Source of the DNA: a virus
Virus record (IMG/VR): IMGVR_UViG_3300027686_001029
Reading direction: 5' to 3' (one strand)
DNA length: 64,000 bases
Each line of letters opens with the position of its first letter. The first letter of the stretch is position 1. Shown here piece after piece: positions 1 through 64,000 of this stretch. Made by a program: the position numbers and the translations under genes. The notes below the pieces were generated by a model. It worked only from the letters and a program-made list of their open reading frames with translations. It had not been told where the DNA came from and did no database searches.

Positions 1-2
1 GG

Positions 3-74
3 AATTGTGAATGTGGAGCTTTAAATGCCGCTTATAGGACAATATGTGGCGGATGTAATAAAGTTAAAGAATGA
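3..74 (+). CDS. 3' end of a gene ending in a RanBP2-type zinc ribbon (partial, runs off window start)
   Basis: Manual translation NCECGALNAAYRTICGGCNKVKE*: C-x-C-x3-N-x6-C-x2-C; TGA overlaps the next ATG. Confidence 0.6.
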   Translation, partial: NCECGALNAAYRTICGGCNKVKE

Positions 75-157
75 TGATGAACGATTATGCAGTAGGACTT
101 CTGATGATAGCAATGCTTATAATAGGGTTATTTGAAGTATTCTATAAAGAAGATTAG
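71..157 (+). CDS. Small single-pass membrane peptide (28 aa)
   Basis: Manual translation MMMNDYAVGLLMIAMLIIGLFEVFYKED*; ATGA coupling to upstream ORF. Confidence 0.4.
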   Translation: MMMNDYAVGLLMIAMLIIGLFEVFYKED

Positions 158-347
158 AAACTTAATTAGATGCTCTCAATGCTATGAAGAGTTTCCAAGC
201 GGGTATGAATATAGACTGCATTGGGAAACTAAGCATTTCTACCCTTATCTCAAAACTAATAGCTTTGATTCGAATAGAGCTTTAGAAGATGCAAGATATA
301 ATAGGAACATAGACAGGCTCATTAAAGAGATATCTAGCAATATATAA
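132..347 (+). CDS. C2H2-type zinc finger protein
   Basis: CSQC-x3-F-x5-Y-x2-H-x4-H matches classical C2H2 spacing; TTG start uncertain. Confidence 0.6.
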   Translation: MKYSIKKIRNLIRCSQCYEEFPSGYEYRLHWETKHFYPYLKTNSFDSNRALEDARYNRNIDRLIKEISSNI

Positions 348-503
348 ATATATATTACCCTATACACCGAAAAATCATCAGAAATATACGACCTAGTATG
401 GCGCAGCCTCGCAGGCTACCTACCTCTTAGGGAACTATACCGTCAGTGTTATATCACCGTTAGATCACCATGACCACAGGTTGACCGTATTGGGCGGTAG
501 GAT

Positions 504-689
504 TTAGAGAGTTTGGACCTTCTCATAACCATCCATGCCTACTCTTGATCCATCAGATGTCTCTACTACTATCTCTCCAGCATCCATCGAACGTACCAAC
601 ACCTCATTCACTCCTTTGTATCCTTGTACCATTGAGCAGTCTACTAAGACTCTCTCACCCACAATACATTCCTTTAGTCTTTTAACCAT
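504..689 (-). CDS. Small beta-rich hypothetical protein (possibly SH3/FeoA-like)
   Basis: ORF directly downstream of the promoter at 716-746; beta-strand pattern. Confidence 0.55.
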   Translation of the reverse strand: MVKRLKECIVGERVLVDCSMVQGYKGVNEVLVRSMDAGEIVVETSDGSRVGMDGYEKVQTL

Positions 690-715
690 AATGCTTTATC
701 TCTTTATATATAATA

Positions 716-746
716 AAGATACGAATAATATAGCAGGGTACCAACT
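716..746 (-). promoter_or_regulatory. Phage consensus promoter (TTGGTA-N17-TATCTT)
   Basis: Matches the recurrent AGTTG-N20-TAT(A/C)TT motif. Confidence 0.65.
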
Positions 747-981
747 ATTGTTTAAGTTTATTTACTTTGATCAATTGAGTAATAACCATAGAGAACTTAT
801 CCTTCAGTACCTTTATATCATCTACTGTAGCGTATGTACTACCAGAGTCTTTAGATGAATCTTTAGATAGATCTTTAGATACTAGTTTACTTACAATGGC
901 ATTCCATGAGAGGTCTGGATACATACCCTTCACCTTTAGGGCTAGTTCTTTATCTATCTGTATCATCTTCTTCTCTACCAT
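745..981 (-). CDS. Putative ribbon-helix-helix-like DNA-binding protein with internal SKD repeats
   Basis: N-terminal KKMIQIDKELALKVK...LSWNAIVSKLV (strand-helix-helix pattern); preceded by -10 element at 997-1002. Confidence 0.55.
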   Translation of the reverse strand: MVEKKMIQIDKELALKVKGMYPDLSWNAIVSKLVSKDLSKDSSKDSGSTYATVDDIKVLKDKFSMVITQLIKVNKLKQ

Positions 982-1266
982 ACCTCTTTATACCTTAATA
1001 TACGATTTAATATGCATATAACCTACCCAATCTTTAGATTTCTTTAGATGAATCTTTAGATAGCCTATGGAAGAATTTAGCATATAGACAAGGCATTAGG
1101 GTGTTTATTTTTATAATCTATAGGATGGATCGACCATCGACACACATGCCCCTGTACTTCTTCTATTACTTCCCATACGCCTTCTTACTTTATTCTATAC
1201 ATTAGTCCATCCTTATTCTACCTACATTCTCTTTAGATCTTTAGATCATCTTTAGTTGTCTTTAGA
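848..1266. repeat. Three clusters of TCTTTAGA octamers (9 exact copies plus 1 variant)
   Basis: Copies at 848, 860, 872, 1031, 1041, 1053, 1230, 1238, 1249 (variant TCTTTAGT), 1259; an identical 23-mer at 848-870 and 1041-1063. Confidence 0.9.
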
Positions 1267-1572
1267 TTATATATGTTTATATATGGTTTTACTAAGCAAG
1301 GGATAGCCTTTTCTCTCCTATATTTTAAATATACTTCTAGTATTATTAATAGACTTGGTAAGATGCTACCCATACTACCCCTATAGCAGTAGGTTCTCCC
1401 TACCTCTTACAATGTCTTATGAAGGTTCTATTTAGTTTAATATCAAGTACTAGCCTAAGTCATCTATACTCTCAGACACAGGGTACGATAGTACCCGTTA
1501 GGTGATGCTTCAGCATGACCATGGTAGATTATGTCCTTTATTGGTCCTCTATTTTAGGTGGGTAGTTCGGAC

Positions 1573-1618
1573 AATACGCGCGTGGCACTTCGTGAGAGAG
1601 AAAACGCCCCTCACCCTC
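1573..1618 (-). repeat. GC-rich CGCGCGTGG...ACGCCC element, copy 1
   Basis: + strand aatacgcgcgtggcacttcgtgagagagaaaacgcccctcaccctc; shares both blocks with 2964-3002 and 49781-49814. Confidence 0.75.
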
Positions 1619-1646
1619 ATCATCCATCCAATCCCACTCCCTACCG

Positions 1647-1859
1647 CTATTGATCATAATGCTCTCCTGTATTACCATTCTGTCCTATGATCCTCATTCT
1701 CTCTTCTAAAGCTTCTTCATCTTCAATCATACGATTGGACTCCTTAGCATGTGATGTACAAGGTCCTGTCTCTCTATTGTAATGCTTATCTAAGAGTTTA
1801 TTCTTTACCTCTTCCGATATCTCATTACTATTATATAATTGTTCTATTAGTTCTATCAT
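1647..1859 (-). CDS. Hypothetical protein
   Basis: ORF track; ATGA coupling with upstream small ORF. Confidence 0.65.
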   Translation of the reverse strand: MIELIEQLYNSNEISEEVKNKLLDKHYNRETGPCTSHAKESNRMIEDEEALEERMRIIGQNGNTGEHYDQ

Positions 1860-2014
1860 TTTCTTTTACCTGCTTTAGTTCTTACTCTATAATCATCTAC
1901 TGTCTGGATACCTTTTAGCTTCCTTGTCAATCTTTCTCTTTCTTCCTTCATCTCTCTAGCTACTTGTAGATATGTTTGACTAGTATGCTCACATCCTATA
2001 TATCCTTTCTTCAT
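1856..2014 (-). CDS. Small basic hypothetical protein (52 aa)
   Basis: Manual translation MKKGYIGCEHTSQTYLQVAREMKEERERLTRKLKGIQTVDDYRVRTKAGKRK*; fills the gap and is coupled to its neighbours. Confidence 0.65.
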   Translation of the reverse strand: MKKGYIGCEHTSQTYLQVAREMKEERERLTRKLKGIQTVDDYRVRTKAGKRK

Positions 2015-2017
2015 AAC

Positions 2018-2278
2018 CTATTCTTCTGGTCCATGCATCTTCCCTACTCCTCCATCTGCCCATCCATGAGATGTTGTTACTCTTTCGCCTGGTTGCACTA
2101 CATACTTAACTCCTTGAATCCTACATGTACCGCCTTGCTTGGCTATCTTCTTAAATAAAGTTATATCTCTTTCTGTCCAATTGTGAGACATCTCTACTAT
2201 CCTTTCTCTACTTACAACTCCTTCTCCATCTATAGAGTAAGAAGATGTACGTGTTACTGATACTTTCTTAATTGCCAT
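2018..2278 (-). CDS. Hypothetical protein
   Basis: ORF track, in operon-like run. Confidence 0.65.
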   Translation of the reverse strand: MAIKKVSVTRTSSYSIDGEGVVSRERIVEMSHNWTERDITLFKKIAKQGGTCRIQGVKYVVQPGERVTTSHGWADGGVGKMHGPEE

Positions 2279-2298
2279 AATTACTATCTATTATTAAA

Positions 2299-2925
2299 TT
2301 ATTCATAAGCTTTAGGAGAAGGTAAGCCGCCATACTGACACCATTCATCCTCATTATATATGTTTCTAGGTTCAACTCTATTCAATTCACACCAAAATAA
2401 ATAATCATCATCATTAACATAATAACCCCAATGTAAGAGGCTTTGGCATATACGAGGACTAATATTCCAATCACCGCTGAGGTGTATCTTTTTATAGATA
2501 GCATTCCTCCATCGGCCTCTTCCTGGTCCACAAAAGTCCTGCCATCTTCTTATCTGTCTCTCATCATCTTCATGTCTTCTTCCGTTGGAGTACTTACAAT
2601 ACCATTCAAACCAACCGTATGGGTCATCATGATGCATCCAATCCATCTCTAACCAATAGTCATATGGCATACCGGAGCGTATCTTAAACTTATTCTTCTT
2701 AGGACTATACTTCTTACCTAAGTACAATAAAGGGCTAATACCATCTAAGCATTCTGCAAACAAGCTCTGGTAGTCATAATCTCCTTGTAGGTCTTCTACT
2801 CCGAAATATGATCCTCCAAAGATTCCTGCTTCTAACATCTCTTTAGGACTAAGTATTGGATTAAATATTAAATCACTCATTATGATATCATTATCAAGAT
2901 GATTAGTATGCCGTATAATATCCAC
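2299..2925 (-). CDS. Conserved viral protein of unknown function (PKEML..GIFGGSYF / DPYGWFEWYC / RQI.RW family)
   Basis: Motifs recognised from a family recurrent in phages and large viruses; true start may be Met16. Confidence 0.75.
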   Translation of the reverse strand: MDIIRHTNHLDNDIIMSDLIFNPILSPKEMLEAGIFGGSYFGVEDLQGDYDYQSLFAECLDGISPLLYLGKKYSPKKNKFKIRSGMPYDYWLEMDWMHHDDPYGWFEWYCKYSNGRRHEDDERQIRRWQDFCGPGRGRWRNAIYKKIHLSGDWNISPRICQSLLHWGYYVNDDDYLFWCELNRVEPRNIYNEDEWCQYGGLPSPKAYE

Positions 2926-2963
2926 TCTCCTATTGAAGTTTGTTTATTCATATCCTTTTAATT

Positions 2964-3002
2964 AAATTCGCGCGTGGGGAGAAGAAAAACGCCCGCCTCC
3001 CT
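2964..3002 (-). repeat. GC-rich CGCGCGTGG...ACGCCC element, copy 2
   Basis: + strand aaattcgcgcgtggggagaagaaaaacgcccgcctccct, directly after the stop of 3004..3522. Confidence 0.75.
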
Positions 3003-3003
3003 A

Positions 3004-3522
3004 TTATTTAAATAAGCTCAATTGAGTACCTAATTGCTTTCTCTCTAGCTTATAGGCATCTAATACCTTTCTAGTAGGTTTGAACTTAAGAGTATTCCAA
3101 TCCATAAGCTCTCCGTCTACAACACTTAGTGCATGTCCGGCTACCCCTACTATAAAAGATCCTTTTGGATGAGACTCAATAAAGCTTTTTAGAGTCTTCT
3201 TTCTATAAACTATCTCACCTTTTACTTTATACCTATTAGTAAGGTCTGATTTGCCAAGTACAGTAACATCGTACTTTCTACCGAAGATGTCTAAAGACTC
3301 TTCCTGTGCTTTAAGCATAGTAACCATTATCATTGCATTACTAGTACCGGTATTATCTTTTCTATCAAAGAACTTCTTACAAAATCTATGAGACATATTA
3401 TAACTTATATCAGCAGTAGCTGCTAGAGCTCTTACCATACAGTCTCCTTTTTCCTTTAAAGCGATTCCGGTACTACTACCTTTTATTTGTGAGAACGATT
3501 GTTTAATGTTTAAATAACTCAT
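3004..3522 (-). CDS. Hypothetical protein, possible papain-like Cys-His fold
   Basis: DCMVRALA...SY and VAGHALSVVDG..MD motifs. Confidence 0.6.
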   Translation of the reverse strand: MSYLNIKQSFSQIKGSSTGIALKEKGDCMVRALAATADISYNMSHRFCKKFFDRKDNTGTSNAMIMVTMLKAQEESLDIFGRKYDVTVLGKSDLTNRYKVKGEIVYRKKTLKSFIESHPKGSFIVGVAGHALSVVDGELMDWNTLKFKPTRKVLDAYKLERKQLGTQLSLFK

Positions 3523-3551
3523 AACCTTTTTTTGTTTTAATATTATACCTT

Positions 3552-3582
3552 AATATATGAATAATATCTCGGGTACGCAACT
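3552..3582 (-). promoter_or_regulatory. Phage consensus promoter (TTGCGT-N17-TATATT)
   Basis: Exact 17-bp spacer; CCCGAG in spacer. Confidence 0.75.
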
Positions 3583-3822
3583 TTAAAACGGTAATTGTTC
3601 TTCTTTTTTATTACTCACAGGCTTACTAATATCATTTAGTCTTCTAAAGCCTATTGTACCGAATTGTTGTTCCATTAGCTCTGTAACTGCTGGTCTAGCA
3701 TTGACATACTTTTCATCAACAACTTCTGTCATTTTATGAGCTCTCTTACGAGCCATATAATCATTCTCTGCATAGACGTACATGTCCATGGTAACTACGT
3801 AACGTTTTTTATTTCTATCCAT
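3583..3822 (-). CDS. Hypothetical protein
   Basis: ORF track. Confidence 0.7.
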   Translation of the reverse strand: MDRNKKRYVVTMDMYVYAENDYMARKRAHKMTEVVDEKYVNARPAVTELMEQQFGTIGFRRLNDISKPVSNKKEEQLPF

Positions 3823-4036
3823 CCCAGTGTATTATATTTTGATCTAAATTCCATTTAACCATTTCAGCAAAGTCTGCTTCAGTATCACCTAGGTCATTCC
3901 AATCAAATATAATAGAATCAGCAATACCGTCTATTCTATCTTCTGAGAGTCTAGGTATATCCTCATTGTTTAATTGCTTAAGAGCAATTGTATCTAGTAC
4001 TTCTTGTACTACGTATTCTTTATTTAATGTTTTCAT
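3815..4036 (-). CDS. Hypothetical acidic protein
   Basis: ORF track; overlaps neighbour by 8 bp. Confidence 0.7.
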   Translation of the reverse strand: MKTLNKEYVVQEVLDTIALKQLNNEDIPRLSEDRIDGIADSIIFDWNDLGDTEADFAEMVKWNLDQNIIHWDG

Positions 4037-4039
4037 AGT

Positions 4040-4270
4040 TTATCCTTTATATAAGTTACTTCCCCATCCTACTCTTTGATCCATCTTACGAATAGTAGTA
4101 GCTGACTCTGCATCTTTAATAATCTCAGTCTCAGCATACTCAGTCTTTCCGGAAATAATATTCCTAACGTACCAAGCATTAGTAGTAGAGCACTTCACAC
4201 AGGTCTTAGTACCTGGTAAAGCTTTGATCCTTAGAGGATTTATATCCTCAGTACATTTTATACACTTCAT
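4040..4270 (-). CDS. TraR/DksA-like C4 zinc finger protein
   Basis: CIKC-x3-I-x3-R-x2-ALPGTKTCVKC. Confidence 0.75.
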   Translation of the reverse strand: MKCIKCTEDINPLRIKALPGTKTCVKCSTTNAWYVRNIISGKTEYAETEIIKDAESATTIRKMDQRVGWGSNLYKG

Positions 4271-4452
4271 TAGTATCGTTTAGTAATTTCTTGCTCACCA
4301 TCATATAGAATAGTAATACCTTCTGATTCAATAACGTATTTATTCATGCCATTATACCTAATAAATGTAGCATCACATTGAACAGTATCACCGTTGGTAT
4401 CTAAACCTTCCATTTGAAACTTATCACCATCTTTTAAATCTTGAATTTTCAT
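4270..4452 (-). CDS. Hypothetical protein
   Basis: ORF track; AAAGGTT-ATG start context. Confidence 0.7.
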   Translation of the reverse strand: MKIQDLKDGDKFQMEGLDTNGDTVQCDATFIRYNGMNKYVIESEGITILYDGEQEITKRY

Positions 4453-4471
4453 AACCTTTATTTTTAAATTA

Positions 4472-4687
4472 TTAAATGTAATCGTACTGTGAAGCTTCTA
4501 AATCATAACTAAAATCAGACATTCCACTATCCTGATCTATGTTCCAATTCATTTCAATCTCATCATCAACAACAACCGTATAGGTGTTGGTAACTAAGTC
4601 AATCATATCACCACATTCTCTGTCTGTGATAATACCATTAGCATATCCACTAAATAACTCTTCTACTACTTTACTTACATTTATCAT
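4472..4687 (-). CDS. Hypothetical acidic protein
   Basis: ORF directly downstream of the promoter at 4719-4749. Confidence 0.7.
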   Translation of the reverse strand: MINVSKVVEELFSGYANGIITDRECGDMIDLVTNTYTVVVDDEIEMNWNIDQDSGMSDFSYDLEASQYDYI

Positions 4688-4718
4688 AACCTTTATTTTA
4701 TCTTATTAATTATACCTT

Positions 4719-4749
4719 AATATACGATCTTTATCTCGGTTACGCAACT
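4719..4749 (-). promoter_or_regulatory. Phage consensus promoter (TTGCGT-N17-TATATT)
   Basis: Near-identical to 3552-3582; -35 abuts the TAG of the upstream gene. Confidence 0.75.
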
Positions 4750-5107
4750 ATTTTTGATATAATCTGTCTTTTATTTTCATCCATAATTGATGATTATATT
4801 CTCTTACTTCAGTATAGCCTCCAGTTTTAAACCCCATATCAACTTCATTACCAAAATAGTTCAATAACCAATCTTCAGCTTTTTTAGCGCCTCCTTTAGA
4901 CTCGTAAACTTTACTCCAAATAACTTTAGTATCAAAATGTTGTTGAAAGCTTTGTTCTTCTAATAAATTATTAAAGTACATTCTTGCATCTCCATCTTGA
5001 AATTCAGTAATACCTGGTTTAAAATACTTTCTATGCTTGGTACCTTTGCGCATAAAGAGTTGTAAGTATGCTTTCCATTGACCGTTTGGAAGTTTTTTAT
5101 AGTACAT
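4748..5107 (-). CDS. GIY-YIG superfamily (T5orf172-like) protein
   Basis: YFKPGIT...R, AKKAE and GYTE motifs. Confidence 0.55.
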   Translation of the reverse strand: MYYKKLPNGQWKAYLQLFMRKGTKHRKYFKPGITEFQDGDARMYFNNLLEEQSFQQHFDTKVIWSKVYESKGGAKKAEDWLLNYFGNEVDMGFKTGGYTEVREYNHQLWMKIKDRLYQK

Positions 5108-5109
5108 AA

Positions 5110-5412
5110 TTATTCAAATAACATTATCATTTTAGATTTAGATATAGTACCTTCTTTAAGTTTCTCACCTACAACAGTTATAAACTCTTTGGTCCATTTA
5201 TCTTTCTGAAGTCCTTGTTCTCCTTCTGTTAAAATACTGAGGATCTCTTTTACTCTAAATGCAATTGCATCATAAGTTCTATCAACTTCCTTTGCGAAAG
5301 TTTCAATAAGAATACTGTACTCTTTTCTAGTAACATTAGATAAGTAGAAATCTAAGAATGATCTTGCTTCTTCGATCGACCAAGATTCGTAATGGCGTTT
5401 TGCTTTTTTCAT
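5110..5412 (-). CDS. Putative Myb/HTH-like DNA-binding protein
   Basis: WSIEEA...FAKEVDRTYDAIAFRV pattern; -10 element at 5445-5450. Confidence 0.5.
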   Translation of the reverse strand: MKKAKRHYESWSIEEARSFLDFYLSNVTRKEYSILIETFAKEVDRTYDAIAFRVKEILSILTEGEQGLQKDKWTKEFITVVGEKLKEGTISKSKMIMLFE

Positions 5413-5498
5413 AACCTTTATTTTTATCTTATTAATTATACCTTAATATAAGAAGAAATACCCGAGGAGTTAACTTCTCCCCGAGTTATTTTTAATTA

Positions 5499-5663
5499 TT
5501 ATTTATGGTCGGTTAGAGATAGAAGAGTTTTTTTGGTTAAATTTTTATTGTATACTAAATTGTAAATATCGTCGGCGAATTCGGGTGTAATCGAATTAGA
5601 TTCTAATAGAGATTGAAGAGTTTTTTTGATGTTTTCGTCGGTGTGATAGATAGTTTGAATCAT
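5499..5663 (-). CDS. Small hypothetical protein (54 aa) with a G-poor coding strand
   Basis: Manual translation MIQTIYHTDENIKKTLQSLLESNSITPEFADDIYNLVYNKNLTKKTLLSLTDHK*; -10-like element at 5722-5727. Confidence 0.55.
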   Translation of the reverse strand: MIQTIYHTDENIKKTLQSLLESNSITPEFADDIYNLVYNKNLTKKTLLSLTDHK

Positions 5664-5776
5664 AGTAGAAATAAATTAAGTTAATTAGTAAGAGAGTATA
5701 TCTCTCTTTCTTTAATACTTAAAGATATGAATTTTATCTCGTATAACCGGAAGAATATTAAGTTATCTTTGTAACT

Positions 5777-6439
5777 TTAAATAAACTTTTCACTGTAGTA
5801 ACCTTTGTCGTGGTTACCAATTGGATGTGTTGAGTATACACAGGCATAAAGAGGTCGGGGCTCTGTAATATTATTTACTTCTGATTTATGAAGGGTGTTT
5901 CCATCTATTACTATTATATCACCAGCTTTAGTGTCTATGAATTCATACTCTTGAGTAACTTTGTTAAAACAAGATATACCTCCTGCTTCTTTTGGAGAGT
6001 CAACTAATATCATACAGCAGTTAATTGTACTAAACTCCCCTCTTAAAGATCCTTCTGGATCAGGTCCAAATTTATTATCAGTATGGGGAGGAAAGAAGAA
6101 CTCTTCTTCTGGAAGTTTAACTACTGCCTGATCATTAAAAAGATAAGGTATATCAGTGTCGAGGAATCTCTGTGCTATGTCTAACATAAATTCCGACTTG
6201 TAGTACTTCCATAGGTTAGGATCTAATGTGCTAGCTAACTCTAACCCTTTCCAGAACATTCCTGTTCCGTTATGTCTTGGTTCTCCTTCTCTCTCAGCAT
6301 ACTTTATTTTTAAGTTTACTAATCTTTCTCTTAGATCTAAAACAACATAATCTGGTATTACATTTTTAAGATGGTAAAAACCTTTCTCTTTATGTTCTAG
6401 ATATTGATTCATATTTACTTCACTTTGAAAAATAACCAT
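5777..6439 (-). CDS. PhyH-like 2OG-Fe(II) dioxygenase
   Basis: HTD (HxD) motif, AGDIIVIDGNTLH, distal R. Confidence 0.85.
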   Translation of the reverse strand: MVIFQSEVNMNQYLEHKEKGFYHLKNVIPDYVVLDLRERLVNLKIKYAEREGEPRHNGTGMFWKGLELASTLDPNLWKYYKSEFMLDIAQRFLDTDIPYLFNDQAVVKLPEEEFFFPPHTDNKFGPDPEGSLRGEFSTINCCMILVDSPKEAGGISCFNKVTQEYEFIDTKAGDIIVIDGNTLHKSEVNNITEPRPLYACVYSTHPIGNHDKGYYSEKFI

Positions 6440-6789
6440 GCGGTTGCTTCATACTCCTTTAAATCTTTTCTAGGCCTTGTAACTACTAGAGTATGTCTAT
6501 CTTGTGATAAAACAAAGTGAAGTGAATATTGATCATCTGGCTTAGTAACAAAGAAGTTCTTTCCTTTGATTTCGTACTTACCTGTAATAGTATCTGTTAC
6601 ACCATCAGTGTCGGTAAATACTCTATTAAATCTACCGTCTAAAGTCATAGTAAGAACATTATTATGTTCAAAATTAATCCATACCCCATTCATATTGCGG
6701 TTAAGATCGGCTGTAATAAAATCTGGGGTTTGTTGAGCTGTAACATATAGGGTAATTATCAGCAGCAGTGATGTAAAAACGTTTTTCAT
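6415..6789 (-). CDS. Secreted hypothetical protein (signal peptide, beta-rich)
   Basis: MKNVFTSLLLIITLYVTAQ signal peptide. Confidence 0.65.
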   Translation of the reverse strand: MKNVFTSLLLIITLYVTAQQTPDFITADLNRNMNGVWINFEHNNVLTMTLDGRFNRVFTDTDGVTDTITGKYEIKGKNFFVTKPDDQYSLHFVLSQDRHTLVVTRPRKDLKEYEATAWLFFKVK

Positions 6790-6808
6790 TTAGTAATTAT
6801 TAATAGGG

Positions 6809-6994
6809 TTAATTGGTTAGTTCTAGTGTTACTTGTTTTTTAGTGTATTCCATTAAGAGTGCCTGATGCATCATCGTCTGTTGATATACATTAAAGAAGT
6901 TATTAAGGTAGTTATATGCTCCTTCTAGATGTGATTCATTAGTACATGATTCAATTACTTTAACTGCTTTGGCAAATGCTATTTGTTGCTTCAT
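6809..6994 (-). CDS. Hypothetical protein
   Basis: ORF track. Confidence 0.6.
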   Translation of the reverse strand: MKQQIAFAKAVKVIESCTNESHLEGAYNYLNNFFNVYQQTMMHQALLMEYTKKQVTLELTN

Positions 6995-6997
6995 CTA

Positions 6998-8017
6998 TTA
7001 GTTATTTTTCCATATTGCAAAATCACCTGGGAAAATTCCTACTTTAAAATTGGAAATCTCAACGTTATCTTGAGAAAGAATTTTTACATACCCGTCATAT
7101 GTTCCAACGTATACTCTATCGCCAATAGTTTCTACAGAATAAACATTATTAGCATCGTAATTACCAATTAAAGTACTTTCATCTATAGTTAAATCTTCTT
7201 TAATAGAAGCAATTCCTCCTTGGAAACTTCTATAAGTTTTTTGAGCATATGAATGCACTGAGCCTCCACATACAGTCCCTGCACCATAATCTGCTATCCT
7301 AATTGTATTGTCAAGTTTTATATCTATTGAGCTAGTACCATGAAATGCGTTCCAATTTTCATCATAAAAAGTTCTAGCAATATAAATTACATCGTCCTCT
7401 ACTAATAGAGAGGTTGGACCGTCTCCAACTTCGTATGAATCTGTTATATTATTGGCGACTGGGTTAATCTTTACAACTGTTGATGCATCACTATAATCAG
7501 AGTTCATCGTAATTCCAACATATAAATCTCCATTATTTTCTATAATAGATTCAGGTAAACCGTCTACTTCTATAGAGGATTCAATAGTGTAGTTTAATAG
7601 GTTTAAAACTTTGATATCGCTTGTGTTCCAATTAGTAAAGTACAGTTTATCTTGAAATACAATCATTTCTCTTGGAGATGATCCATTTGTAGATATTTCA
7701 GAATCTATTTCTAACATTCCATCTTTAAAAATATTAAATACTTTTATCATGTGAGAGTTATTTACTATAACAAATAACTTATCATTATAAACTAGCAATG
7801 ATTGGACTACATCTCCTACATTCTCTATGGTGTTAATTACACCTTCTTCATCTATTACTGATATAGATCCGTTTTTTTCGCCATAGTTTCCTTCGTTTGC
7901 AACAAATAAAAGTTTAACAGTCGGCTCGGAAATTACTGGATCCAAAACTTCTTCTCCTTTGTTACAGGATATTAAAGTTAAAAAAAGAGTTATAAGTATT
8001 AAAACTTGTTTTTTCAT
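6998..8017 (-). CDS. YncE/DUF5074 beta-propeller lipoprotein (BtuG-like cobalamin-binding candidate)
   Basis: Lipobox LISC; LFVANEGNYG...GSISVI, GDVVQSL, KLFVIVNNS, KLYFTNW and VGDGP propeller blades. Confidence 0.75.
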   Translation of the reverse strand: MKKQVLILITLFLTLISCNKGEEVLDPVISEPTVKLLFVANEGNYGEKNGSISVIDEEGVINTIENVGDVVQSLLVYNDKLFVIVNNSHMIKVFNIFKDGMLEIDSEISTNGSSPREMIVFQDKLYFTNWNTSDIKVLNLLNYTIESSIEVDGLPESIIENNGDLYVGITMNSDYSDASTVVKINPVANNITDSYEVGDGPTSLLVEDDVIYIARTFYDENWNAFHGTSSIDIKLDNTIRIADYGAGTVCGGSVHSYAQKTYRSFQGGIASIKEDLTIDESTLIGNYDANNVYSVETIGDRVYVGTYDGYVKILSQDNVEISNFKVGIFPGDFAIWKNN

Positions 8018-8040
8018 ATTGATTATTTATAGGCTATTAT

Positions 8041-8529
8041 TTATTTAATGTTAAAGTTAATGAGTTTATTTTCAGAATATCTAAATGAATACTTTAATAG
8101 GTAACTGAAAAATAAATCTCCTATTATAGAGTTTATAAAGAAAGGAATTGCCATAGTATAACAAAGTAATAACCCTTCTATTGTTTTTGGATAACCACCT
8201 AACCAAACTCCAAAGTTGGTGATAATAAAAAAGATAACAGATGATGTTAATACATTTGTAACCTTTATCTTTTTCCAATATGTTCCTAGTAGGCTAATTA
8301 AAAAGAACGAACTATATACCCATATTGATATAGAGTAAAATCCTAGGTACAAATCAGATATTCCTAATGCTAGTATTGGTAGAAATATTCCTAACCATTT
8401 ATTTCTAAATGTAGTTGAACCAAATAACGCTAATGCAACTATTGGAGTAAAGTTTGGAGGATGTGGTATTAACCTTATTAAAACTGCAAATGCTACAAAT
8501 GCTAATATTAACTTCTCTTGTTTATTCAT
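8041..8529 (-). CDS. DUF6580 family putative transport protein (S-component-like membrane protein)
   Basis: RLIPHPPNFTPIVALALFG, ISDLYLGFY, FFIITNFGVW, CYTMAIPFF and GDLFFS motifs; about 5-6 TM segments. Confidence 0.8.
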   Translation of the reverse strand: MNKQEKLILAFVAFAVLIRLIPHPPNFTPIVALALFGSTTFRNKWLGIFLPILALGISDLYLGFYSISIWVYSSFFLISLLGTYWKKIKVTNVLTSSVIFFIITNFGVWLGGYPKTIEGLLLCYTMAIPFFINSIIGDLFFSYLLKYSFRYSENKLINFNIK

Positions 8530-8530
8530 A

Positions 8531-8749
8531 TTATTTTACTTTATATTTCTTTTTATATATTTCTTTAAAGCTAGTTCCTACACCAATCTGTTCTATAATA
8601 GCTCCATTAGGAAGCTTTCTAGATCTTGATGCTACGATAGGATCAGGGCATTTTAGATCTGTAAATTCCTTTATATAGTATTTACGTCCTCTTCCTATCG
8701 TGTATACCACTGCTATAGGAGTATGTTTAGATTTATATACGTATGCCAT
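8531..8749 (-). CDS. Hypothetical basic protein
   Basis: ORF track. Confidence 0.65.
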   Translation of the reverse strand: MAYVYKSKHTPIAVVYTIGRGRKYYIKEFTDLKCPDPIVASRSRKLPNGAIIEQIGVGTSFKEIYKKKYKVK

Positions 8750-8751
8750 AG

Positions 8752-8913
8752 TTATAATTTACTATCAGGATAAAAATTATCATCTTCGTCAAAGTTTGGT
8801 TTACTTTTACCTTTTCGACTGTATGCTTTTTTACTTTTCTCTACGTTAGGTTTTGATGCATTCCATATATCCTGCATCGATACTTGAACCTTTTTCAAAC
8901 TCTTCTTTTTCAC
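8752..8913 (-). CDS. Small basic hypothetical protein (53 aa)
   Basis: Manual translation from GTG: MKKKSLKKVQVSMQDIWNASKPNVEKSKKAYSRKGK...; GTGA coupling. Confidence 0.55.
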   Translation of the reverse strand: MKKKSLKKVQVSMQDIWNASKPNVEKSKKAYSRKGKSKPNFDEDDNFYPDSKL

Positions 8914-9743
8914 TTTGTTTCGCTTACTAATTGACTATTACGTTGAGCAGATTTAATTAAGTACTCTACCTTATCCATTCTGACTCTATCGTAAGTGTTA
9001 GTTGCTTCAGTATCAATATACGATTTAGTATTATCATCCCATCTATTACTCTTTTGGGTAATCTCTAAGTCTGCTGATTTACCAGAAGCAGTCATTCTTA
9101 ATACTTTTAAAGTTTTTATTCTACTTATACTCCAATCCCATCTTACCTCCAACTCAGGTAATTTACCTGACTCGCTATTAGTAAATGTAATTCCTTTTCC
9201 TGATAGTTTATCTCTTAAAGCTTTCTTTTCAAGTTTAGCAATATCGCTTTGCTGTGAGATTAAAGATTCTCTAAGCTCCTTCATAGGCTTATAAAATGTC
9301 TCAGTAAGCTTATCGTACTTTTTTTCGATAGTATTCCAAGCAGCAATTATATCGTCATTGTGATCAACAGCACATTGCATAAATTCAAATCTAGCTTGTG
9401 ACTCATTTAGCATATTTTCATCTAAAGTTTCATAAGTTGAACCATTATGGAATACCTTACTATCAACAACTCTTTCACCATTATCATCTCTTGACCAGTT
9501 GTAGTTTAATTGGTAAGATATAAGCTCTCCATACTTATCACCAGAGTATTTTAACCTTACACATTCATCGCTAGATATTTGACATATAAACTTTTCACTG
9601 TTTACGTGGAAGTAATTACCAAGCATAAGTCTCTGCTCGTTCTTTTTACGTCTTATTAATTTATGCGATCTATCTTCAAGCCCATTCTTACTATCGTAAA
9701 GCTCTTCTAATCTACTTTCTAAAATTTCTATTTGTTTTGACAT
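8910..9743 (-). CDS. Hypothetical coiled-coil protein
   Basis: ORF downstream of the promoter at 9775-9805. Confidence 0.75.
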   Translation of the reverse strand: MSKQIEILESRLEELYDSKNGLEDRSHKLIRRKKNEQRLMLGNYFHVNSEKFICQISSDECVRLKYSGDKYGELISYQLNYNWSRDDNGERVVDSKVFHNGSTYETLDENMLNESQARFEFMQCAVDHNDDIIAAWNTIEKKYDKLTETFYKPMKELRESLISQQSDIAKLEKKALRDKLSGKGITFTNSESGKLPELEVRWDWSISRIKTLKVLRMTASGKSADLEITQKSNRWDDNTKSYIDTEATNTYDRVRMDKVEYLIKSAQRNSQLVSETK

Positions 9744-9774
9744 AACCTTTATTTTATCTTTTTATTATACTATA

Positions 9775-9805
9775 AATATAAGAAATATAACTCGGGTAGG
9801 CAACT
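9775..9805 (-). promoter_or_regulatory. Phage consensus promoter (TTGCCT-N17-TATATT)
   Basis: Nearly identical to 16882-16912. Confidence 0.75.
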
Positions 9806-9817
9806 ATTTTTATAGTA

Positions 9818-10537
9818 TTATCCAAATATTTCAACCCTAATATCTTTAGTCATTTTAAATCCTCTTTTAGATAAATGCTCTCTACCTTCTTTTACCATTC
9901 TATCCCATCCACAATAGTATACTAGAGGTTTTTGTAGTCCTAAAAGTTGCTTTTCATCTATTAGTTTAAGATAATGTTCATGAACATATCCGGTTTTACC
10001 TTCCCACTCTTCTTGAGATAAAGTTGGAATAAATTTAAAATTAGGAAGTATGCTTTCAATAAGTTTCATTTCTTCCCAATAACATATGTCCTCTTGTTTT
10101 CTAGTACCAAAGAAAAGTTTTACTTCTTGAGTAGGAACTCCATTTAGAGCTATAAAATTAATCATAGAACGGAAAGGGCTTATACCTGAACCAGTAGATA
10201 CAAAGTAAAGGTCTCTATCTATAGTCTCTGGAAGAGTAAATACTCCCATTGGTCCTCTATACGCAAATTCATCACCTATCTTAGCCTCTTTAAATAGATA
10301 TTCACTCATTGCTCCTCCTTCTAAATAAGTGATAATTAATTCAAATCTAGGAGTACCATCTGCCCAAGAGGCAACTGAATAGTTACGAACTGCTGAATCT
10401 CCCTTACCAGGTTTGCTGCATAACTGTACTAGCATTCCTGATATCATATTAATCCTATCGAGTAAAGGATCTTCAAATATAAATCTCCAATTAGATTTAG
10501 TTTCTTTTATTATATCTACGAGTACTGCTACGTTCAT
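9818..10537 (-). CDS. Ferredoxin-NADP(+) reductase-like FAD/NAD(P)-binding oxidoreductase
   Basis: RNYSVAS, GGAMSEYL, GPMG, TGSGISPFRSM and YYCG motifs; terminal EIFG. Confidence 0.85.
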   Translation of the reverse strand: MNVAVLVDIIKETKSNWRFIFEDPLLDRINMISGMLVQLCSKPGKGDSAVRNYSVASWADGTPRFELIITYLEGGAMSEYLFKEAKIGDEFAYRGPMGVFTLPETIDRDLYFVSTGSGISPFRSMINFIALNGVPTQEVKLFFGTRKQEDICYWEEMKLIESILPNFKFIPTLSQEEWEGKTGYVHEHYLKLIDEKQLLGLQKPLVYYCGWDRMVKEGREHLSKRGFKMTKDIRVEIFG

Positions 10538-10713
10538 TAAAGTATTTGTTTTACGAATTCATATACAAAGGTTGCCAAACTAAATGGCCATAATAATGTA
10601 TGGAAGAATCTTTCTCTCCAAATCCAATTTCTACCTAATTCACCTTCAATATTACTGGTAGTATAGTATTCTAACCACCAGCACCATATAATTCCTACTA
10701 AAATATATCCCAT
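10537..10713 (-). CDS. Small Trp-rich membrane protein (58 aa)
   Basis: Manual translation MGYILVGIIWCWWLEYY...LLWPFSLATFVYEFVKQIL*. Confidence 0.6.
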   Translation of the reverse strand: MGYILVGIIWCWWLEYYTTSNIEGELGRNWIWRERFFHTLLWPFSLATFVYEFVKQIL

Positions 10714-10714
10714 T

Positions 10715-11860
10715 TTATTTACCGTTTATTAAAGTGCTTATTTTTATTGCTAATTCCCTAAACCAATTGCTACTATGGCCTCTTGTTGTTTCTGCTGCTG
10801 TTCCTATTCGGATACCACTAGTCTCTATGAAACTACGAGGATCGTTAGGAATACCGTTCTTATTAACAGTAATACCGTTCTCTTCTAACATATCAGCAAC
10901 TACTTTTCCACTATGATTTTTAGTGGATAAATCAATTAATATTAAATGAGAATCAGTTCCACCAGTTAAGATAGGTATATTATTATCTCTAAACACATCA
11001 CACATATGGTTTGCGTTTTCTTTTACCTTAACACAGTACTCCTTAAACTCTGGTGTATTTGCTTCTATAAAACATTGTGCTTTAGCAGCAATTATATGCA
11101 TTAGAGGACCACCTTGAGTACCCGGAAATATTGCTCCATTTATTTTCTTTGTATAATCTGAGTTATTCCAGATAATAATTCCGCCTCTCGGTCCTCTTAA
11201 GGTTTTATGAGTTGTTGAAGTTACAACATCTGCATACTCAACTGGATTAGGGTATTCTCCTCCTGCGATAAGACCTGAGTAATGAGCCATATCTACTAAA
11301 AGTATTGCTCCTACTTCATCAGCTATTTCTCTAAACTTCTTCCAATTGATTATTCTTGAATAAGCACTTGCACCAGCTATAATCATTTTTGGTTTTACTT
11401 TTAATGCATAATTTCTTATACCATCGTAATTTAAAAAACCATCTATATCTACTCCGTATGAATATGCATCATAAATTTTACCTGAAATGTTAGGTTTGCT
11501 TCCATGTGATAAATGCCCTCCACTAGCTAAACCCATCCCTAATATCCTATCACCTGGTTTTAAGAATGCTTGAAATACTGCTGTATTAGCATTTGCTCCA
11601 CAATGAGGTTGTACATTGGCAAAGTTACAACTGTATAATTTTTTGAGTTCCTCTATTGCAAGATTTTCAATTTCATCCATATGATCACATCCATTGTAAT
11701 ACCTTTTGCCGGGATACCCTTCTGCGTATTTATTTGTAAGTATTGAGCCTGCTAATTCCATAACAGCATCAGAAGCAAAGTTTTCACTAGCAATTAGTTC
11801 TATAGTACTTGATTGTCTACTCTTTTCTTTATCGAGTATATCTATGATTCGTTTATCCAT
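10715..11860 (-). CDS. glyA: Serine hydroxymethyltransferase
   Basis: LIASENF, NKYAEGYPGKRYY, TTHKTLRGPRGG (PLP lysine) and FPGTQGGP motifs. Confidence 0.97.
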   Translation of the reverse strand: MDKRIIDILDKEKSRQSSTIELIASENFASDAVMELAGSILTNKYAEGYPGKRYYNGCDHMDEIENLAIEELKKLYSCNFANVQPHCGANANTAVFQAFLKPGDRILGMGLASGGHLSHGSKPNISGKIYDAYSYGVDIDGFLNYDGIRNYALKVKPKMIIAGASAYSRIINWKKFREIADEVGAILLVDMAHYSGLIAGGEYPNPVEYADVVTSTTHKTLRGPRGGIIIWNNSDYTKKINGAIFPGTQGGPLMHIIAAKAQCFIEANTPEFKEYCVKVKENANHMCDVFRDNNIPILTGGTDSHLILIDLSTKNHSGKVVADMLEENGITVNKNGIPNDPRSFIETSGIRIGTAAETTRGHSSNWFRELAIKISTLINGK

Positions 11861-12446
11861 TTAAATCTCTTTTAATGTCTTTTGTAACTACTTTTAAGTA
11901 TTTTTTTCTAGTTGCTGCATCTACAAAAGGTACGGACCAGAATTGCTTGGTCTTAAACCATCTATTAAGATTCCAGCCAAATACAAATGTATATACTCCC
12001 ATCACCAATCTTAACTTAACTGAATTCAGATATAGTGTTATAACTGGAAGCATTGGAGCTCCATGGGTAATATAGGTTCTAACTTTTTTATCACTTAATT
12101 TTGGTTTAGGGTAAGCATATTTACCAAACAAAGGTACAAAGTTATATGCAAATCCCGGTGTAAGAACTTCATCAAAGAATGTTTCCATCTTAGGAGTTAA
12201 TCTAAACCACCAAACAGGAGATATAAAATATAAGTGAGTAGCCCAAGTAACAGAGTTTTTATAGTTTTGTATCATTTCAGTCTTATCTCTATGGAGTTTA
12301 TCCTCGTATAAATCAATAACTCTCCAAGCTACCTGATCTGGGCAATTCTTAAATGTACGTACTATTGTTTTAAATATACCGTTGTAACAAAATGATTTTT
12401 GATCTGGGTGACCTACTATAACTAAGTGTTTAAAATTCTTTTTCAC
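11853..12446 (-). CDS. Flavodoxin-fold NAD(P)H-dependent oxidoreductase (Flavodoxin_2, MdaB/KefF-like)
   Basis: GHPDQKSF, SPVWWF, FFDEVLTPGFAY and THGAP motifs. Confidence 0.85.
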   Translation of the reverse strand: MKKNFKHLVIVGHPDQKSFCYNGIFKTIVRTFKNCPDQVAWRVIDLYEDKLHRDKTEMIQNYKNSVTWATHLYFISPVWWFRLTPKMETFFDEVLTPGFAYNFVPLFGKYAYPKPKLSDKKVRTYITHGAPMLPVITLYLNSVKLRLVMGVYTFVFGWNLNRWFKTKQFWSVPFVDAATRKKYLKVVTKDIKRDLNG

Positions 12447-12825
12447 TAACTTCTTTTAAATGTTTACATTTACGATGAGCTATATAGCCCCAACAGTCAC
12501 AATGCAGACCGTTTTTGCCTTCTCTTACAGTATATTCTTTGTCTGATGTAGCTGATTTAAACTTCCAGTTTTTAGGTTCAACAAATAGCTCTTCAAATAA
12601 CTCTTTCTTAGGTTCTTCCACTATTATATCTTTTAATTCAGTTTTATAATGAACTTTTATCCAATGAGGCATTATATACTTCCCCGATATTGTATTAGCT
12701 ATACCGTATACTGGAGCTTTACATTCATAGTAATGCCTCTTTACACTGGTACCTGAAACTGGTGGAGACTGTATATACCCTCTTTGAGAATATTCAATGT
12801 TACCGTTTATATTAAATAGTGCCAT
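12430..12825 (-). CDS. SWIM zinc finger protein
   Basis: CDCWGY-x4-KCKH. Confidence 0.75.
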   Translation of the reverse strand: MALFNINGNIEYSQRGYIQSPPVSGTSVKRHYYECKAPVYGIANTISGKYIMPHWIKVHYKTELKDIIVEEPKKELFEELFVEPKNWKFKSATSDKEYTVREGKNGLHCDCWGYIAHRKCKHLKEVSEKEF

Positions 12826-12845
12826 AACCTTTATTTTTATATCTA

Positions 12846-12874
12846 AATATACGAATATTTACTTGTTTTAACAA
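12846..12874 (-). promoter_or_regulatory. Phage consensus promoter (TTGTTA-N17-TATATT)
   Basis: Consensus match upstream of 12430..12825. Confidence 0.65.
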
Positions 12875-12875
12875 A

Positions 12876-13142
12876 CTATCCCCATAGAAATATCCCGTAA
12901 CCAACTAAGAGGTTACCATTAAGGAGAACTAGGTTCCATTGTTTAGCTAACCACACTTGAGGAGTAGTTAGTACTGCGCCGATAAGGTATGTATACCCTC
13001 CTATATCGCCGTATGGAATTAAATAAGGAGACAGAATAAGAAATCCTGTGCCCATATATGCTGCCCTATTAGCTAATTTCTCACTAGGAGTAATTTTTCG
13101 TTCCTTAACTAATGATTTTATGAACTGTTTATAATTACGCAT
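12876..13142 (-). CDS. Small multi-pass membrane protein
   Basis: About 3 hydrophobic segments. Confidence 0.65.
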   Translation of the reverse strand: MRNYKQFIKSLVKERKITPSEKLANRAAYMGTGFLILSPYLIPYGDIGGYTYLIGAVLTTPQVWLAKQWNLVLLNGNLLVGYGIFLWG

Positions 13143-13323
13143 ATATAGTAATTCGAGTTTTTAATTCCTCACTTACTAATCTTCTTACCGCTCTTCTACC
13201 TGCTGGAGCTTTAGAGATAAGTTCATAACTATACCCTTCTACAGATATTCCTTGACCTTCGATCATAGTATCTGAAATCTTTCCGTTCATTCTTGATTTG
13301 GCAATGTAATACTCCTTCTTCAT
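13135..13323 (-). CDS. Hypothetical protein
   Basis: ORF downstream of -10 element at 13351-13356. Confidence 0.65.
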   Translation of the reverse strand: MKKEYYIAKSRMNGKISDTMIEGQGISVEGYSYELISKAPAGRRAVRRLVSEELKTRITIYA

Positions 13324-13364
13324 AACTTTTATTTAAATTTATTATACCTTAATATACGAACTTT

Positions 13365-14126
13365 CTACCTGTGATCAAAATATATCTTCTTATATTTTAA
13401 CTTTTCTATATACTCGTTAAAAGTATTTTGATCATCTATCCACCAATCTAGTTCATGTTGTTTACCTATTACTACTTGAGGTTCTATAGTCTCTATATAC
13501 TGTTCCATTGTTAGACCAGAGTCTAAAGCATATTTCATAACCGAAAGCTCATCAGGAACTGCTAATAGGTTATTGTCCATAGATAACTGTATAAGTTTTT
13601 TTGCAACCAGTAAAGAATTACAGTACACAAAGCCAGTATTAGGAATTACATACCCTCCTTTATATTTATAAGAATTAGCTTTGACTTGTTTCTCTAATTC
13701 AGTAATAAAAGGATTAATATTTTTAACTTTTTTTAGCTCTACAAAAGCTTTTTCAGGGTAAATATATAAAGGCACTTGTAAAGGACCTCCTACTTTTAAA
13801 GAAGTATAGAATTCTGAGTCAATCGGTCTGATTAAATGACAGTCCCAATCTACAAGAACTACCTCTTGAAATAACTCTACTCCTATTTCAATAGCTTTAA
13901 GCTTATGGTTTAAACTTCTAAAGTCTTTAAATGTATGATCCGATGCAATGCTAGTATCATAAGGTCCGTCATGTACTAAATAACAATCAAAACCTTTTTC
14001 AGTAAGTATTTTTTCATTCTCTTTACCCCAAACTATAACTTTTTCATTCAAGTTATCTAATTTAGCCTCATCCATTTGATGAATATATTTAGAGAGGTCT
14101 CCCCAAAAAGTTCTTATAAATACCAT
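13365..14126 (-). CDS. Nucleotide-diphospho-sugar transferase (GT-A)-like protein
   Basis: VLVDWD (DxD) motif, PNTGFVY and DE motifs. Confidence 0.55.
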   Translation of the reverse strand: MVFIRTFWGDLSKYIHQMDEAKLDNLNEKVIVWGKENEKILTEKGFDCYLVHDGPYDTSIASDHTFKDFRSLNHKLKAIEIGVELFQEVVLVDWDCHLIRPIDSEFYTSLKVGGPLQVPLYIYPEKAFVELKKVKNINPFITELEKQVKANSYKYKGGYVIPNTGFVYCNSLLVAKKLIQLSMDNNLLAVPDELSVMKYALDSGLTMEQYIETIEPQVVIGKQHELDWWIDDQNTFNEYIEKLKYKKIYFDHR

Positions 14127-14784
14127 TGTATTGATTTAAAATTGATAAATGTATATGTTTATGTGCTTGTTCGTCAGGATGTAAATCTTCCCTATCTACA
14201 CCTCTTCCGGAATGCATTAAGCCTGTTTTATTTTCTCTATTGTAATCTTTTATAGATAAGTTACCGAATATTTTTACAGTATGTTCATCAATATACTTTT
14301 TAAAGCTATCATCTAAATGTAAAAACAAGTACTTAGTAACCATAGAAGACAGAAGATTATTAGGACAATTATAATTATAAAAGTCACTATCAGAGCCCCA
14401 CTTATTAATATAATCTATTAGAGTTAATAATTTGTCAGGATTAGGATACTTATCTCTACCGCCACCATGTTTATCAAATACCTCTAATGTTTCCTCAAGA
14501 GTAGATGCTAGTCCGGCTGAAGAATAATATTTATCATCATCTCCTATTCTATATCCTTTTCTCACTCCTGCTGTAAATTGGTATATAACTAAGTCATCCT
14601 CTGTAAAATTAGGAGCATCTTGTTGTAGCCTATGAAAGGTTTCTCTATGATCTATAGCAATTTCAGCTCTATTAACTAATTCTTTTTCAAACCAATTCGC
14701 AGTAAGTTGCATCCAACTTTCATGTTCTTCTATAAAGAAAGGAATACTAAACGAACAACCGTATACATATAACTTACCCAACAC
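14089..14784 (-). CDS. SGNH/GDSL-like hydrolase
   Basis: YVYGCSFS block I; C-terminal DLHP...H. Confidence 0.65.
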   Translation of the reverse strand: MLGKLYVYGCSFSIPFFIEEHESWMQLTANWFEKELVNRAEIAIDHRETFHRLQQDAPNFTEDDLVIYQFTAGVRKGYRIGDDDKYYSSAGLASTLEETLEVFDKHGGGRDKYPNPDKLLTLIDYINKWGSDSDFYNYNCPNNLLSSMVTKYLFLHLDDSFKKYIDEHTVKIFGNLSIKDYNRENKTGLMHSGRGVDREDLHPDEQAHKHIHLSILNQYNGIYKNFLGRPL

Positions 14785-15487
14785 TTTGTATATTAAAATT
14801 AATAACTGCTCTTTGTGTTTTACCGTAAAATGGTTTAACTGAATGAACTATGTCGTAAGGCCATAATATAAGCATACCTTTTTTAGGTCTAATAAAATGG
14901 AGTTGTCCTCTGATATGAAAAGCAAAAGCTCCAGAGTAAGGATGATCCTTAATAGGTTCTCCATCTGCTAGATAATATCCTCCGGAAAACATAAGAGGTT
15001 TTTCTTCTCCTCTTTGCCATCTACAATGGTTGTGAGCATTATGTCCTCTGCCTGAATATGGTTCGTAATATTGAAGCCAGCTCTCTGTTATTTTAGATTC
15101 ATATATAGGTTTATTGATAGACTCTGCTAATATACTGAAGCCTTCTGTAATTCTGTTATTGATATTAGTAACTAGTGGATTATCTATTTCTAGGAAATCA
15201 TTAGGAGGAGTATAAAACCTACTTCCAATAGGGATATCCTCATCTTCTTCTACCCATGTTTCTTTATAGTCAGAAGGTAGTTCATACCATTTCTGTCTAT
15301 TTTCATCATATTGATCAGGAAGCTCTTGACCCATTTGTTTCTGCTCAGGAGATAAATGTTTTAATCCTAATCTAAACACAGCGTCTTGAAAGTCGTCATC
15401 TTCAAATTGCTTACAGTATACGGGTATAGGTGCTAGGTGAAATATGTTCTCCTCTGAAGTTTTATGAAGGGGTTTATCAAAGTACAT
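14774..15487 (-). CDS. Putative 2OG-Fe(II) oxygenase
   Basis: SWLQYY, HNH, GMLILWP...HSVKP and RAVINFN motifs. Confidence 0.8.
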   Translation of the reverse strand: MYFDKPLHKTSEENIFHLAPIPVYCKQFEDDDFQDAVFRLGLKHLSPEQKQMGQELPDQYDENRQKWYELPSDYKETWVEEDEDIPIGSRFYTPPNDFLEIDNPLVTNINNRITEGFSILAESINKPIYESKITESWLQYYEPYSGRGHNAHNHCRWQRGEEKPLMFSGGYYLADGEPIKDHPYSGAFAFHIRGQLHFIRPKKGMLILWPYDIVHSVKPFYGKTQRAVINFNIQSVG

Positions 15488-15886
15488 TTAAATTGAATTA
15501 GAGATTAAATTCTTAAACTTTGTAGTAGACCATCCGTGGCTTCTATCTAAATAATGGACAGGTATTTTTAAAACGTCTCCAGTATAAGGCTTATCTATAT
15601 AGTCATCTCCTAAGAATCTAATATCAAATTCTCCAATCTTCAATAGATCTAGTAACGTTTCTTCATAAGTATAGCTAAATACATCATCTATATACCTATT
15701 GCTGTGAAGCATTTCTTTTCTATCTTCTAGAGATAGTATAGGTTTAAGCTTATTTGGTCTCTCTATTGAAGGGTCCGTGTGAAGTAGAACAATAAGACAG
15801 TCGCAATGTAGTTTTGCTTCTTTAAACATCGCAATATAACCAGGATGCATAACATCAAAGTTACCTGCTATAACTCCTTTTTTCAT
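15488..15886 (-). CDS. Cytidylyltransferase (TagD/RfaE-like HxGH family)
   Basis: GNFDVMHPGY, GDDY and STT motifs. Confidence 0.88.
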   Translation of the reverse strand: MKKGVIAGNFDVMHPGYIAMFKEAKLHCDCLIVLLHTDPSIERPNKLKPILSLEDRKEMLHSNRYIDDVFSYTYEETLLDLLKIGEFDIRFLGDDYIDKPYTGDVLKIPVHYLDRSHGWSTTKFKNLISNSI

Positions 15887-16029
15887 AACGCGTATACTTT
15901 TTCATAACATGATTGACATAACTGTCCAGCTGCTGCTACATAAAAACTTCTATTAAAAATATTATCTGCAAACTTATAGGGAGTATTCTCCCCACAGTTC
16001 ACACATTTTTCTATTGAATCTGGTATCAT
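15883..16029 (-). CDS. Small CxxC-CxxC zinc finger protein (48 aa)
   Basis: Manual translation MIPDSIEKCVNCGE...AAGQLCQSCYEKVYAL*; ATGA coupling on both sides. Confidence 0.65.
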   Translation of the reverse strand: MIPDSIEKCVNCGENTPYKFADNIFNRSFYVAAAGQLCQSCYEKVYAL

Positions 16030-16850
16030 ATTAAATTTGTTGCTAGCTTAAATAATTCTTTATTAACTTTCATATCCTTTTCAAAAGATTTAATCTTACG
16101 AACTTTTCTAACTTTAGCTCCAGTTAAGGCAGCATGAAAGTCTCCTTGAGTGATCTTTTCTTGAATTACGTTAAAAGTTCTCCATAGATCATCTCCTCTA
16201 TCTTCTGAACGTTTAGGTTCTAAGATTTCATCTATAGTTTCTTCATCATAGTTTAAAGTCTTAACTCCTGCTCTAATTAACATAGCATCTAAAGCTAATT
16301 GTCTTTTCTCATCAGTAGAAAGTATTCTTGACTTCATATTATTAAGTACTTCTACTTTGTTAGGTAGATCTTTTACTGCCTCTACCACAACGTTCCTAAG
16401 CTCTCCAAAGGTATAACCTTTATGCTTTATTTTGAATGAAGAAAACTTTTCATCAGCGACAACTAATCCATTAGAACAAACCATTCTAAATATACCAACT
16501 GAAAATTGAAATGATTGCATGCCATCGTGAGAGTTAGTCATAATAATTCTAGGATAAGCATCATCGCCATCTTTAGAAGTAATTTTGATATCTGGATTTT
16601 GAAATGAAATCATATGTTTAGAGAAAATAGTAGATTTCCCTTTACTTTTTCTCTGAGCAGAAGTAACTGGGAACCAGTTTAACTTTGCTAAGTCATCAAT
16701 TATTGTTTCTGAATTAACAAAAAGATACTTATCACTAACATCTGGGTTAGTAGGAGCATCTGCAAACACTAATGGAGTTGACTTTCTAATTTGATCTTTT
16801 GTGAGGTAAGAATCTAAACCTTTACCGAAACTTGATATTACATCTGACAT
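16026..16850 (-). CDS. DUF932 (DUF945) domain protein
   Basis: SKHMISF, PRIIMTNSHDG, GIFRMVCSNGLV and LWRTFNVIQE motifs. Confidence 0.88.
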   Translation of the reverse strand: MSDVISSFGKGLDSYLTKDQIRKSTPLVFADAPTNPDVSDKYLFVNSETIIDDLAKLNWFPVTSAQRKSKGKSTIFSKHMISFQNPDIKITSKDGDDAYPRIIMTNSHDGMQSFQFSVGIFRMVCSNGLVVADEKFSSFKIKHKGYTFGELRNVVVEAVKDLPNKVEVLNNMKSRILSTDEKRQLALDAMLIRAGVKTLNYDEETIDEILEPKRSEDRGDDLWRTFNVIQEKITQGDFHAALTGAKVRKVRKIKSFEKDMKVNKELFKLATNLI

Positions 16851-16881
16851 AATTATAACCTTTTTAAATTAATATACTATA

Positions 16882-16912
16882 AATATAAGGAGAATAACTC
16901 GGGTAGGCAACT
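16882..16912 (-). promoter_or_regulatory. Phage consensus promoter (TTGCCT-N17-TATATT)
   Basis: Nearly identical to 9775-9805. Confidence 0.75.
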
Positions 16913-16918
16913 ACTTAC

Positions 16919-17290
16919 TTAGTTATTTCCTAAAATATTTTTAAGTTTTTGTGCTTTTTCTACAGCAGTATCAGGATGTAAATCTGGGTCAACTATCTTT
17001 TCTAGTTTAAGCCCTTCAATTTTCTTATTAGGAATATACCTCCATGTGTATCCCATTTCTCCATATACACCGAATACACTTTGAGTCCATCCAATACTAA
17101 TAATCATTGCTTGCTTGCCGTCTAATAGTACTTTATCTCCTTCATTAAAATGTTTATTTGTTCTGAACTTCATGCCTTCCATTAATGAAGCTACTAAATC
17201 TTTTACCCACATTATTACGAGTATAGATAAAGCAATTTCGATAAACTCGACATAAAAATTAGACAACTCTACTTTAGGTAAATTTTGCAT
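16919..17290 (-). CDS. MscS-like membrane protein (one TM helix plus MscS beta domain)
   Basis: FNEGDKVLLDG...IISIGWTQS...IPN. Confidence 0.6.
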   Translation of the reverse strand: MQNLPKVELSNFYVEFIEIALSILVIMWVKDLVASLMEGMKFRTNKHFNEGDKVLLDGKQAMIISIGWTQSVFGVYGEMGYTWRYIPNKKIEGLKLEKIVDPDLHPDTAVEKAQKLKNILGNN

Positions 17291-17348
17291 CTGTTATTAT
17301 TTTTAAGGTTAAGTAATGCTACCTTTAAACAGAACATATTTTTGTTAC

Positions 17349-18251
17349 TTATAAATAGTTAAATTTATTCAATTCCCTAATAAAATGTTTAGCTATTGAT
17401 TCTTGATAAACATTGCCTTTATGTGCTAAGTCCATCGCTAAGCCAAGTTCTGAGTCTGCAGGTAGTTTAATATTAGTATTATCGCGACTTTGGAAGGTAT
17501 ACGGATTATACTCATATACTAAGTTGATATTATTTTTCTCACAAATACTTTTAATGCCGTCTAATGCTAGGTTTAAAGTTACTGCTTTATAAGCTGCAGA
17601 GCAAATATTTTCGGTAATGAGCTTAAAAATAGAATCTTGTGTTTGTTTATCTAACTTAGTGTTGGGGGGAGTAAGTACTGTTTTGTCACCGATTGATATA
17701 TGACGTTGTCCAAAAGAATCATAACTAAATAATTCTAACCTACTAAGACCAGGAATAAGTAAGCAAACTGTTTTAGATTTTATATCTGGGAGCCATCTTT
17801 TTAAAAGTCTGTAGCAGCCTATGATAGTTCCTCCGTTGATACCTAGATTGTAACATCTTTTATCAAAATTCTTACTAACTATTCTAGCCCAAGTATTCTT
17901 TTCGTGAGAATAGTGACCGTAAGTATCACTACATCCTAAAAATATGATACCTTCTTGATCTATCCATTCATCAGTTCTAAATCCGTACTTATTTTGATTG
18001 TAGATAGGGTAGTTCCATTTAATTTCTTCACTATCATTTTCAGTTATAAATCCATTTTCTATCCAACTATCTATACTCCCGGGTAAATCTAGTTTAGAAA
18101 ATACATCTTCTTGTAATTCACCACTATAAGTTTCTATCTTAGAAGTAGCTTTATTTATTCTTCCGTAAAACTCTTTTCCGTTAACGAAATCTAAATTAGA
18201 TAATTCTTCTTTTTCCTGCTTTGATAAGTAAGGAAGTTCCCAATTCACCAT
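17349..18251 (-). CDS. SGNH/GDSL-like hydrolase
   Basis: NKYGFRTDE, IFLGCSDTYG and YNLGINGG motifs; D..H near C-terminus. Confidence 0.7.
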   Translation of the reverse strand: MVNWELPYLSKQEKEELSNLDFVNGKEFYGRINKATSKIETYSGELQEDVFSKLDLPGSIDSWIENGFITENDSEEIKWNYPIYNQNKYGFRTDEWIDQEGIIFLGCSDTYGHYSHEKNTWARIVSKNFDKRCYNLGINGGTIIGCYRLLKRWLPDIKSKTVCLLIPGLSRLELFSYDSFGQRHISIGDKTVLTPPNTKLDKQTQDSIFKLITENICSAAYKAVTLNLALDGIKSICEKNNINLVYEYNPYTFQSRDNTNIKLPADSELGLAMDLAHKGNVYQESIAKHFIRELNKFNYL

Positions 18252-18541
18252 AGTTTAGCTGCTTCAAGTAATTTCCAGGCATCAATAGCTTTATCTCCTT
18301 CTTCAAGTTCATGATAATGGTTTAAACAGGATTCTAATGAGTCTACCCATTGACTCTGTGGAAGGCTCATTTCAAATGCTCTTTCAGTATCAGCAAAACT
18401 TAGTTCAAAAAGCATAGCTGTTTTATCTCCTTTCTTCATAGCCTCTTCTATTCCGTCGTATATAGTATCAGTAACAGCTAGACTCTTGTTCTTAAATAAA
18501 GTTTCAAATTCTTCTGTTGTATTAAAATGTAATTTAACCAT
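18245..18541 (-). CDS. Hypothetical protein
   Basis: ORF track. Confidence 0.7.
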   Translation of the reverse strand: MVKLHFNTTEEFETLFKNKSLAVTDTIYDGIEEAMKKGDKTAMLFELSFADTERAFEMSLPQSQWVDSLESCLNHYHELEEGDKAIDAWKLLEAAKLW

Positions 18542-18543
18542 AT

Positions 18544-18864
18544 CTATACTCCTCTTTTTTCTGAGATATTTCTAGCTCTTTCCCACTGTTTGTTTTTCTC
18601 TAATGAGCCTGTATCGGAATAAGCTACTACATTATTAGTCCCCCAACTATATACTGGGCCGAAGTATTCATAAGTCATCATAGGTACATCTACATTTCCT
18701 AACTCAGTATATTGAGGTTGAGTTATTCTACGTGGTCCATTAAATGCTCTAAAGTCTTTTGAAATAACTCGAACCCATCTATCGTTTTTAAATATCTCTA
18801 ATGCTCCTGCATAATTATATTCATTGATTAAATTCTGCGCTTCTAGTCCTCCTTTTTCTGCCAT
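18544..18864 (-). CDS. Hypothetical protein
   Basis: ORF downstream of the promoter at 18891-18921. Confidence 0.7.
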   Translation of the reverse strand: MAEKGGLEAQNLINEYNYAGALEIFKNDRWVRVISKDFRAFNGPRRITQPQYTELGNVDVPMMTYEYFGPVYSWGTNNVVAYSDTGSLEKNKQWERARNISEKRGV

Positions 18865-18890
18865 AACCTTTATTTTTTTATTTATACTTA

Positions 18891-18921
18891 AATATAAGAA
18901 ATATATCTCAGTTACGCAACT
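18891..18921 (-). promoter_or_regulatory. Phage consensus promoter (TTGCGT-N17-TATATT)
   Basis: Consensus match; -35 abuts the TAG of the upstream gene. Confidence 0.75.
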
Positions 18922-19699
18922 ATTTAAATAAGTTTAAATGTTGATTTTTTTTCATAACTTGTATGAATATATCTTTAATAGTATTATGAGCTAAACCATC
19001 TAGATGAAAACCATTGTATTTTCTTTTAAGTATATCACCTGGAACGTATGAGTATAAAGAGTTTTCAAATAGAAGGCTTTCTTTTATATGGTGTAAGAGA
19101 GGATTAAGTCTATCATCATATAATTCTTTAGGCCAATCTTCTAAGTGAAAATAATAAAAGTTTCCTCCTCTATCTTCTACATATTGCCTAATTCTAGATA
19201 TAGTTAAAGCATAGTTCCAAATAGTAATATTCTCTAAATTGTCTTGACCGGGTACTGCTCTATACATTATATCGTTTTTGGCATCAGGCAATGCTAATAT
19301 AACTGCAGTATCTTCGAGATCATGTAAATCAAAATCTTCGTATACGATTCCGGAAATGAGATTAAAAGATAGAGTAAAGAGACTCTGGCCGTTTAATTTT
19401 GGTACTAGTACTTCTACAGTATCTTTATAATTATTCTCTACTAACTTAGGCCAGTTCTTACCTTCTCTGAACTCTACAACTTCAGGTAAGTCTTTTGCAA
19501 ATCCATATAGATCACAAATTCTTTTATACTCCTTCTGTATTACTTCAAAGTTAAACTCTGTTTTTTTCATAAATGCCTCCCAATTAGCTGGAAGTAGTTC
19601 TTTTGGAACAAATTTACAATCTATTGCTAATCTTGGCCATTCTGCTCCTACACCTTGGAGAGTATCTGTACCGAAAAATATTACTCTTTTCTTATCCAT
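18920..19699 (-). CDS. Divergent SGNH-like protein
   Basis: VIFFGTDTLQG block-I-like motif (no Ser); FHLDGLAH at C-terminus. Confidence 0.45.
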   Translation of the reverse strand: MDKKRVIFFGTDTLQGVGAEWPRLAIDCKFVPKELLPANWEAFMKKTEFNFEVIQKEYKRICDLYGFAKDLPEVVEFREGKNWPKLVENNYKDTVEVLVPKLNGQSLFTLSFNLISGIVYEDFDLHDLEDTAVILALPDAKNDIMYRAVPGQDNLENITIWNYALTISRIRQYVEDRGGNFYYFHLEDWPKELYDDRLNPLLHHIKESLLFENSLYSYVPGDILKRKYNGFHLDGLAHNTIKDIFIQVMKKNQHLNLFK

Positions 19700-19711
19700 A
19701 ACTTAATAATT

Positions 19712-20293
19712 TTATACTTGGTAACCTGAAAATTTTACTATGTAAGATACAATACTTGTACCTAATCCATCTTTAAACTCTTTGCCTGAACGTAACCATT
19801 TACGAACATTACCAGGCCCAGCTAAATGTGCTGCTGCTAGTAATCCAGATTCAGTAACATATATACCGTGTACTGTTTTGCCTTCGTACTTTTTAATCAG
19901 TCTTTTTAAAACTCTTTTATTGTGTCTTAATAAAGCAGACATTGCTTGTTCTTGTAATCTAGGGCTGTTTAAAAATTCTTTGTTAGTAATGTCTTCGAAT
20001 CCTAATCCATCTAACGTCTTTCTACCAAATTGATACTTCCCCATATAACCAAATTTGTTTACTATTTCGTATCTATTTGAAGATTCTCTCTTTCCTACTT
20101 CATGAAGGAATGAGCTATAGCTTTTACTAGCTAGTTTTACTTCTACTTTTTCTATTGAGGGAACGATTAAGGCCAAAGGCCTGGGAGGTTCCATATCAAT
20201 TGGTGTTGCCTCTTTGATTGCTGCAAAAGTACCAAATGCTAGTACTAAAGAAGAAGCCAATGAAACCATAACAGTTAAAGTCAATTTTTTCAT
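19712..20293 (-). CDS. Membrane-anchored lysozyme-like / lytic transglycosylase protein
   Basis: N-terminal signal anchor; RESS..Y, GYMGKYQFG, QE..M and LLAAAHLAGPG motifs. Confidence 0.7.
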   Translation of the reverse strand: MKKLTLTVMVSLASSLVLAFGTFAAIKEATPIDMEPPRPLALIVPSIEKVEVKLASKSYSSFLHEVGKRESSNRYEIVNKFGYMGKYQFGRKTLDGLGFEDITNKEFLNSPRLQEQAMSALLRHNKRVLKRLIKKYEGKTVHGIYVTESGLLAAAHLAGPGNVRKWLRSGKEFKDGLGTSIVSYIVKFSGYQV

Positions 20294-20303
20294 ATATAAG
20301 TTT

Positions 20304-20456
20304 TTAGTTGAAGAGATCGAGGAAGCTTGTTCCTATCTCCTTGTCTCGTAACTTTTCATTACGTTCAGAGAGCCGAACTAAGTCATCGGCTACTCTTCTT
20401 TCGAGGGGTTTATGCTTTTTAAAAGTTGAAAGCTTATTAGTTTTCTTCTTAGACAT
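20304..20456 (-). CDS. Small basic hypothetical protein (50 aa)
   Basis: Manual translation MSKKKTNKLSTFKKHKPLERRVADDLVRLSERNEKLRDKEIGTSFLDLFN*; CTATTTAT motif upstream. Confidence 0.6.
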   Translation of the reverse strand: MSKKKTNKLSTFKKHKPLERRVADDLVRLSERNEKLRDKEIGTSFLDLFN

Positions 20457-20470
20457 GTATATAAATAGTT

Positions 20471-21100
20471 CTAAATTCTAGAGATATATTCTTCCCCTGG
20501 TTTTTCATCGTCGTACAGTCCTAAGTCCTTAAGGTGATCAATATGTGCTTGATCCATCTCCCAATCAGGTTCATCATCACGTGTTTTGACGTAGTCTTCC
20601 ATTGCCTCTGCACGTTTCTCCTCTATTGGAGATGCTGCATACAGAAAAGAGCAATTGTAACAGAGAAACTCTAAGTTTTTTAAATGGTAATTTTTTTTAT
20701 TTCCATCTTTAAAATTTAAAATTACAGGTACTTTTGTATCTGTAACACGTCTCTCCGAAAATCCACAATTAGCACAGACCTCTTCTATTAAACCTTCGAA
20801 TATTAATCTCTGTTTAATTTTACTAGCGTCAAAATGTTCAACTGGGATTCTACCTTCTATAAGGTCCATAAGGGGCGGTTCAGTTCCTCCATTTGATAAG
20901 AATTTAGGAATACCCTTACCCTCTTGGTTCATATGAGCTTCTAATAATGTTATACCATCATCATTTTTATACATCTTAGCATACTTCTTATAATGGTTAT
21001 AAGATACACGAAGATATCTAGCAGCAGACATATTAGAACGAGTCTGTGATTGTGCTGCTACTATTGATTCTTTGGATAATATTTTAGAAGGTCTAGCCAT
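20471..21100 (-). CDS. HTH plus HNH-like zinc-binding protein (apparently degenerate HNH)
   Basis: N-terminal HTH (MSAARYLRVSY); CANC...LNFKDGN..N..L.NL.FLCYNC. Confidence 0.7.
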   Translation of the reverse strand: MARPSKILSKESIVAAQSQTRSNMSAARYLRVSYNHYKKYAKMYKNDDGITLLEAHMNQEGKGIPKFLSNGGTEPPLMDLIEGRIPVEHFDASKIKQRLIFEGLIEEVCANCGFSERRVTDTKVPVILNFKDGNKKNYHLKNLEFLCYNCSFLYAASPIEEKRAEAMEDYVKTRDDEPDWEMDQAHIDHLKDLGLYDDEKPGEEYISRI

Positions 21101-21478
21101 TTAGTAATCTATTCCTTTAATTCTAAGGGTATCATTATCGGCTTCATCATCAACAACTTCATCATTAAATACATTATTGACAGATTCTTTTACTGATTGT
21201 GATACTTCGTTTTCGTCTACATCTAAATTAAGGAGTTCTAGCTGTGCTGTTTTATTTCCAGTTTGGTGAGCTTCTGCTGTTGCGATTGCTCTATACTTAT
21301 CTTGGGACATTATGATAATATCGTTATAGGTATGATCTCCTGTACCTTCAACAGTAGTTACACCTACTACACCTTTAACAGTAGAACAGTTAACACATAC
21401 GTGGTAGCCTAATTCTTTTCTCTTTTCCGGGAAATCTTTGCCACATTTAGGACAGGGAAGCATTTTTAATTCTTGCAT
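21101..21478 (-). CDS. TraR/DksA-like C4 zinc finger protein
   Basis: CPKC-x7-R-x2-LG-x3-CVNC; promoter at 21507-21537. Confidence 0.6.
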   Translation of the reverse strand: MQELKMLPCPKCGKDFPEKRKELGYHVCVNCSTVKGVVGVTTVEGTGDHTYNDIIIMSQDKYRAIATAEAHQTGNKTAQLELLNLDVDENEVSQSVKESVNNVFNDEVVDDEADNDTLRIKGIDY

Positions 21479-21506
21479 AGTTATAACCGTTTTTATATTA
21501 GATATA

Positions 21507-21537
21507 AAGATAAGAAGATCTTATCAGAAAACCAACT
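21507..21537 (-). promoter_or_regulatory. Phage consensus promoter (TTGGTT-N17-TATCTT)
   Basis: Consensus match. Confidence 0.65.
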
Positions 21538-21547
21538 AATTTTTAAA

Positions 21548-21877
21548 TTAAAGTGAAAAACTTTCTCCGCATCCACAAGATCGAGATGCATTTGGGTTTG
21601 ACCAATGAAATCCTTTTCCATTAAGTCCGGAAGAGTATTCTAAAGTAGTTCCTATAAGGTAGAGTAAACTCTTTTTATCTATGAGAAGGTTAATCCCGTT
21701 AGATTCAACTACTTTATCTCCTTCAGATGACTTATCATCAAAATCTAATATGTAAGATAGACCAGAACAGCCTCCAGATTTTACTCCAACTCTAACGTAA
21801 TTATCTTTAGGAACTTTATTCTCTTCTAAGAATATACTTTGAAGTTGATTAGCTGCTGTATCACTAACATTAACCAT
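21548..21877 (-). CDS. iscA: Iron-sulfur cluster assembly accessory protein (IscA/HesB)
   Basis: GGCSGLSY and NPNA..SCGCGESF motifs. Confidence 0.95.
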   Translation of the reverse strand: MVNVSDTAANQLQSIFLEENKVPKDNYVRVGVKSGGCSGLSYILDFDDKSSEGDKVVESNGINLLIDKKSLLYLIGTTLEYSSGLNGKGFHWSNPNASRSCGCGESFSL

Positions 21878-21879
21878 AT

Positions 21880-22068
21880 CTATAGTCCTAAGTTGGTTTT
21901 TACTGAATTTGCATTTTCTTCTGTGATAAACTCTAAATTGTATACTGGAATACTAATAGCATTTCCAAGAAAAATGATAGTAAGCTGTGTAAGCTCTGTG
22001 TTAGTTTGTAAACTTACTCTGCTATCTTTAATACTCTCTTTAAAATCTGATATATTAATGTTTGCCAT
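21880..22068 (-). CDS. Hypothetical protein
   Basis: ORF track. Confidence 0.6.
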   Translation of the reverse strand: MANINISDFKESIKDSRVSLQTNTELTQLTIIFLGNAISIPVYNLEFITEENANSVKTNLGL

Positions 22069-22077
22069 AGTAGGTAT

Positions 22078-22482
22078 TTATTTAAATTTATTGATAACGT
22101 TCCAGACCTGTGTGGGAGTTTTAAATGATAAAGTCTCTTCAGTCCCGTTAGAAACCTCTACTGTTATTTTACCGTCCCATTCTTTATCCGGAGCTAATTG
22201 GTAAAGGTACATTTGTATTAATTCTAATTGCTCAGTATTAAAAACTATTTTAAATAGATTTTCTATTACTGCAAAAAAATCATCTTCATAAGCTGTCATG
22301 TCCATGCCAATCTCAGTCGTAATAAAATCTCTTCTATCTTCTATTTTACGGAGCTGTTGTATAACTTCTATGAATGCTTTCTTATCCATATGCTTCTTAT
22401 CTACTTTCACTTCTTTAATCCTATACGATAACTTATGTATAGAAAAAAGAACTTGTCTAATTCGTTTTTTTGGGTCAATCAT
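22078..22482 (-). CDS. Hypothetical protein
   Basis: ORF track. Confidence 0.7.
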   Translation of the reverse strand: MIDPKKRIRQVLFSIHKLSYRIKEVKVDKKHMDKKAFIEVIQQLRKIEDRRDFITTEIGMDMTAYEDDFFAVIENLFKIVFNTEQLELIQMYLYQLAPDKEWDGKITVEVSNGTEETLSFKTPTQVWNVINKFK

Positions 22483-22517
22483 ATATTGTAAATTACGTTA
22501 ACCTTAATAAGGTAATA

Positions 22518-22901
22518 CTAAACAGCCGATACGTCTGAATCGTCGACTTCTTTTTCTACCGTAGGGCTTTCACCTGATAGTGCTTTGCGGATAATTTTAT
22601 CAAAGTACTCTATATAAATAAAGAACCCTATAATGCTCTTATCTTTAAGGTTTCTATCACGTTCTACTCTTAATTCGTATTCCGATAGTCCAGATTCTAA
22701 TCTACCTTCAAGTTCTATTGCAATATCATTTTGCTCTGTAGGAGATATTGATCCGAATTCTGTAGGAATAAATTGAACTTTAACTCCTTTCTTCTGAGGA
22801 TCTTCGTTAGTATCTACTTTAAGCATAAACTGATGTCCTGCAAAATTAATCTTTGCTGCTTCGTTTATTACCTTTTTTACAAATGTTTGTATGTTTTTCA
22901 T
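22518..22901 (-). CDS. Hypothetical protein
   Basis: ORF track; CTATTTAT motif just upstream. Confidence 0.7.
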   Translation of the reverse strand: MKNIQTFVKKVINEAAKINFAGHQFMLKVDTNEDPQKKGVKVQFIPTEFGSISPTEQNDIAIELEGRLESGLSEYELRVERDRNLKDKSIIGFFIYIEYFDKIIRKALSGESPTVEKEVDDSDVSAV

Positions 22902-22913
22902 ATTAATAAATAG

Positions 22914-23087
22914 TTATCCAAATAGCATTTGCTTGTTATTTGATTTTTCTTCTTTGATTATTTGATGACTAGCTATCGCTCTATTTCTTTTGTACTGTTC
23001 TATAGACCAATCTATCCTGTCTGTTCTTAATGTAACTTCTTCTACTGATCCATCTACATGAGTGAATTCTATTAAATATTTTTTCAT
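22914..23087 (-). CDS. Small hypothetical protein (57 aa)
   Basis: Manual translation MKKYLIEFTHVDGSVEEVTLRTDRIDWSIEQYKRNRAI...LFG*; ATGA coupling. Confidence 0.65.
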   Translation of the reverse strand: MKKYLIEFTHVDGSVEEVTLRTDRIDWSIEQYKRNRAIASHQIIKEEKSNNKQMLFG

Positions 23088-24763
23088 AGTTTAATTAATT
23101 TGTCTGTATAGGTATTTAATTTAACAACGGTTATTTTCAGGTTACCTAATTCGAATACTCCTTCTTCACCGCTTTCCTTTAATATGCTTGACATTTGAGC
23201 TATTAATTCATAGTCACTATTATCAAAAGTATTACCGTCTATGTTAATATAAATATCAGTATTAATAGTGTTCCCTATTTCTACTCTTTTGCTTAAATCT
23301 ATAATAGTATTAACCTGTTCACTATTTATATACTGATCTATTATAAAAGACGATTCTTTATTTACTGCTACCTTATCTGCCCAAGGTTCTAAAGTAGTTA
23401 ATAAATTTAAATTACAGTTGTCTATTACTAATCCAATATTGTACTTAGGAGGTACAATTGGCTTCATTAACTGATCATGCATTACAAAGTGACCCCATTT
23501 GCGAATAAAGTTTCTAGTAGATCTTTGATTCTGTGCTAACCATTCAGGACTATCTTCATAGATATTAACTGCTTTATCATTCGTATTACGTCTACTTCCT
23601 CTGCATGTCATATGATATACAAAACCCTCCCATGTCTGTTTAAACGTTACTCCGTTTAATTGAAAACGGTTGAATATGTCTGAGTCTTCTTTAGATTGAG
23701 GAGCATAAAGAGGATCGTGTCCTCCTATTGATTGAAAATCCTTTTTATAAAATGCCCATGGAGCAAATATTCCTTCAGTAACTTTAGAAGGGTTCTTAAC
23801 TCTATTGAGGAGGTCTTGTAAGTCTCCTTCTAAAAACTCTTCTGGTTCCTCTCCACCTGCCCATAGTACTTTTTCTGGTCCGTCAGGATGTAAAGGAGGT
23901 TCGATTCGGGTCAAAGATACAATCGTTTTAGGTTTTATAAGTCTTTCTATTGCAGAGATAGCTCCTGGGCATAGATACATATCAGCATGGTAGATCATAC
24001 AAATATCTTTTGTTGCTACTTCATTTACTAAAGTATCGTATAGAATAGTATGTCCTAATCTCTTTGGTCCTTCGTTACGATGTGCTTTAAACAATGGATC
24101 TTTTTTCATCATTTCCAGACACCAGTCCCAAGTACCATCAGTTGATGCGTCGTCTGCAACACATATCTCTACCTCATGAGTATCTTGGTTCTTTCTAATA
24201 GAATCATAAGACCATTTAAGGTATTTAAGATTATTTCTTGCTGGCTGTATTATACTTATTTCCATAGGCTTTTGTTTTTTTAGAGCAACTATAGACTGAT
24301 TCTCTTTTACCATACCTTTAATATAGAATAGTTTTTCTAAACTATGATACTGAGGTCTTCTAAAGTAGTCATGTACTAATATTACTCCATCTTTTTTTAA
24401 ATACTTAATTGCTCTTTCAGCACACTGTACTCTTGCTCTACCATCTACTAATATAACATCGAACATCTCATCAAGCTCATCTATCTTTTCAATATAAGAT
24501 TTAAACTCTTCATACTTAGTAGGAATAGTTCTAGGTAGATCAGGTTCGAGTAGCATATTAACTACATTGTTTAATTTACGAACTTTAATTTCTATATCCA
24601 CCTTATTATACCATTCTTTTATATGTTCTATAGAATAGTATTTCTTAACTAGTGGGCTAAACTCTACTGTGCTTCCCCCTGAGCCCCATTCCAACATAGT
24701 CATATCAGGTTTGAGAAAGTGTTTTACTAGCTCTATCTCACTGCTAGACATCCATGGTTTCAT
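23084..24763 (-). CDS. SAM-dependent methyltransferase / GT2 glycosyltransferase fusion
   Basis: N-terminal MLEWGSGGST...DVILVDGRAR; C-terminal ISIIQP, ADDASTDGT, IYHADM and GG.D...EDSD. Confidence 0.85.
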   Translation of the reverse strand: MKPWMSSSEIELVKHFLKPDMTMLEWGSGGSTVEFSPLVKKYYSIEHIKEWYNKVDIEIKVRKLNNVVNMLLEPDLPRTIPTKYEEFKSYIEKIDELDEMFDVILVDGRARVQCAERAIKYLKKDGVILVHDYFRRPQYHSLEKLFYIKGMVKENQSIVALKKQKPMEISIIQPARNNLKYLKWSYDSIRKNQDTHEVEICVADDASTDGTWDWCLEMMKKDPLFKAHRNEGPKRLGHTILYDTLVNEVATKDICMIYHADMYLCPGAISAIERLIKPKTIVSLTRIEPPLHPDGPEKVLWAGGEEPEEFLEGDLQDLLNRVKNPSKVTEGIFAPWAFYKKDFQSIGGHDPLYAPQSKEDSDIFNRFQLNGVTFKQTWEGFVYHMTCRGSRRNTNDKAVNIYEDSPEWLAQNQRSTRNFIRKWGHFVMHDQLMKPIVPPKYNIGLVIDNCNLNLLTTLEPWADKVAVNKESSFIIDQYINSEQVNTIIDLSKRVEIGNTINTDIYINIDGNTFDNSDYELIAQMSSILKESGEEGVFELGNLKITVVKLNTYTDKLIKL

Positions 24764-25665
24764 ATAAGAGGAATTCTATTAGGTACTTTTGGATTATTAA
24801 TCGGTGTAACAAAAGTAGCTTCATCACTAACAGGCATTTGACCCCATTTATCATAAAACTTTCTACTGTTATCACTCTCTGCTTTTTGCTGTCTAGTAGA
24901 TTTAGAATTAAAATTATCTTTAGCTTCATCTCTAAAATGTGATCCTCTAGCAGAAAAGTGGTAAAGTACTGATTTAGATACCATTTTAAAAGTATATCCT
25001 TCGTTTTGCATACGGATAAACAAGTCCATATCGTCAAAAGATGCTGGAGCAAATAGTGGATCATTTCCTCCTATCCATTTATAGTCTTCAGTTCTACAAA
25101 AGAATCCTGCTCCTCCTCCTTTCCTTACTGTCAAGTCATTATCTCTGCTAAATTCAGTTGACCATTCATCAAATTTTTGTTTATCAAAATCATCATGGAA
25201 GGATCCAAAACCATCCATAGGTACAAATACTGTACCAGGTCTGTAGTCAGGATCGTTAGGGAATATTTTAGGTTGTATTCTAAAGGAAGAAGCGATCAAT
25301 CTTTCAGATTTATCTAGTCCATCGTAAAGCTTTAATAGTTCAATATCTTGGTTAGGAGCTATCCACATATCAGAATGTATTATGTTTACATATTTAGTTT
25401 TAGCCTTACTAACACATACGTCCATTCCTCCTCCTATCCCTTTCGGTACTTCGTTTTCCTCTATTATAATAGTCAGGTCTAAAAGTTCTTGAACTGATCT
25501 CAGCCATTTATTAGTGCCATCAGTACAGTTTTCAGCATATATTACTATAGGTTGATTTTTATAGTACGCATTATTCCTAATAGATTCCACAGCTAGTTTT
25601 AAGTATGCAAAATTATTATTAGTATTAATACAGGTTGTTATAGGTTGTTCCATACGTCTTCCCAT
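24760..25665 (-). CDS. GT2 family glycosyltransferase
   Basis: ENCTDGT, IIHSDM, IGGND..F and DDMDL motifs. Confidence 0.85.
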   Translation of the reverse strand: MGRRMEQPITTCINTNNNFAYLKLAVESIRNNAYYKNQPIVIYAENCTDGTNKWLRSVQELLDLTIIIEENEVPKGIGGGMDVCVSKAKTKYVNIIHSDMWIAPNQDIELLKLYDGLDKSERLIASSFRIQPKIFPNDPDYRPGTVFVPMDGFGSFHDDFDKQKFDEWSTEFSRDNDLTVRKGGGAGFFCRTEDYKWIGGNDPLFAPASFDDMDLFIRMQNEGYTFKMVSKSVLYHFSARGSHFRDEAKDNFNSKSTRQQKAESDNSRKFYDKWGQMPVSDEATFVTPINNPKVPNRIPLI

Positions 25666-26588
25666 GTGTAAGTTTTACCTTGTTTATTAAAACTATAAGC
25701 ATTATGCTTAGAGTACTCACTTGCAAGTTCATACCATTTATTAGATTTACGTTGTGCATTTAAATCATCTCCTGATTCTCCTTCAACATATTTTCTCTTA
25801 TTAGGATGTTCTCTATTATGTACAAGTAGTATATTCTTAGCAACATAGAAAGGTATCTGCCCGTTACTAAACGTCAAAGATAGTTTATTCATAAAAGCAG
25901 TATCTTCATGTGTAAAGAAGACTGATTCGGGTATATTGACACCTGATCTAACTATTTCAGATGAAAAGAATAGTCCACATCCATTAAATTTGAAATCCTC
26001 TAAATGTTTAATGTCTGGTGATACTACGTCTGAGTTTATCTCTTCCATTTTATCATAGTCCATATAGTGTCTTGTACCGTACCAGGCATATGGATCTCTT
26101 TCTAAGCTAGAAAGTTTAGGATGTTCAACAGTTTTCCAACTATCATCCCACATTTTACAGGTAGCAAAGAATCCTACCCATTTAGGAGTTGTATCTTTTA
26201 CACTGTCTTGTAACAGTAATACAGTTTGAATAGCTTGAGAAGGTACGAGCATATCTGATTCCCCCCAAAATAATACATCTACCTCATTACAGTATTTCTC
26301 ATTAAACGTTCTTCTGTAATCAGCTATAGTAAATAGATCAGGACTTATGTCCCAGTTTACTTTGAATCCAGCTTCTCTTAACTCACCCATCAGGTAATTA
26401 AAACGAGCTTTGATCTCCAACATCACTTCTCCTCCTGCTATAACCTTTTCCAGATCTTGATTAGTTACAAGTTTAAAGTCTATTATGACTTTATCTTCAA
26501 ACCCTTTTGCTGATTTGGCAAGAGAATCTATATACTCTTTTACCATTTCTATTTCGTACCATTGAACTAAACAACCTATTGCTATCAT
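25638..26588 (-). CDS. GT-A fold glycosyltransferase-like protein
   Basis: WGESDML, KFNG and THEDTAF motifs; lies in glyco cluster. Confidence 0.65.
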   Translation of the reverse strand: MIAIGCLVQWYEIEMVKEYIDSLAKSAKGFEDKVIIDFKLVTNQDLEKVIAGGEVMLEIKARFNYLMGELREAGFKVNWDISPDLFTIADYRRTFNEKYCNEVDVLFWGESDMLVPSQAIQTVLLLQDSVKDTTPKWVGFFATCKMWDDSWKTVEHPKLSSLERDPYAWYGTRHYMDYDKMEEINSDVVSPDIKHLEDFKFNGCGLFFSSEIVRSGVNIPESVFFTHEDTAFMNKLSLTFSNGQIPFYVAKNILLVHNREHPNKRKYVEGESGDDLNAQRKSNKWYELASEYSKHNAYSFNKQGKTYTWEDVWNNL

Positions 26589-27409
26589 AAAGTAATTCTT
26601 GGAATTTTATTATACCCCGGGTTTCTATCGGAAGCCAACTCCCAATCAATATTATTTTCTTTTAGCCATTTAAACATTCCTTCAGTTGACTTGGCCACAG
26701 AGGTTATCTCTCTGGGACCCATAGAAGTTTTAGCATAAACTATCTTTTTATGTTCATCACCGTAAAAGTGTTCTTGAAATACTCTCTGTGTATCATCTTC
26801 TACTCCGTTACTAAAGGAATTTAAGTCCCCAATATCCCAGCCTACAGATATAATTTTGCTACACCCTAAGTGCATAGCTAAAGGAATACATATTTCATAC
26901 ATTATACCAGGTCCCCAAGGTTGATTCATTCCTACTTCAGGGTGATCTAATTTTAAATGCTCAAAGTCTCCTTTCTCTGCTACTGAGTATATCATTTTAT
27001 CCGGCCCTACTCCTCCTCCTGTATGTTGGTTATTTCTATAAACTGGAAGTACTAAGTCACATTCCATATTGTTTTTCTCTATCATCTCGTAATGAAACTG
27101 CTCAAATATTTCCCATAGTACTATAGATTTATTTCCTGTCCAGTCATACTCTCTAAAGTTTGTAAAATTTAAAATATGAAAATCTGTTTCATCTCTTAGT
27201 AAGTCATATGATTGTTTGATAGATAATACTAATTTATCTTTTAAAGCTTCTTTAAGATATTCGTTAGAATAGTTTTTTAACGAAGGTCCACCAGCTATAA
27301 TGTATGCTGTTTCTCCTTTGTATGCATCTTTTAATACACTCAACCTTTTTTCAGGTTCGTCGTAACTAAGTACTTTATTCTTAAGTTCCTGTGTTCGTGA
27401 GTTCATCAA
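26585..27409 (-). CDS. DUF115 / MptE-like (Maf-like) protein
   Basis: AYIIAGGPSL motif; G...LAMHLGCSKI..VGWD. Confidence 0.75.
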   Translation of the reverse strand: MMNSRTQELKNKVLSYDEPEKRLSVLKDAYKGETAYIIAGGPSLKNYSNEYLKEALKDKLVLSIKQSYDLLRDETDFHILNFTNFREYDWTGNKSIVLWEIFEQFHYEMIEKNNMECDLVLPVYRNNQHTGGGVGPDKMIYSVAEKGDFEHLKLDHPEVGMNQPWGPGIMYEICIPLAMHLGCSKIISVGWDIGDLNSFSNGVEDDTQRVFQEHFYGDEHKKIVYAKTSMGPREITSVAKSTEGMFKWLKENNIDWELASDRNPGYNKIPRITL

Positions 27410-27788
27410 CCTGTTTTAATGTTTCTTCCCAATTATTAAATCTTAAACCTTTATCGTCTATATAAACTAAAGCTCTTGGCTTCTCTGCTGTTACTTTATT
27501 AATATACGAAGAAAAATTATAGTTTCCTAACCAATCCCATACTAATTGTGCTCCTGTTTTACCGTTAACTAAGGGTCTATCTGGTTTAGCTTTGGCAGTA
27601 AAGACTATTATAGAGTAACCTTGATTATAAAAATGTTTTACTGCATCTAAACTTCCTACTATAGGTTCATCGTAAACTGTACCGTCGTGAAAGCCTTTTG
27701 AGTTACCATGAATTACACCATCAAAATCGATTGCAATTTGTTTACTGTTTTCTGAGTGCTGTATCTTATTATACTCCTCTAGTTTCAT
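27381..27788 (-). CDS. HAD-superfamily phosphatase
   Basis: IAIDFDGVI, FTA and KP...YIDDK motifs. Confidence 0.85.
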   Translation of the reverse strand: MKLEEYNKIQHSENSKQIAIDFDGVIHGNSKGFHDGTVYDEPIVGSLDAVKHFYNQGYSIIVFTAKAKPDRPLVNGKTGAQLVWDWLGNYNFSSYINKVTAEKPRALVYIDDKGLRFNNWEETLKQVDELTNTGT

Positions 27789-28509
27789 CTAAATATCTTT
27801 TTGGTCTATCGCTCTTGTAAGCTAATCCTTTTGTTAATGTATAAGCTCCATATATAAAACGTCTCGGTGTTCTAGTTATTGCTTGTTCTGAGACTGCATG
27901 AAAGGAGTTAGGAGTTGATGCAAATACGAAAGCTGTGTTTGCTTTTGCTTCTACTACTTTATGTACCGGGTAATGATCTTTTTTTTCTTTATTCCATATA
28001 AACTTATCTATTTTATCACTAGAATGTACGATAAAATCTCCGCCTTCCCAATCTTTATTGTTAAAAAATATAAGAAAGTTTATAATTCTTCTTGGAACAT
28101 CAGCGTGAACTTCTCTTTTGTATTTATTCCCAGCAGATGACCAGTCAATATGAAGGTATAGTTTACCTTTTTTATTTTCAGGTTCTAGATCATAATCATC
28201 GAAACTAGTATCCCATTGATCTATTGCTTGTTTATGGTGCTTGATTAGAGCTTTATAAGTTTCATCAGTATTTAATAAGTTATAAACTTTCTTCCAGGTT
28301 GGAGAGTTCCCTAACCATTTTTCATAGTCCTCTTGTATAAAGTTTTTATTGGAATTAGACATTTGATTTCTACCTCCCATTACCGTCTGTCTATATTTCT
28401 GAGGCCATTCTTCATTTAACTTCTTAAAGGTTTCATCATCAAAAACTTTATCGATTTCAGTAAATGAAAACGGATATATAGAATCTTTTCCTTTTGTTAA
28501 ATCTATCAT
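27769..28509 (-). CDS. 2OG-Fe(II) oxygenase
   Basis: HAD (HxD), NFLIFFN...WEGG, SFHAV and R motifs. Confidence 0.8.
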   Translation of the reverse strand: MIDLTKGKDSIYPFSFTEIDKVFDDETFKKLNEEWPQKYRQTVMGGRNQMSNSNKNFIQEDYEKWLGNSPTWKKVYNLLNTDETYKALIKHHKQAIDQWDTSFDDYDLEPENKKGKLYLHIDWSSAGNKYKREVHADVPRRIINFLIFFNNKDWEGGDFIVHSSDKIDKFIWNKEKKDHYPVHKVVEAKANTAFVFASTPNSFHAVSEQAITRTPRRFIYGAYTLTKGLAYKSDRPKRYLDETRGV

Positions 28510-28521
28510 ATCAATAAATAC

Positions 28522-30243
28522 TTAAGTTAAAAGTTTTTCTACTTCAATAATATCTGTTGGGTAGTCTACTGCAAGTGTTGATCCGTCTACTTCTATCATC
28601 TTTACTTTATACCCTAACTCTATAAATCTTAATATTTCTATATCCTCTTCTGCCTCTAAAGGAGTTTTACTATTAAGCGAAGTAAACGCTTTTAGATGCT
28701 CTCTATCGAAACCATAAATACATATTTGTTTTTTAGGTCTAGATCCATTGCCAAGCTTAGTACCTGGGATAGGATTCCTACTTGAATATAGTAACTCGTC
28801 ATTAATATTAGTAATAACTTTTGGAATTTTTTTATCAGTAACATCTTCATTAGCGTTTAAGTAAGCTTGACAGTTAATAATATGGTCTGGGTAATCTAGT
28901 TTAGCTTGTATTACTCTCTTAATATCATTAGGATCTAACATAGGTTCATCTCCTTGAATATTAATTATAATATCAGCATCAATCTCTAATGCTGCTTCTG
29001 CTACCCTATCAGTACCGGTTAAGCAACTATCTGAGGTTAGTATAACTCTGTACCCGTAACTTTTTACTACCTTAACAATCTCTTCATTTTCAGTAGCTAT
29101 ATAGACACTATCTTTGTCTATTGCACTAGCTGCTATATCAGCAACTCTTATTATCATTTCCTTACCATCTATAAGTGCTAATGGTTTCCCAGGAAATCTA
29201 GTTGATTTATATCTTGCTGGTATAACAATTGCTACTTTAGGTTCTAATTTATCTTTTATTTTAGTAAAGTCATATTTTAAACTATCTTCAATCCCTAGTA
29301 TTACATCTTCTATTCTATTAGAGTTTAAAAATGATGCTTGAAGTGCTTGAGTGTATAGAGGGTGTATATGCTTTAAGCCGCTTACCATATAGTTATGTGT
29401 AAAACCCCATTTGTAGACCTCTTGTAAAGGTCTCATCCATTTAGAGATAAATTTCTGTATAGAAGTTCCATTATATAAGTTATGTTTAAACTGCATGTAT
29501 GTAACTAACTGTTCAGTCTTAACATTTCCAACACCTCTACCCATTCCTAATAGAGTGCCATCAATAATTTCTGCTCCTGCTTCCATAGATGCTAAACAAT
29601 TTGCAAATGCTAATCCTAAGTTATCATGTGTATGTACTCCGATAGGAAGGCCAAATTGTGAGAATTGTTCTATAATTTTAGAAGCGTCTTTAGGTTCTAA
29701 ATTACCGTAAGTATCTGCAAAGTATAATGCTGAGGGATCTATTTTAGTGAATGCTCCAAACTCTTTTATTTGTTCTTCGCTTAGAAGCGTTATACCCATT
29801 AGGTTAACAAATAAGGTATAGCCCTTGTCCTTAACGTATCTCCCTATGTCTAATGCATGCTCTATTTCGTTATGTTTAATAGCCAATCTACATATACTAA
29901 AGGGGGAATGTTTAGCGTCATGTATTACATCATCAATAAGAGAAAAGTCAACTTCTGCTCCATTTATAAAGTCTTTAGCATCAATCATAAATGCTAATTC
30001 AGAGTTAATTGGAAGTTTATGTTCTAGTACTTCCCAAATAAACCTATCATTACATTTACGGAACTTTCCTCCTTTTATTGGAGATTTAAAACCTAACTCT
30101 ATAATATCTACTCCTGCTAAATCTAGACTTGATATTAAATCTTGGACCATTTCTATTTTGAAATCCCAATTATTATAATATCCTCCGTCCCTAAGTGTGC
30201 AATCTAATAACCTTTTCTTCATTTTACTTAAATTTGTGATCAA
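28522..30243 (-). CDS. HMGL-like (DmpG-type) aldolase fused to KdsB-like CMP-ulosonate cytidylyltransferase
   Basis: N-terminal LDCTLRDGGY, YFADTYG, HTHDNLGLAFAN and GMGRGVGN; C-terminal IPARYKSTRFPGKPL, TGTDR, NIQGDEP and E..E.LR...VD. Confidence 0.9.
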   Translation of the reverse strand: MITNLSKMKKRLLDCTLRDGGYYNNWDFKIEMVQDLISSLDLAGVDIIELGFKSPIKGGKFRKCNDRFIWEVLEHKLPINSELAFMIDAKDFINGAEVDFSLIDDVIHDAKHSPFSICRLAIKHNEIEHALDIGRYVKDKGYTLFVNLMGITLLSEEQIKEFGAFTKIDPSALYFADTYGNLEPKDASKIIEQFSQFGLPIGVHTHDNLGLAFANCLASMEAGAEIIDGTLLGMGRGVGNVKTEQLVTYMQFKHNLYNGTSIQKFISKWMRPLQEVYKWGFTHNYMVSGLKHIHPLYTQALQASFLNSNRIEDVILGIEDSLKYDFTKIKDKLEPKVAIVIPARYKSTRFPGKPLALIDGKEMIIRVADIAASAIDKDSVYIATENEEIVKVVKSYGYRVILTSDSCLTGTDRVAEAALEIDADIIINIQGDEPMLDPNDIKRVIQAKLDYPDHIINCQAYLNANEDVTDKKIPKVITNINDELLYSSRNPIPGTKLGNGSRPKKQICIYGFDREHLKAFTSLNSKTPLEAEEDIEILRFIELGYKVKMIEVDGSTLAVDYPTDIIEVEKLLT

Positions 30244-30251
30244 CCCATAAA

Positions 30252-30872
30252 TTAAGATAGATCTTTTGTTCTTGACCTAACTTGAGTACTATGTATAGTC
30301 TTACCCTTTTTAACTGGGGTGGGTGTTAAAGGATTATTTACTTTCTCCTCTATTGGTTTAGGTTTTAATTTAACCACTTCACCTTTAATAATATAAAGAT
30401 AATCTTTCGTTTTACCAACTTTATATTTAAGTAAATTATTAGCACAGAAAATCTTTAGAAGCTCAATTCCGATTGGCGATATGTCATCTATAAGAAGTAA
30501 GGTATTTATTCTGGCTGCTTCATAAGCTTGTTTAAATATATCTACTGCTGAGGCACTATCAGGTGTATCTAATTTATTAAATCCTATTCTAATTATAGCT
30601 GTTTTATTAGCTTTAATTGCTGTTACTATATTAGTAGAAGCTTTTCCCTCAACTACTGTTGCTCGTTGACTAGAATAGTTTATGAGTTTAGATTTAAAAT
30701 CACTTGTATACCTTAAGTGTTTAGAACCAAGTAGTGTGAAGTTTCTGGATAATATATTATTTTGTTTTATAGCAGTAAATACTTTATCGCTAAATTCACC
30801 TTCGAAGAAAGTAGCATCTAGGAATACTCCTTCTACATTATTAGCTTTATTAAAGATTTTAGCGATGTCCAT
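30252..30872 (-). CDS. Hypothetical protein
   Basis: ORF track; CTATTTAT motif upstream. Confidence 0.65.
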   Translation of the reverse strand: MDIAKIFNKANNVEGVFLDATFFEGEFSDKVFTAIKQNNILSRNFTLLGSKHLRYTSDFKSKLINYSSQRATVVEGKASTNIVTAIKANKTAIIRIGFNKLDTPDSASAVDIFKQAYEAARINTLLLIDDISPIGIELLKIFCANNLLKYKVGKTKDYLYIIKGEVVKLKPKPIEEKVNNPLTPTPVKKGKTIHSTQVRSRTKDLS

Positions 30873-30886
30873 ATATATAAATAGGG

Positions 30887-31516
30887 TTAATTTAAAGTGT
30901 CGTAGTAGGCATTTTGTTTTTCCTGTCTCTTAATATCTTTAGGATGGTATAAAGAAAGTTCTTCTTGAGCAGGTAACAGTGCATATGATTTATGACCTTT
31001 TAGTTGTTCATGTACTTTATTAACCCATCTTATATTAGGATTGTTCTTCCATACTCGCCATTGGTAATCTGGGTAGTTAACCCAGCCTTGGTCGTTTACA
31101 TTCCATTGCCATTGTTTAATATGCTGTTCAGTTAACCCTTCAACAGTATTTACTCTGGGAACTAGGAATACTTCATTATCAGGATTACTTTCTAATATTG
31201 CAGGTAGATTCTCTATTAAAGCACTATGGGGCATCTCATCAGCATCTATCTGAAATATATAATCTCCATTGCAGTAATCAGTAAGTTGATTTTTCCAGTT
31301 AGCAAAATGACCATCGAAGTCTAATCCTCTCCAGAATTGTACATTAGGGTATTTACTCTGTTTAGTAAGCCAAATAGCTATCTCTTCCTCTCCGTTCTTT
31401 TGATCGTAAAGTACAACTATATCATCCTGTTGTCTTTTATTTTTTCTTAGAAAGTTGACTAGCTTTTGTATCTCTGTAAACTCATTACAGACTGTTATAG
31501 CGTAACTTATTTTCAT
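30887..31516 (-). CDS. GT2 family glycosyltransferase
   Basis: ISYAITVCNE, FQIDADE, YPDYQWR and VHE motifs. Confidence 0.88.
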   Translation of the reverse strand: MKISYAITVCNEFTEIQKLVNFLRKNKRQQDDIVVLYDQKNGEEEIAIWLTKQSKYPNVQFWRGLDFDGHFANWKNQLTDYCNGDYIFQIDADEMPHSALIENLPAILESNPDNEVFLVPRVNTVEGLTEQHIKQWQWNVNDQGWVNYPDYQWRVWKNNPNIRWVNKVHEQLKGHKSYALLPAQEELSLYHPKDIKRQEKQNAYYDTLN

Positions 31517-31522
31517 ATTAAC

Positions 31523-32152
31523 TTATCTGAAGTTTGTTAGTATACGATTAGATTCAGATGGAGACGGAGTTGGTCTCTTCATGTATCTTACCCAGCTTCC
31601 ATCTATCGTGACTAAATCCGGTTTGCCTAATATTTCATCTACTGCTTTTTTAACATCTACGCAAGGTAGGTTATAATCATGACCTGCAATTATTCCAGTT
31701 AATTTTAATTTAGGTAGGAATAATTTAATATCTCTTTTTACACTATCGTATTTATGGTCTCCGTCAATATACACAAAGTCCAATGACTTATCTTTAAACT
31801 GTTTGACTACCTCAAAACTATAATCTTCATGTAAAATTATATTATCAAAGTACCTAGTATTAATTTTAAACTCTTCTTTAACTTGTTTCCAACTTCTCTT
31901 TAATATTTTTAAAGCTTCTTCATCTCCTTCAAAAGGATCTATACAATTAATAGATTCAAAAATTTGAGAGGCAGCAAATACAAATGTTGATTCACCTAAA
32001 TGACTACCTATCTCAACCATTTTTAATTTGTCCTCAATATTTAATTTAATCTGTATAGTGTTAACCAGTTCACATAAACCTAGAAAATGCTTATTACTAT
32101 TTTCAGGTCCTTTCCATTCTTTAGGAGGATTAAATCTTAATGTATGTTTCAC
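31523..32152 (-). CDS. Class I SAM-dependent methyltransferase (Methyltransf_24-like)
   Basis: VEIGSHLGES, DFVYIDGDH.Y and IAGHDY motifs. Confidence 0.88.
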   Translation of the reverse strand: MKHTLRFNPPKEWKGPENSNKHFLGLCELVNTIQIKLNIEDKLKMVEIGSHLGESTFVFAASQIFESINCIDPFEGDEEALKILKRSWKQVKEEFKINTRYFDNIILHEDYSFEVVKQFKDKSLDFVYIDGDHKYDSVKRDIKLFLPKLKLTGIIAGHDYNLPCVDVKKAVDEILGKPDLVTIDGSWVRYMKRPTPSPSESNRILTNFR

Positions 32153-32153
32153 T

Positions 32154-33017
32154 TTATAGGTTTTTTATATAGTTTTCTAATAATCTTTTTGGTACCCAGT
32201 TTAGTAATTGTTTATTTTGTTTAGTTAATTGAGCTAAAGTCTCTCTATAATTTCCGGGCTGGTCTTCAACGTATTCCGTACTTATATTATTTCCAAACAT
32301 TTTAACTACTTCGTTTATAGAATAGTTTATACCTGTGCCAAGCTGCCAATGAGGTTGCGATGCTTTGGATTCAGCTATAGCAATTAAACCTTCAGCAATA
32401 TCATCAACATGAGTAAAGTCTCTTCTTTGCTCTCCATCCCCAACTATACTCAAAGGAAGTTTATTGTCTAAAGCATATCTAAACTTACCTATGACAGCAG
32501 CCATATGTCCTTCTGTAATTTCTCCTGGACCGTATACGTTATAAAATCTAGCTATTTCGACATTTAACCCAAATACTTCTCTATAGAGGTTGCATATTTC
32601 TTCTCCTTGATACTTAAAAAGAGAGTAGGGTGATTTACCTCCTGGTGTATCTAATTTGCTAGCAGATGATGATCCTGCATATATAACTTTAGCTTCATTT
32701 AACTTAGCAAACTCAAGTACCTTTAAGGTTCCTGTTACATTATAAAAGAAACATTTTTCAGGATCAGTAAAGGAAGGTTGTATTCTAGACTGTGCTGCTA
32801 GGTGGTATATTATATCTACACACCTTGTAGATTTTAAAATCTTATCAATCTCAGTAATACATCCTCTGAGGTATTGAACTCCTTTTACATGGTTCTCCTC
32901 TGTACCTGTAGAATAATTATCTAACGATACTAAATTATTATTAGTGTCCTTGGAGAGAATAGTAAGTAGTGCTTTTCCTATAAACCCTGCTCCTCCTGTT
33001 ACTAGTATATGCTTCAT
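32154..33017 (-). CDS. NAD-dependent sugar epimerase/dehydratase
   Basis: VTGGAGFIG, Y...K (YSLFK), RFYNVYGP and RDFTHV motifs. Confidence 0.92.
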   Translation of the reverse strand: MKHILVTGGAGFIGKALLTILSKDTNNNLVSLDNYSTGTEENHVKGVQYLRGCITEIDKILKSTRCVDIIYHLAAQSRIQPSFTDPEKCFFYNVTGTLKVLEFAKLNEAKVIYAGSSSASKLDTPGGKSPYSLFKYQGEEICNLYREVFGLNVEIARFYNVYGPGEITEGHMAAVIGKFRYALDNKLPLSIVGDGEQRRDFTHVDDIAEGLIAIAESKASQPHWQLGTGINYSINEVVKMFGNNISTEYVEDQPGNYRETLAQLTKQNKQLLNWVPKRLLENYIKNL

Positions 33018-33026
33018 ATTTTAACC

Positions 33027-33476
33027 TTATTCAATTGCTTGAAAGAATCCGATTGCCTCTAGAGCAGTCATAAAATCATCTTGTTTAAACTTAGCAGCAT
33101 TAGTCATATCCATTTTAATAGTTTGGTCTGCTGGATATTTTCCTGATGCTAGTTCTTTTTCAGATAAATCGATTGATAGTACTGCTGACCATAACCAGTT
33201 ATCTTTGCTTACACCATCTAAAAATACCATTCCTTTACCCGGTAAGGTAATAGTAGCAGGAAACCATACATTTTTGTCTTCGCCAACATACATTAAATCT
33301 TTGTATAGCTCTGGGGAGGTCTCTAATGTGTTCTTAACTGCTGCTGATCCTTCTGTCATTACTGTACTTGTAGAGAAACCACAGCCCATACAGAGCCAAG
33401 TTTTAGTATTCTCATCAATGTGCTGTTCGTAGCAGGCATTTCCGCCACATTTTTTACATATAACTAAATTATCCAT
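33027..33476 (-). CDS. Zinc-ribbon hypothetical protein
   Basis: CKKC...C...CMGC. Confidence 0.7.
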   Translation of the reverse strand: MDNLVICKKCGGNACYEQHIDENTKTWLCMGCGFSTSTVMTEGSAAVKNTLETSPELYKDLMYVGEDKNVWFPATITLPGKGMVFLDGVSKDNWLWSAVLSIDLSEKELASGKYPADQTIKMDMTNAAKFKQDDFMTALEAIGFFQAIE

Positions 33477-33481
33477 TTTTT

Positions 33482-34786
33482 TTATTTTAATTTTGGTAAA
33501 ACTAACTCTTGAGTCTTCTTCTTTAAAGTAGGTAACTTAAGTTTAGGCATTTCTAATTGAGTCTTTTCTGCAAATACCGGTAAGTATTTAACTAGTAACT
33601 CATCTAACTTAGTAACCATAGTATCAAAAGAGAAGTTTGCTCTAGAGAATTGTGCTTGTTGTTTTCCTTTAGTTTCAAACTTCTTATACTGCTTGAATAC
33701 TTCTTTATACGCCTTAGCAACTGATCCAGGATCTGGTTGAAACCATTGAGCTTCAGGTAGAATCATATCCGGTACTACTGCAGAATTATCAACAGGATGA
33801 ATAGTTCCAGGTAGTAGGTAACTATATTCCGGTTTAAGAAAATCTAGTTGTCCTGACCACCCTGATGCAATGATTGGTTTTTTAGTTAAGCTAAACTCTA
33901 ATAAAGGTCTTCCGAATCCTTCTCCTTTTGTTAAGCTAATCATAGCTTTTACTTTAGGGTGATTGTATAACTCATTTACCTGAGTATCAGACATCTCTCC
34001 ATGTACTAAATATACGTTAGGAAATTTACTACCGTTAACAGATTTACGTATAGAATCTATCTGATCTAATATTGCTTCCCTGTCCATTATTGAAGAACTT
34101 ACTCTAGAAGTTTTCACTATGAGTGCAGGTGTCTTTCCTAATGAGTTTTTGAAAGTTTCAAAGAAAGATTTAATAGTATAGGCTATATTTTTTCTATCAT
34201 GTCCCATTGAACCTTGCATCCAATGTCCACATACTAGGTAAGCAAATGACTCCTTAACTTCTGATAGATCAATAGATGATTTAGCAGGTAAATACTTAGT
34301 TAAGTCAGCTCCTTCTAATAGTACTTCAATAGGCTTTTCTAACTTTACCTGTCTTTCCAATTGGTTTGTCTTCTTATTTTTCATATCAAAAGATGTTCTT
34401 TCGAATACATCTTTAGAGTGTATACTAGATACGAAGTTTACATCCATCTTATTCATACCGTCTATCCATTGAGGAGCTACTAAAGTAGTCTCCATGCCAG
34501 CAGTCATTCCAATATTAAACTCTCCTACTGCTTGGAATTCATTAGGTACGGTTAATTGAATCCAAATTTGTGGTTTAGAAGCTATTTGAGGAACTATTCT
34601 GCTTTTAATAGCAGCTAGCTTATGATCTTTTAAGTAACCGGTTCTTGTATTGCCCCATCTTTGAGCCAATATCTGTACATCGTATTTATCTAATTTCAAT
34701 AGTGCTAAAACAATATCTCTTGCTCTTGCTCCATATCCACTATATGTATCTACTGGTGCACTTATAATTAATAACGGTCTATTCAT
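33482..34786 (-). CDS. GT-B (GT4-like) glycosyltransferase
   Basis: SGYG, DRKN and KGEGFGRPLLE...PIIASGWSGQLDF motifs. Confidence 0.85.
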   Translation of the reverse strand: MNRPLLIISAPVDTYSGYGARARDIVLALLKLDKYDVQILAQRWGNTRTGYLKDHKLAAIKSRIVPQIASKPQIWIQLTVPNEFQAVGEFNIGMTAGMETTLVAPQWIDGMNKMDVNFVSSIHSKDVFERTSFDMKNKKTNQLERQVKLEKPIEVLLEGADLTKYLPAKSSIDLSEVKESFAYLVCGHWMQGSMGHDRKNIAYTIKSFFETFKNSLGKTPALIVKTSRVSSSIMDREAILDQIDSIRKSVNGSKFPNVYLVHGEMSDTQVNELYNHPKVKAMISLTKGEGFGRPLLEFSLTKKPIIASGWSGQLDFLKPEYSYLLPGTIHPVDNSAVVPDMILPEAQWFQPDPGSVAKAYKEVFKQYKKFETKGKQQAQFSRANFSFDTMVTKLDELLVKYLPVFAEKTQLEMPKLKLPTLKKKTQELVLPKLK

Positions 34787-34787
34787 C

Positions 34788-36224
34788 TTAGTAGTTAATT
34801 AGGTTGTGTTGTATTAAAGTTGACGGTCTTTCTATTGCTTGAATTACTTCGTAAACAGGTCTCGGTTTAAAGGAATCAAATGTTTTATTCATACATCTAG
34901 CAACATTACTACTCATAGTAGAAGCAGACATTTGAGCTTCATCCGAAGTTGCAAATTTACGTCCAGTTAATCCTTTTCTATTCCTTTCTTCTTTAGTTAA
35001 GTTATAATTTAACTCTAATGCTGATGAAGCATCTTCTATTGAACATCTATCGTCCCATATGTAAGGAGTTGCAGGTGAGCCTTGTAAGGATATATTAGAA
35101 GGGTATAAAGGAATTGCCCATTCACCGTGATCTTTATAAGTTCCTCTATGGTTAGAAGGAAAATCTGGAGTAAAGTTAATCCATTCTCCTTTTTCATTAG
35201 TAAATCTCATTTGATCTTGCATTCCTCCTGTTGTGTTAGCACATATCATAGTACCTGCCATCATAGATTCAGTTAATGCTAATCCCCATCCTTCGTTAGA
35301 AGACATTAGTAATGTAATATCGGCTAAGTTGTACAGTAGATTCATTTGTGCGGGCGTAAGTCTATCTGTAGAGAAATAAATGTTAACAAATTCTGGATCT
35401 GTTAAGGTTTTCTTAATAGCTTTTAAATCGGTACCGTGTTCGTCTACTTGAGCTGTATGCATTACTAACGCACATTTTTTAGCTTTATCTTTTCCTATTC
35501 TATTACAGAATTCACTATATGCTAAAATAGTATCACCAGGGTGTTTTCTATGTATATTTCTAGAGTTATAAAACACTACGTATTCGATATCTTTATCTCC
35601 AAATAATCCTTTTCTAAATTTATCAAAGTCAGGTGTAGTTACATCGATAGGTTTAAACACTGTTTCATCTATACCGTGAGGTACATATTCTATGATCTTA
35701 CTATCAGCATCATCACCTAAGACAATCTCATTAATGTTTTTAGTTTGTTTAGAAATAGCCATTAATAAATCTACTGAGTTATAATAGTGTTTATTATACA
35801 TTGGAGCAGGGTAGTCATCCCATATGTTTAACCACATAATAGGTATCTCCTGTCTTATTTCTCTTTCAATTTCGAATAACCAAGTCCAGTATCTTGGATC
35901 AGTAAAGATGAATATAGCATCAAATTTATGTATTGACATTAATTGTCTAACTAGATTAGCATCTCCATATCCATTATGAGGTTGGACTTTTACTTCAGCA
36001 TCATCTAGCCCTTTGCCTTTATTAATATCCCCTGATAAGTCAAAAACTTTCCCAACTTCTGGATGCTTTAAAGCTGCTCCTAAGTTATACCAGTTAAAAT
36101 GTTGTGCTGTATTTACTACAATCTCTCTTGCCATCGTTGCAATACCTGAATGCATTCTAATATCGTCGCATAGTAAGAGAATATTTTTTCTTTCCTCTTT
36201 TTTAATATAACCTAACTCTTTCAT
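34788..36224 (-). CDS. GT-B (GT4-like) glycosyltransferase
   Basis: SGIA, VPHG, NSRNIHRK and EGWGLALTES...TGGMQDQ motifs. Confidence 0.88.
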   Translation of the reverse strand: MKELGYIKKEERKNILLLCDDIRMHSGIATMAREIVVNTAQHFNWYNLGAALKHPEVGKVFDLSGDINKGKGLDDAEVKVQPHNGYGDANLVRQLMSIHKFDAIFIFTDPRYWTWLFEIEREIRQEIPIMWLNIWDDYPAPMYNKHYYNSVDLLMAISKQTKNINEIVLGDDADSKIIEYVPHGIDETVFKPIDVTTPDFDKFRKGLFGDKDIEYVVFYNSRNIHRKHPGDTILAYSEFCNRIGKDKAKKCALVMHTAQVDEHGTDLKAIKKTLTDPEFVNIYFSTDRLTPAQMNLLYNLADITLLMSSNEGWGLALTESMMAGTMICANTTGGMQDQMRFTNEKGEWINFTPDFPSNHRGTYKDHGEWAIPLYPSNISLQGSPATPYIWDDRCSIEDASSALELNYNLTKEERNRKGLTGRKFATSDEAQMSASTMSSNVARCMNKTFDSFKPRPVYEVIQAIERPSTLIQHNLINY

Positions 36225-36416
36225 TTATTTTCTGAGATTTAATTTGTTAGTCTTATGTACCTTCTCTTTGAACTCCTTATCAGTAAGATAGAGAAAAATA
36301 GAACGATCTGCAAGCTTTTTAAAAGAAAAGTTTTCTTGTAAAGCTGCCATTTTAAATTGATCGAATAAAGGCTGTGTAATTTTAACCGAAGTTAGTTTTT
36401 CTTCTTTTTTAATCAT
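36225..36416 (-). CDS. Small ribbon-helix-helix-like DNA-binding protein
   Basis: LTSVKI...FDQFK......SFKKLADRSI.LYL pattern. Confidence 0.55.
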   Translation of the reverse strand: MIKKEEKLTSVKITQPLFDQFKMAALQENFSFKKLADRSIFLYLTDKEFKEKVHKTNKLNLRK

Positions 36417-36465
36417 AACTTTGTTTTTAATTATATAAATATATACTTATATAAATATACCCTTT

Positions 36466-37425
36466 TTATAAAACTGCTTCAGGACAAAGCCTCATCTTTT
36501 TTACATTGCACCATTTACAGTTATCCTTAGTAGGATTAGCTTTATGATCTTCTTCTATATAGTTACCTAGATGATCCACTGCCTTAGTAATAAAGTTTTG
36601 CATTATCTTAAGTACCTTATTAGTATTTCCTTTTCCGGAAGCAGGGCTAAACTCTTGAACTCTTCTTTGCATTGCTGCAAATTCTGCTTCAACCGGTACT
36701 CTTCTTTTAACAACAAAGTACTCCACATCAATTTTATCAATATCAATATTAAATTGCTTTGCAAAAAACTTTTTATATAGTATAAGTTGCTGAGTTTTGT
36801 TAAGGTCTTTTTTATCTAAAGCACTCCATCCTCTAGTTGAGGTCTTGATATCTACAATTTTCCACCTATCTACTCTTGCATCGTAAAATACTAAATCAAT
36901 AAAGCCTTTAAACATTACTCCAGGACGTAACTCTTGGTATAAGAGCGTCTCTACTCCTGCTAAATGTACGCCCTTAGTATTAAAGTATGCACGTCTTTTT
37001 TTCTTGATAAATTCAAAAATATGTTTACCGTCTAACCAGAACATTCTTAAGTCTTCCGCAGTAGCAAAGTGCTCATGTCCATTCTGTGCTTTGGTAGACT
37101 TGTATGCTTTAATCATATTCTCATATAACAATGCATCTACATCCATTGCCATAGCATCTTTTACCTTACCATGATAAAGTACCTGTAACCATTCTTGTAG
37201 GGTTTCGTGAAATGCTGTTCCGAAAGAAGCATGTATTGAACCCTCATAGGGTATAAGTTTCTTAACGTAAGTTAAGTACCACTGTTTAGGACATCTATCG
37301 TAAGTAGAAAGTTGAGAATAAGAAATATGTTTATTCTTCTTAGATTGTTTAATCTTAGATTCCCATACCTCTTTCACTGCAGGTATAGCTTTAGTATTAA
37401 CTGCATCATGATATATCTTCTTCAT
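36466..37425 (-). CDS. PD-(D/E)XK Cas4/RecB-like exonuclease
   Basis: ISYSQL...CP, GFIDL, VDIKT, QLILY and C-terminal CKWC...CP. Confidence 0.9.
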   Translation of the reverse strand: MKKIYHDAVNTKAIPAVKEVWESKIKQSKKNKHISYSQLSTYDRCPKQWYLTYVKKLIPYEGSIHASFGTAFHETLQEWLQVLYHGKVKDAMAMDVDALLYENMIKAYKSTKAQNGHEHFATAEDLRMFWLDGKHIFEFIKKKRRAYFNTKGVHLAGVETLLYQELRPGVMFKGFIDLVFYDARVDRWKIVDIKTSTRGWSALDKKDLNKTQQLILYKKFFAKQFNIDIDKIDVEYFVVKRRVPVEAEFAAMQRRVQEFSPASGKGNTNKVLKIMQNFITKAVDHLGNYIEEDHKANPTKDNCKWCNVKKMRLCPEAVL

Positions 37426-37432
37426 ATACCTT

Positions 37433-37849
37433 TTACTTTTTCCACATACCGCGTTGGACTAGCTGAGCTATTATTCCATAGTTAGTAACGTCTTGAAACG
37501 TATCTATTATAGTTTCGTTTTGAGCTTTTCTACCAGAGATAATCATATTCTTCCACCTATTAATCTTATCTGAAAGTCTGTACCAAAGGCCAGTCATAGC
37601 GAACTCTGTTTCATCATCTGTGTCTAAATTAGTTCCAGCACTAACATTATGCATTCCATAATCTAAATGTTTTTTAGCAAATAATTCAAACTGTTCATCT
37701 ATGATAGATTGATAACCATCATGTATTGTAGGGTATTCACTTTTTAAAATCTCTCTTGCTGTTTTTACAGGCTCTCCGTGCATTGCGTTCATTATCTCTC
37801 TACTACTCATATTTGTCAAAATATCTTTTAAGGGTTTGTAATACATCAT
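37433..37849 (-). CDS. DUF1599 / nucleotide modification-associated domain 1 (all-alpha NTP-PPase-like)
   Basis: KKHLDYG..N, RLSDKINR and DTFQDVTNYGII motifs. Confidence 0.85.
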   Translation of the reverse strand: MMYYKPLKDILTNMSSREIMNAMHGEPVKTAREILKSEYPTIHDGYQSIIDEQFELFAKKHLDYGMHNVSAGTNLDTDDETEFAMTGLWYRLSDKINRWKNMIISGRKAQNETIIDTFQDVTNYGIIAQLVQRGMWKK

Positions 37850-38021
37850 CAGCTTCTGCTAATGCTTTTGCAGCATCTTCTGCGTTTTTATAAAAATCGT
37901 CGGTAGAATGATCTCCTATACCAGCAGGATTTTCCATTAATAGTTCAAATGTAAGTAATGCTTTTTCTTTCTGAGTTTCGAAAGACTTTTTAAGCATCTT
38001 TATTAGTCTATACTGTGCCAT
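37803..38021 (-). CDS. Hypothetical helical protein (NPAGIGDHS motif)
   Basis: ORF downstream of the promoter in the left repeat. Confidence 0.7.
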   Translation of the reverse strand: MAQYRLIKMLKKSFETQKEKALLTFELLMENPAGIGDHSTDDFYKNAEDAAKALAEADDVLQTLKRYFDKYE

Positions 38022-38042
38022 AACTTATATATTGTTTAATAC

Positions 38043-38091
38043 TTAAATATACGAAAAAATATTCGGGTCTACAAATATCTAATGATATTTT
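38043..38091. repeat. 49-bp direct repeat, left copy (contains promoter TTGTAG-N17-TATATT and an orphan NIIRYL* gene end)
   Basis: 48/49 identical to 39555-39603. Confidence 0.95.
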
Positions 38092-38096
38092 TTTCC

Positions 38097-38576
38097 CTAT
38101 GTAAGCTCAGTATGTACTGTTGAATCAATTGTTTGGATATACTTATCAACTAGTCGTGATACTATTTCTGGTTTCCTATCATTCTTGAATGTAACTTTGA
38201 TTTTAGCCGTAGTTGAACGCTTGCCTCCATCTGAATCTACAAGAATTTCCTTTATATTATGTTCGGTGTGTCCTTTTTTCTTAAAGATACCTAATAATGA
38301 TTTTTTTAAAGAAGATGTATTGGTACCACCAAAGTTTAACCTTGCATCGAATTCTATTTCTAATTTTTCAAGACCTATTGAAGAGTGGTCTGCTAATATG
38401 TAAAGAGGTATTACAACATCCTTACCTTGTATTTTCACCGAAGTTGTTTCTGGATTACCTTCATCATCGAAATAATGTCTCAATGAATTTATGTGTTGTC
38501 TTTCACTTAAGTTAGAAGCTACGAGAGCGGCCTCTAAGAGACCACTCACTAACTCCTCAATCTTTAATTTTGCCAT
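38097..38576 (-). CDS. DUF2589 domain protein
   Basis: L..GLLEAA..A, F...G.P and VIPLYIL..HSSIGLEKLEIEF motifs. Confidence 0.75.
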   Translation of the reverse strand: MAKLKIEELVSGLLEAALVASNLSERQHINSLRHYFDDEGNPETTSVKIQGKDVVIPLYILADHSSIGLEKLEIEFDARLNFGGTNTSSLKKSLLGIFKKKGHTEHNIKEILVDSDGGKRSTTAKIKVTFKNDRKPEIVSRLVDKYIQTIDSTVHTELT

Positions 38577-38597
38577 AACTTATTTTTTAATTGTTTA

Positions 38598-39206
38598 CTA
38601 CTCTCCTGAACCACCTTTACCTCCAGCTGCTGGCTGAGTAATAGGATCCATTAGAGTTGTCAGCATATCAGATAATTTTAACATACCCTCTGTTGGAGGT
38701 AATTGTTCTGCATGTACATTTACTTCGTACTTAGCTGAATTATCAGTCTCTCTTGTATTTTCTCTTGTAGTTGAAACTTCACCATGTACTGTTACTTCAA
38801 CTGGGGAAAACCAACTTTTAGATTTTACATCAACAGTTGATTTTATATCCGTTTTAGAGTGATCTTTTACTGTTTCTTTCACTTCCATAGTAAAACTGAT
38901 ATCCGCTTTAGTTATTGCTAAAGATGGGATTGGTACTAATGGTAGCATTGGGATTTGAGAATGAACTATTTGTAATTGTGGTGCTCCACCTTTTGGGTCT
39001 GCAACAAAACGATTTAGTGCAATCTTAAGTTGTTTTGCTTCTCGAGCATCTCCTTCTTTACCTTCTTTTGGTGCTTCAAAAGCTACTTCTTGAATGTAAT
39101 TCCAAGCTACATCGTTTAATGCTGCTTGTCCTTTAGCCATTCCGATTAAAGGTGATACGATTAGGTCTTCGATAGGAAGTCCTCTGAATTGGTCTGCAAT
39201 TGGCAT
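38598..39206 (-). CDS. DUF2589 domain protein
   Basis: FRGLPIEDLI.SPL...AKGQ..L, PMLPLVPIPSL.I...DISFTMEV and AKYEVNVHAEQ.PP.EG...L.D.L motifs. Confidence 0.88.
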   Translation of the reverse strand: MPIADQFRGLPIEDLIVSPLIGMAKGQAALNDVAWNYIQEVAFEAPKEGKEGDAREAKQLKIALNRFVADPKGGAPQLQIVHSQIPMLPLVPIPSLAITKADISFTMEVKETVKDHSKTDIKSTVDVKSKSWFSPVEVTVHGEVSTTRENTRETDNSAKYEVNVHAEQLPPTEGMLKLSDMLTTLMDPITQPAAGGKGGSGE

Positions 39207-39325
39207 AATTTATTTTGTTTGTTTAGTTAATAAAATGAAAACCTTTATTATGTTGCAGATAAGTATAAACCTTTATTTCTGTAACTAATATAAATATATA
39301 AGATTTTCACTTTTAATATAATTAA

Positions 39326-39529
39326 TTAAGAGAATTTAGCAATATCTGAATATTTATTTTTAATCTTTTCCATCTCTCGTAAACCCTCTCTTAAAGTATC
39401 AGTTGCAATATCACTTGTTTCAAAGTTCATTATTACCTCACAATGAGGACAAACTGAGACTGGGTTATCTAATATGTATTGAAGTGTTAAATCGAGTGGA
39501 TTCTTACACGAAGGACAGGGCATTGCCAT
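39326..39529 (-). CDS. Zinc-ribbon protein
   Basis: CPSC...CPHC; directly downstream of the promoter in the right repeat. Confidence 0.7.
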   Translation of the reverse strand: MAMPCPSCKNPLDLTLQYILDNPVSVCPHCEVIMNFETSDIATDTLREGLREMEKIKNKYSDIAKFS

Positions 39530-39554
39530 ATATAACTTATTTACTGTTTATTCT

Positions 39555-39603
39555 TTAAATATACGAAAAAATATTTGGGTCTACAAATATCTAATGATAT
39601 TTT
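39555..39603. repeat. 49-bp direct repeat, right copy (promoter plus 3' end of ORF 39581..40729)
   Basis: 48/49 identical to 38043-38091. Confidence 0.95.
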
Positions 39604-40729
39604 CTTCCTTTTCGTTTTTAATACCTCCACCGATATCTTTCTTATCTAGCCAAGCTTCAGTATTATCAGAATAGAGTACTCTTATTTTTGAAGGAGATTT
39701 TTGTAATATTTTTATAATTTTCTTCTCTGGAATTGGTTTATCATTCTCATCTGATATTATCCAATCTTCTTCTTTTATAATTTTAGGTGAGTGTAATGTT
39801 CCTTTTACTTTAGGTGCTATAACAGTAATAGGGTCTACTACCTCTATTTCGTTTACGTTTACAGTCTCATCTTTTTTTTTAGTAGGAGGTTCTTCCTCTT
39901 CTAACTCACCGTATAGATTCTTCCTATTAGCGTTGTCGAATGCAAAGTTTGCTGCAATTACTAATGAAATAGCTAAAGGATCAAATACAAATATAATTAC
40001 TAACAACAATATGTTGATAATCTTATCCATAGAAGTACCAGTTAATCCGGAAAGGTATTGAAGTGGACCTAACTCTCCTGCTACTTCAGAATTATTCTCT
40101 AAAGTCAGAATTTCGATTTGATACTTTTGTAAGGAATCGGCTGCCACTTCTCGTTTAGTTTGAACCTTTTGTCGGTTTTCTTCTTCCACTTCGATACGTT
40201 TTTGGGATAACCTAAGCTCTGTAGTAGAGATTGTTGATCGAAAGCCTGAAGATACCGTGGTGTCTCGTACTTGGATGTTTGAAACTTTCGCATTAGATAA
40301 AGTGCTAATGTTATTAGAGATTCTTTCAAGTTCCTGATCATATCGTATAACGTCTTTATTGTAGAAGTCTTTCTTTTGAGTTAAGAAAGCTGTTTGATTG
40401 TTTTTAATTGTTAGCTGTCTATAAGTATCTTGATATGCTGCACTTAAAAAGCCGTATATACCCATACTAGTAATAAGTACTAAAACTACAGCAGCAATAG
40501 AGAGATACGTTCTAAGAAGCTTATTTATAGTGTCCCAATACTGGTATAAGAGTGAAGCTATAACTAGTTTAGCTACCTCCAATGAACCTGCCATTATAAT
40601 TACCTCTAGTGTAGCTCCTGCAAATAGCTTACTTAACCCACTTACGGAGTAAAAAGCAGCTGAGCCGCTTACAGAGAGAGCAGTTAATGCTATAATGGTA
40701 GGGAAAAAGTTTCTTTTAATTCTATTCAT
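39581..40729 (-). CDS. Membrane protein with 3 N-terminal TM helices, coiled coil and C-terminal TM helix
   Basis: AAFYSVSGLSKLFAGA, LEVAKLV, ITSMGIYGFLS and FVFDPLAISL motifs. Confidence 0.8.
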   Translation of the reverse strand: MNRIKRNFFPTIIALTALSVSGSAAFYSVSGLSKLFAGATLEVIIMAGSLEVAKLVIASLLYQYWDTINKLLRTYLSIAAVVLVLITSMGIYGFLSAAYQDTYRQLTIKNNQTAFLTQKKDFYNKDVIRYDQELERISNNISTLSNAKVSNIQVRDTTVSSGFRSTISTTELRLSQKRIEVEEENRQKVQTKREVAADSLQKYQIEILTLENNSEVAGELGPLQYLSGLTGTSMDKIINILLLVIIFVFDPLAISLVIAANFAFDNANRKNLYGELEEEEPPTKKKDETVNVNEIEVVDPITVIAPKVKGTLHSPKIIKEEDWIISDENDKPIPEKKIIKILQKSPSKIRVLYSDNTEAWLDKKDIGGGIKNEKEENIIRYL

Positions 40730-41157
40730 TATTGAGCTAGTAAAAGTAAAGTTGCAAATACTCCGATGCCTGAACCTATCTGGTATAGTTTCTTAGCACG
40801 AGCCTCTTTCTTTAATTCTTTTTGTAACTGATTAGAAAGAACATCTGAAGTTTGTAACTGTACGTTTTTATCGCTAATAATTAATTGGTAGTTTTTAACT
40901 TGCTGAGATAAGTTAGTGTTTAATTTAAGTGACTTATCTAACCTGTTATTGGTTTCTTGAATCAATTGATTTAATGTTTTATTAGTCTTTTCTAATCCAT
41001 CAAAGCTGATTAAGTCTTTTACGACTAACTTAGCTATAGGTTTAGTTAATACTATCCTTGTAGTATCTGTAACGGTCTGTGAAAAACTGTTCCAGCTTAT
41101 CATTACTGTAAAGATTAACAGCATCAAGCTGTTTCTGTGTTTCTTTTTTGATAGCAT
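40729..41157 (-). CDS. Spanin-like envelope protein
   Basis: Signal peptide, coiled coil and C-terminal TM; overlaps 41042..41401 beside the amidase. Confidence 0.5.
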   Translation of the reverse strand: MLSKKKHRNSLMLLIFTVMISWNSFSQTVTDTTRIVLTKPIAKLVVKDLISFDGLEKTNKTLNQLIQETNNRLDKSLKLNTNLSQQVKNYQLIISDKNVQLQTSDVLSNQLQKELKKEARAKKLYQIGSGIGVFATLLLLAQ

Positions 41158-41401
41158 ATATCTTAATATTTAAGTTTTTAATTTTCCTATCGTAGTTTGC
41201 TAGCTCTAATACAAGTGAATCAGCTTGTACTTCTAGCGTAATGTTTTTAACTTGTAGAGAATCTATCTTACTCTCTAAAGCTACTATTTGAGACTCATAC
41301 TTAGATACATCTGTTTTTATATCAGTAGGAGCAAAGATCATTCTGTACAACACTATAGCAGCAATAGCAATTATAACGTTCTGTATTAATGTCTTATTCA
41401 T
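41042..41401 (-). CDS. i-spanin-like protein (N-terminal TM plus coiled coil)
   Basis: TM-coiled-coil topology next to the endolysin. Confidence 0.55.
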   Translation of the reverse strand: MNKTLIQNVIIAIAAIVLYRMIFAPTDIKTDVSKYESQIVALESKIDSLQVKNITLEVQADSLVLELANYDRKIKNLNIKIYAIKKETQKQLDAVNLYSNDKLEQFFTDRYRYYKDSIN

Positions 41402-41409
41402 ATAGTATA

Positions 41410-41440
41410 AATATAAGAAAATTACTTTGATCTAGCAACT
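41410..41440 (-). promoter_or_regulatory. Phage consensus promoter (TTGCTA-N17-TATATT)
   Basis: Consensus match; -35 lies within the 3' end of the amidase gene. Confidence 0.6.
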
Positions 41441-41922
41441 AATGTACTCTTAAATGCTTCCCAGTCAAAAGCGTTACCAGGGTCAGGTTTACCTTTCCCT
41501 TTACCTCTTACGTGATCACCGGAGCAGTCTGAGTGTCTTACTATGTTATCTATATCTATATTATACTTATTCATCCAGAAACTAAATACATTTACAGCAG
41601 TATCAAATTGATGCTTTGTGTATGTACCTTTTTTCTTAATTTTAGAATTAAACGATGACCAGTCATTTACTCCTGCTACTAATAGTTCAACTCCTAAGTA
41701 ATGTGAGTTGAGATGTTTTAGACCATTCCATTCTGATTTACCTGCATGAAAGGCTTTACTTGGAGACACAATATGTTTGTCATATGTACCGTCAGGTTTA
41801 ATATAACCATGAACGGATAAACCTATTTCTCTTATAAATTCTTTAGCATATAGTGTCTTACCTTCATATACTAGATATTCTGACATACTGTGTAGTATCA
41901 GTCCTTTTGGAACAATTGGCAT
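41422..41922 (-). CDS. N-acetylmuramoyl-L-alanine amidase (Amidase_2, endolysin)
   Basis: LILHS, SVHGYI, AFHAGKSEW, NS..LGVEL, IVRHSD and K.DPG..FDW motifs. Confidence 0.92.
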   Translation of the reverse strand: MPIVPKGLILHSMSEYLVYEGKTLYAKEFIREIGLSVHGYIKPDGTYDKHIVSPSKAFHAGKSEWNGLKHLNSHYLGVELLVAGVNDWSSFNSKIKKKGTYTKHQFDTAVNVFSFWMNKYNIDIDNIVRHSDCSGDHVRGKGKGKPDPGNAFDWEAFKSTLVARSK

Positions 41923-41933
41923 AATAACTTATT

Positions 41934-42269
41934 TTAAAATTTATCGTAATCTATTGAATCTCCACAGTTATCACAGTAACTAGGACCAGTTATAGTATGT
42001 GGATCTGCATCTGTCATTTCTATTGATTCTCCTGGTACGCCGTCATCGTCGCTGGCATTAAACCAAAAGTCTATAATCTTACCATATGAAGCAATAAATG
42101 CACCCAGTACAAGTAAAAGTATTTCCTTCCATTCTGAGCCCATTGCTGCTTCAGAAAATAAAGCTATACCTATACCTACCATAATAAGTAGAAAAGTGAC
42201 TAGAACAACGGTGGTGATAACGAACCTGTTTCTACGTACTCCTTTTTGTTTTTCTGTTATATCTGCCAT
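41934..42269 (-). CDS. Two-TM membrane protein, holin candidate
   Basis: Two TM helices, immediately upstream of the amidase. Confidence 0.5.
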   Translation of the reverse strand: MADITEKQKGVRRNRFVITTVVLVTFLLIMVGIGIALFSEAAMGSEWKEILLLVLGAFIASYGKIIDFWFNASDDDGVPGESIEMTDADPHTITGPSYCDNCGDSIDYDKF

Positions 42270-42271
42270 AA

Positions 42272-42508
42272 TTAACTACATTTACTTTTGATTTCATTAT
42301 ACAGTTCATCTGCATAACCTTGTGGGTTTTCAATATGTTGTTTAGTAGATTCTATTTTTTTTATTAAACACTTCTTAAAGTATTTAGCTTGTTTACCTTT
42401 AAGTAAAGTTTCTTCTGCACATGCTTTCATCCACCCTCTTGGGTCATTACCCTGTATTGATGTTTTTACGTTGTTGATTGCTATAATGCATTGTATTGCG
42501 TCTGCCAT
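42272..42508 (-). CDS. Hypothetical protein
   Basis: ORF track. Confidence 0.65.
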   Translation of the reverse strand: MADAIQCIIAINNVKTSIQGNDPRGWMKACAEETLLKGKQAKYFKKCLIKKIESTKQHIENPQGYADELYNEIKSKCS

Positions 42509-42511
42509 AAT

Positions 42512-42916
42512 TTAATATTTATTTGCGGTTTTAACTTCTTCTATAGATTCTTGTAGTTCACTTAAATTAACAGGACATTCTAAATCTAACCCTGCTTTAA
42601 ATATTTCTTCCTTAATTCCGTTATTAAATATAATTAAAGTAGGAGCCATTCTAATTCTATATTTCTTTTTTGTAGCAGGAGCGTCTGCTATATCTACTCT
42701 AAAATATTTAGCACCTTTGATTTTATCCCAGTCTGAAAATGCATTTGCTTCATTAAACTTAGCCCAAAATTCAACTACTACTATATTAAATTCAGGATCA
42801 TCTCCAAATGAATGTTTTTCATTTACCTTTGATTCAAAATTACCGTCTTCAAGAGTATCTTGAGAGTAACTTATCATCGATAACATTATTAAAACTATAT
42901 TTAAGACTTTTTTCAT
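42512..42916 (-). CDS. Secreted thioredoxin-fold protein lacking CxxC
   Basis: Signal peptide; VVVEFWAKFN and YRIRMAPTLIIFNNG motifs. Confidence 0.7.
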   Translation of the reverse strand: MKKVLNIVLIMLSMISYSQDTLEDGNFESKVNEKHSFGDDPEFNIVVVEFWAKFNEANAFSDWDKIKGAKYFRVDIADAPATKKKYRIRMAPTLIIFNNGIKEEIFKAGLDLECPVNLSELQESIEEVKTANKY

Positions 42917-43233
42917 TATTGCTGCTTTTGAAGCTCATATAATCTATCGTCAATTTTTTCTAACTCCTTTAAGATAGCTTCTACATCTTCTTGAGTATCC
43001 ATTATTGTTTGTCTAATAAGTTCATCCTTCATATCGAACTCCATTCGTTCAATAGGGGGTATTGGAAGCTCTTTAGCTTCTTGTATATCAGCTTTAAGAG
43101 TAAACCACATACCTATAATAGTTGAGATTAATATAAGTATACCTCCTATAGTTTTTAGATCAAAAGCGAAATCTGGTTTTCCATCACCATCTATATCTAC
43201 TCCTACTGATACGTTATCTACTTTTTTTGCCAT
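42916..43233 (-). CDS. Single-TM coiled-coil protein
   Basis: DIDGDGKPD motif, TM helix and coiled coil. Confidence 0.65.
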   Translation of the reverse strand: MAKKVDNVSVGVDIDGDGKPDFAFDLKTIGGILILISTIIGMWFTLKADIQEAKELPIPPIERMEFDMKDELIRQTIMDTQEDVEAILKELEKIDDRLYELQKQQ

Positions 43234-43243
43234 TGTTATATTA

Positions 43244-43810
43244 TTAATCTAATAAATATCCATAAGGAGTAGCATTAATATCTAATCCAATTTCTATATT
43301 CTCTAATTTTAAATCTAAAGTCATATTCCTTTGAATATAAGGATTATAAAACTCACCGACTGCTGTTAAACATATAAGTCCTTTATGTGCTCCTCCTAAT
43401 TGACCAGCATCTTGAACCTGTACTTCGTTCCATACTATATAGTCATCTGGGCCTGGTATTTCTACTCCGGCATATTTGTTGTTAATATTTTGCCATGTAT
43501 AAACTCCTTTATCTAATAAAAATTCGTCATCATTAGCATCTGTATCTAATAGGTACATTGCAAAATGCTGTCTATCTAATCTTGGATTACCGTCATCAAT
43601 TTGTAAGTAAAGAATAAATATTTTTTTAGTAATACCATTTTCTTCCTTTACACCACCGAATGTATTAATTACAGAATACTTTTCATAGGGGTCAAATGAC
43701 TCTCCATCAAGAGCAATTTCGAATACAGGTATTAAAGTTTCTACTTGATCGTCTTTGCTACAGCTTAAAATTAAAATAATACAACTTATTGTTAAAAGTA
43801 TATTTTTCAT
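43244..43810 (-). CDS. Lipoprotein of unknown function
   Basis: Lipobox ILSC followed by acidic residues (SKDD). Confidence 0.7.
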   Translation of the reverse strand: MKNILLTISCIILILSCSKDDQVETLIPVFEIALDGESFDPYEKYSVINTFGGVKEENGITKKIFILYLQIDDGNPRLDRQHFAMYLLDTDANDDEFLLDKGVYTWQNINNKYAGVEIPGPDDYIVWNEVQVQDAGQLGGAHKGLICLTAVGEFYNPYIQRNMTLDLKLENIEIGLDINATPYGYLLD

Positions 43811-45021
43811 TATCTAAATGTATAGTTAATTCCAAAGGAAGTGTTAAATATTTTAGTATCCCAAAACTTAGTATATTCACCTTCTGCAAATATTCCTATG
43901 TTCTTGGTAATTCTGAATCCAAAATTAGCTCCGAATTGATAATCTTCCCATTGAAGTGGTGCAGCATCTTCTCTCAATCCTCCTTTACCCCAATTTTCTC
44001 TATTAAGGTAACTAAAGTTTTCAGATCCACTGATATATTTATGAAACCCTGGAAGGTAGTTACCGTAAGCATGTAACCAGAAGTTACTTTTATAATGGTA
44101 AAAATCAAACCCTATAATTGGTGATATTAAATTGAATCCTGCTAGGTCATCCCATATTTCATTATTATACCTATTCATTAATTCACCGAAGACTCCATTT
44201 CTAAAATCTATATCAGAATAAGCTACTATATCTCCTAATTCATCCTTCCATATCCAGTTTTGTGTTTCTTCTTGTGTTTCATAGTCAGAATAGGTAGTAA
44301 AGTGGTCTGTATATCCGTATTCGTATCCTAATTCAAACCATTGATTAACAGGTCTTTCTATCATTTCTCCATTATCGGCCTCTACCATTTCAGTTTCGTT
44401 AAGGTAAATTTCAATAGGATTTACTCCATATACTGTTTGATGTGTTCTTCCGATTACACCTGCTGATAAAGAGAATTTCTTTCCAATACCTATTCTAGCT
44501 CTTAATTCAGCTGATTGGTAATTAAATCCTACATTACCTTGTTCTCTTGATTCTATTTTAGCAATATGATATTTGCCTGTATGTCTTAAAAAGTACCTAT
44601 GGTTAGTAAATTCTTCTCCTCTTAATCTTTCTTTTTCCCAATGTATAAGGTATTCAAATCCTTTTACTGCCGACTCTGGTCCAATTAAAGCTGTTTGTTT
44701 TTCTATGTCTGCATTACCTGTCCAGAAGTTTCCAGGTTTATTTTCGTAATCGTATCTTCCTAGCTTTCTTATACCGAATCCTATTCTATAGTCATAGTCA
44801 TAGTATTCAGTTACATCTATTACTTTTGGTATATCATAAAGACCTCCCTCTTCTGGTCTAGCTACGAAGTAATCTTTTCTAGTATTTTCGTATGCATTTG
44901 TTATGTCTCCTGCAACATAAAATGTACTGTACTTTAAAAAGTCCTTATAGAAATTTTCAAAAAATTGTGCATTAACAGAACTAGTTATGAAAAATGCAAC
45001 TAAAAGAATTATATGTCTCAT
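43810..45021 (-). CDS. Predicted outer-membrane beta-barrel protein
   Basis: SPI signal peptide (SVNAQ); alternating aromatic strands; C-terminal beta-signal SFGINYTFR. Confidence 0.65.
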   Translation of the reverse strand: MRHIILLVAFFITSSVNAQFFENFYKDFLKYSTFYVAGDITNAYENTRKDYFVARPEEGGLYDIPKVIDVTEYYDYDYRIGFGIRKLGRYDYENKPGNFWTGNADIEKQTALIGPESAVKGFEYLIHWEKERLRGEEFTNHRYFLRHTGKYHIAKIESREQGNVGFNYQSAELRARIGIGKKFSLSAGVIGRTHQTVYGVNPIEIYLNETEMVEADNGEMIERPVNQWFELGYEYGYTDHFTTYSDYETQEETQNWIWKDELGDIVAYSDIDFRNGVFGELMNRYNNEIWDDLAGFNLISPIIGFDFYHYKSNFWLHAYGNYLPGFHKYISGSENFSYLNRENWGKGGLREDAAPLQWEDYQFGANFGFRITKNIGIFAEGEYTKFWDTKIFNTSFGINYTFR

Positions 45022-45253
45022 ATTATGTTATAGTATGGTTTATAAATAAATAGCTTTAATTAACAAGAAGAGGGAGGGAGAGTGTACGTCTTAAAAGGAG
45101 TTCTAAGACAATGTACATAATGCTTGTTTTAATCTAATTTTTACTTTATGTTTTTAGGAATACTATAGTCCTAAAATTGAAAAACTAATAAAAAAGCTCA
45201 ATAAGAAAAGAAATACTTTCATAAAACTCTTAGTATATCATCATAAATAGAAC

Positions 45254-45280
45254 AAAAAAAAAGGAACACTTTTGTGTTCC
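45254..45280 (-). terminator. Rho-independent terminator
   Basis: - strand GGAACAC-AAAA-GTGTTCC followed by a T9 run. Confidence 0.85.
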
Positions 45281-45324
45281 CTTAATTTTAGTAGTAGTCA
45301 TGAAGACCGCTATAGTTCCATCCT

Positions 45325-45543
45325 TTAGAAGCTTTGAGCTTCCTTTGGTAAGAACTCGACATTAACATGTCCGCATCCTTTGCAGCTGAAAACTGGGATT
45401 GGTACGTAACCGGTTTTGCCGGTACCTGTGAGGATACCTGAGGCTTTTCGGATGATAACTGCTTGTTCGAAGAGGTTTTCGTTGCACTCCTCGCAAAGAA
45501 CTGGGGTAGTTTGATTGATGTCCACATTTAAATTTTGATCCAT
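45325..45543 (-). CDS. Zinc-ribbon protein
   Basis: CEEC...CKGC; better protein-like composition than the overlapping 45288..45527 frame. Confidence 0.75.
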   Translation of the reverse strand: MDQNLNVDINQTTPVLCEECNENLFEQAVIIRKASGILTGTGKTGYVPIPVFSCKGCGHVNVEFLPKEAQSF

Positions 45544-45552
45544 AAGATTCTC

Positions 45553-45717
45553 TTATCTCTTACCTCCGTAGTAACCTCCTGAAGAAGATCCTCCTCTTGG
45601 TTTTCTCGGCGCTACTGGTTTAGTAGTTTTCTTTGTTACTGTTTTTTTACCTTTTACCTGTGTAAAGTAGTATGCTGCTCCAGCTCCTACAATTACTATT
45701 ATTATAATCCAACTCAT
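45553..45717 (-). CDS. Small membrane-anchored Lys/Gly-rich protein (54 aa)
   Basis: Manual translation MSWIIIIVIVGAGAAYYFTQVKGKKTVTKKTTKPVAPRKPRGGSSSGGYYGGKR*. Confidence 0.65.
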   Translation of the reverse strand: MSWIIIIVIVGAGAAYYFTQVKGKKTVTKKTTKPVAPRKPRGGSSSGGYYGGKR

Positions 45718-45720
45718 AGT

Positions 45721-46047
45721 TTATTTTTTAGTTGTTTTCTTGGCGGCAGGCTTTCTACCACGTCTTGGTTTTCCTTTTGCTGCATCTGCAACATCTTTTA
45801 CTTGTTTCACTACATCCTTTGCTGCTTCTGCAACATCGGTGAGTTCCTCTTTTACTCGCTTTGCACGGCTCCTTACAGCTTTCTTCGCTGTAGCAACTTT
45901 TGCTTTTGCTTCTTCTACAGTATCCTCAACTTCATCAGGGATTCCATCTGCATCTCTATCGCTAAATAAGTTAAAATACTTAGTGGCAATATAAATTGCT
46001 CCGGCTATAACCGCAACAACTAAAATAGTAATTAAAATTGTTTTCAT
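45721..46047 (-). CDS. Membrane-anchored amphipathic protein with basic tail
   Basis: N-terminal TM, DRDADGIPD motif, helical repeats and KGKPRRGRKP tail. Confidence 0.7.
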   Translation of the reverse strand: MKTILITILVVAVIAGAIYIATKYFNLFSDRDADGIPDEVEDTVEEAKAKVATAKKAVRSRAKRVKEELTDVAEAAKDVVKQVKDVADAAKGKPRRGRKPAAKKTTKK

Positions 46048-46084
46048 TTAATTGAATTTGTTAATATTAACTTTATTATAAATA

Positions 46085-46591
46085 TCACCAATTTTTAGGG
46101 ACCGGCTTAACCCGTAAAGTTCTACTTTTATACTTATTATCTACTTTAAAAAAGAATGTTAATAAGTCTTTATGAGATTTTATAACCTCTTTATCGTACT
46201 GCTCTTTACTCATTTTAAAATAAAATAAAAAACATTTTTTAAGTTCTTCAAGCTTATTTTTTTCGTCCTTATCTCTATCTTCCTGCAAGCGTTTAATCCT
46301 TGCGTTGTCTAATGATATAGCTTCTATATACTGCACTTGGTCATGACCTAGTTTAATATACTTTTCATTTATTCTATGCTGAACTAATTCTATTTCAAAA
46401 GTATAAGATCCTAAATTAAAATCACCGTTAGTAATTCTATCTTTCAATGGGTGTAGACTACTAAGAGGTTTATTTCTTAGGGTATAGGATCTCCACCACA
46501 TAAATCGGTCGTACTTTTTTTTATAGTAATTAGTAGATAAATAATTTTCTAACCACTTTACGGAATGTATAGGCTTATAAGGTTCAAACAT
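46085..46591 (-). CDS. Hypothetical basic protein
   Basis: ORF downstream of the promoter at 46598-46628. Confidence 0.7.
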   Translation of the reverse strand: MFEPYKPIHSVKWLENYLSTNYYKKKYDRFMWWRSYTLRNKPLSSLHPLKDRITNGDFNLGSYTFEIELVQHRINEKYIKLGHDQVQYIEAISLDNARIKRLQEDRDKDEKNKLEELKKCFLFYFKMSKEQYDKEVIKSHKDLLTFFFKVDNKYKSRTLRVKPVPKNW

Positions 46592-46597
46592 ATATTA

Positions 46598-46628
46598 AAT
46601 ATAAGAACTTTAATTCAATTATACAACT
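46598..46628 (-). promoter_or_regulatory. Phage consensus promoter (TTGTAT-N17-TATATT)
   Basis: Consensus match; -35 abuts upstream TAG. Confidence 0.65.
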
Positions 46629-46872
46629 ATTCTCCTATGTCAATTATTTTCATTGCAACTCGAATTACCTCCTCATCGTATTCACAGAGTAGGGTATAAG
46701 CTTTTTTCTTTAGTTCTAATGATACTTTCTGTGGGTGTTGAATTACTGATCTTTCAGATATATCTCCTCCAAATGGACGTTCAGTAATAGTATCACCTCC
46801 GTCAGGGGATTCATAAATCTTTAGTTTTTTATCTTCTTGCATTTCATGCCATTTTTTTACACTGTCGCTCAT
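46627..46872 (-). CDS. Hypothetical protein (KIYESPDGG motif)
   Basis: ORF track. Confidence 0.7.
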   Translation of the reverse strand: MSDSVKKWHEMQEDKKLKIYESPDGGDTITERPFGGDISERSVIQHPQKVSLELKKKAYTLLCEYDEEVIRVAMKIIDIGE

Positions 46873-46873
46873 C

Positions 46874-47824
46874 TTATAGCCAATTAAATTTGTTCCCCAT
46901 ATGTCCCCATTCAGCTGTCTTACTGAATATAGGCTCTTTTAACCCTAAGAATTTAATAATACCTCTAGGACTTAAATCATAATCACGTATTACTGAAGAG
47001 CTTCCGTCTACTATAGCTGTAGCTTCCAATGGTTGATCATGACCTATGGCATAAGCTAATCTTACTGTTACTTCTTTAGCTTTAAACTCTTTTAAGTAGT
47101 CTACTGCTATTCTTCTAGCCATATAGGCTGCTGATCTATCTACTTTAGTACAGTCTTTTCCGCTAAATGCTCCTCCTCCAAGAGGAACTCTAGGACCGTA
47201 ATTATCTACTGCTAATTTTCTTCCAGTCAGTCCAGCATCAGCATCAAATCCTCCTAATGACCAATCCCCTGCAGGATTCGCAAAAGCAGTTTTTAAGTTT
47301 AAGTTAAACTCTACTAGAAATTCATCAATAAGTTTAAGGAGTTCTTCTTTAGGTGCATTTTGAAATGAAGCTACAACACTTACGTTCCCACTGCCGTCTA
47401 AAGTTACTTGAGTTTTTCCATCAAATGGATAAACCTTGTATATCTTCTTGGCTAATTTTCTAGCTAAGTAATACTCTTGTGGAACCATTTCGTCGTTGTC
47501 GTCACAAGCATAACCTATCATAATACCCTGATCTCCTGCTCCTCCTGTGTCAACTCCTTGAGATATTTCTGGTGATTGACGAACAATGTTAGTTTGCACA
47601 CCAATATCTTTACCGTAGACTCCTTTTACAACTGAAGGTATATCGACAAAGGCCGATGTCGTTAATTCTCCAGTTACAGTTATAATTCCATGACCTCCCA
47701 TAGTTTCAATTGCTGCTCTAGTATTAGGGTCTTGTTTAAGACATTCATCAAATATTGCATCTGAGATTCTATCGCATATTTTATCGGGATGATTTGGTGT
47801 TACTATTTCTGCTGTTCTAACCAT
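46874..47824 (-). CDS. metK: S-adenosylmethionine synthetase (compact, 316 aa)
   Basis: HPDKICDRISD, GAGDQG, GLTGRK and GGGAFSGKD.TKVDRSAAY motifs. Confidence 0.96.
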   Translation of the reverse strand: MVRTAEIVTPNHPDKICDRISDAIFDECLKQDPNTRAAIETMGGHGIITVTGELTTSAFVDIPSVVKGVYGKDIGVQTNIVRQSPEISQGVDTGGAGDQGIMIGYACDDNDEMVPQEYYLARKLAKKIYKVYPFDGKTQVTLDGSGNVSVVASFQNAPKEELLKLIDEFLVEFNLNLKTAFANPAGDWSLGGFDADAGLTGRKLAVDNYGPRVPLGGGAFSGKDCTKVDRSAAYMARRIAVDYLKEFKAKEVTVRLAYAIGHDQPLEATAIVDGSSSVIRDYDLSPRGIIKFLGLKEPIFSKTAEWGHMGNKFNWL

Positions 47825-48366
47825 TTGTGTAAAACGTTTTTAAAATTATTATATCCGGCTGCTGCGTTAGCCAGCCAACGAGAGGATTCTCCATCATCGC
47901 TTATCCATTTATACAAAGATACGGAAACATTTTCAGACTGACAAACTTTTGCTATAGAATATCCTTCCATGTCTACTATATCACATTCTCGTATCTTAGT
48001 CGTATAGTTATTACTGTAGACTCCTTCTATATCATAAAAGATATCGGTAGTAAATAACTTAGTAGGGGAATCAGATACTTTAATTGGCAGATGTTCCGGA
48101 ACTACACAACCGTAGAAGTCATCGTGTATTACACCAACTTTAAGTACTTCTCCTACTTTATGGTTTTTTAGGTTTCCACAAGAGCCAAAATTTATAACAT
48201 GGTGCGGTATTTCTCCAGCATGAGTTAACTTGTAGTTATCTATTAATTTTTTTATATTTAAAGCAGATTCAACTTTACCTACTCCAATAATATGGATTGG
48301 AATACCAAAAAGTTCTGTATCATGGTGCTCTAATTTAGTAGCCGATACTAATAAGATATTAGACAT
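47803..48366 (-). CDS. Nucleoside phosphorylase / MTA-SAH nucleosidase-like (PNP_UDP_1)
   Basis: GVGKVESA, INFGSCG, VDMEGYSIA and KWISD motifs. Confidence 0.85.
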   Translation of the reverse strand: MSNILLVSATKLEHHDTELFGIPIHIIGVGKVESALNIKKLIDNYKLTHAGEIPHHVINFGSCGNLKNHKVGEVLKVGVIHDDFYGCVVPEHLPIKVSDSPTKLFTTDIFYDIEGVYSNNYTTKIRECDIVDMEGYSIAKVCQSENVSVSLYKWISDDGESSRWLANAAAGYNNFKNVLHKWLEQQK

Positions 48367-48842
48367 TTAGTGTTGTGATTTTTCTCGATACCGATATCAA
48401 CTAAACATAAAGTATCGAGAACTTCATATCCAGCCATTTTACATAACTCTATTGCTGCTTTCATAGTACCGCCCGTTGCGTATATATCGTCAACAATCAC
48501 TACCTTCCCTTTTCCTTTCATCATTTGAATAGTATCTTCTCCGTATTCTAATTTATAGTTTAGAGTGACTAAGTTAATAGGGGGTAATTTACCTTCTTTT
48601 CTTATAAGTTTTAATCCGTTTCCTGGAGATATCGATAGTGCAGATGCAAATATAAATCCTCTTGATTCAATTCCTACCCAATAATCTACTTTTTCATACT
48701 CTACCAAACCTGCCATTCTTCTGACGGAGTCGTTAAATACATACTCTTTTTCTAATAAAGGTTGAATATCTCTATAGACTATTCCTTTGATAGGAAAGTC
48801 TTCAACATCTTTAATATAATCTTTTAAATTCATTACCACCAC
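48348..48842 (-). CDS. apt: Adenine phosphoribosyltransferase
   Basis: DFPIKGIVYRDI, GIESRGFIFA, RKEGKLP, LEYG and VDDIYATGGT motifs. Confidence 0.95.
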   Translation of the reverse strand: MVVMNLKDYIKDVEDFPIKGIVYRDIQPLLEKEYVFNDSVRRMAGLVEYEKVDYWVGIESRGFIFASALSISPGNGLKLIRKEGKLPPINLVTLNYKLEYGEDTIQMMKGKGKVVIVDDIYATGGTMKAAIELCKMAGYEVLDTLCLVDIGIEKNHNTKCLISY

Positions 48843-49744
48843 GGATTAGTTTTATTATAACGTTCACATTGAATATCTACTTCTTCTAAAGTAGCAGTTT
48901 TACCCGAGTCAATCATATTTTTCATTTCCAGATAAAGTCTATACTGCCAACCTACATTCATATGTATATCCCTTGATTCCTCTACAGGCGAATTTGGATT
49001 AACTCTAAATACTTTACTGAATTCGGCCATGTCATTATACTCTACACATCCGAAATGAAAATCTTGCCAAAAGTATGGAGTAATATTATTTTTTTCACAT
49101 AGGTATAAGATCGCGAGCAGATTTGAACGATGTACATAATAACTATAGTCTTGGTCAAGCAATAATCTACGTAAAGCTTTTCCGGACTTGTCATCCCATG
49201 TAATATCATAAAAACCGTAATCAAGATGAGGGAACATCGTCTCCCAATGGTTATATATAGGTTTATTGTGCTCTTCTTCTTCTTCCCCTAAAGAAAAATC
49301 ATACCTGTCGTGGTGAGGGTAGAATATAAAGCATTTATCTGCTTTTACTTTATCGATATATTGTTCCAACATTCTAAAACCGGTCTGTATGCCGGAGCCT
49401 GGAGCTGCCATATTGTAGAAACGTCCGCCTATTTGCTCGTTTAGTATATGACTCCAAGTATTTTCAAGGTAGTGTCCGGTGCCAAAAGTGTGACTGCAAC
49501 CTAAAAAAATATTCCCATTATGCTCGGTAGAAAATTCATCGGCTCTAAAACCATATTTATTATACTTATACTCAATTGGATTCTCAACATAATAATCGTA
49601 ATCTTTTAACTTAGGCCAATTATTATCTTTAGCCTCTTTATAGTTAATTAAAAAATTTTTATTTGAATCACTTCCTTCCCAATATTGTGTACTATCTCGG
49701 AATCGATAGTTAAGGTGTTTATCTCCTTTTTTCGTCGTTAACAT
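48833..49744 (-). CDS. SGNH/GDSL-like hydrolase
   Basis: YKYNKYGFRADEF, IFLGCSHTFG and YNMAAPGSG motifs; D.H near C-terminus. Confidence 0.72.
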   Translation of the reverse strand: MLTTKKGDKHLNYRFRDSTQYWEGSDSNKNFLINYKEAKDNNWPKLKDYDYYVENPIEYKYNKYGFRADEFSTEHNGNIFLGCSHTFGTGHYLENTWSHILNEQIGGRFYNMAAPGSGIQTGFRMLEQYIDKVKADKCFIFYPHHDRYDFSLGEEEEEHNKPIYNHWETMFPHLDYGFYDITWDDKSGKALRRLLLDQDYSYYVHRSNLLAILYLCEKNNITPYFWQDFHFGCVEYNDMAEFSKVFRVNPNSPVEESRDIHMNVGWQYRLYLEMKNMIDSGKTATLEEVDIQCERYNKTNPWW

Positions 49745-49780
49745 ACTTTGCTTTGTTATATATAAATATTAACTTTTGTT

Positions 49781-49814
49781 AAATTCGCGCGTGGCAGAAG
49801 GAACGACGCCCTCT
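49781..49814 (-). repeat. GC-rich CGCGCGTGG...ACGCCC element, copy 3
   Basis: + strand aaattcgcgcgtggcagaaggaacgacgccctct, directly after the stop of 49815..50183. Confidence 0.75.
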
Positions 49815-50183
49815 CTACTTCCCACCTGATTCTTTCCAGAAAGACTGCACCCCTAGCACTATAAAGCAAAGAAGCAACTGTACTGCTATCTTTAAGGTAA
49901 ATTTTTCCTCGAAGAATAATTGAATCATAATAGCATAAACTATCATCCCAATTGCAAAGCCTATAAACCTAGCTCCCCATATTGATCCATAACCTTCTAC
50001 GTTATATTTAGTAGCTAATATGAATACATAAGTTAATGGAACTGATAGAGCATACATACCCCACCATTTTTCGTCAAGTTCTGGGTATTTAAACTGTAGG
50101 TTGTGTTGAAACCATGCTCCTACTTGAGCAATTACGGTAATCGCGGCTCCTAAAATAATATAGTACCAATTTAAGTCTTTCAT
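49815..50183 (-). CDS. Four-TM small membrane protein (DMT/SMR-like)
   Basis: Four hydrophobic segments. Confidence 0.6.
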   Translation of the reverse strand: MKDLNWYYIILGAAITVIAQVGAWFQHNLQFKYPELDEKWWGMYALSVPLTYVFILATKYNVEGYGSIWGARFIGFAIGMIVYAIMIQLFFEEKFTLKIAVQLLLCFIVLGVQSFWKESGGK

Positions 50184-50187
50184 AGTT

Positions 50188-50215
50188 AAAAAATAAAACC
50201 CGCCGAAGCGGGCTT
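50188..50215 (-). terminator. Rho-independent terminator after the groESL-Hc1 unit
   Basis: - strand CCCGC-TTCG-GCGGG then TTTTATTTTTT (cUUCGg tetraloop). Confidence 0.9.
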
Positions 50216-50230
50216 TGATTTAATGGTACC

Positions 50231-50401
50231 TTACTTGCTTTCCTCAACTGAAGCCTTTCTGTAGTCTGTAATCAATTTCTTGATTTCACCTGCAGCTTTT
50301 CTAGCTCTTTGTTGTGAAGCTTTAGTAGAACCTTCATTGTTCTCAGCTAAAGTGTTAAAATTAGCTTCGATTTGATCAAATAATTCTTGTTTACTTGCCA
50401 T
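50231..50401 (-). CDS. Histone H1-like Hc1 family protein (56 aa)
   Basis: Manual translation MASKQELFDQIEANF...KASQQRARKAAGEIKKLITDYRKASVEESK*; the KA..RARKA..EI.K....YRKAS motif matches Bacteroidota Hc1-like proteins. Confidence 0.8.
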   Translation of the reverse strand: MASKQELFDQIEANFNTLAENNEGSTKASQQRARKAAGEIKKLITDYRKASVEESK

Positions 50402-50421
50402 AGTTATTATATTTAATTTAA

Positions 50422-52080
50422 TTAACCTAGCAACATATTTGGATCTACTCCTCCTACATTACCCTTATTGTCGTCTTCTTTATTAATTGATACCACCGCT
50501 TCTGTAATTAGCATAGTGCTAGCTACTGATGCAGCATTTTCCAAGGCAAGACGTGTAACCTTTGTTGGATCAATAATTCCTGTTATATCATCCATATTGT
50601 AGAAAGTATCAGTACGTGAGTTATACCCGTACCAGAAATCTCCGTTAGTAATTAACTCTTCTTCAATATCTCCGATTTTATTTTCCGATAATCCTCCGTT
50701 AGTAAGTATCTTAGTAAAAGGTGACTCACATGCAGCAATTACTATTTCTACTCCTGCTTTTTCATGTAAGTTATATTCACTATCATCATCTGTTAATATA
50801 CCCACAAGTTGTTTAGAGGCTTTTAGCAAAGCTACTCCACCTCCTGGTAGTATACCTTCTTCTAAAGCTGCTTGAGTAGCATGTAGAGCATCATCCACTC
50901 TATCTTTTTTCTCTTTCATTTCAACTTCAGTATGCCCTCCAACGTATACAATAGCTATCCCTCCTATAAATTTAGCTAACCTACTTTGTAAGTTTTCTTT
51001 TTCATAAGGGGAAGTAGATTTATCGATTGCATTTTTAATTTCCTCCATTCGTTTCTGAATGTCTTCTTCGTTTCCTTTAGCATCGATAATAGTCGTATTA
51101 TCCTTCCCTACTGTCACTTTATGTGCAGTACCTAACCATTTAGTATCGAATTTATCTAATCTTTGACCTTTTTCAGATGATACTACTTGACCTCCTGTTA
51201 AGGTAGCGATATCCTGTAGAATAGCTTTCTTACGATCACCAAAGTCAGGTGCTTTAACTGCTACTACCGGTAAGATACCTCTCATTTTATTTACTACCAT
51301 AGTAGACAATGCCTCTCCGTCAATATCGTCAGCTATTATAACTAATGACTTGTTCTGTTGAGAAACACCTTCTAAGATAGGTAAAAGCTCTTTAATATTA
51401 GTTAAACGTTTATCCGTAATTAAGATTAAAGGTTCATCTAGTACTGCTGTCATAGTATTATTGTCGGTGACAAAATATGGAGATTTATAACCTCTATCAA
51501 ATTGCATTCCTTCAACAGTCTCTAAATAAGTTTCACCTGTTCTTGATTCTTCAATAGTAACTACTCCATCTCTTCCGACTTTATCAATTGCGGTTGCAAT
51601 CAAAGTACCTACTTCTTCATCATTATTAGATGAAATTGTAGCAACTTGTTTAATTAAAGCTTCATCTGTAATATCTTTAGAGTTTTCAATTAGGTAATCA
51701 GTAACTACATTTACAGCTTTACTGATTCCTTTTTTAATATCTACAGCATTTGCACCATCGTACATCCTACTCATTCCATCATTTAATATTGTCTGAGCTA
51801 ATAAGGTAGATGTCGTAGTTCCATCTCCAGCTTGTTCTGCTGTTTTAATGGAAGCTTGTTTAACTATCTGTGCTCCAATATTCTCTTGTGGATCTGTTAA
51901 TTCAATTGACTTTGCTACTGTAACTCCGTCTTTAGTAGATACTGGGTTACCTTGTGCTTGTTCGATAATTACATTACGGCCAGATGGTCCTAATGTTGAC
52001 GTTACTGCGTTTGCAAGTGCATCAACTCCTTGAGCTAATTTCTGTCTTGCATCATTTGAAAAAATAATTGATTTACTCAT
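50422..52080 (-). CDS. groL: Chaperonin GroEL
   Basis: TLGPSGRNV, TKDGVTVAK, AGDGTTTST, EGMQFDRGY and PDFGDRKK motifs. Confidence 0.98.
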   Translation of the reverse strand: MSKSIIFSNDARQKLAQGVDALANAVTSTLGPSGRNVIIEQAQGNPVSTKDGVTVAKSIELTDPQENIGAQIVKQASIKTAEQAGDGTTTSTLLAQTILNDGMSRMYDGANAVDIKKGISKAVNVVTDYLIENSKDITDEALIKQVATISSNNDEEVGTLIATAIDKVGRDGVVTIEESRTGETYLETVEGMQFDRGYKSPYFVTDNNTMTAVLDEPLILITDKRLTNIKELLPILEGVSQQNKSLVIIADDIDGEALSTMVVNKMRGILPVVAVKAPDFGDRKKAILQDIATLTGGQVVSSEKGQRLDKFDTKWLGTAHKVTVGKDNTTIIDAKGNEEDIQKRMEEIKNAIDKSTSPYEKENLQSRLAKFIGGIAIVYVGGHTEVEMKEKKDRVDDALHATQAALEEGILPGGGVALLKASKQLVGILTDDDSEYNLHEKAGVEIVIAACESPFTKILTNGGLSENKIGDIEEELITNGDFWYGYNSRTDTFYNMDDITGIIDPTKVTRLALENAASVASTMLITEAVVSINKEDDNKGNVGGVDPNMLLG

Positions 52081-52390
52081 CTTTGCTTTCTTTTATAACT
52101 GCTAAAATCTCTCTATCTTGTGCTATGTAGTACTCTTCTCCTTCAAAGTCTATTCGTAAAGTACCTAGTTTTGGGACTAATACAATATCTCCTGGTTTAC
52201 AAGAACGTACTAAAATAAGTTTAGAAGGATCTAATTCTGATTGTCGGCCTGAACCGATAGCTAAAACTTCTCCCATTTCTGGTTTTTCTTTTCCCATATC
52301 GGGAATAACTATAGACCCGTAAGTCTGTTCCCCTTCATCAATCGGCTTTATTAGTATCCGATCATTTGTAGGCTGTAACTGTTTTGACAT
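52073..52390 (-). CDS. groS: Co-chaperonin GroES
   Basis: LQPTNDRILIK, GSIVIPDMGKEKP and GEVLAIG motifs. Confidence 0.96.
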   Translation of the reverse strand: MSKQLQPTNDRILIKPIDEGEQTYGSIVIPDMGKEKPEMGEVLAIGSGRQSELDPSKLILVRSCKPGDIVLVPKLGTLRIDFEGEEYYIAQDREILAVIKESKDE

Positions 52391-52413
52391 ATGTAACGTT
52401 TTTATTTATTATT

Positions 52414-52441
52414 AATATACGATTATTATATATAAGAGCAA
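52414..52441 (-). promoter_or_regulatory. Promoter for groES-groEL (TTGCTC-N16-TATATT)
   Basis: TCGTATATT -10 consensus. Confidence 0.6.
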
Positions 52442-52459
52442 ACCCTAGAGCGGGTTAAT

Positions 52460-52897
52460 TTAGCTAATTTTTAAAGTTTTTGATTCTTTTCCTTTAGCAT
52501 AAGGTATTGAAACTTGCAATAAGCCGTTTTTAAACTCAGCTTTTGCTTTTTGTAGGTCAAATCTGCTATCAATCTTCCAACCTAAATTAAAAGATCTTTT
52601 AGCGATTCCTCTATAAATGTATTCCGTCTGTGAACAATCACAGTCTGGTTCACATTGGCAATCGTCTTTTGTTTTGTTATAATTGATTTTAATAATATTA
52701 CCCTCAATTAAGATTTCGATTTCTTCTTTTGGAATACCGGTACAGGCTATATCTAAGCCAAGGCCGTCTTCTACTTCGTAAATATCTACTGGGTGGGGTA
52801 ATTTTGACTCTTCTAACGTTTGATAGTTTTGAGTCTTTTGCAAAAAATTGCGGACTAAAATGTCGAACGGATTACGTTCTTGAAAAATATTACTCAT
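52460..52897 (-). CDS. Small heat shock protein (Hsp20 / alpha-crystallin)
   Basis: PHPVDIYE, YIYRGIAKRSF and A.FKNGLL.VSIP motifs. Confidence 0.93.
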   Translation of the reverse strand: MSNIFQERNPFDILVRNFLQKTQNYQTLEESKLPHPVDIYEVEDGLGLDIACTGIPKEEIEILIEGNIIKINYNKTKDDCQCEPDCDCSQTEYIYRGIAKRSFNLGWKIDSRFDLQKAKAEFKNGLLQVSIPYAKGKESKTLKIS

Positions 52898-52988
52898 ATT
52901 GATGTAGTTTTGTGGAGTCCTAAGATCTCCGGTTAAAATAAAATAAAAATTGCTCTAGGGTCTATTCTTATTTAATATAAATAGCAGT

Positions 52989-53204
52989 TTATTTGCATTT
53001 AGTAATAAATTCTAAGTAAGGAACATCTACGTTTTGTACGTTAACGCTCATTAGCTTAGGTTTCCATGCAAGAGGATCGCTTTTATTGTCTAAAATGTTT
53101 TCTATAATTTGGAGACTACGTTCCGAAAAATCTTCTACGTACCCTACTCTCTTTGATCTCCAATCTCCTTTTTTTTGTTTTTTCATAATTCTATTAATGT
53201 CCAT
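52989..53204 (-). CDS. Hypothetical protein
   Basis: ORF track; overlaps the polA end. Confidence 0.6.
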   Translation of the reverse strand: MDINRIMKKQKKGDWRSKRVGYVEDFSERSLQIIENILDNKSDPLAWKPKLMSVNVQNVDVPYLEFITKCK

Positions 53205-55596
53205 CTCTCCAATTATTAGAAATCTCTGGAGGTGCTTTTAAAGTTACTCCTGGTAGATGTGTAGTATTCTCCATAATCTCCTGTACTACTGGGGCAAACA
53301 TCTCTACATCTTTAGCATCACAGTTAATAATAAGTTGATCATGAACTTGTGCCTGTACTTTAGCATCTATTCCTAATTCTTTAGCCTTTAAGTTAACTTT
53401 TAATGCTGCTCTATTTACTACTGCTGCAGCAAGGGATTGTAATTGAAAGTTTAAACAGTTATTAAGTCCGTTACGGTAGTCTCTATAAGCTTGAGTTACT
53501 TGGTCTCTAGGAGAAGTAATCTTACCAGTTTTCATATCAGTTTTAACAGGTATCTGCATCTCTAAATCTTTTCTAAATCTCCAATCCATTAATCTATCAC
53601 CTAATTTCTCATGAAGCCTCTTTACTTTAGGTAAATGACGTATCCTTCCTAAAAAGTTTTGAATACTACCGTGCTCTTTAACTTGTATTCTAGAGTTTTC
53701 TCTCCATTTAGCTAATCCTGGAAATCCGTCTAAGTATCCTTTAATTAGTCCTTCTGCAGTCTTTTGATCAACTCCTAAAGTCATCTTTAATGCATATGCT
53801 TCCATACCGTAAGCTACTCCTAGTGAATAAGCTTTTGCTTTATTACGAGCTAGTACATCTAACTTTTTTAAGTAGTTATCAGCTTTTTTATCAGCAGATA
53901 CACCATTAGGAAATCTATCTGTCTGCTCATTCATCTTTTCAGTTTGAATAGCAACGTAAGAGTAGAAATCCCAACCATTAGCAAATATCTCTTGAAGTTT
54001 TTCATCTCCTGAAACTGATGCAAAGCAATGAGGTTCTAAAGATTCATAATCTGCATCAATAACCTTCCTACCTTCTCCAGCTATTAAGAAAGCTCTTACA
54101 ATATTTACATACTTCATAATAATAGGAGCATCTTCACCTTCTTCTAAAGGTTTAGGTAACTGTTGAGCATCTGATCCGTATCGACCAGATACAGTCCCGT
54201 TTTGCTTAAAGTAGAAATAGTATTTACCGTCTTCCTGACGGTCTCTAAACCTGTCTACGTAAGTAGATTTGATCTTAAGTAACTTATTATATATACGTAA
54301 GTTCTCAGCCCAGGTATAGTCTTTAGCTAGGGTCTCTACCATACTCATATCAAACTTATCCCTACCGGATTTAGTATTAGCTCCTGCAGTAATAGGTTTT
54401 ACTCCCATGTACTTAAAGACTATTTCACCTAAGTGCTTTTTAGATTGAATATTAATATACTCTCCATTATTTGATTCTTTCCATAGAGCCATTGAAATAC
54501 GGTAACGTTCTACCTCTTCTATTAATTCTTCATTACCGGTCAATAGAAACTCTTTTACTACTCTTTCTTTATCCGTAGAAGGTTCAAAAGCTTCTATATT
54601 TTTTTGAGTCAGAGAGTATTTACCAGTTTTATCTGATTTAGGTAAAGGTATAGAGTATCTTTGAATAAGGCTCTGAGCCCAATTACCTTTATGGGATACA
54701 GGGTATGCATTGAGAGCTGTTCCCATCACCCATGTTTGAGCTTCGTCAGTATCTAATAAAGATTTCATTACTATCTCTTTATTAATTTTTAAATCTTCAG
54801 ATATAGTTTTATGAGTTTCTTCAATTAAGTCCATATCTAATTCAACACCGTGTGCTTCCATAGGAACAGTTACTTCCCTATAAACAGGCATTACTTCATC
54901 TTCGAAGAAGAACTTTTCCAAGCCCTCATCTCTAAGCTTATCCAAATATAAATTACAAATACGAAGGGTAAGGTCAGTATCAGCAGCAGCATATTTTGAA
55001 AGTATATCCAAATCAGCTTTATATATTTGAAAGCTTTCTTTTGTAACGGATCCTCCATTTTTCTTTATGCTTTCTTTTAGTTCTACTTGTTCTTCATTAG
55101 CAGCTTTTTCAACATCAAGCCCTAATGCCTCTTGGTTCATAATAGCAATAGATTTTAGACCAAAAGGATTACCAAAACCAAATGCACCTTCTTCATAAAC
55201 TGTATGAACAAGTAATCCTGTATCAACCCATACGTCTGGTAATAAATCTATACCGTAGTAATTACTGATAAACTGGACATCAAAAGAAGCATTATGAAAT
55301 ACTAACTTCTTTCCTTTAAGTAACTTTAATAAGTTTTTAGAAATAACCTCAGTAGAGGTACCTTTAATTTCTTGGAGCATAAGCTCTTCTCTATGGTAAT
55401 CCCATACTAGAGTAGGTAGGTAAAAACCTACTCCTTCATCTCCTGATACTGACCATCCTATAATTTTATCCTTACGAGGATTAAGACCAGTAGTCTCTGT
55501 ATCTACTGCAATTGTATCTGAGTCAAGGATATGTTGGTGAAGTAATTCTAACGTTTCACTATCTTGAACTGTGTAATACTTTTTCTCTAACTTCAT
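53194..55596 (-). CDS. polA: Family A DNA polymerase (3'-5' exonuclease plus polymerase, no 5'-3' exonuclease)
   Basis: Exo DTETTGL, HNASFD and YAAADT; motif A DADYESLE; motif B RNKAKAYSLGVAYG; motif C QVHDQL. Confidence 0.95.
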   Translation of the reverse strand: MKLEKKYYTVQDSETLELLHQHILDSDTIAVDTETTGLNPRKDKIIGWSVSGDEGVGFYLPTLVWDYHREELMLQEIKGTSTEVISKNLLKLLKGKKLVFHNASFDVQFISNYYGIDLLPDVWVDTGLLVHTVYEEGAFGFGNPFGLKSIAIMNQEALGLDVEKAANEEQVELKESIKKNGGSVTKESFQIYKADLDILSKYAAADTDLTLRICNLYLDKLRDEGLEKFFFEDEVMPVYREVTVPMEAHGVELDMDLIEETHKTISEDLKINKEIVMKSLLDTDEAQTWVMGTALNAYPVSHKGNWAQSLIQRYSIPLPKSDKTGKYSLTQKNIEAFEPSTDKERVVKEFLLTGNEELIEEVERYRISMALWKESNNGEYINIQSKKHLGEIVFKYMGVKPITAGANTKSGRDKFDMSMVETLAKDYTWAENLRIYNKLLKIKSTYVDRFRDRQEDGKYYFYFKQNGTVSGRYGSDAQQLPKPLEEGEDAPIIMKYVNIVRAFLIAGEGRKVIDADYESLEPHCFASVSGDEKLQEIFANGWDFYSYVAIQTEKMNEQTDRFPNGVSADKKADNYLKKLDVLARNKAKAYSLGVAYGMEAYALKMTLGVDQKTAEGLIKGYLDGFPGLAKWRENSRIQVKEHGSIQNFLGRIRHLPKVKRLHEKLGDRLMDWRFRKDLEMQIPVKTDMKTGKITSPRDQVTQAYRDYRNGLNNCLNFQLQSLAAAVVNRAALKVNLKAKELGIDAKVQAQVHDQLIINCDAKDVEMFAPVVQEIMENTTHLPGVTLKAPPEISNNWRDGH

Positions 55597-55618
55597 ATAT
55601 AACCTTTATTTAATTTAG

Positions 55619-55691
55619 TTGCGCTGGAAGGATTCGAACCTTCGACCTCTAGGTTATGAGCCTAGCGAGCTGGCCACTGCTCTACAGCGCT
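55619..55691 (-). tRNA. tRNA-Met (CAT), initiator-like
   Basis: Cloverleaf: acceptor GCGCTG/CAGCGC with 1:72 mismatch, D-arm GAGC/GCTC, anticodon arm CTAGG-CTCATAA-CCTAG, T-loop GTTCGAATC; CCA not encoded. Confidence 0.93.
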
Positions 55692-55703
55692 ATATTATAT
55701 CTA

Positions 55704-55732
55704 AATATAAGAATAATTTTTCAATTCTCCAA
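55704..55732 (-). promoter_or_regulatory. Promoter for tRNA-Met/polA (TTGGAG-N17-TATATT)
   Basis: Consensus match about 12 nt upstream of the tRNA 5' end. Confidence 0.7.
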
Positions 55733-56296
55733 CATTTCTTCAGGTAAATCTTTCTTATCAATTTTCGTTTCACACATAGTTTCTAATTGAGATATTACAT
55801 GTCTCTTAGCTAATATATCTCCAGTATAAAAGGTATATATCATACTAAGTTTTTGAACTTCTATTTGTTTAGATAGACTTTTAATACTTCCCTCTAGTAG
55901 CTCTTCATCTTCCTCTTCAATATCAAACTTAACATCATTCAATCCAGCTAACTCTAATAATTCTAACATATCGTTAGATTCATATGCTTTTTTTGCAGAT
56001 AAGAAATCTTCCTCTTTACCTCCTTTGTCAGGGTGTAATCTTTTTGATAGTTCTCTGAATAACTTTTTAACCTTATTATGTTTTTTAGATTTAGGGGTAT
56101 TTTCAATCTCTTCTGGGTCTTTCAGTTCTCCAGTTTCAGTATTTATTAACATCTCTTTATCTTTGACAAAGTACTTTCCAAAACGTTTATTCCAATCTTC
56201 TAAATGACTTTCACATATATCGTTAATATCTTCAAGTTCCAATTTTAAATACTGGTGCTTTAATGAATACTTCTTTATATATCTAGATTTCGACAT
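55721..56296 (-). CDS. J-domain (DnaJ-like) co-chaperone
   Basis: KKLFRELSKRLHPDKGG...F...KKAYE. Confidence 0.85.
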   Translation of the reverse strand: MSKSRYIKKYSLKHQYLKLELEDINDICESHLEDWNKRFGKYFVKDKEMLINTETGELKDPEEIENTPKSKKHNKVKKLFRELSKRLHPDKGGKEEDFLSAKKAYESNDMLELLELAGLNDVKFDIEEEDEELLEGSIKSLSKQIEVQKLSMIYTFYTGDILAKRHVISQLETMCETKIDKKDLPEEMLEN

Positions 56297-56565
56297 TAAA
56301 TTCCTTCCCCATAAAGGTCAAATAATTCAGGTTCTTTTTCTTCTACAATTTTTTCGTGTTCTATAATAGCATATAGTTTACCGTTGAGAGGTTCTAACCT
56401 ATAGTGCCCTTTAAATTTAGTTTTTCTCAAATATGCCGTTAATGCCGGAACTAATCCTTCAATAACAGTAGACTGGTCTCTTTCCAGAACCCAATTATCT
56501 CCAGGAGCTTTTCTTTTAGCGATTAATACGTTTTCTTCTTCTATAACTGTTTCTATATTGCTCAT
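56296..56565 (-). CDS. Hypothetical protein
   Basis: ORF track. Confidence 0.7.
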   Translation of the reverse strand: MSNIETVIEEENVLIAKRKAPGDNWVLERDQSTVIEGLVPALTAYLRKTKFKGHYRLEPLNGKLYAIIEHEKIVEEKEPELFDLYGEGI

Positions 56566-57386
56566 ACTACTGCTCTACCTTTTAATTCTAACCAATCCTT
56601 ATTCTCTCTTACTGTATCATTTAGTTCTAATACGCTTTCAAAAAAAATAGGGTCGATTCCTTTGCTTTTGTATAAATAGACTAAAGCGTTAAGATCTTTA
56701 GGTAAGCAATGTCCTCCAAAGCCTAACTCCCCATCAGGGCCTGGTACTGCTAGATGTGCTTTTCCAATACGTGGATCTAAAGTAGCATATTCAACAACTT
56801 TATCGTAATCTAGATTTATAGCTTCACATAACCTGTATACTTCATTAGCAAAAGTAACTTTAGTTGCTAAAAAAGCATTAGTAAAGTACTTAACCATTTC
56901 AGCATGTGCTGCACCTGTTTTTACGATAGTAGCATTAGGAAATACTTTAACATATACTTGCTTAAGTAAAGTAGTAGAAGGTCTAGGACCTCCTAAAATA
57001 ACTCTAGTAGTATTTTTAAAGTCTTCTTCTGCTGATACTTCAGATAAAAATTCAGGATTAAATACGATACTCATATCTGAGTAAATTGAGTTTAATTCAT
57101 CTGTGGTACCCGGTGGTACAGTAGACTTAATTACTATAGTTTCTCTATACCCCAAGAAATTAAGATCGTCTAATGCTTGTCTTAGTATATCGGTACTACA
57201 AGCTCCTGAAGATTCCATTGGGGTAGGTAAGCATAAAAATACTATTCCGCATTTTTGTACTATAATTTCTAAAGTAGAATTACACTTATCCTTATCTAGG
57301 TCATATGTAAATACTTCATAATAGCTTTTAAACTTTTTATAGATTGCATCACCTACAAAGCCTTGTCCTACAATTCCTATGTTCAT
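56562..57386 (-). CDS. UDP-glucose/GDP-mannose dehydrogenase family protein (short form, no C-terminal UDP-binding domain)
   Basis: GQGFVG, CLPTP, KSTVPPGT, NPEFL, KYFTNAFLATKV and GFGGHCLPKD motifs. Confidence 0.92.
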   Translation of the reverse strand: MNIGIVGQGFVGDAIYKKFKSYYEVFTYDLDKDKCNSTLEIIVQKCGIVFLCLPTPMESSGACSTDILRQALDDLNFLGYRETIVIKSTVPPGTTDELNSIYSDMSIVFNPEFLSEVSAEEDFKNTTRVILGGPRPSTTLLKQVYVKVFPNATIVKTGAAHAEMVKYFTNAFLATKVTFANEVYRLCEAINLDYDKVVEYATLDPRIGKAHLAVPGPDGELGFGGHCLPKDLNALVYLYKSKGIDPIFFESVLELNDTVRENKDWLELKGRAVV

Positions 57387-57389
57387 AAC

Positions 57390-58295
57390 TTATTGACGTA
57401 GAGTTTTTCTAATACAAAACATTGGGTTAGTAAAAAACTCTGGTATTAGCATTTGGTGGGTTGCTCTAATAGGGTTAATATCTATTCCTCCTCTGCGGGT
57501 ATACAGACAAGCAACCATTAATTGTTCTGGTTTGAATCTTTCTGTTAAGTGAGAATAAATCATTTCGCATATCTCTTCATGAAAGTGACTTACTGTTCTA
57601 TGACTAACTATGTATTTAGCAAGAGATTCTGCGGTAGGTACTTCATCTCCTTTGATAAAGATAAATATATCTCCCCAATCTGGTTGATCAGTTACTCTAC
57701 AATTAGAACGTAATAAATTTGATCGAACCTTAAGTTCTCGAGCATCAATAGAACCTTCTAACTGATTAGCATCTGATTTAAATGCTGTAAAATCGATTGC
57801 ATCTAAATTAGCTAATTCTCCAATTTCTTCGAATTCTTCAGAAAAAGACAAGGTTTCCATTTCAAAATCAGAAGAATAGAAACTAACTGTAGTTATAGTA
57901 TCAAGTAGTTCATCTAAATCTCTCTTTATTCTTGCTTCAATTCCTGCGATGCAGTCTGCTGCATTGTCACCTATCTTAGTCATATTAAATGAATTAAGAT
58001 AAAGTTTAATCGATTTAGACTCAACGTGGTTTTCACTATCAGCCGGACATACTATTTTAACCATACCGGCAACAGGTTGACCTTTTGTAGTAATAGCAGA
58101 AACTTCATAAGCATTCCATGTATCTACACCTACGAATTCCTTACCTGTTAATCCATATCCTTCTCGATTAAGATATCTTGGTATCTTAACTAAAAGTTCT
58201 GGAGAGTAAGTATCTTTATAACCTGCTCCGCCTACAGTTCCTAAATGTTTGGATGCAATATCCTTTACTTGTTCGTAATTTTTAACTTCTGACAT
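57390..58295 (-). CDS. queF: NADPH-dependent preQ0 reductase (bimodular QueF)
   Basis: WNAYE, VESKSIKLYLNS, LRSNCRVT.QPDWG, FHE.IC.E and RRGGIDINP motifs. Confidence 0.95.
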   Translation of the reverse strand: MSEVKNYEQVKDIASKHLGTVGGAGYKDTYSPELLVKIPRYLNREGYGLTGKEFVGVDTWNAYEVSAITTKGQPVAGMVKIVCPADSENHVESKSIKLYLNSFNMTKIGDNAADCIAGIEARIKRDLDELLDTITTVSFYSSDFEMETLSFSEEFEEIGELANLDAIDFTAFKSDANQLEGSIDARELKVRSNLLRSNCRVTDQPDWGDIFIFIKGDEVPTAESLAKYIVSHRTVSHFHEEICEMIYSHLTERFKPEQLMVACLYTRRGGIDINPIRATHQMLIPEFFTNPMFCIRKTLRQ

Positions 58296-58297
58296 AA

Positions 58298-58669
58298 TTA
58301 TCCTTTAAATATTTGTTTTTTACCACCTTCGTATTGATAAGCGTGGCCATTCTCTACCAGTAGTTTATTTAATGAGGTTTCTTCTCCGTCGATATCAATA
58401 AAAATCTCAGCAAGTATTCGACCGTACTTCCCTTTACCGTAAGATTGAATAACAAACTTACCATCATTCATCTCCATATATTTCTCAGTAAATTTAGAAG
58501 CTTCTATACCTTTAGCTTTCTCTTCTAAATTTCTAGTTCTCTTTTCCCAAGTATCAACTCCTTTAAATCTTAATCTGGCTCTAACCCAAGTATCAAATCC
58601 TAGATCGATCATTACATCTGCTGTATCACCATCAACTACTCTTAATAATTTTGCTCCGTATTTATACAT
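58298..58669 (-). CDS. Thermonuclease (SNase-like) protein
   Basis: RVVDGDT, RLR..GVDT.E and GKYGRILA motifs. Confidence 0.88.
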   Translation of the reverse strand: MYKYGAKLLRVVDGDTADVMIDLGFDTWVRARLRFKGVDTWEKRTRNLEEKAKGIEASKFTEKYMEMNDGKFVIQSYGKGKYGRILAEIFIDIDGEETSLNKLLVENGHAYQYEGGKKQIFKG

Positions 58670-59183
58670 TTATAAAATTTAATATTTGCTCTACTCTTTG
58701 CATAGGAGAGCCAGTTATCGTCAAATAAGGTTGACGTACGTCTTCTAATACTGCTTTAAACTCTTCATCAATATCTACTCTCCACTTTTCATTTATACTT
58801 CTAACTCCATCATCTACAGAATCAAATTCTATAGGAAAATAAATATAATGAGTATACTCGTTTTTAATCCTATTCCAAGTAGCATCTATATATTTCCACG
58901 TCTCTTCTGATACGTTATCCATAAATCTTGTATATACTACAACATCCATAAAGCATCTATCGAGTACTTGATTATAAGGTTGTAATAAAGCTTCTAAATG
59001 AAAACAACTAATAGCTAATTGAGTAGCATCAGTTCCTTTTTCATTGATAGGAAAACCATAAGAACCTACCGTTCTAGTAGATTCGTTAACAAAGTCGTAC
59101 TTTGGTAATTTATTCTTTAGTAATTCATACACAGTAGTCTTACCTGTACTACTAGCTCCTACTAACGCAATTCTCTTTGTCAT
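58662..59183 (-). CDS. P-loop nucleotide kinase (AAA_28 / dNMP kinase-like)
   Basis: GASSTGKTT, DRCFMD and DDGVR motifs. Confidence 0.82.
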   Translation of the reverse strand: MTKRIALVGASSTGKTTVYELLKNKLPKYDFVNESTRTVGSYGFPINEKGTDATQLAISCFHLEALLQPYNQVLDRCFMDVVVYTRFMDNVSEETWKYIDATWNRIKNEYTHYIYFPIEFDSVDDGVRSINEKWRVDIDEEFKAVLEDVRQPYLTITGSPMQRVEQILNFINV

Positions 59184-59215
59184 ACAACCTTTTTATTTAA
59201 TACAATATACGAACT

Positions 59216-59785
59216 TTATTTTTTATTACCGAATAATTCATTAGTAAATTCAATCCAAAGATATAGAGACCTATCTTTAAATACTTTCCACATCTCTTCT
59301 TCAGTTATACTAAATGCATTAAACCTAATTTCTTTTAGAACTTTTCCTTCATCTACTCCTTCTACTACTTTGTGTATTACACATCCCATAACTTCATGCT
59401 TAGCTTCAAAAGCTCTAATTTGAGGATCCTTTCCTTTTAATTCTGGGTAGACAGTTATTAGTCCTGGATGACCGTTAAATATGTTGAAGCTTTGAGTAAC
59501 TTCAGAAGGTAGAATTCTCAGCCAACCGTGTAATGTAATAATCGCATCTGGAAAATACTGAAGTACGTCTAGATATTCATTCACTTTAGGTTTATTACTA
59601 AAGGTAAAATATCCTTTTTCTTCTATTCTAGGATCTATAGTTCTAGCATCATTAGGTCTCTCATTAGTAATAATACGGGATGGCCACTTACCTGTGCTTT
59701 CAGCAAGATCAGCTATTTCTGCTCCTGTTTGAGAGAAAAAAGCAATCCAGGTTTGTTTGCCAGATTTAATTTTTATATCTTTCAT
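59216..59785 (-). CDS. dpdN: PurN-like formyltransferase, DpdN candidate (dPreQ1 formyltransferase)
   Basis: FFSQTG, LHGWLRIL, FNGHPG and GCVIH.V..GVDEG motifs; between dpdA-like gene and queF. Confidence 0.8.
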   Translation of the reverse strand: MKDIKIKSGKQTWIAFFSQTGAEIADLAESTGKWPSRIITNERPNDARTIDPRIEEKGYFTFSNKPKVNEYLDVLQYFPDAIITLHGWLRILPSEVTQSFNIFNGHPGLITVYPELKGKDPQIRAFEAKHEVMGCVIHKVVEGVDEGKVLKEIRFNAFSITEEEMWKVFKDRSLYLWIEFTNELFGNKK

Positions 59786-60600
59786 ATTCCTGCTATAGGT
59801 GTTGATCCATTAACGAACCACCTAAATTTCTGTATATTATTTAATACGGTGGGTATTTCTATATCGTCAATATCTGTGTTAATAAGTTCGAATAACTTCT
59901 GCGATTCTTTACTCCATAAGCCATCAGATCCGTAAGTTATGTCTTTTAATCCGTGTACTACAGGATTTGAAGTATCTAAAGAGTATATCCAACTGTAGTC
60001 TAAATGTTTATAGTACGAAAATTCCTGGGGAAGTGAACATCCTAATAAGTGATGAGGTTTATCTTTATTAATAACACCGTCTCTAAGTAAATCTCCAAGT
60101 AGCTTAACACGTCCTAGCATCCAACTAACGTATTTATTAGGATGAGGAAAAGACTCAGTATAATACGAATAATCAAAGGATATAGCAATCATATCACAAG
60201 GTGATAATTCATCTATAGCTTTATAACAGTCTTTAATTTCCTGATAAGTCTTACCTTGAACCACCCCTATACTCTTACCCGGTACATTATTATACTTTTT
60301 AAACCAGCTAGCCATTTGCGACATAGTTTTTTCAGCATTTTCTAAAGCATCTGGTACTATATACCATGTAGGTTTAAGCAATTGTACCCAGTTAGAAAAC
60401 TTATCAGCATCAAAGGCTTCTTCTAATTCAAAAATAGAGTTGTCTAATATTACTTCTCTTCCTTTTCTTACTGCTTTTTCAAACTGCCTTAAGTATTCTG
60501 GATCTTCTTCTAGTAAATGTACTAATGCATAGTCATAATCAGTTAGTCTTTGAACTTCATCAAAAATACTATTCGGAGATTCATGAGCAATCTTAATCAT
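59782..60600 (-). CDS. dpdA: TGT-fold DNA 7-deazaguanine transglycosylase (DpdA, possibly DpdA3-like)
   Basis: ILDNSIFE, VPD, GVVQG, HHLLGC and SLDTSNP motifs; clustered with queF, folE and queE. Confidence 0.75.
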   Translation of the reverse strand: MIKIAHESPNSIFDEVQRLTDYDYALVHLLEEDPEYLRQFEKAVRKGREVILDNSIFELEEAFDADKFSNWVQLLKPTWYIVPDALENAEKTMSQMASWFKKYNNVPGKSIGVVQGKTYQEIKDCYKAIDELSPCDMIAISFDYSYYTESFPHPNKYVSWMLGRVKLLGDLLRDGVINKDKPHHLLGCSLPQEFSYYKHLDYSWIYSLDTSNPVVHGLKDITYGSDGLWSKESQKLFELINTDIDDIEIPTVLNNIQKFRWFVNGSTPIAGI

Positions 60601-60778
60601 CTTTATTAATTTCCTTTAAAGCGTTATTTAATAATTCTATTGAGCTATCTACTTTTAAAGCAGCATTATTAAGCTTAGCAGTATAATTGCTTACTTCTTT
60701 AATAGCTTTTTCAGCTATTTCTACTGGGATCATTTCTACTCCTTCTACTACTACGATATTTTCTTTCCATGTATTCAT
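60593..60778 (-). CDS. Hypothetical coiled-coil protein
   Basis: ORF track. Confidence 0.6.
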   Translation of the reverse strand: MNTWKENIVVVEGVEMIPVEIAEKAIKEVSNYTAKLNNAALKVDSSIELLNNALKEINKDD

Positions 60779-61347
60779 ATCCCTAAGTGTTGCTGTGGTC
60801 TAGTTTTAACAATTTCATCATCTGTAAAGAATTGTTTAAGGTCCGGTCTGAAGTAGTTAGTGCTTTTCATTACTTTTCTATCTCTAGTACGGTAGACAAT
60901 ATACCGTCCTTCCTCAATCTTTTCAAAATGACAGGCCTCACCTTGTTCCTTACTTCTTTGGCGGACGGTCTGTATGGCTTCTTTTTCAGTTTCACAAGCT
61001 TTTGACATATTAGAGGCTTGTACTTCTTGATATGCTGGCCATATCTTGTTCTTAAGGCCATGTAGCATAGTACCGTTCCCAAGGGAAACATAAGTAATAT
61101 CGCACAAAGCATCCAAAATTTCCACAATGTCTCCTCTTTCGCAAGCTTCTTTATATTCTTGGAGCTCTTCAAGGATAAAGTCGTAAACAAATCTCCATTC
61201 TTTTTCACTAGGGATAGTTGGTTCATAGTTATTAGGTTTGTTAAACGTTTTGTTAAACTCTTCTACTTCATCTACGAAAGGAACTCCGTTAACCCATACG
61301 GGTAATACTTTTTCTTCTACTTCAAATAATGATAGTTGCTCACCCAT
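60775..61347 (-). CDS. MazG-like (PRA-PH-like) nucleoside triphosphate pyrophosphohydrolase
   Basis: EE..EY, EILDALCDITYV, EVQASNMSK and KVMKS..YFRPDL motifs. Confidence 0.88.
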   Translation of the reverse strand: MGEQLSLFEVEEKVLPVWVNGVPFVDEVEEFNKTFNKPNNYEPTIPSEKEWRFVYDFILEELQEYKEACERGDIVEILDALCDITYVSLGNGTMLHGLKNKIWPAYQEVQASNMSKACETEKEAIQTVRQRSKEQGEACHFEKIEEGRYIVYRTRDRKVMKSTNYFRPDLKQFFTDDEIVKTRPQQHLGI

Positions 61348-61348
61348 A

Positions 61349-61549
61349 TTAGATTACTTTTAAAATTCTTGATTCTGTAAGGCTTATGATTCTGAAATCT
61401 CTTTCTCCTTCGTTTTCTAAGTACTTATAAACTTTAGATTCAGCTTCAGTACCGCCCATAGCGTCAACCAAATAAATTTCTTTTACTTTTTGAATACGAC
61501 CTCTATCGTTTTCTCTTTCAAACTGGGTAGTAACTTGCCAATATGTCAT
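61349..61549 (-). CDS. DUF4494 family protein
   Basis: G..QKVKE.YLVDA...TEAE...I..L.E..I pattern, Bacteroidota-type. Confidence 0.75.
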   Translation of the reverse strand: MTYWQVTTQFERENDRGRIQKVKEIYLVDAMGGTEAESKVYKYLENEGERDFRIISLTESRILKVI

Positions 61550-61573
61550 AATAATGCTTTTTTAATTTAATTT

Positions 61574-61604
61574 AATATACGATTAATTTTACTTCTATAC
61601 AACT
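61574..61604 (-). promoter_or_regulatory. Phage consensus promoter (TTGTAT-N17-TATATT)
   Basis: Consensus match; -35 abuts upstream TAG. Confidence 0.7.
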
Positions 61605-61971
61605 ATTCTCTATTATAGTCATCTTCATATCTGATTATGTCTGATTCATCAAATATACCTGCATTACTATGCTGCACTTCAATAAAAATCATATCTTTGT
61701 TATCCTGTACGTTATTAATATTTCTTATTCTATGTTTAGCTCCTTCTGGTATATAAACAGTATTCTTCTCCGTCAAAACACTATCTGAGCCATCTAAAGT
61801 ATATCCTGCCATTCCCTGTACTATAGTCCAAGTCTCTGATCTATGTTTATGAGATTGATAGGATAGTTGTCCGCCAGGTTTAACTGTAATCATTTTTACC
61901 TTACAAAAAGGACTATCAAGTAAAACTTGATACTCCCCCCAAGGTCTTATATCATGTTCTAATGTCTGCAT
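61603..61971 (-). CDS. Cupin, mannose-6-phosphate isomerase type II C-terminal-like
   Basis: RPWGEY, VKPGGQLSYQSHKHRSETW, IP.GAKHRI.N, EVQ and EDDY.R motifs. Confidence 0.88.
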   Translation of the reverse strand: MQTLEHDIRPWGEYQVLLDSPFCKVKMITVKPGGQLSYQSHKHRSETWTIVQGMAGYTLDGSDSVLTEKNTVYIPEGAKHRIRNINNVQDNKDMIFIEVQHSNAGIFDESDIIRYEDDYNRE

Positions 61972-62672
61972 ATACTTGCTAATTCTATATTCTTATAAAA
62001 CTCTGCTTTTGCAGAATCCTCATCTAAAAATGCTCCTGTTAACTTAGCTGTCTGCATTGAAGCTCCTTGATGCTTTACTCCTCTACAGCTTACACAGTTA
62101 TGAGTAGCATTAATTTGAACTGCTACTCCTAAATTACCATCACAAATTTTATTAACAGCATTATGTATGGCAACTGTTAATTGTTCTTGAATGGCTCCTC
62201 TTCTTCCAAATTGTTCTACTATTCTATTTAATTTGGATAATCCAACAACCTTCCCAGACTCTGAAGCAATATAGGCTATGCTAACAGTCCCACCTATTGT
62301 TTGGTGGTGGTGACTACACATTGACGTTACAGGTATATTAGACTCTTGTACGATTCCGTCGTAGCCGTCGCTAGGGAATGCTGTAACTCGGTCTAAAGGT
62401 TCAAATCTACCTTTCCATAGATCATTAACGTATGCTTTAGCTACTCTCATAGGAGTATCAGAAGAGTTGGGATCGTTTTCCCAGTCAGTTCCAAGAGCGG
62501 TTAAGAAGTCACCAAATGCTGTTGCTGCATTAGTAATAATCTCTTGTTTCTCTTCTGATGATAACCTTGCTTCAGGTCCTTCGGTTAGTTGTTTCTTTGC
62601 TAATTGACTGGATATACCATTAGCGAATCCAGCTTGAACTAATTCTGTTCCTTCTATAAACTTCTTTGCCAT
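61959..62672 (-). CDS. folE: GTP cyclohydrolase I
   Basis: TP.RVAK, SMCSHHH, GLSKLNRIV, IQEQLT and HNCVSCRGV motifs. Confidence 0.96.
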   Translation of the reverse strand: MAKKFIEGTELVQAGFANGISSQLAKKQLTEGPEARLSSEEKQEIITNAATAFGDFLTALGTDWENDPNSSDTPMRVAKAYVNDLWKGRFEPLDRVTAFPSDGYDGIVQESNIPVTSMCSHHHQTIGGTVSIAYIASESGKVVGLSKLNRIVEQFGRRGAIQEQLTVAIHNAVNKICDGNLGVAVQINATHNCVSCRGVKHQGASMQTAKLTGAFLDEDSAKAEFYKNIELASICRH

Positions 62673-62694
62673 TCTTATAACTTATTTATACTTA

Positions 62695-62723
62695 AATATA
62701 CGATTTTATTTTGTAGTATCCAA
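62695..62723 (-). promoter_or_regulatory. Promoter for folE (TTGGAT-N17-TATATT)
   Basis: Consensus match. Confidence 0.7.
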
Positions 62724-63128
62724 ATAACCTTGTATGGTTTTTGAATCTTTTTTTTCCCAAGGGTAAACTATCCATTCAGGTCCTATATGCTGTGCAAAAT
62801 AATCTGGTTTAAATGTAGATTGTTTTTTATAATGAAGTGTTGCATATAAAGGTTGGGGGAACTTATACTGAAACTGTTTTAAAGTTTCTCCTGTATCAGC
62901 TATATCATCAAGTACTAATAGGCTTGGATAATGATTGCTTGGGTTTTCCATATACTCAATTCCGAACCTATGTGAGTAGAGTATTGCTAAAATCGTACCT
63001 CCTCTTGGTACTCCTGTAACGTATCCTACCTGTCCTTTTGTCTGTTGGTATATATTATCTAGAAGGGAGTTTATATCTTCCCACGTTAAAAAAACTTTCT
63101 TTACGCTCATACAATATTTGTTGTCCAA
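62706..63128 (-). CDS. Type I phosphoribosyltransferase (Gpt/Hpt-like)
   Basis: GVPRGG, LVLDDIADTGETL and WIVYPWE motifs. Confidence 0.9.
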   Translation of the reverse strand: MDNKYCMSVKKVFLTWEDINSLLDNIYQQTKGQVGYVTGVPRGGTILAILYSHRFGIEYMENPSNHYPSLLVLDDIADTGETLKQFQYKFPQPLYATLHYKKQSTFKPDYFAQHIGPEWIVYPWEKKDSKTIQGYLDTTK

Positions 63129-63230
63129 AACTGGTTATCGATTATATAACTCTGATCTTTACTTTTCCAGTATAATTCTCTTACTTTACTTCCTAATTCT
63201 TGATCGTTAGGATTTTCTTCTACTAATTTA

Positions 63231-63542
63231 TTAAGGTTCATAATTTAATCCAAAAAATTTATAATTGTTTTTAACTGCTTCTAATTCTCCTGCTTCTATT
63301 GCATCTTCTTCTGTTTCGTATATAGCCTCAACTGGGCATTCTGGAATACAGGCTCCGCAATCTATACATTCGTCTGGGTTAATATATAGGCTTTTGCCTA
63401 TCAATTGCTCTTTAGTCATATTCGCAACTTCTGCTCCTGCACCTTCAATATCTATAGGACCATGTATACAATCTACAGGACAAACAGCAACACAAGCTGT
63501 ATCACATGTACTAATACAGGGACTTCCTATAATGTAGCTCAT
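63231..63542 (-). CDS. Dicluster 4Fe-4S ferredoxin
   Basis: C...CDTACVAVCPVDCI and CIDCGACIPECP motifs. Confidence 0.93.
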   Translation of the reverse strand: MSYIIGSPCISTCDTACVAVCPVDCIHGPIDIEGAGAEVANMTKEQLIGKSLYINPDECIDCGACIPECPVEAIYETEEDAIEAGELEAVKNNYKFFGLNYEP

Positions 63543-63775
63543 AAAGTAACTTTTTTCATAAATTTGTTTACAGCATCTGTAGAGGATGTTCCGGTTGCTA
63601 TATCCTCTGTAACTATTAGAGCACCATATAGGTTAGACATTATCTCCCCAATCACGTCTAGTTCTTCACTAGTAACTTTTCTTGCTTCTGAGATGTCTTC
63701 TAATACCTTTAAAGTAATATTAATTTCATCTTCGTTAGAAGTTTTTACGATTTGTTTAATTACTTGTAGTTTCAT
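63539..63775 (-). CDS. DUF6952-like protein (Flavobacteriia type)
   Basis: MKL.VIK...EELDVIGE..SNLYGAL...A.N.FMK.V pattern. Confidence 0.7.
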   Translation of the reverse strand: MKLQVIKQIVKTSNEDEINITLKVLEDISEARKVTSEELDVIGEIMSNLYGALIVTEDIATGTSSTDAVNKFMKKVTL

Positions 63776-63793
63776 TATAAGTTATTTATTAGG

Positions 63794-64000
63794 TTATACT
63801 TCTCTTTGATCCTCAAATGCTATAATATGTGGTCTCCAAGTCATCCTATATCCATTATCTCTAACCCAATCAAATAGTACCGGGTAAGATTTAAATAAAG
63901 CTTCTCTTGAATCTCCACTTGGCATAAACCAGACTTTATCCTGAGGTACTTCTAAAATACCTATGCATTCTAATATCTCCTGTAATGCGAAATCATCCTT
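63794..64000 (-). CDS. queE: 7-carboxy-7-deazaguanine synthase, C-terminal part (runs off window end)
   Basis: Manual translation ...KVWFMPSG...GYRMTWRPHIIAFEDQREV*, a QueE-type C-terminus beside folE. Confidence 0.75.
   Translation of the reverse strand, partial: KDDFALQEILECIGILEVPQDKVWFMPSGDSREALFKSYPVLFDWVRDNGYRMTWRPHIIAFEDQREV

Follow-up and report, generated by a model that had tools for sequence, protein, structure and literature searches.

A conserved DUF2589 gene trio between duplicated putative promoter units in an uncultured relative of Flavobacterium phage immuto

How can a phage take up several genes at once without breaking the gene upstream or silencing the genes downstream? 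This question is raised by a three-gene cassette in a 64,000-nt stretch of viral DNA (IMG/VR record IMGVR_UViG_3300027686_001029; hereafter the window), which belongs to an uncultured relative of Flavobacterium phage immuto. The cassette lies between two direct repeats. A repeat search of the window paired positions 38020-38096 with 39532-39608 over 77 nt at 91% identity (70/77) and a spacing of 1512. At the core of this match, 38043-38091 and 39555-39603 agree at 48 of 49 positions, as the initial annotation had reported, and the 49-nt core occurs exactly twice in the window, against zero expected from 100 shuffles. The repeat continues past a 4-nt (AT)n indel into ATGGCA, the pair of codons that opens each downstream gene; with the indel allowed, the full units span 38016-38096 (81 nt) and 39524-39608 (85 nt). 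Five of the seven mismatches cluster in the last 23 nt (binomial estimate, p ~0.03). An exact 25-mer of the repeat found no match in IMG/VR.

Each repeat copy carries a gene end and a promoter-like motif. The upstream unit (39524-39608; minus strand, like every feature described here) holds the genuine terminus of mem382 (39581-40729), which encodes a 382-aa multi-TM and coiled-coil protein without a Pfam family match. The last eight codons of mem382 (EENIIRYL*) lie within the repeat, together with a -33 TTTG (39584-39587), a -7 TATATTTA (39556-39563), a 5'UTR and the ATGGCA of a Zn-ribbon gene. The downstream unit (38016-38096) has the same layout: an orphan EKNIIRYL* begins right behind the stop codon of the last cassette gene, accompanied by a -33 TTTG (38072-38075), a -7 TATATTTA (38044-38051), a 5'UTR and the ATGGCA of orf72. 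Upstream of its -33 element, this copy retains 27 of the 28 bases of the mem382 3' end. Because a relic of the last eight mem382 codons is kept there, a real duplication occurred. It took in the gene end because the last codons (TAT TTG TAG) share sequence with the -33 TTTG, not through att-type integration. Among 54 promoter positions, just 2 distinguish the copies, in contrast to the wide divergence of orthologous spacers; the duplication is therefore young.

The motif in both units fits the Bacteroidota promoter type, with TTTG at -33, a 20-nt spacer and then the -7 element (TAnnTTTR). The initial annotation had seen a consensus promoter in each copy; the motif is indeed present in both, but it is not a sigma-70 consensus and a generic sigma-70 scan misses it. 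More broadly, the class reads TTTG-N20-CGTATATTTA, with ATGGCA following ~22-27 nt on, and its core CGTATATTTA occurs five times on the coding strand and never on the opposite strand. Beyond the two high-identity unit copies, the 64-kb window holds three or four weaker members of this class. We infer that the window units act as promoters. Neither copy has a stable stem-loop; each offers only a 7-bp AU hairpin (z -0.65 and -1.57). No terminator-like site was found at the cassette, and the sole inverted repeat there is weak and internal (21 nt at 76%).

Between the repeats lie exactly three minus-strand ORFs, spanning 1433 bp from ATG to stop. The first encodes a Zn-ribbon protein (Z; 39326-39529; 67 aa) with a CPxC...CPHC motif and a C-terminal helix. 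Residues P4, C5, C8, C27, P28 and C30 are invariant in its family, the N-terminus MA(L/M)PCP is native to that family, and no curated Pfam family scored above threshold. An AT-rich spacer of 119 nt (39207-39325) separates Z from DUF2589a (A; 38598-39206; 202 aa), the long paralogue; the short paralogue, DUF2589b (B; 38097-38576; 159 aa), follows 21 nt behind. The spacer folds only into a weak AU hairpin (z -1.9) and matches no Rfam family, nor did Rfam return anything real anywhere in 37300-40900. Both assignments to DUF2589 (PF11655) exceed the 23-bit gathering cut-off, A at 94.8 bits (8.7e-27; residues 11-184 on model positions 1-153) and B at 48.5 bits (1.6e-12; residues 6-148 on positions 2-153), while A and B share no BLASTP similarity with each other. 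Hence the gene content first proposed, a Zn-ribbon gene with two DUF2589 paralogues, is borne out, as are the true and orphan mem382 termini in the right and left copies.

Downstream of the cassette lie orf72 (37803-38021; phrog_1811, unknown function) and a DUF1599/Nmad1-like gene (37433-37810; Pfam, 25.2 bits). Orthologue alignments of the latter start at residue 14, and its real start is probably M14, an ATG at 37808-37810 that would overlap the orf72 stop (ATGAGTAG). Amidase, TM and coiled-coil genes surround the trio. The cassette had been described as integrase-less, which agrees with our finding that none of its three ORFs is a recombinase; the neighbouring genes likewise gave no recombinase match in Pfam. 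No transposase occurs at the cassette, and the duplication of ~80 bp compares with the 2-15 bp target duplications of IS elements and transposons. At 33.5%, the GC content of the cassette matches the 32.9% of the window as a whole, and composition therefore gives no hint of a foreign source.

We compared the insertion slot across relatives of the window phage, using mem382 homologues at 15 IMG/VR loci and 80 retained metagenome loci. In none of these ~95 relatives does the trio occupy the slot between mem382 and orf72. Two of them (L111 and L112) show the empty site that the initial annotation had called for: mem382, one unit copy, orf72 (75% amino-acid identity) and the DUF1599 gene (81-82%). 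In three others (L004, L108 and L109), mem382 is followed by one intergenic region and then the DUF1599 gene. The mem382 C-terminus, ..NII(R/K)Y(L/M)*, is kept in L004, L107 and L108. Among 28 relatives the slot measures 232 to 1460 nt, compared with 2155 nt in the window, and none of the 28 has internal direct repeats there; promoter duplication is therefore not a general feature of the slot. The trio does appear in L065, ~1.3 kb upstream of the slot and before an endolysin-like gene. In its left arm the window most resembles L107, in its right arm L111/L112. For this reason an illegitimate joining of two parent phages was considered, but it was judged less likely, as the two repeat copies are almost the same and both of the L107/L108 type.

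The reading we favor, at a probability of roughly three in four, is that a conserved, portable trio was inserted with duplication of a promoter unit. In this view, a Flavobacterium phage resembling immuto took up a Zn-ribbon-DUF2589a-DUF2589b module in its hypervariable mem382-orf72 slot. The insertion would have duplicated a resident unit of ~80 bp that runs from codon -8 of mem382 through the Bacteroidota-type promoter to the ATGGCA start. This would leave mem382 intact, place the trio under the original copy of the promoter and let the orf72-DUF1599 pair retain a copy of its own. The junctions may have formed by illegitimate or microhomology recombination, for which the ATGGCA common to the Zn-ribbon and orf72 starts is a candidate. 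That the cassette was gained here rather than lost elsewhere rests on parsimony, with no phage over 90% identical among the relatives compared.

The closest known analogue of the cassette is the cassette shuffling mediated by PeSLs (promoter-early stem-loops) in T4-type phages (Arbiol et al. 2010, PMC2839356; Comeau et al. 2014, PMC4122927), documented in T4-like phages of Proteobacteria. As in a PeSL, the window unit is intergenic and reaches from the upstream stop codon, via an AT-rich region and a host-type promoter (predicted here), to the next start codon. In both systems the units flank dispensable genes that some relatives have and others lack, within a hyperplastic region. Recombination between PeSL copies explains indels and can give circles; PeSL mini-circles have been demonstrated (PMC2839356). 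Several features set the window apart. Its unit lacks a stable stem-loop, its promoter is of the Bacteroidota type rather than sigma-70, and its 64 kb hold two high-identity copies where phi1 and RB49 have ~50. Its cargo is a conserved three-gene module, unlike the single ORFans carried between PeSLs. Finally, the coding relic in the downstream copy indicates target duplication, not exchange between pre-existing units.

This comparison bears directly on one rival, in which the trio arrived with its own promoter unit, whether in the form of a small circle or through a double crossover, and underwent PeSL-type homologous recombination with the similar resident promoter, without any target-duplicating illegitimate event. 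The recurrent promoter class in the phage could supply the homology, mini-circle formation has the precedent cited above, and a second phage lineage, described below, has repeats that are pure terminator-promoter units without a coding relic, with a single unit at its empty sites. A foreign circle, however, would not hold 27 of the 28 bases of the mem382 3' end, and the near identity of the two copies, both of the L107/L108 type (NIIRYL), points to local duplication. We regard this origin as unlikely. A reversed polarity, with the cassette and both repeats ancestral and one copy left in relatives that lost the cassette, is less probable still. Deletion between 80-bp direct repeats is easy, would leave single-copy sites such as those of L111 and L112, and would suit a hyperplastic slot; yet none of ~95 relatives, whose slots hold at least five different contents, has the cassette there, not even the closest by mem382 (79-89%) and by orf72/DUF1599 (75-82%), the only relative with the trio nearby carries it in another slot, and the duplication is young. 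Although the window derives from an uncultured phage, a metagenome assembler misled by the repeat into splicing in a foreign segment, an objection anticipated in the initial annotation, is very unlikely, since the longest exact stretch between the copies is 27 nt with private mismatches in each copy on both sides of it, and a 4-nt indel also separates them. Whatever path the assembly took, real DNA must contain the relic next to the stop of DUF2589b. In addition, a 97%-identical DUF2589a lies on an ENA metagenome contig, though possibly from the same sample.

The same trio-between-repeats architecture is found independently in a second phage lineage. In this L064/L187 group, the trio sits between terminator-promoter repeats of 41-53 nt, with exactly two copies per locus, each composed of a stem-loop, a T-run and TATATTTATA. 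The stem is GC-rich and 9 bp long (z -3.9 for the downstream copy), a counterpart to the stem-loop of the PeSLs that the window unit lacks. Filled alleles (L187-L198, L201) and empty ones (L199, L200, L204, L210) both occur; the empty sites, in close relatives, consist of c13, one unit and then c5, with c5 88-95% identical at the amino-acid level. Given these alleles and the PeSL precedent (PMC2839356), it is an even call whether the two repeats of the window can now recombine, which would remove the cassette or set free a circle that bears a promoter.

A second comparison is with phage accessory genes of another kind. Morons, reported by Juhala/Hendrix in 2000, are additional transcription units that sit between two genes in lambdoid phages. 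Like a moron, the cassette is an accessory block with its own promoter between two backbone genes, absent from relatives. Unlike a moron, it has no terminator and no GC deviation, and its promoter is a copy of the resident one, not an import.

Is the trio itself peculiar to this phage? An alignment-based DUF2589a scan of IMG/VR returned 200 viral hits, of which 80 loci were retained (81 with the window), whereas a single-protein scan of the same database gave no match. Across the set, A is present at 81/81 loci, B at 79/81 and Z at 76/81, and the next commonest neighbor occurs at 25. The neighborhood survey thus upholds the three-gene system suggested by the initial annotation as a real, conserved unit; it is not special to the window, however, but widespread in uncultured phages. 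Gene order varies, with ZAB at 42 loci, ABZ at 16 (plus four with an extra gene), AZB at seven and BZA at six. Contexts fall into ~22 kinds, often amid envelope or lysis genes, and carriers include contigs of 250-480 kb. The clade is overwhelmingly viral (200 IMG/VR hits against 10 in 185,579 species genomes). Among 50,697 deposited phage genomes there was no close trio homologue and one weak match (23% identity), and Flavobacterium phage immuto lacks the trio.

Turning to the proteins, DUF2589a has 992 homologues, the one on the ENA contig included. A has an aromatic hairpin tip and four conserved beta-strands whose amphipathic character shows in an alternation of hydrophobicity. The AF2 model of A reached pLDDT 70, with the hairpin below 50; that of B (pLDDT 45) was discarded. 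The model of A resembles no solved fold (Foldseek against the PDB, E>3 only; VIA, best Z 4.0), a PDB sequence profile search gave no match, and an ESM Atlas search returned DUF2589 only. Neither A nor B has a TM helix or a signal peptide, and neither matches PHROGs; among six proteins tested, PADLOC gave no match at E<=0.01. In the literature searched, we found no published experimental function for DUF2589, only incidental mentions. Multi-paralogue DUF2589 cassettes of bacteria, archaea and viruses also link a long and a short paralogue tightly, often beside a small Zn-ribbon protein and cell-wall hydrolases; the phage trio, in contrast, lacks their LytTR regulator and helical fourth protein.

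Genomic context suggests where the trio might act. Most contexts feature small TM proteins, lipoproteins and wall hydrolases; at 13 of 80 loci an endolysin-like or GH19 gene is no more than four genes away from the trio, and on some jumbo-phage contigs B bears a peptidoglycan-binding insert, a PG_binding_1 domain in the orthologues of the L035 group. Like holin-endolysin-spanin cassettes, the trio is encoded amid late genes for lysis and the envelope, and in some cases a peptidoglycan-binding domain is fused to one of its paralogues; unlike holins, it has no holin-type TM helices. The likeness to lysis cassettes and to beta-barrel pore formers made in the cytoplasm (bacterial gasdermin; Pepco, Evans et al. 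2025, bioRxiv 10.1101/2025.11.14.688446) extends only to how they might work, as small proteins without a signal peptide and with conserved amphipathic beta-strands. No Trypco/Pepco or gasdermin match was found in Pfam at E<=0.01, no structural match was obtained, and there is no protease partner. Tentatively, and at somewhat less than even odds, the trio may function late and at the envelope, as a hetero-oligomer of A and B that has a Zn-ribbon partner and acts on the membrane or cell wall during lysis. A more ambitious proposal is doubtful: that the trio is a self-contained, horizontally mobile cassette which uses promoter/terminator units as landing pads between unrelated phages and encodes an undescribed hetero-oligomeric envelope-breaching complex, either a non-holin disruptor of the membrane or outer membrane or a wall-anchored pore.

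Equally doubtful is that the trio serves not in lysis or at the envelope but as a virion or morphogenesis component, or as an anti-defense or exclusion factor. At the seven AZB loci (L019, L024, L038, L040-L042, L044), its immediate upstream neighbor is the gp23 major capsid gene, and a head-tail-adaptor-like gene follows; the peptidoglycan-binding insert would also fit a virion protein for breaching the wall during entry. Moreover, the trio is dispensable, since many relatives lack it, as is the case with accessory counter-defense genes. Against these roles, A and B belong to no PHROG structural family and PADLOC is silent, no capsid, tail or baseplate fold matched above Z 4, and the predominant neighbors are the envelope-related genes listed above.

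The locus is a clean natural example, paralleled in a second, independent lineage, of how large aquatic phages acquire several genes together while the upstream gene stays unbroken and the downstream genes are not silenced. It carries the shuffling logic of PeSLs over to phages whose promoters are of the Bacteroidota type, and it sharply delimits a three-gene unit from an unstudied family, a unit that is common in uncultured phages. With limits set from ATG to stop, conserved partners and a peptidoglycan-binding variant, the trio is ready to serve as an experimental target.

All genes between 36 and 43 kb of the window lie on the minus strand. In gene-strand order, mem382 (39581..40729; multi-TM/coiled-coil) is followed by repeat copy R, the Zn-ribbon gene (Z, 39326..39529), a 119-nt spacer, DUF2589a (A, 38598..39206), DUF2589b (B, 38097..38576), repeat copy L, orf72 (37803..38021), and then a DUF1599 gene, a PD-(D/E)XK nuclease, orf63 and a glycosyltransferase. 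The trio of Z, A and B comes after an amidase and three TM/coiled-coil genes. As initially assigned, A and B are both DUF2589 proteins and pass the Pfam cut-off; BLAST of A against B found no pairwise similarity. The GC content of the cassette equals that of the window, and a search of the 64 kb for a second trio returned none. Directly after the amidase come orf119 (41042..41401, minus; N-terminal TM and coiled coil) and orf142 (40729..41157, minus; a signal-like N-terminus, then a coiled coil and a TM at the C-terminus), which together span 40729-41401 and share 116 nt in different frames. The layout is reminiscent of overlapped spanin pairs, although orf142 lacks a lipobox cysteine. The orf72 stop overlaps the likely true DUF1599 start (M14) as ATGAGTAG (37803-37810), which suggests translational coupling; the DUF1599 ORF as listed (138 aa) is probably 13 codons too long.

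The direct repeats described around the trio in the initial annotation were recovered by a repeat search, which aligned 38020-38096 with 39532-39608 at 91% identity over 77 nt. The 64 kb contain exactly two copies of the 49-nt core, where chance would give none. On the gene strand each unit starts with GGAA(G/A)AAAATATCATTAGATATTTGTAG. This stretch is the genuine mem382 terminus (EENIIRYL*) in R and, in L, an orphan EKNIIRYL* starting one base past the DUF2589b stop, so the earlier reading of a gene end and its relic holds. If a 4-nt (AT)n indel is allowed, the two units stay similar up to and including ATGGCA, with whose two codons the Zn-ribbon gene and orf72 both begin. Of the seven mismatches, the promoter part (first 54 nt) has two and the last 23 nt (start site/5'UTR) five. 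No convincing stem-loop was found in the window unit.

Bacteroidota promoters follow the -33/-7 consensus TTTG / TAnnTTTG. The repeated unit holds TTTG, 20 nt and then TATATTTA, which we take to be a near-consensus promoter of this type; a generic sigma-70 scan did not flag it. The -33 TTTG sits within the last mem382 codons (TAT TTG TAG), and duplicating the whole promoter must therefore bring the mem382 end along. Five copies of the extended motif CGTATATTTA lie on the coding strand of the window and none on the other; TTTG at equal spacing precedes four of the five, and ATGGCA lies within ~22-27 nt after three of those four, placing the unit in a recurrent promoter class of the phage. Further members, TTTG-N20-(C)GTATATTTA, lie at 12844-12875, 18888-18904, 47914-47945 and 62693-62724 (all minus), most with ATGGCA after ~22-27 nt, and together they probably make up a single temporal class of phage promoters. 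R and L share 27/28 bases upstream of the -33 element and resemble each other far more than they resemble other class members, and hence represent a true duplication. Their promoter parts are near-identical while the orthologous spacers of two related loci, L111 and L112, diverge widely, which argues for a young duplication.

If the trio had been inserted, as first proposed, related phages should carry an empty site with one copy of the unit. L111 and L112 carry mem382, a single homologous unit, ATGGC(A/G)CA(G/A) opening orf72 (75% aa), DUF1599 (81-82%) and the nuclease; this is the predicted empty allele, and it supports the insertion reading. Relatives collected through mem382 comprised 15 IMG/VR and 80 metagenome loci, and in none does a DUF2589 or Zn-ribbon gene follow mem382. 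Three others (L004, L108, L109) run from mem382 through a single intergenic region into DUF1599. In the nearest named phage, Flavobacterium phage vB_FspM_immuto (~72% nucleotide identity across the aligned 22% of the query), a DUF3310 gene separates the mem382 homologue from the nuclease. L065 has the trio ~1.3 kb upstream, flanked by a lipoprotein gene and an endolysin-like gene, and an orf72-like gene at the slot.

Across 28 relatives, the slot between mem382 and the nuclease gene ranges from 232 to 1460 nt with at least five different contents and no internal repeats; it is 2155 nt in the window. The slot is thus hyperplastic, and the window's duplicated version is unique. In relatives, an extra ~900-nt segment between DUF1599 and the nuclease (L130:3370-4280, L134:4095-5005) and 0.9-1.5 kb of unrelated content after mem382 (L107, L110) are further indels of the same slot. 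The slot also marks a mosaic signal: the upstream genes orf111, orf119, orf142 and mem382 (39581-42269) are closest to L107 (79-91% aa), whereas orf72 and DUF1599 (37433-38021) have their nearest counterparts in L111/L112 (75-82%), and the upstream genes of L111/L112 reach only 47-73% identity with the window's.

A large protein collection yielded 992 homologues of DUF2589a, mostly at 55-70% identity, and a profile search retrieved 1609 cluster representatives. An alignment-based scan matched 200 viral contigs as against only 10 matches in 185,579 species genomes (mostly MAGs), and 50,697 deposited phage genomes gave a single weak match. By tblastn and ORF clustering on 80 retained viral loci, A was present in 80, B in 78 and Z in 75 (81, 79 and 76 of 81 with the window), all co-oriented; the next commonest neighbour reached 25 loci. 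Gene order varies (ZAB 42, counting the window; ABZ 16, plus four with a gene between; AZB 7; BZA 6), and the flanks fall into ~22 distinct contexts on contigs of up to 483 kb. That linkage survives changes of both order and context strongly argues that the three components form one functional unit; the three-gene system suspected initially is genuine and conserved. The commonest neighbour (25/81 loci) is the cluster of orf111 homologues (window 41934-42269; TM segment and C-terminal CxxC), which in several contexts immediately precede the Zn-ribbon gene or separate B from Z; orf111 is thus possibly a fourth partner with loose linkage.

In the literature searched, DUF2589 came up in only two papers, incidentally in both, and no function was found for it; neither PADLOC nor PHROGs gave a match to A or B. 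AF2 modelled A (pLDDT 70) as an N-terminal helix, a four-stranded sheet, a low-quality stretch at 113-151 and a C-terminal helix, and the model matched no solved fold. Pepco proteins belong to another family, to which no link by sequence emerged. Across 76 homologues, the four strands alternate strictly between hydrophobic and polar residues and the tip of the central hairpin is aromatic and conserved (consensus GFWG), compatible with a membrane-inserting hairpin. A PG_binding_1 domain (30 bits, with the cut-off at 23) is inserted into B, in the region corresponding to the hairpin of A, at nine loci (L035/L047/L074 type) whose contigs measure 23-271 kb; these 237-aa orthologues (PF01471, E 5.9e-7) include L035:6694-7407 and those of L036, L037, L047-L049, L051 and L074. 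In L082 and L083, B bears a different 60-aa C-terminal extension. At 13/80 loci (~8/22 contexts) the trio has a wall hydrolase no more than four genes away, either GH19 or from a family that matches an endolysin PHROG, and small TM proteins and lipoproteins are frequent neighbours. We tentatively propose, with a probability of roughly 0.45, that A and B form a complex that acts with its Zn-ribbon partner late, on the envelope or in lysis. The AZB-order group lies directly after the gp23 capsid gene, which counts against this proposal; a role in the virion, morphogenesis or counter-defence seems to us less likely.

A direct-repeat scan over the flanks of every trio found repeats in L064, L067, L068, L071, L073, L079, L084, L086 and L087 besides the window. 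In this second lineage the trio is bracketed by 41-53-nt repeats, AAGGGAGAACAT(A/C)GTTTCTCCC-T6-7-ATATTTATAA, exactly two per locus, each a GC-rich hairpin with a T-run joined to a -7-like box that immediately precedes the start codon of the following gene. Probing with the downstream lipoprotein gene c5 yielded 11 loci reading c13-Z-A-B-c5 with two hairpin units, two more, 5'-truncated, reading B-c5, and close relatives (such as L199, L200, L204 and L210; c5 88-95% identical) with c13, a single hairpin-promoter unit and c5. With filled and single-unit alleles in both, the trio shows presence/absence polymorphism flanked by duplicated regulatory units on two unrelated backbones.

The closest described process is the PeSL-mediated modular shuffling of T4-type phages, in which units comprising an upstream stop codon, AT-rich region, promoter, stem-loop and next start codon flank variable ORFs and recombine to give indels and encapsidated mini-circles (PMC2839356; PMC4122927). 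The second-lineage repeats match this description closely. The window differs: its unit has no stem-loop, and its downstream copy bears a mem382 relic that a foreign circle could not supply, which favours a local illegitimate or template-switch event that would have duplicated ~80 bp of target. ATGGCA is a possible microhomology at one junction, and the MA(L/M)PCP N-terminus of the Zn-ribbon protein is native to its family. Once formed, the 48/49 core could plausibly support deletion by homologous recombination or the release of a circle. Beyond the initial annotation, the gene-end duplication is now explained by overlap of promoter and stop region, the slot is seen to be hyperplastic, the trio is widespread with varying gene order and includes a peptidoglycan-binding variant of B, and the duplicated regulatory unit architecture is repeated independently in a second lineage.
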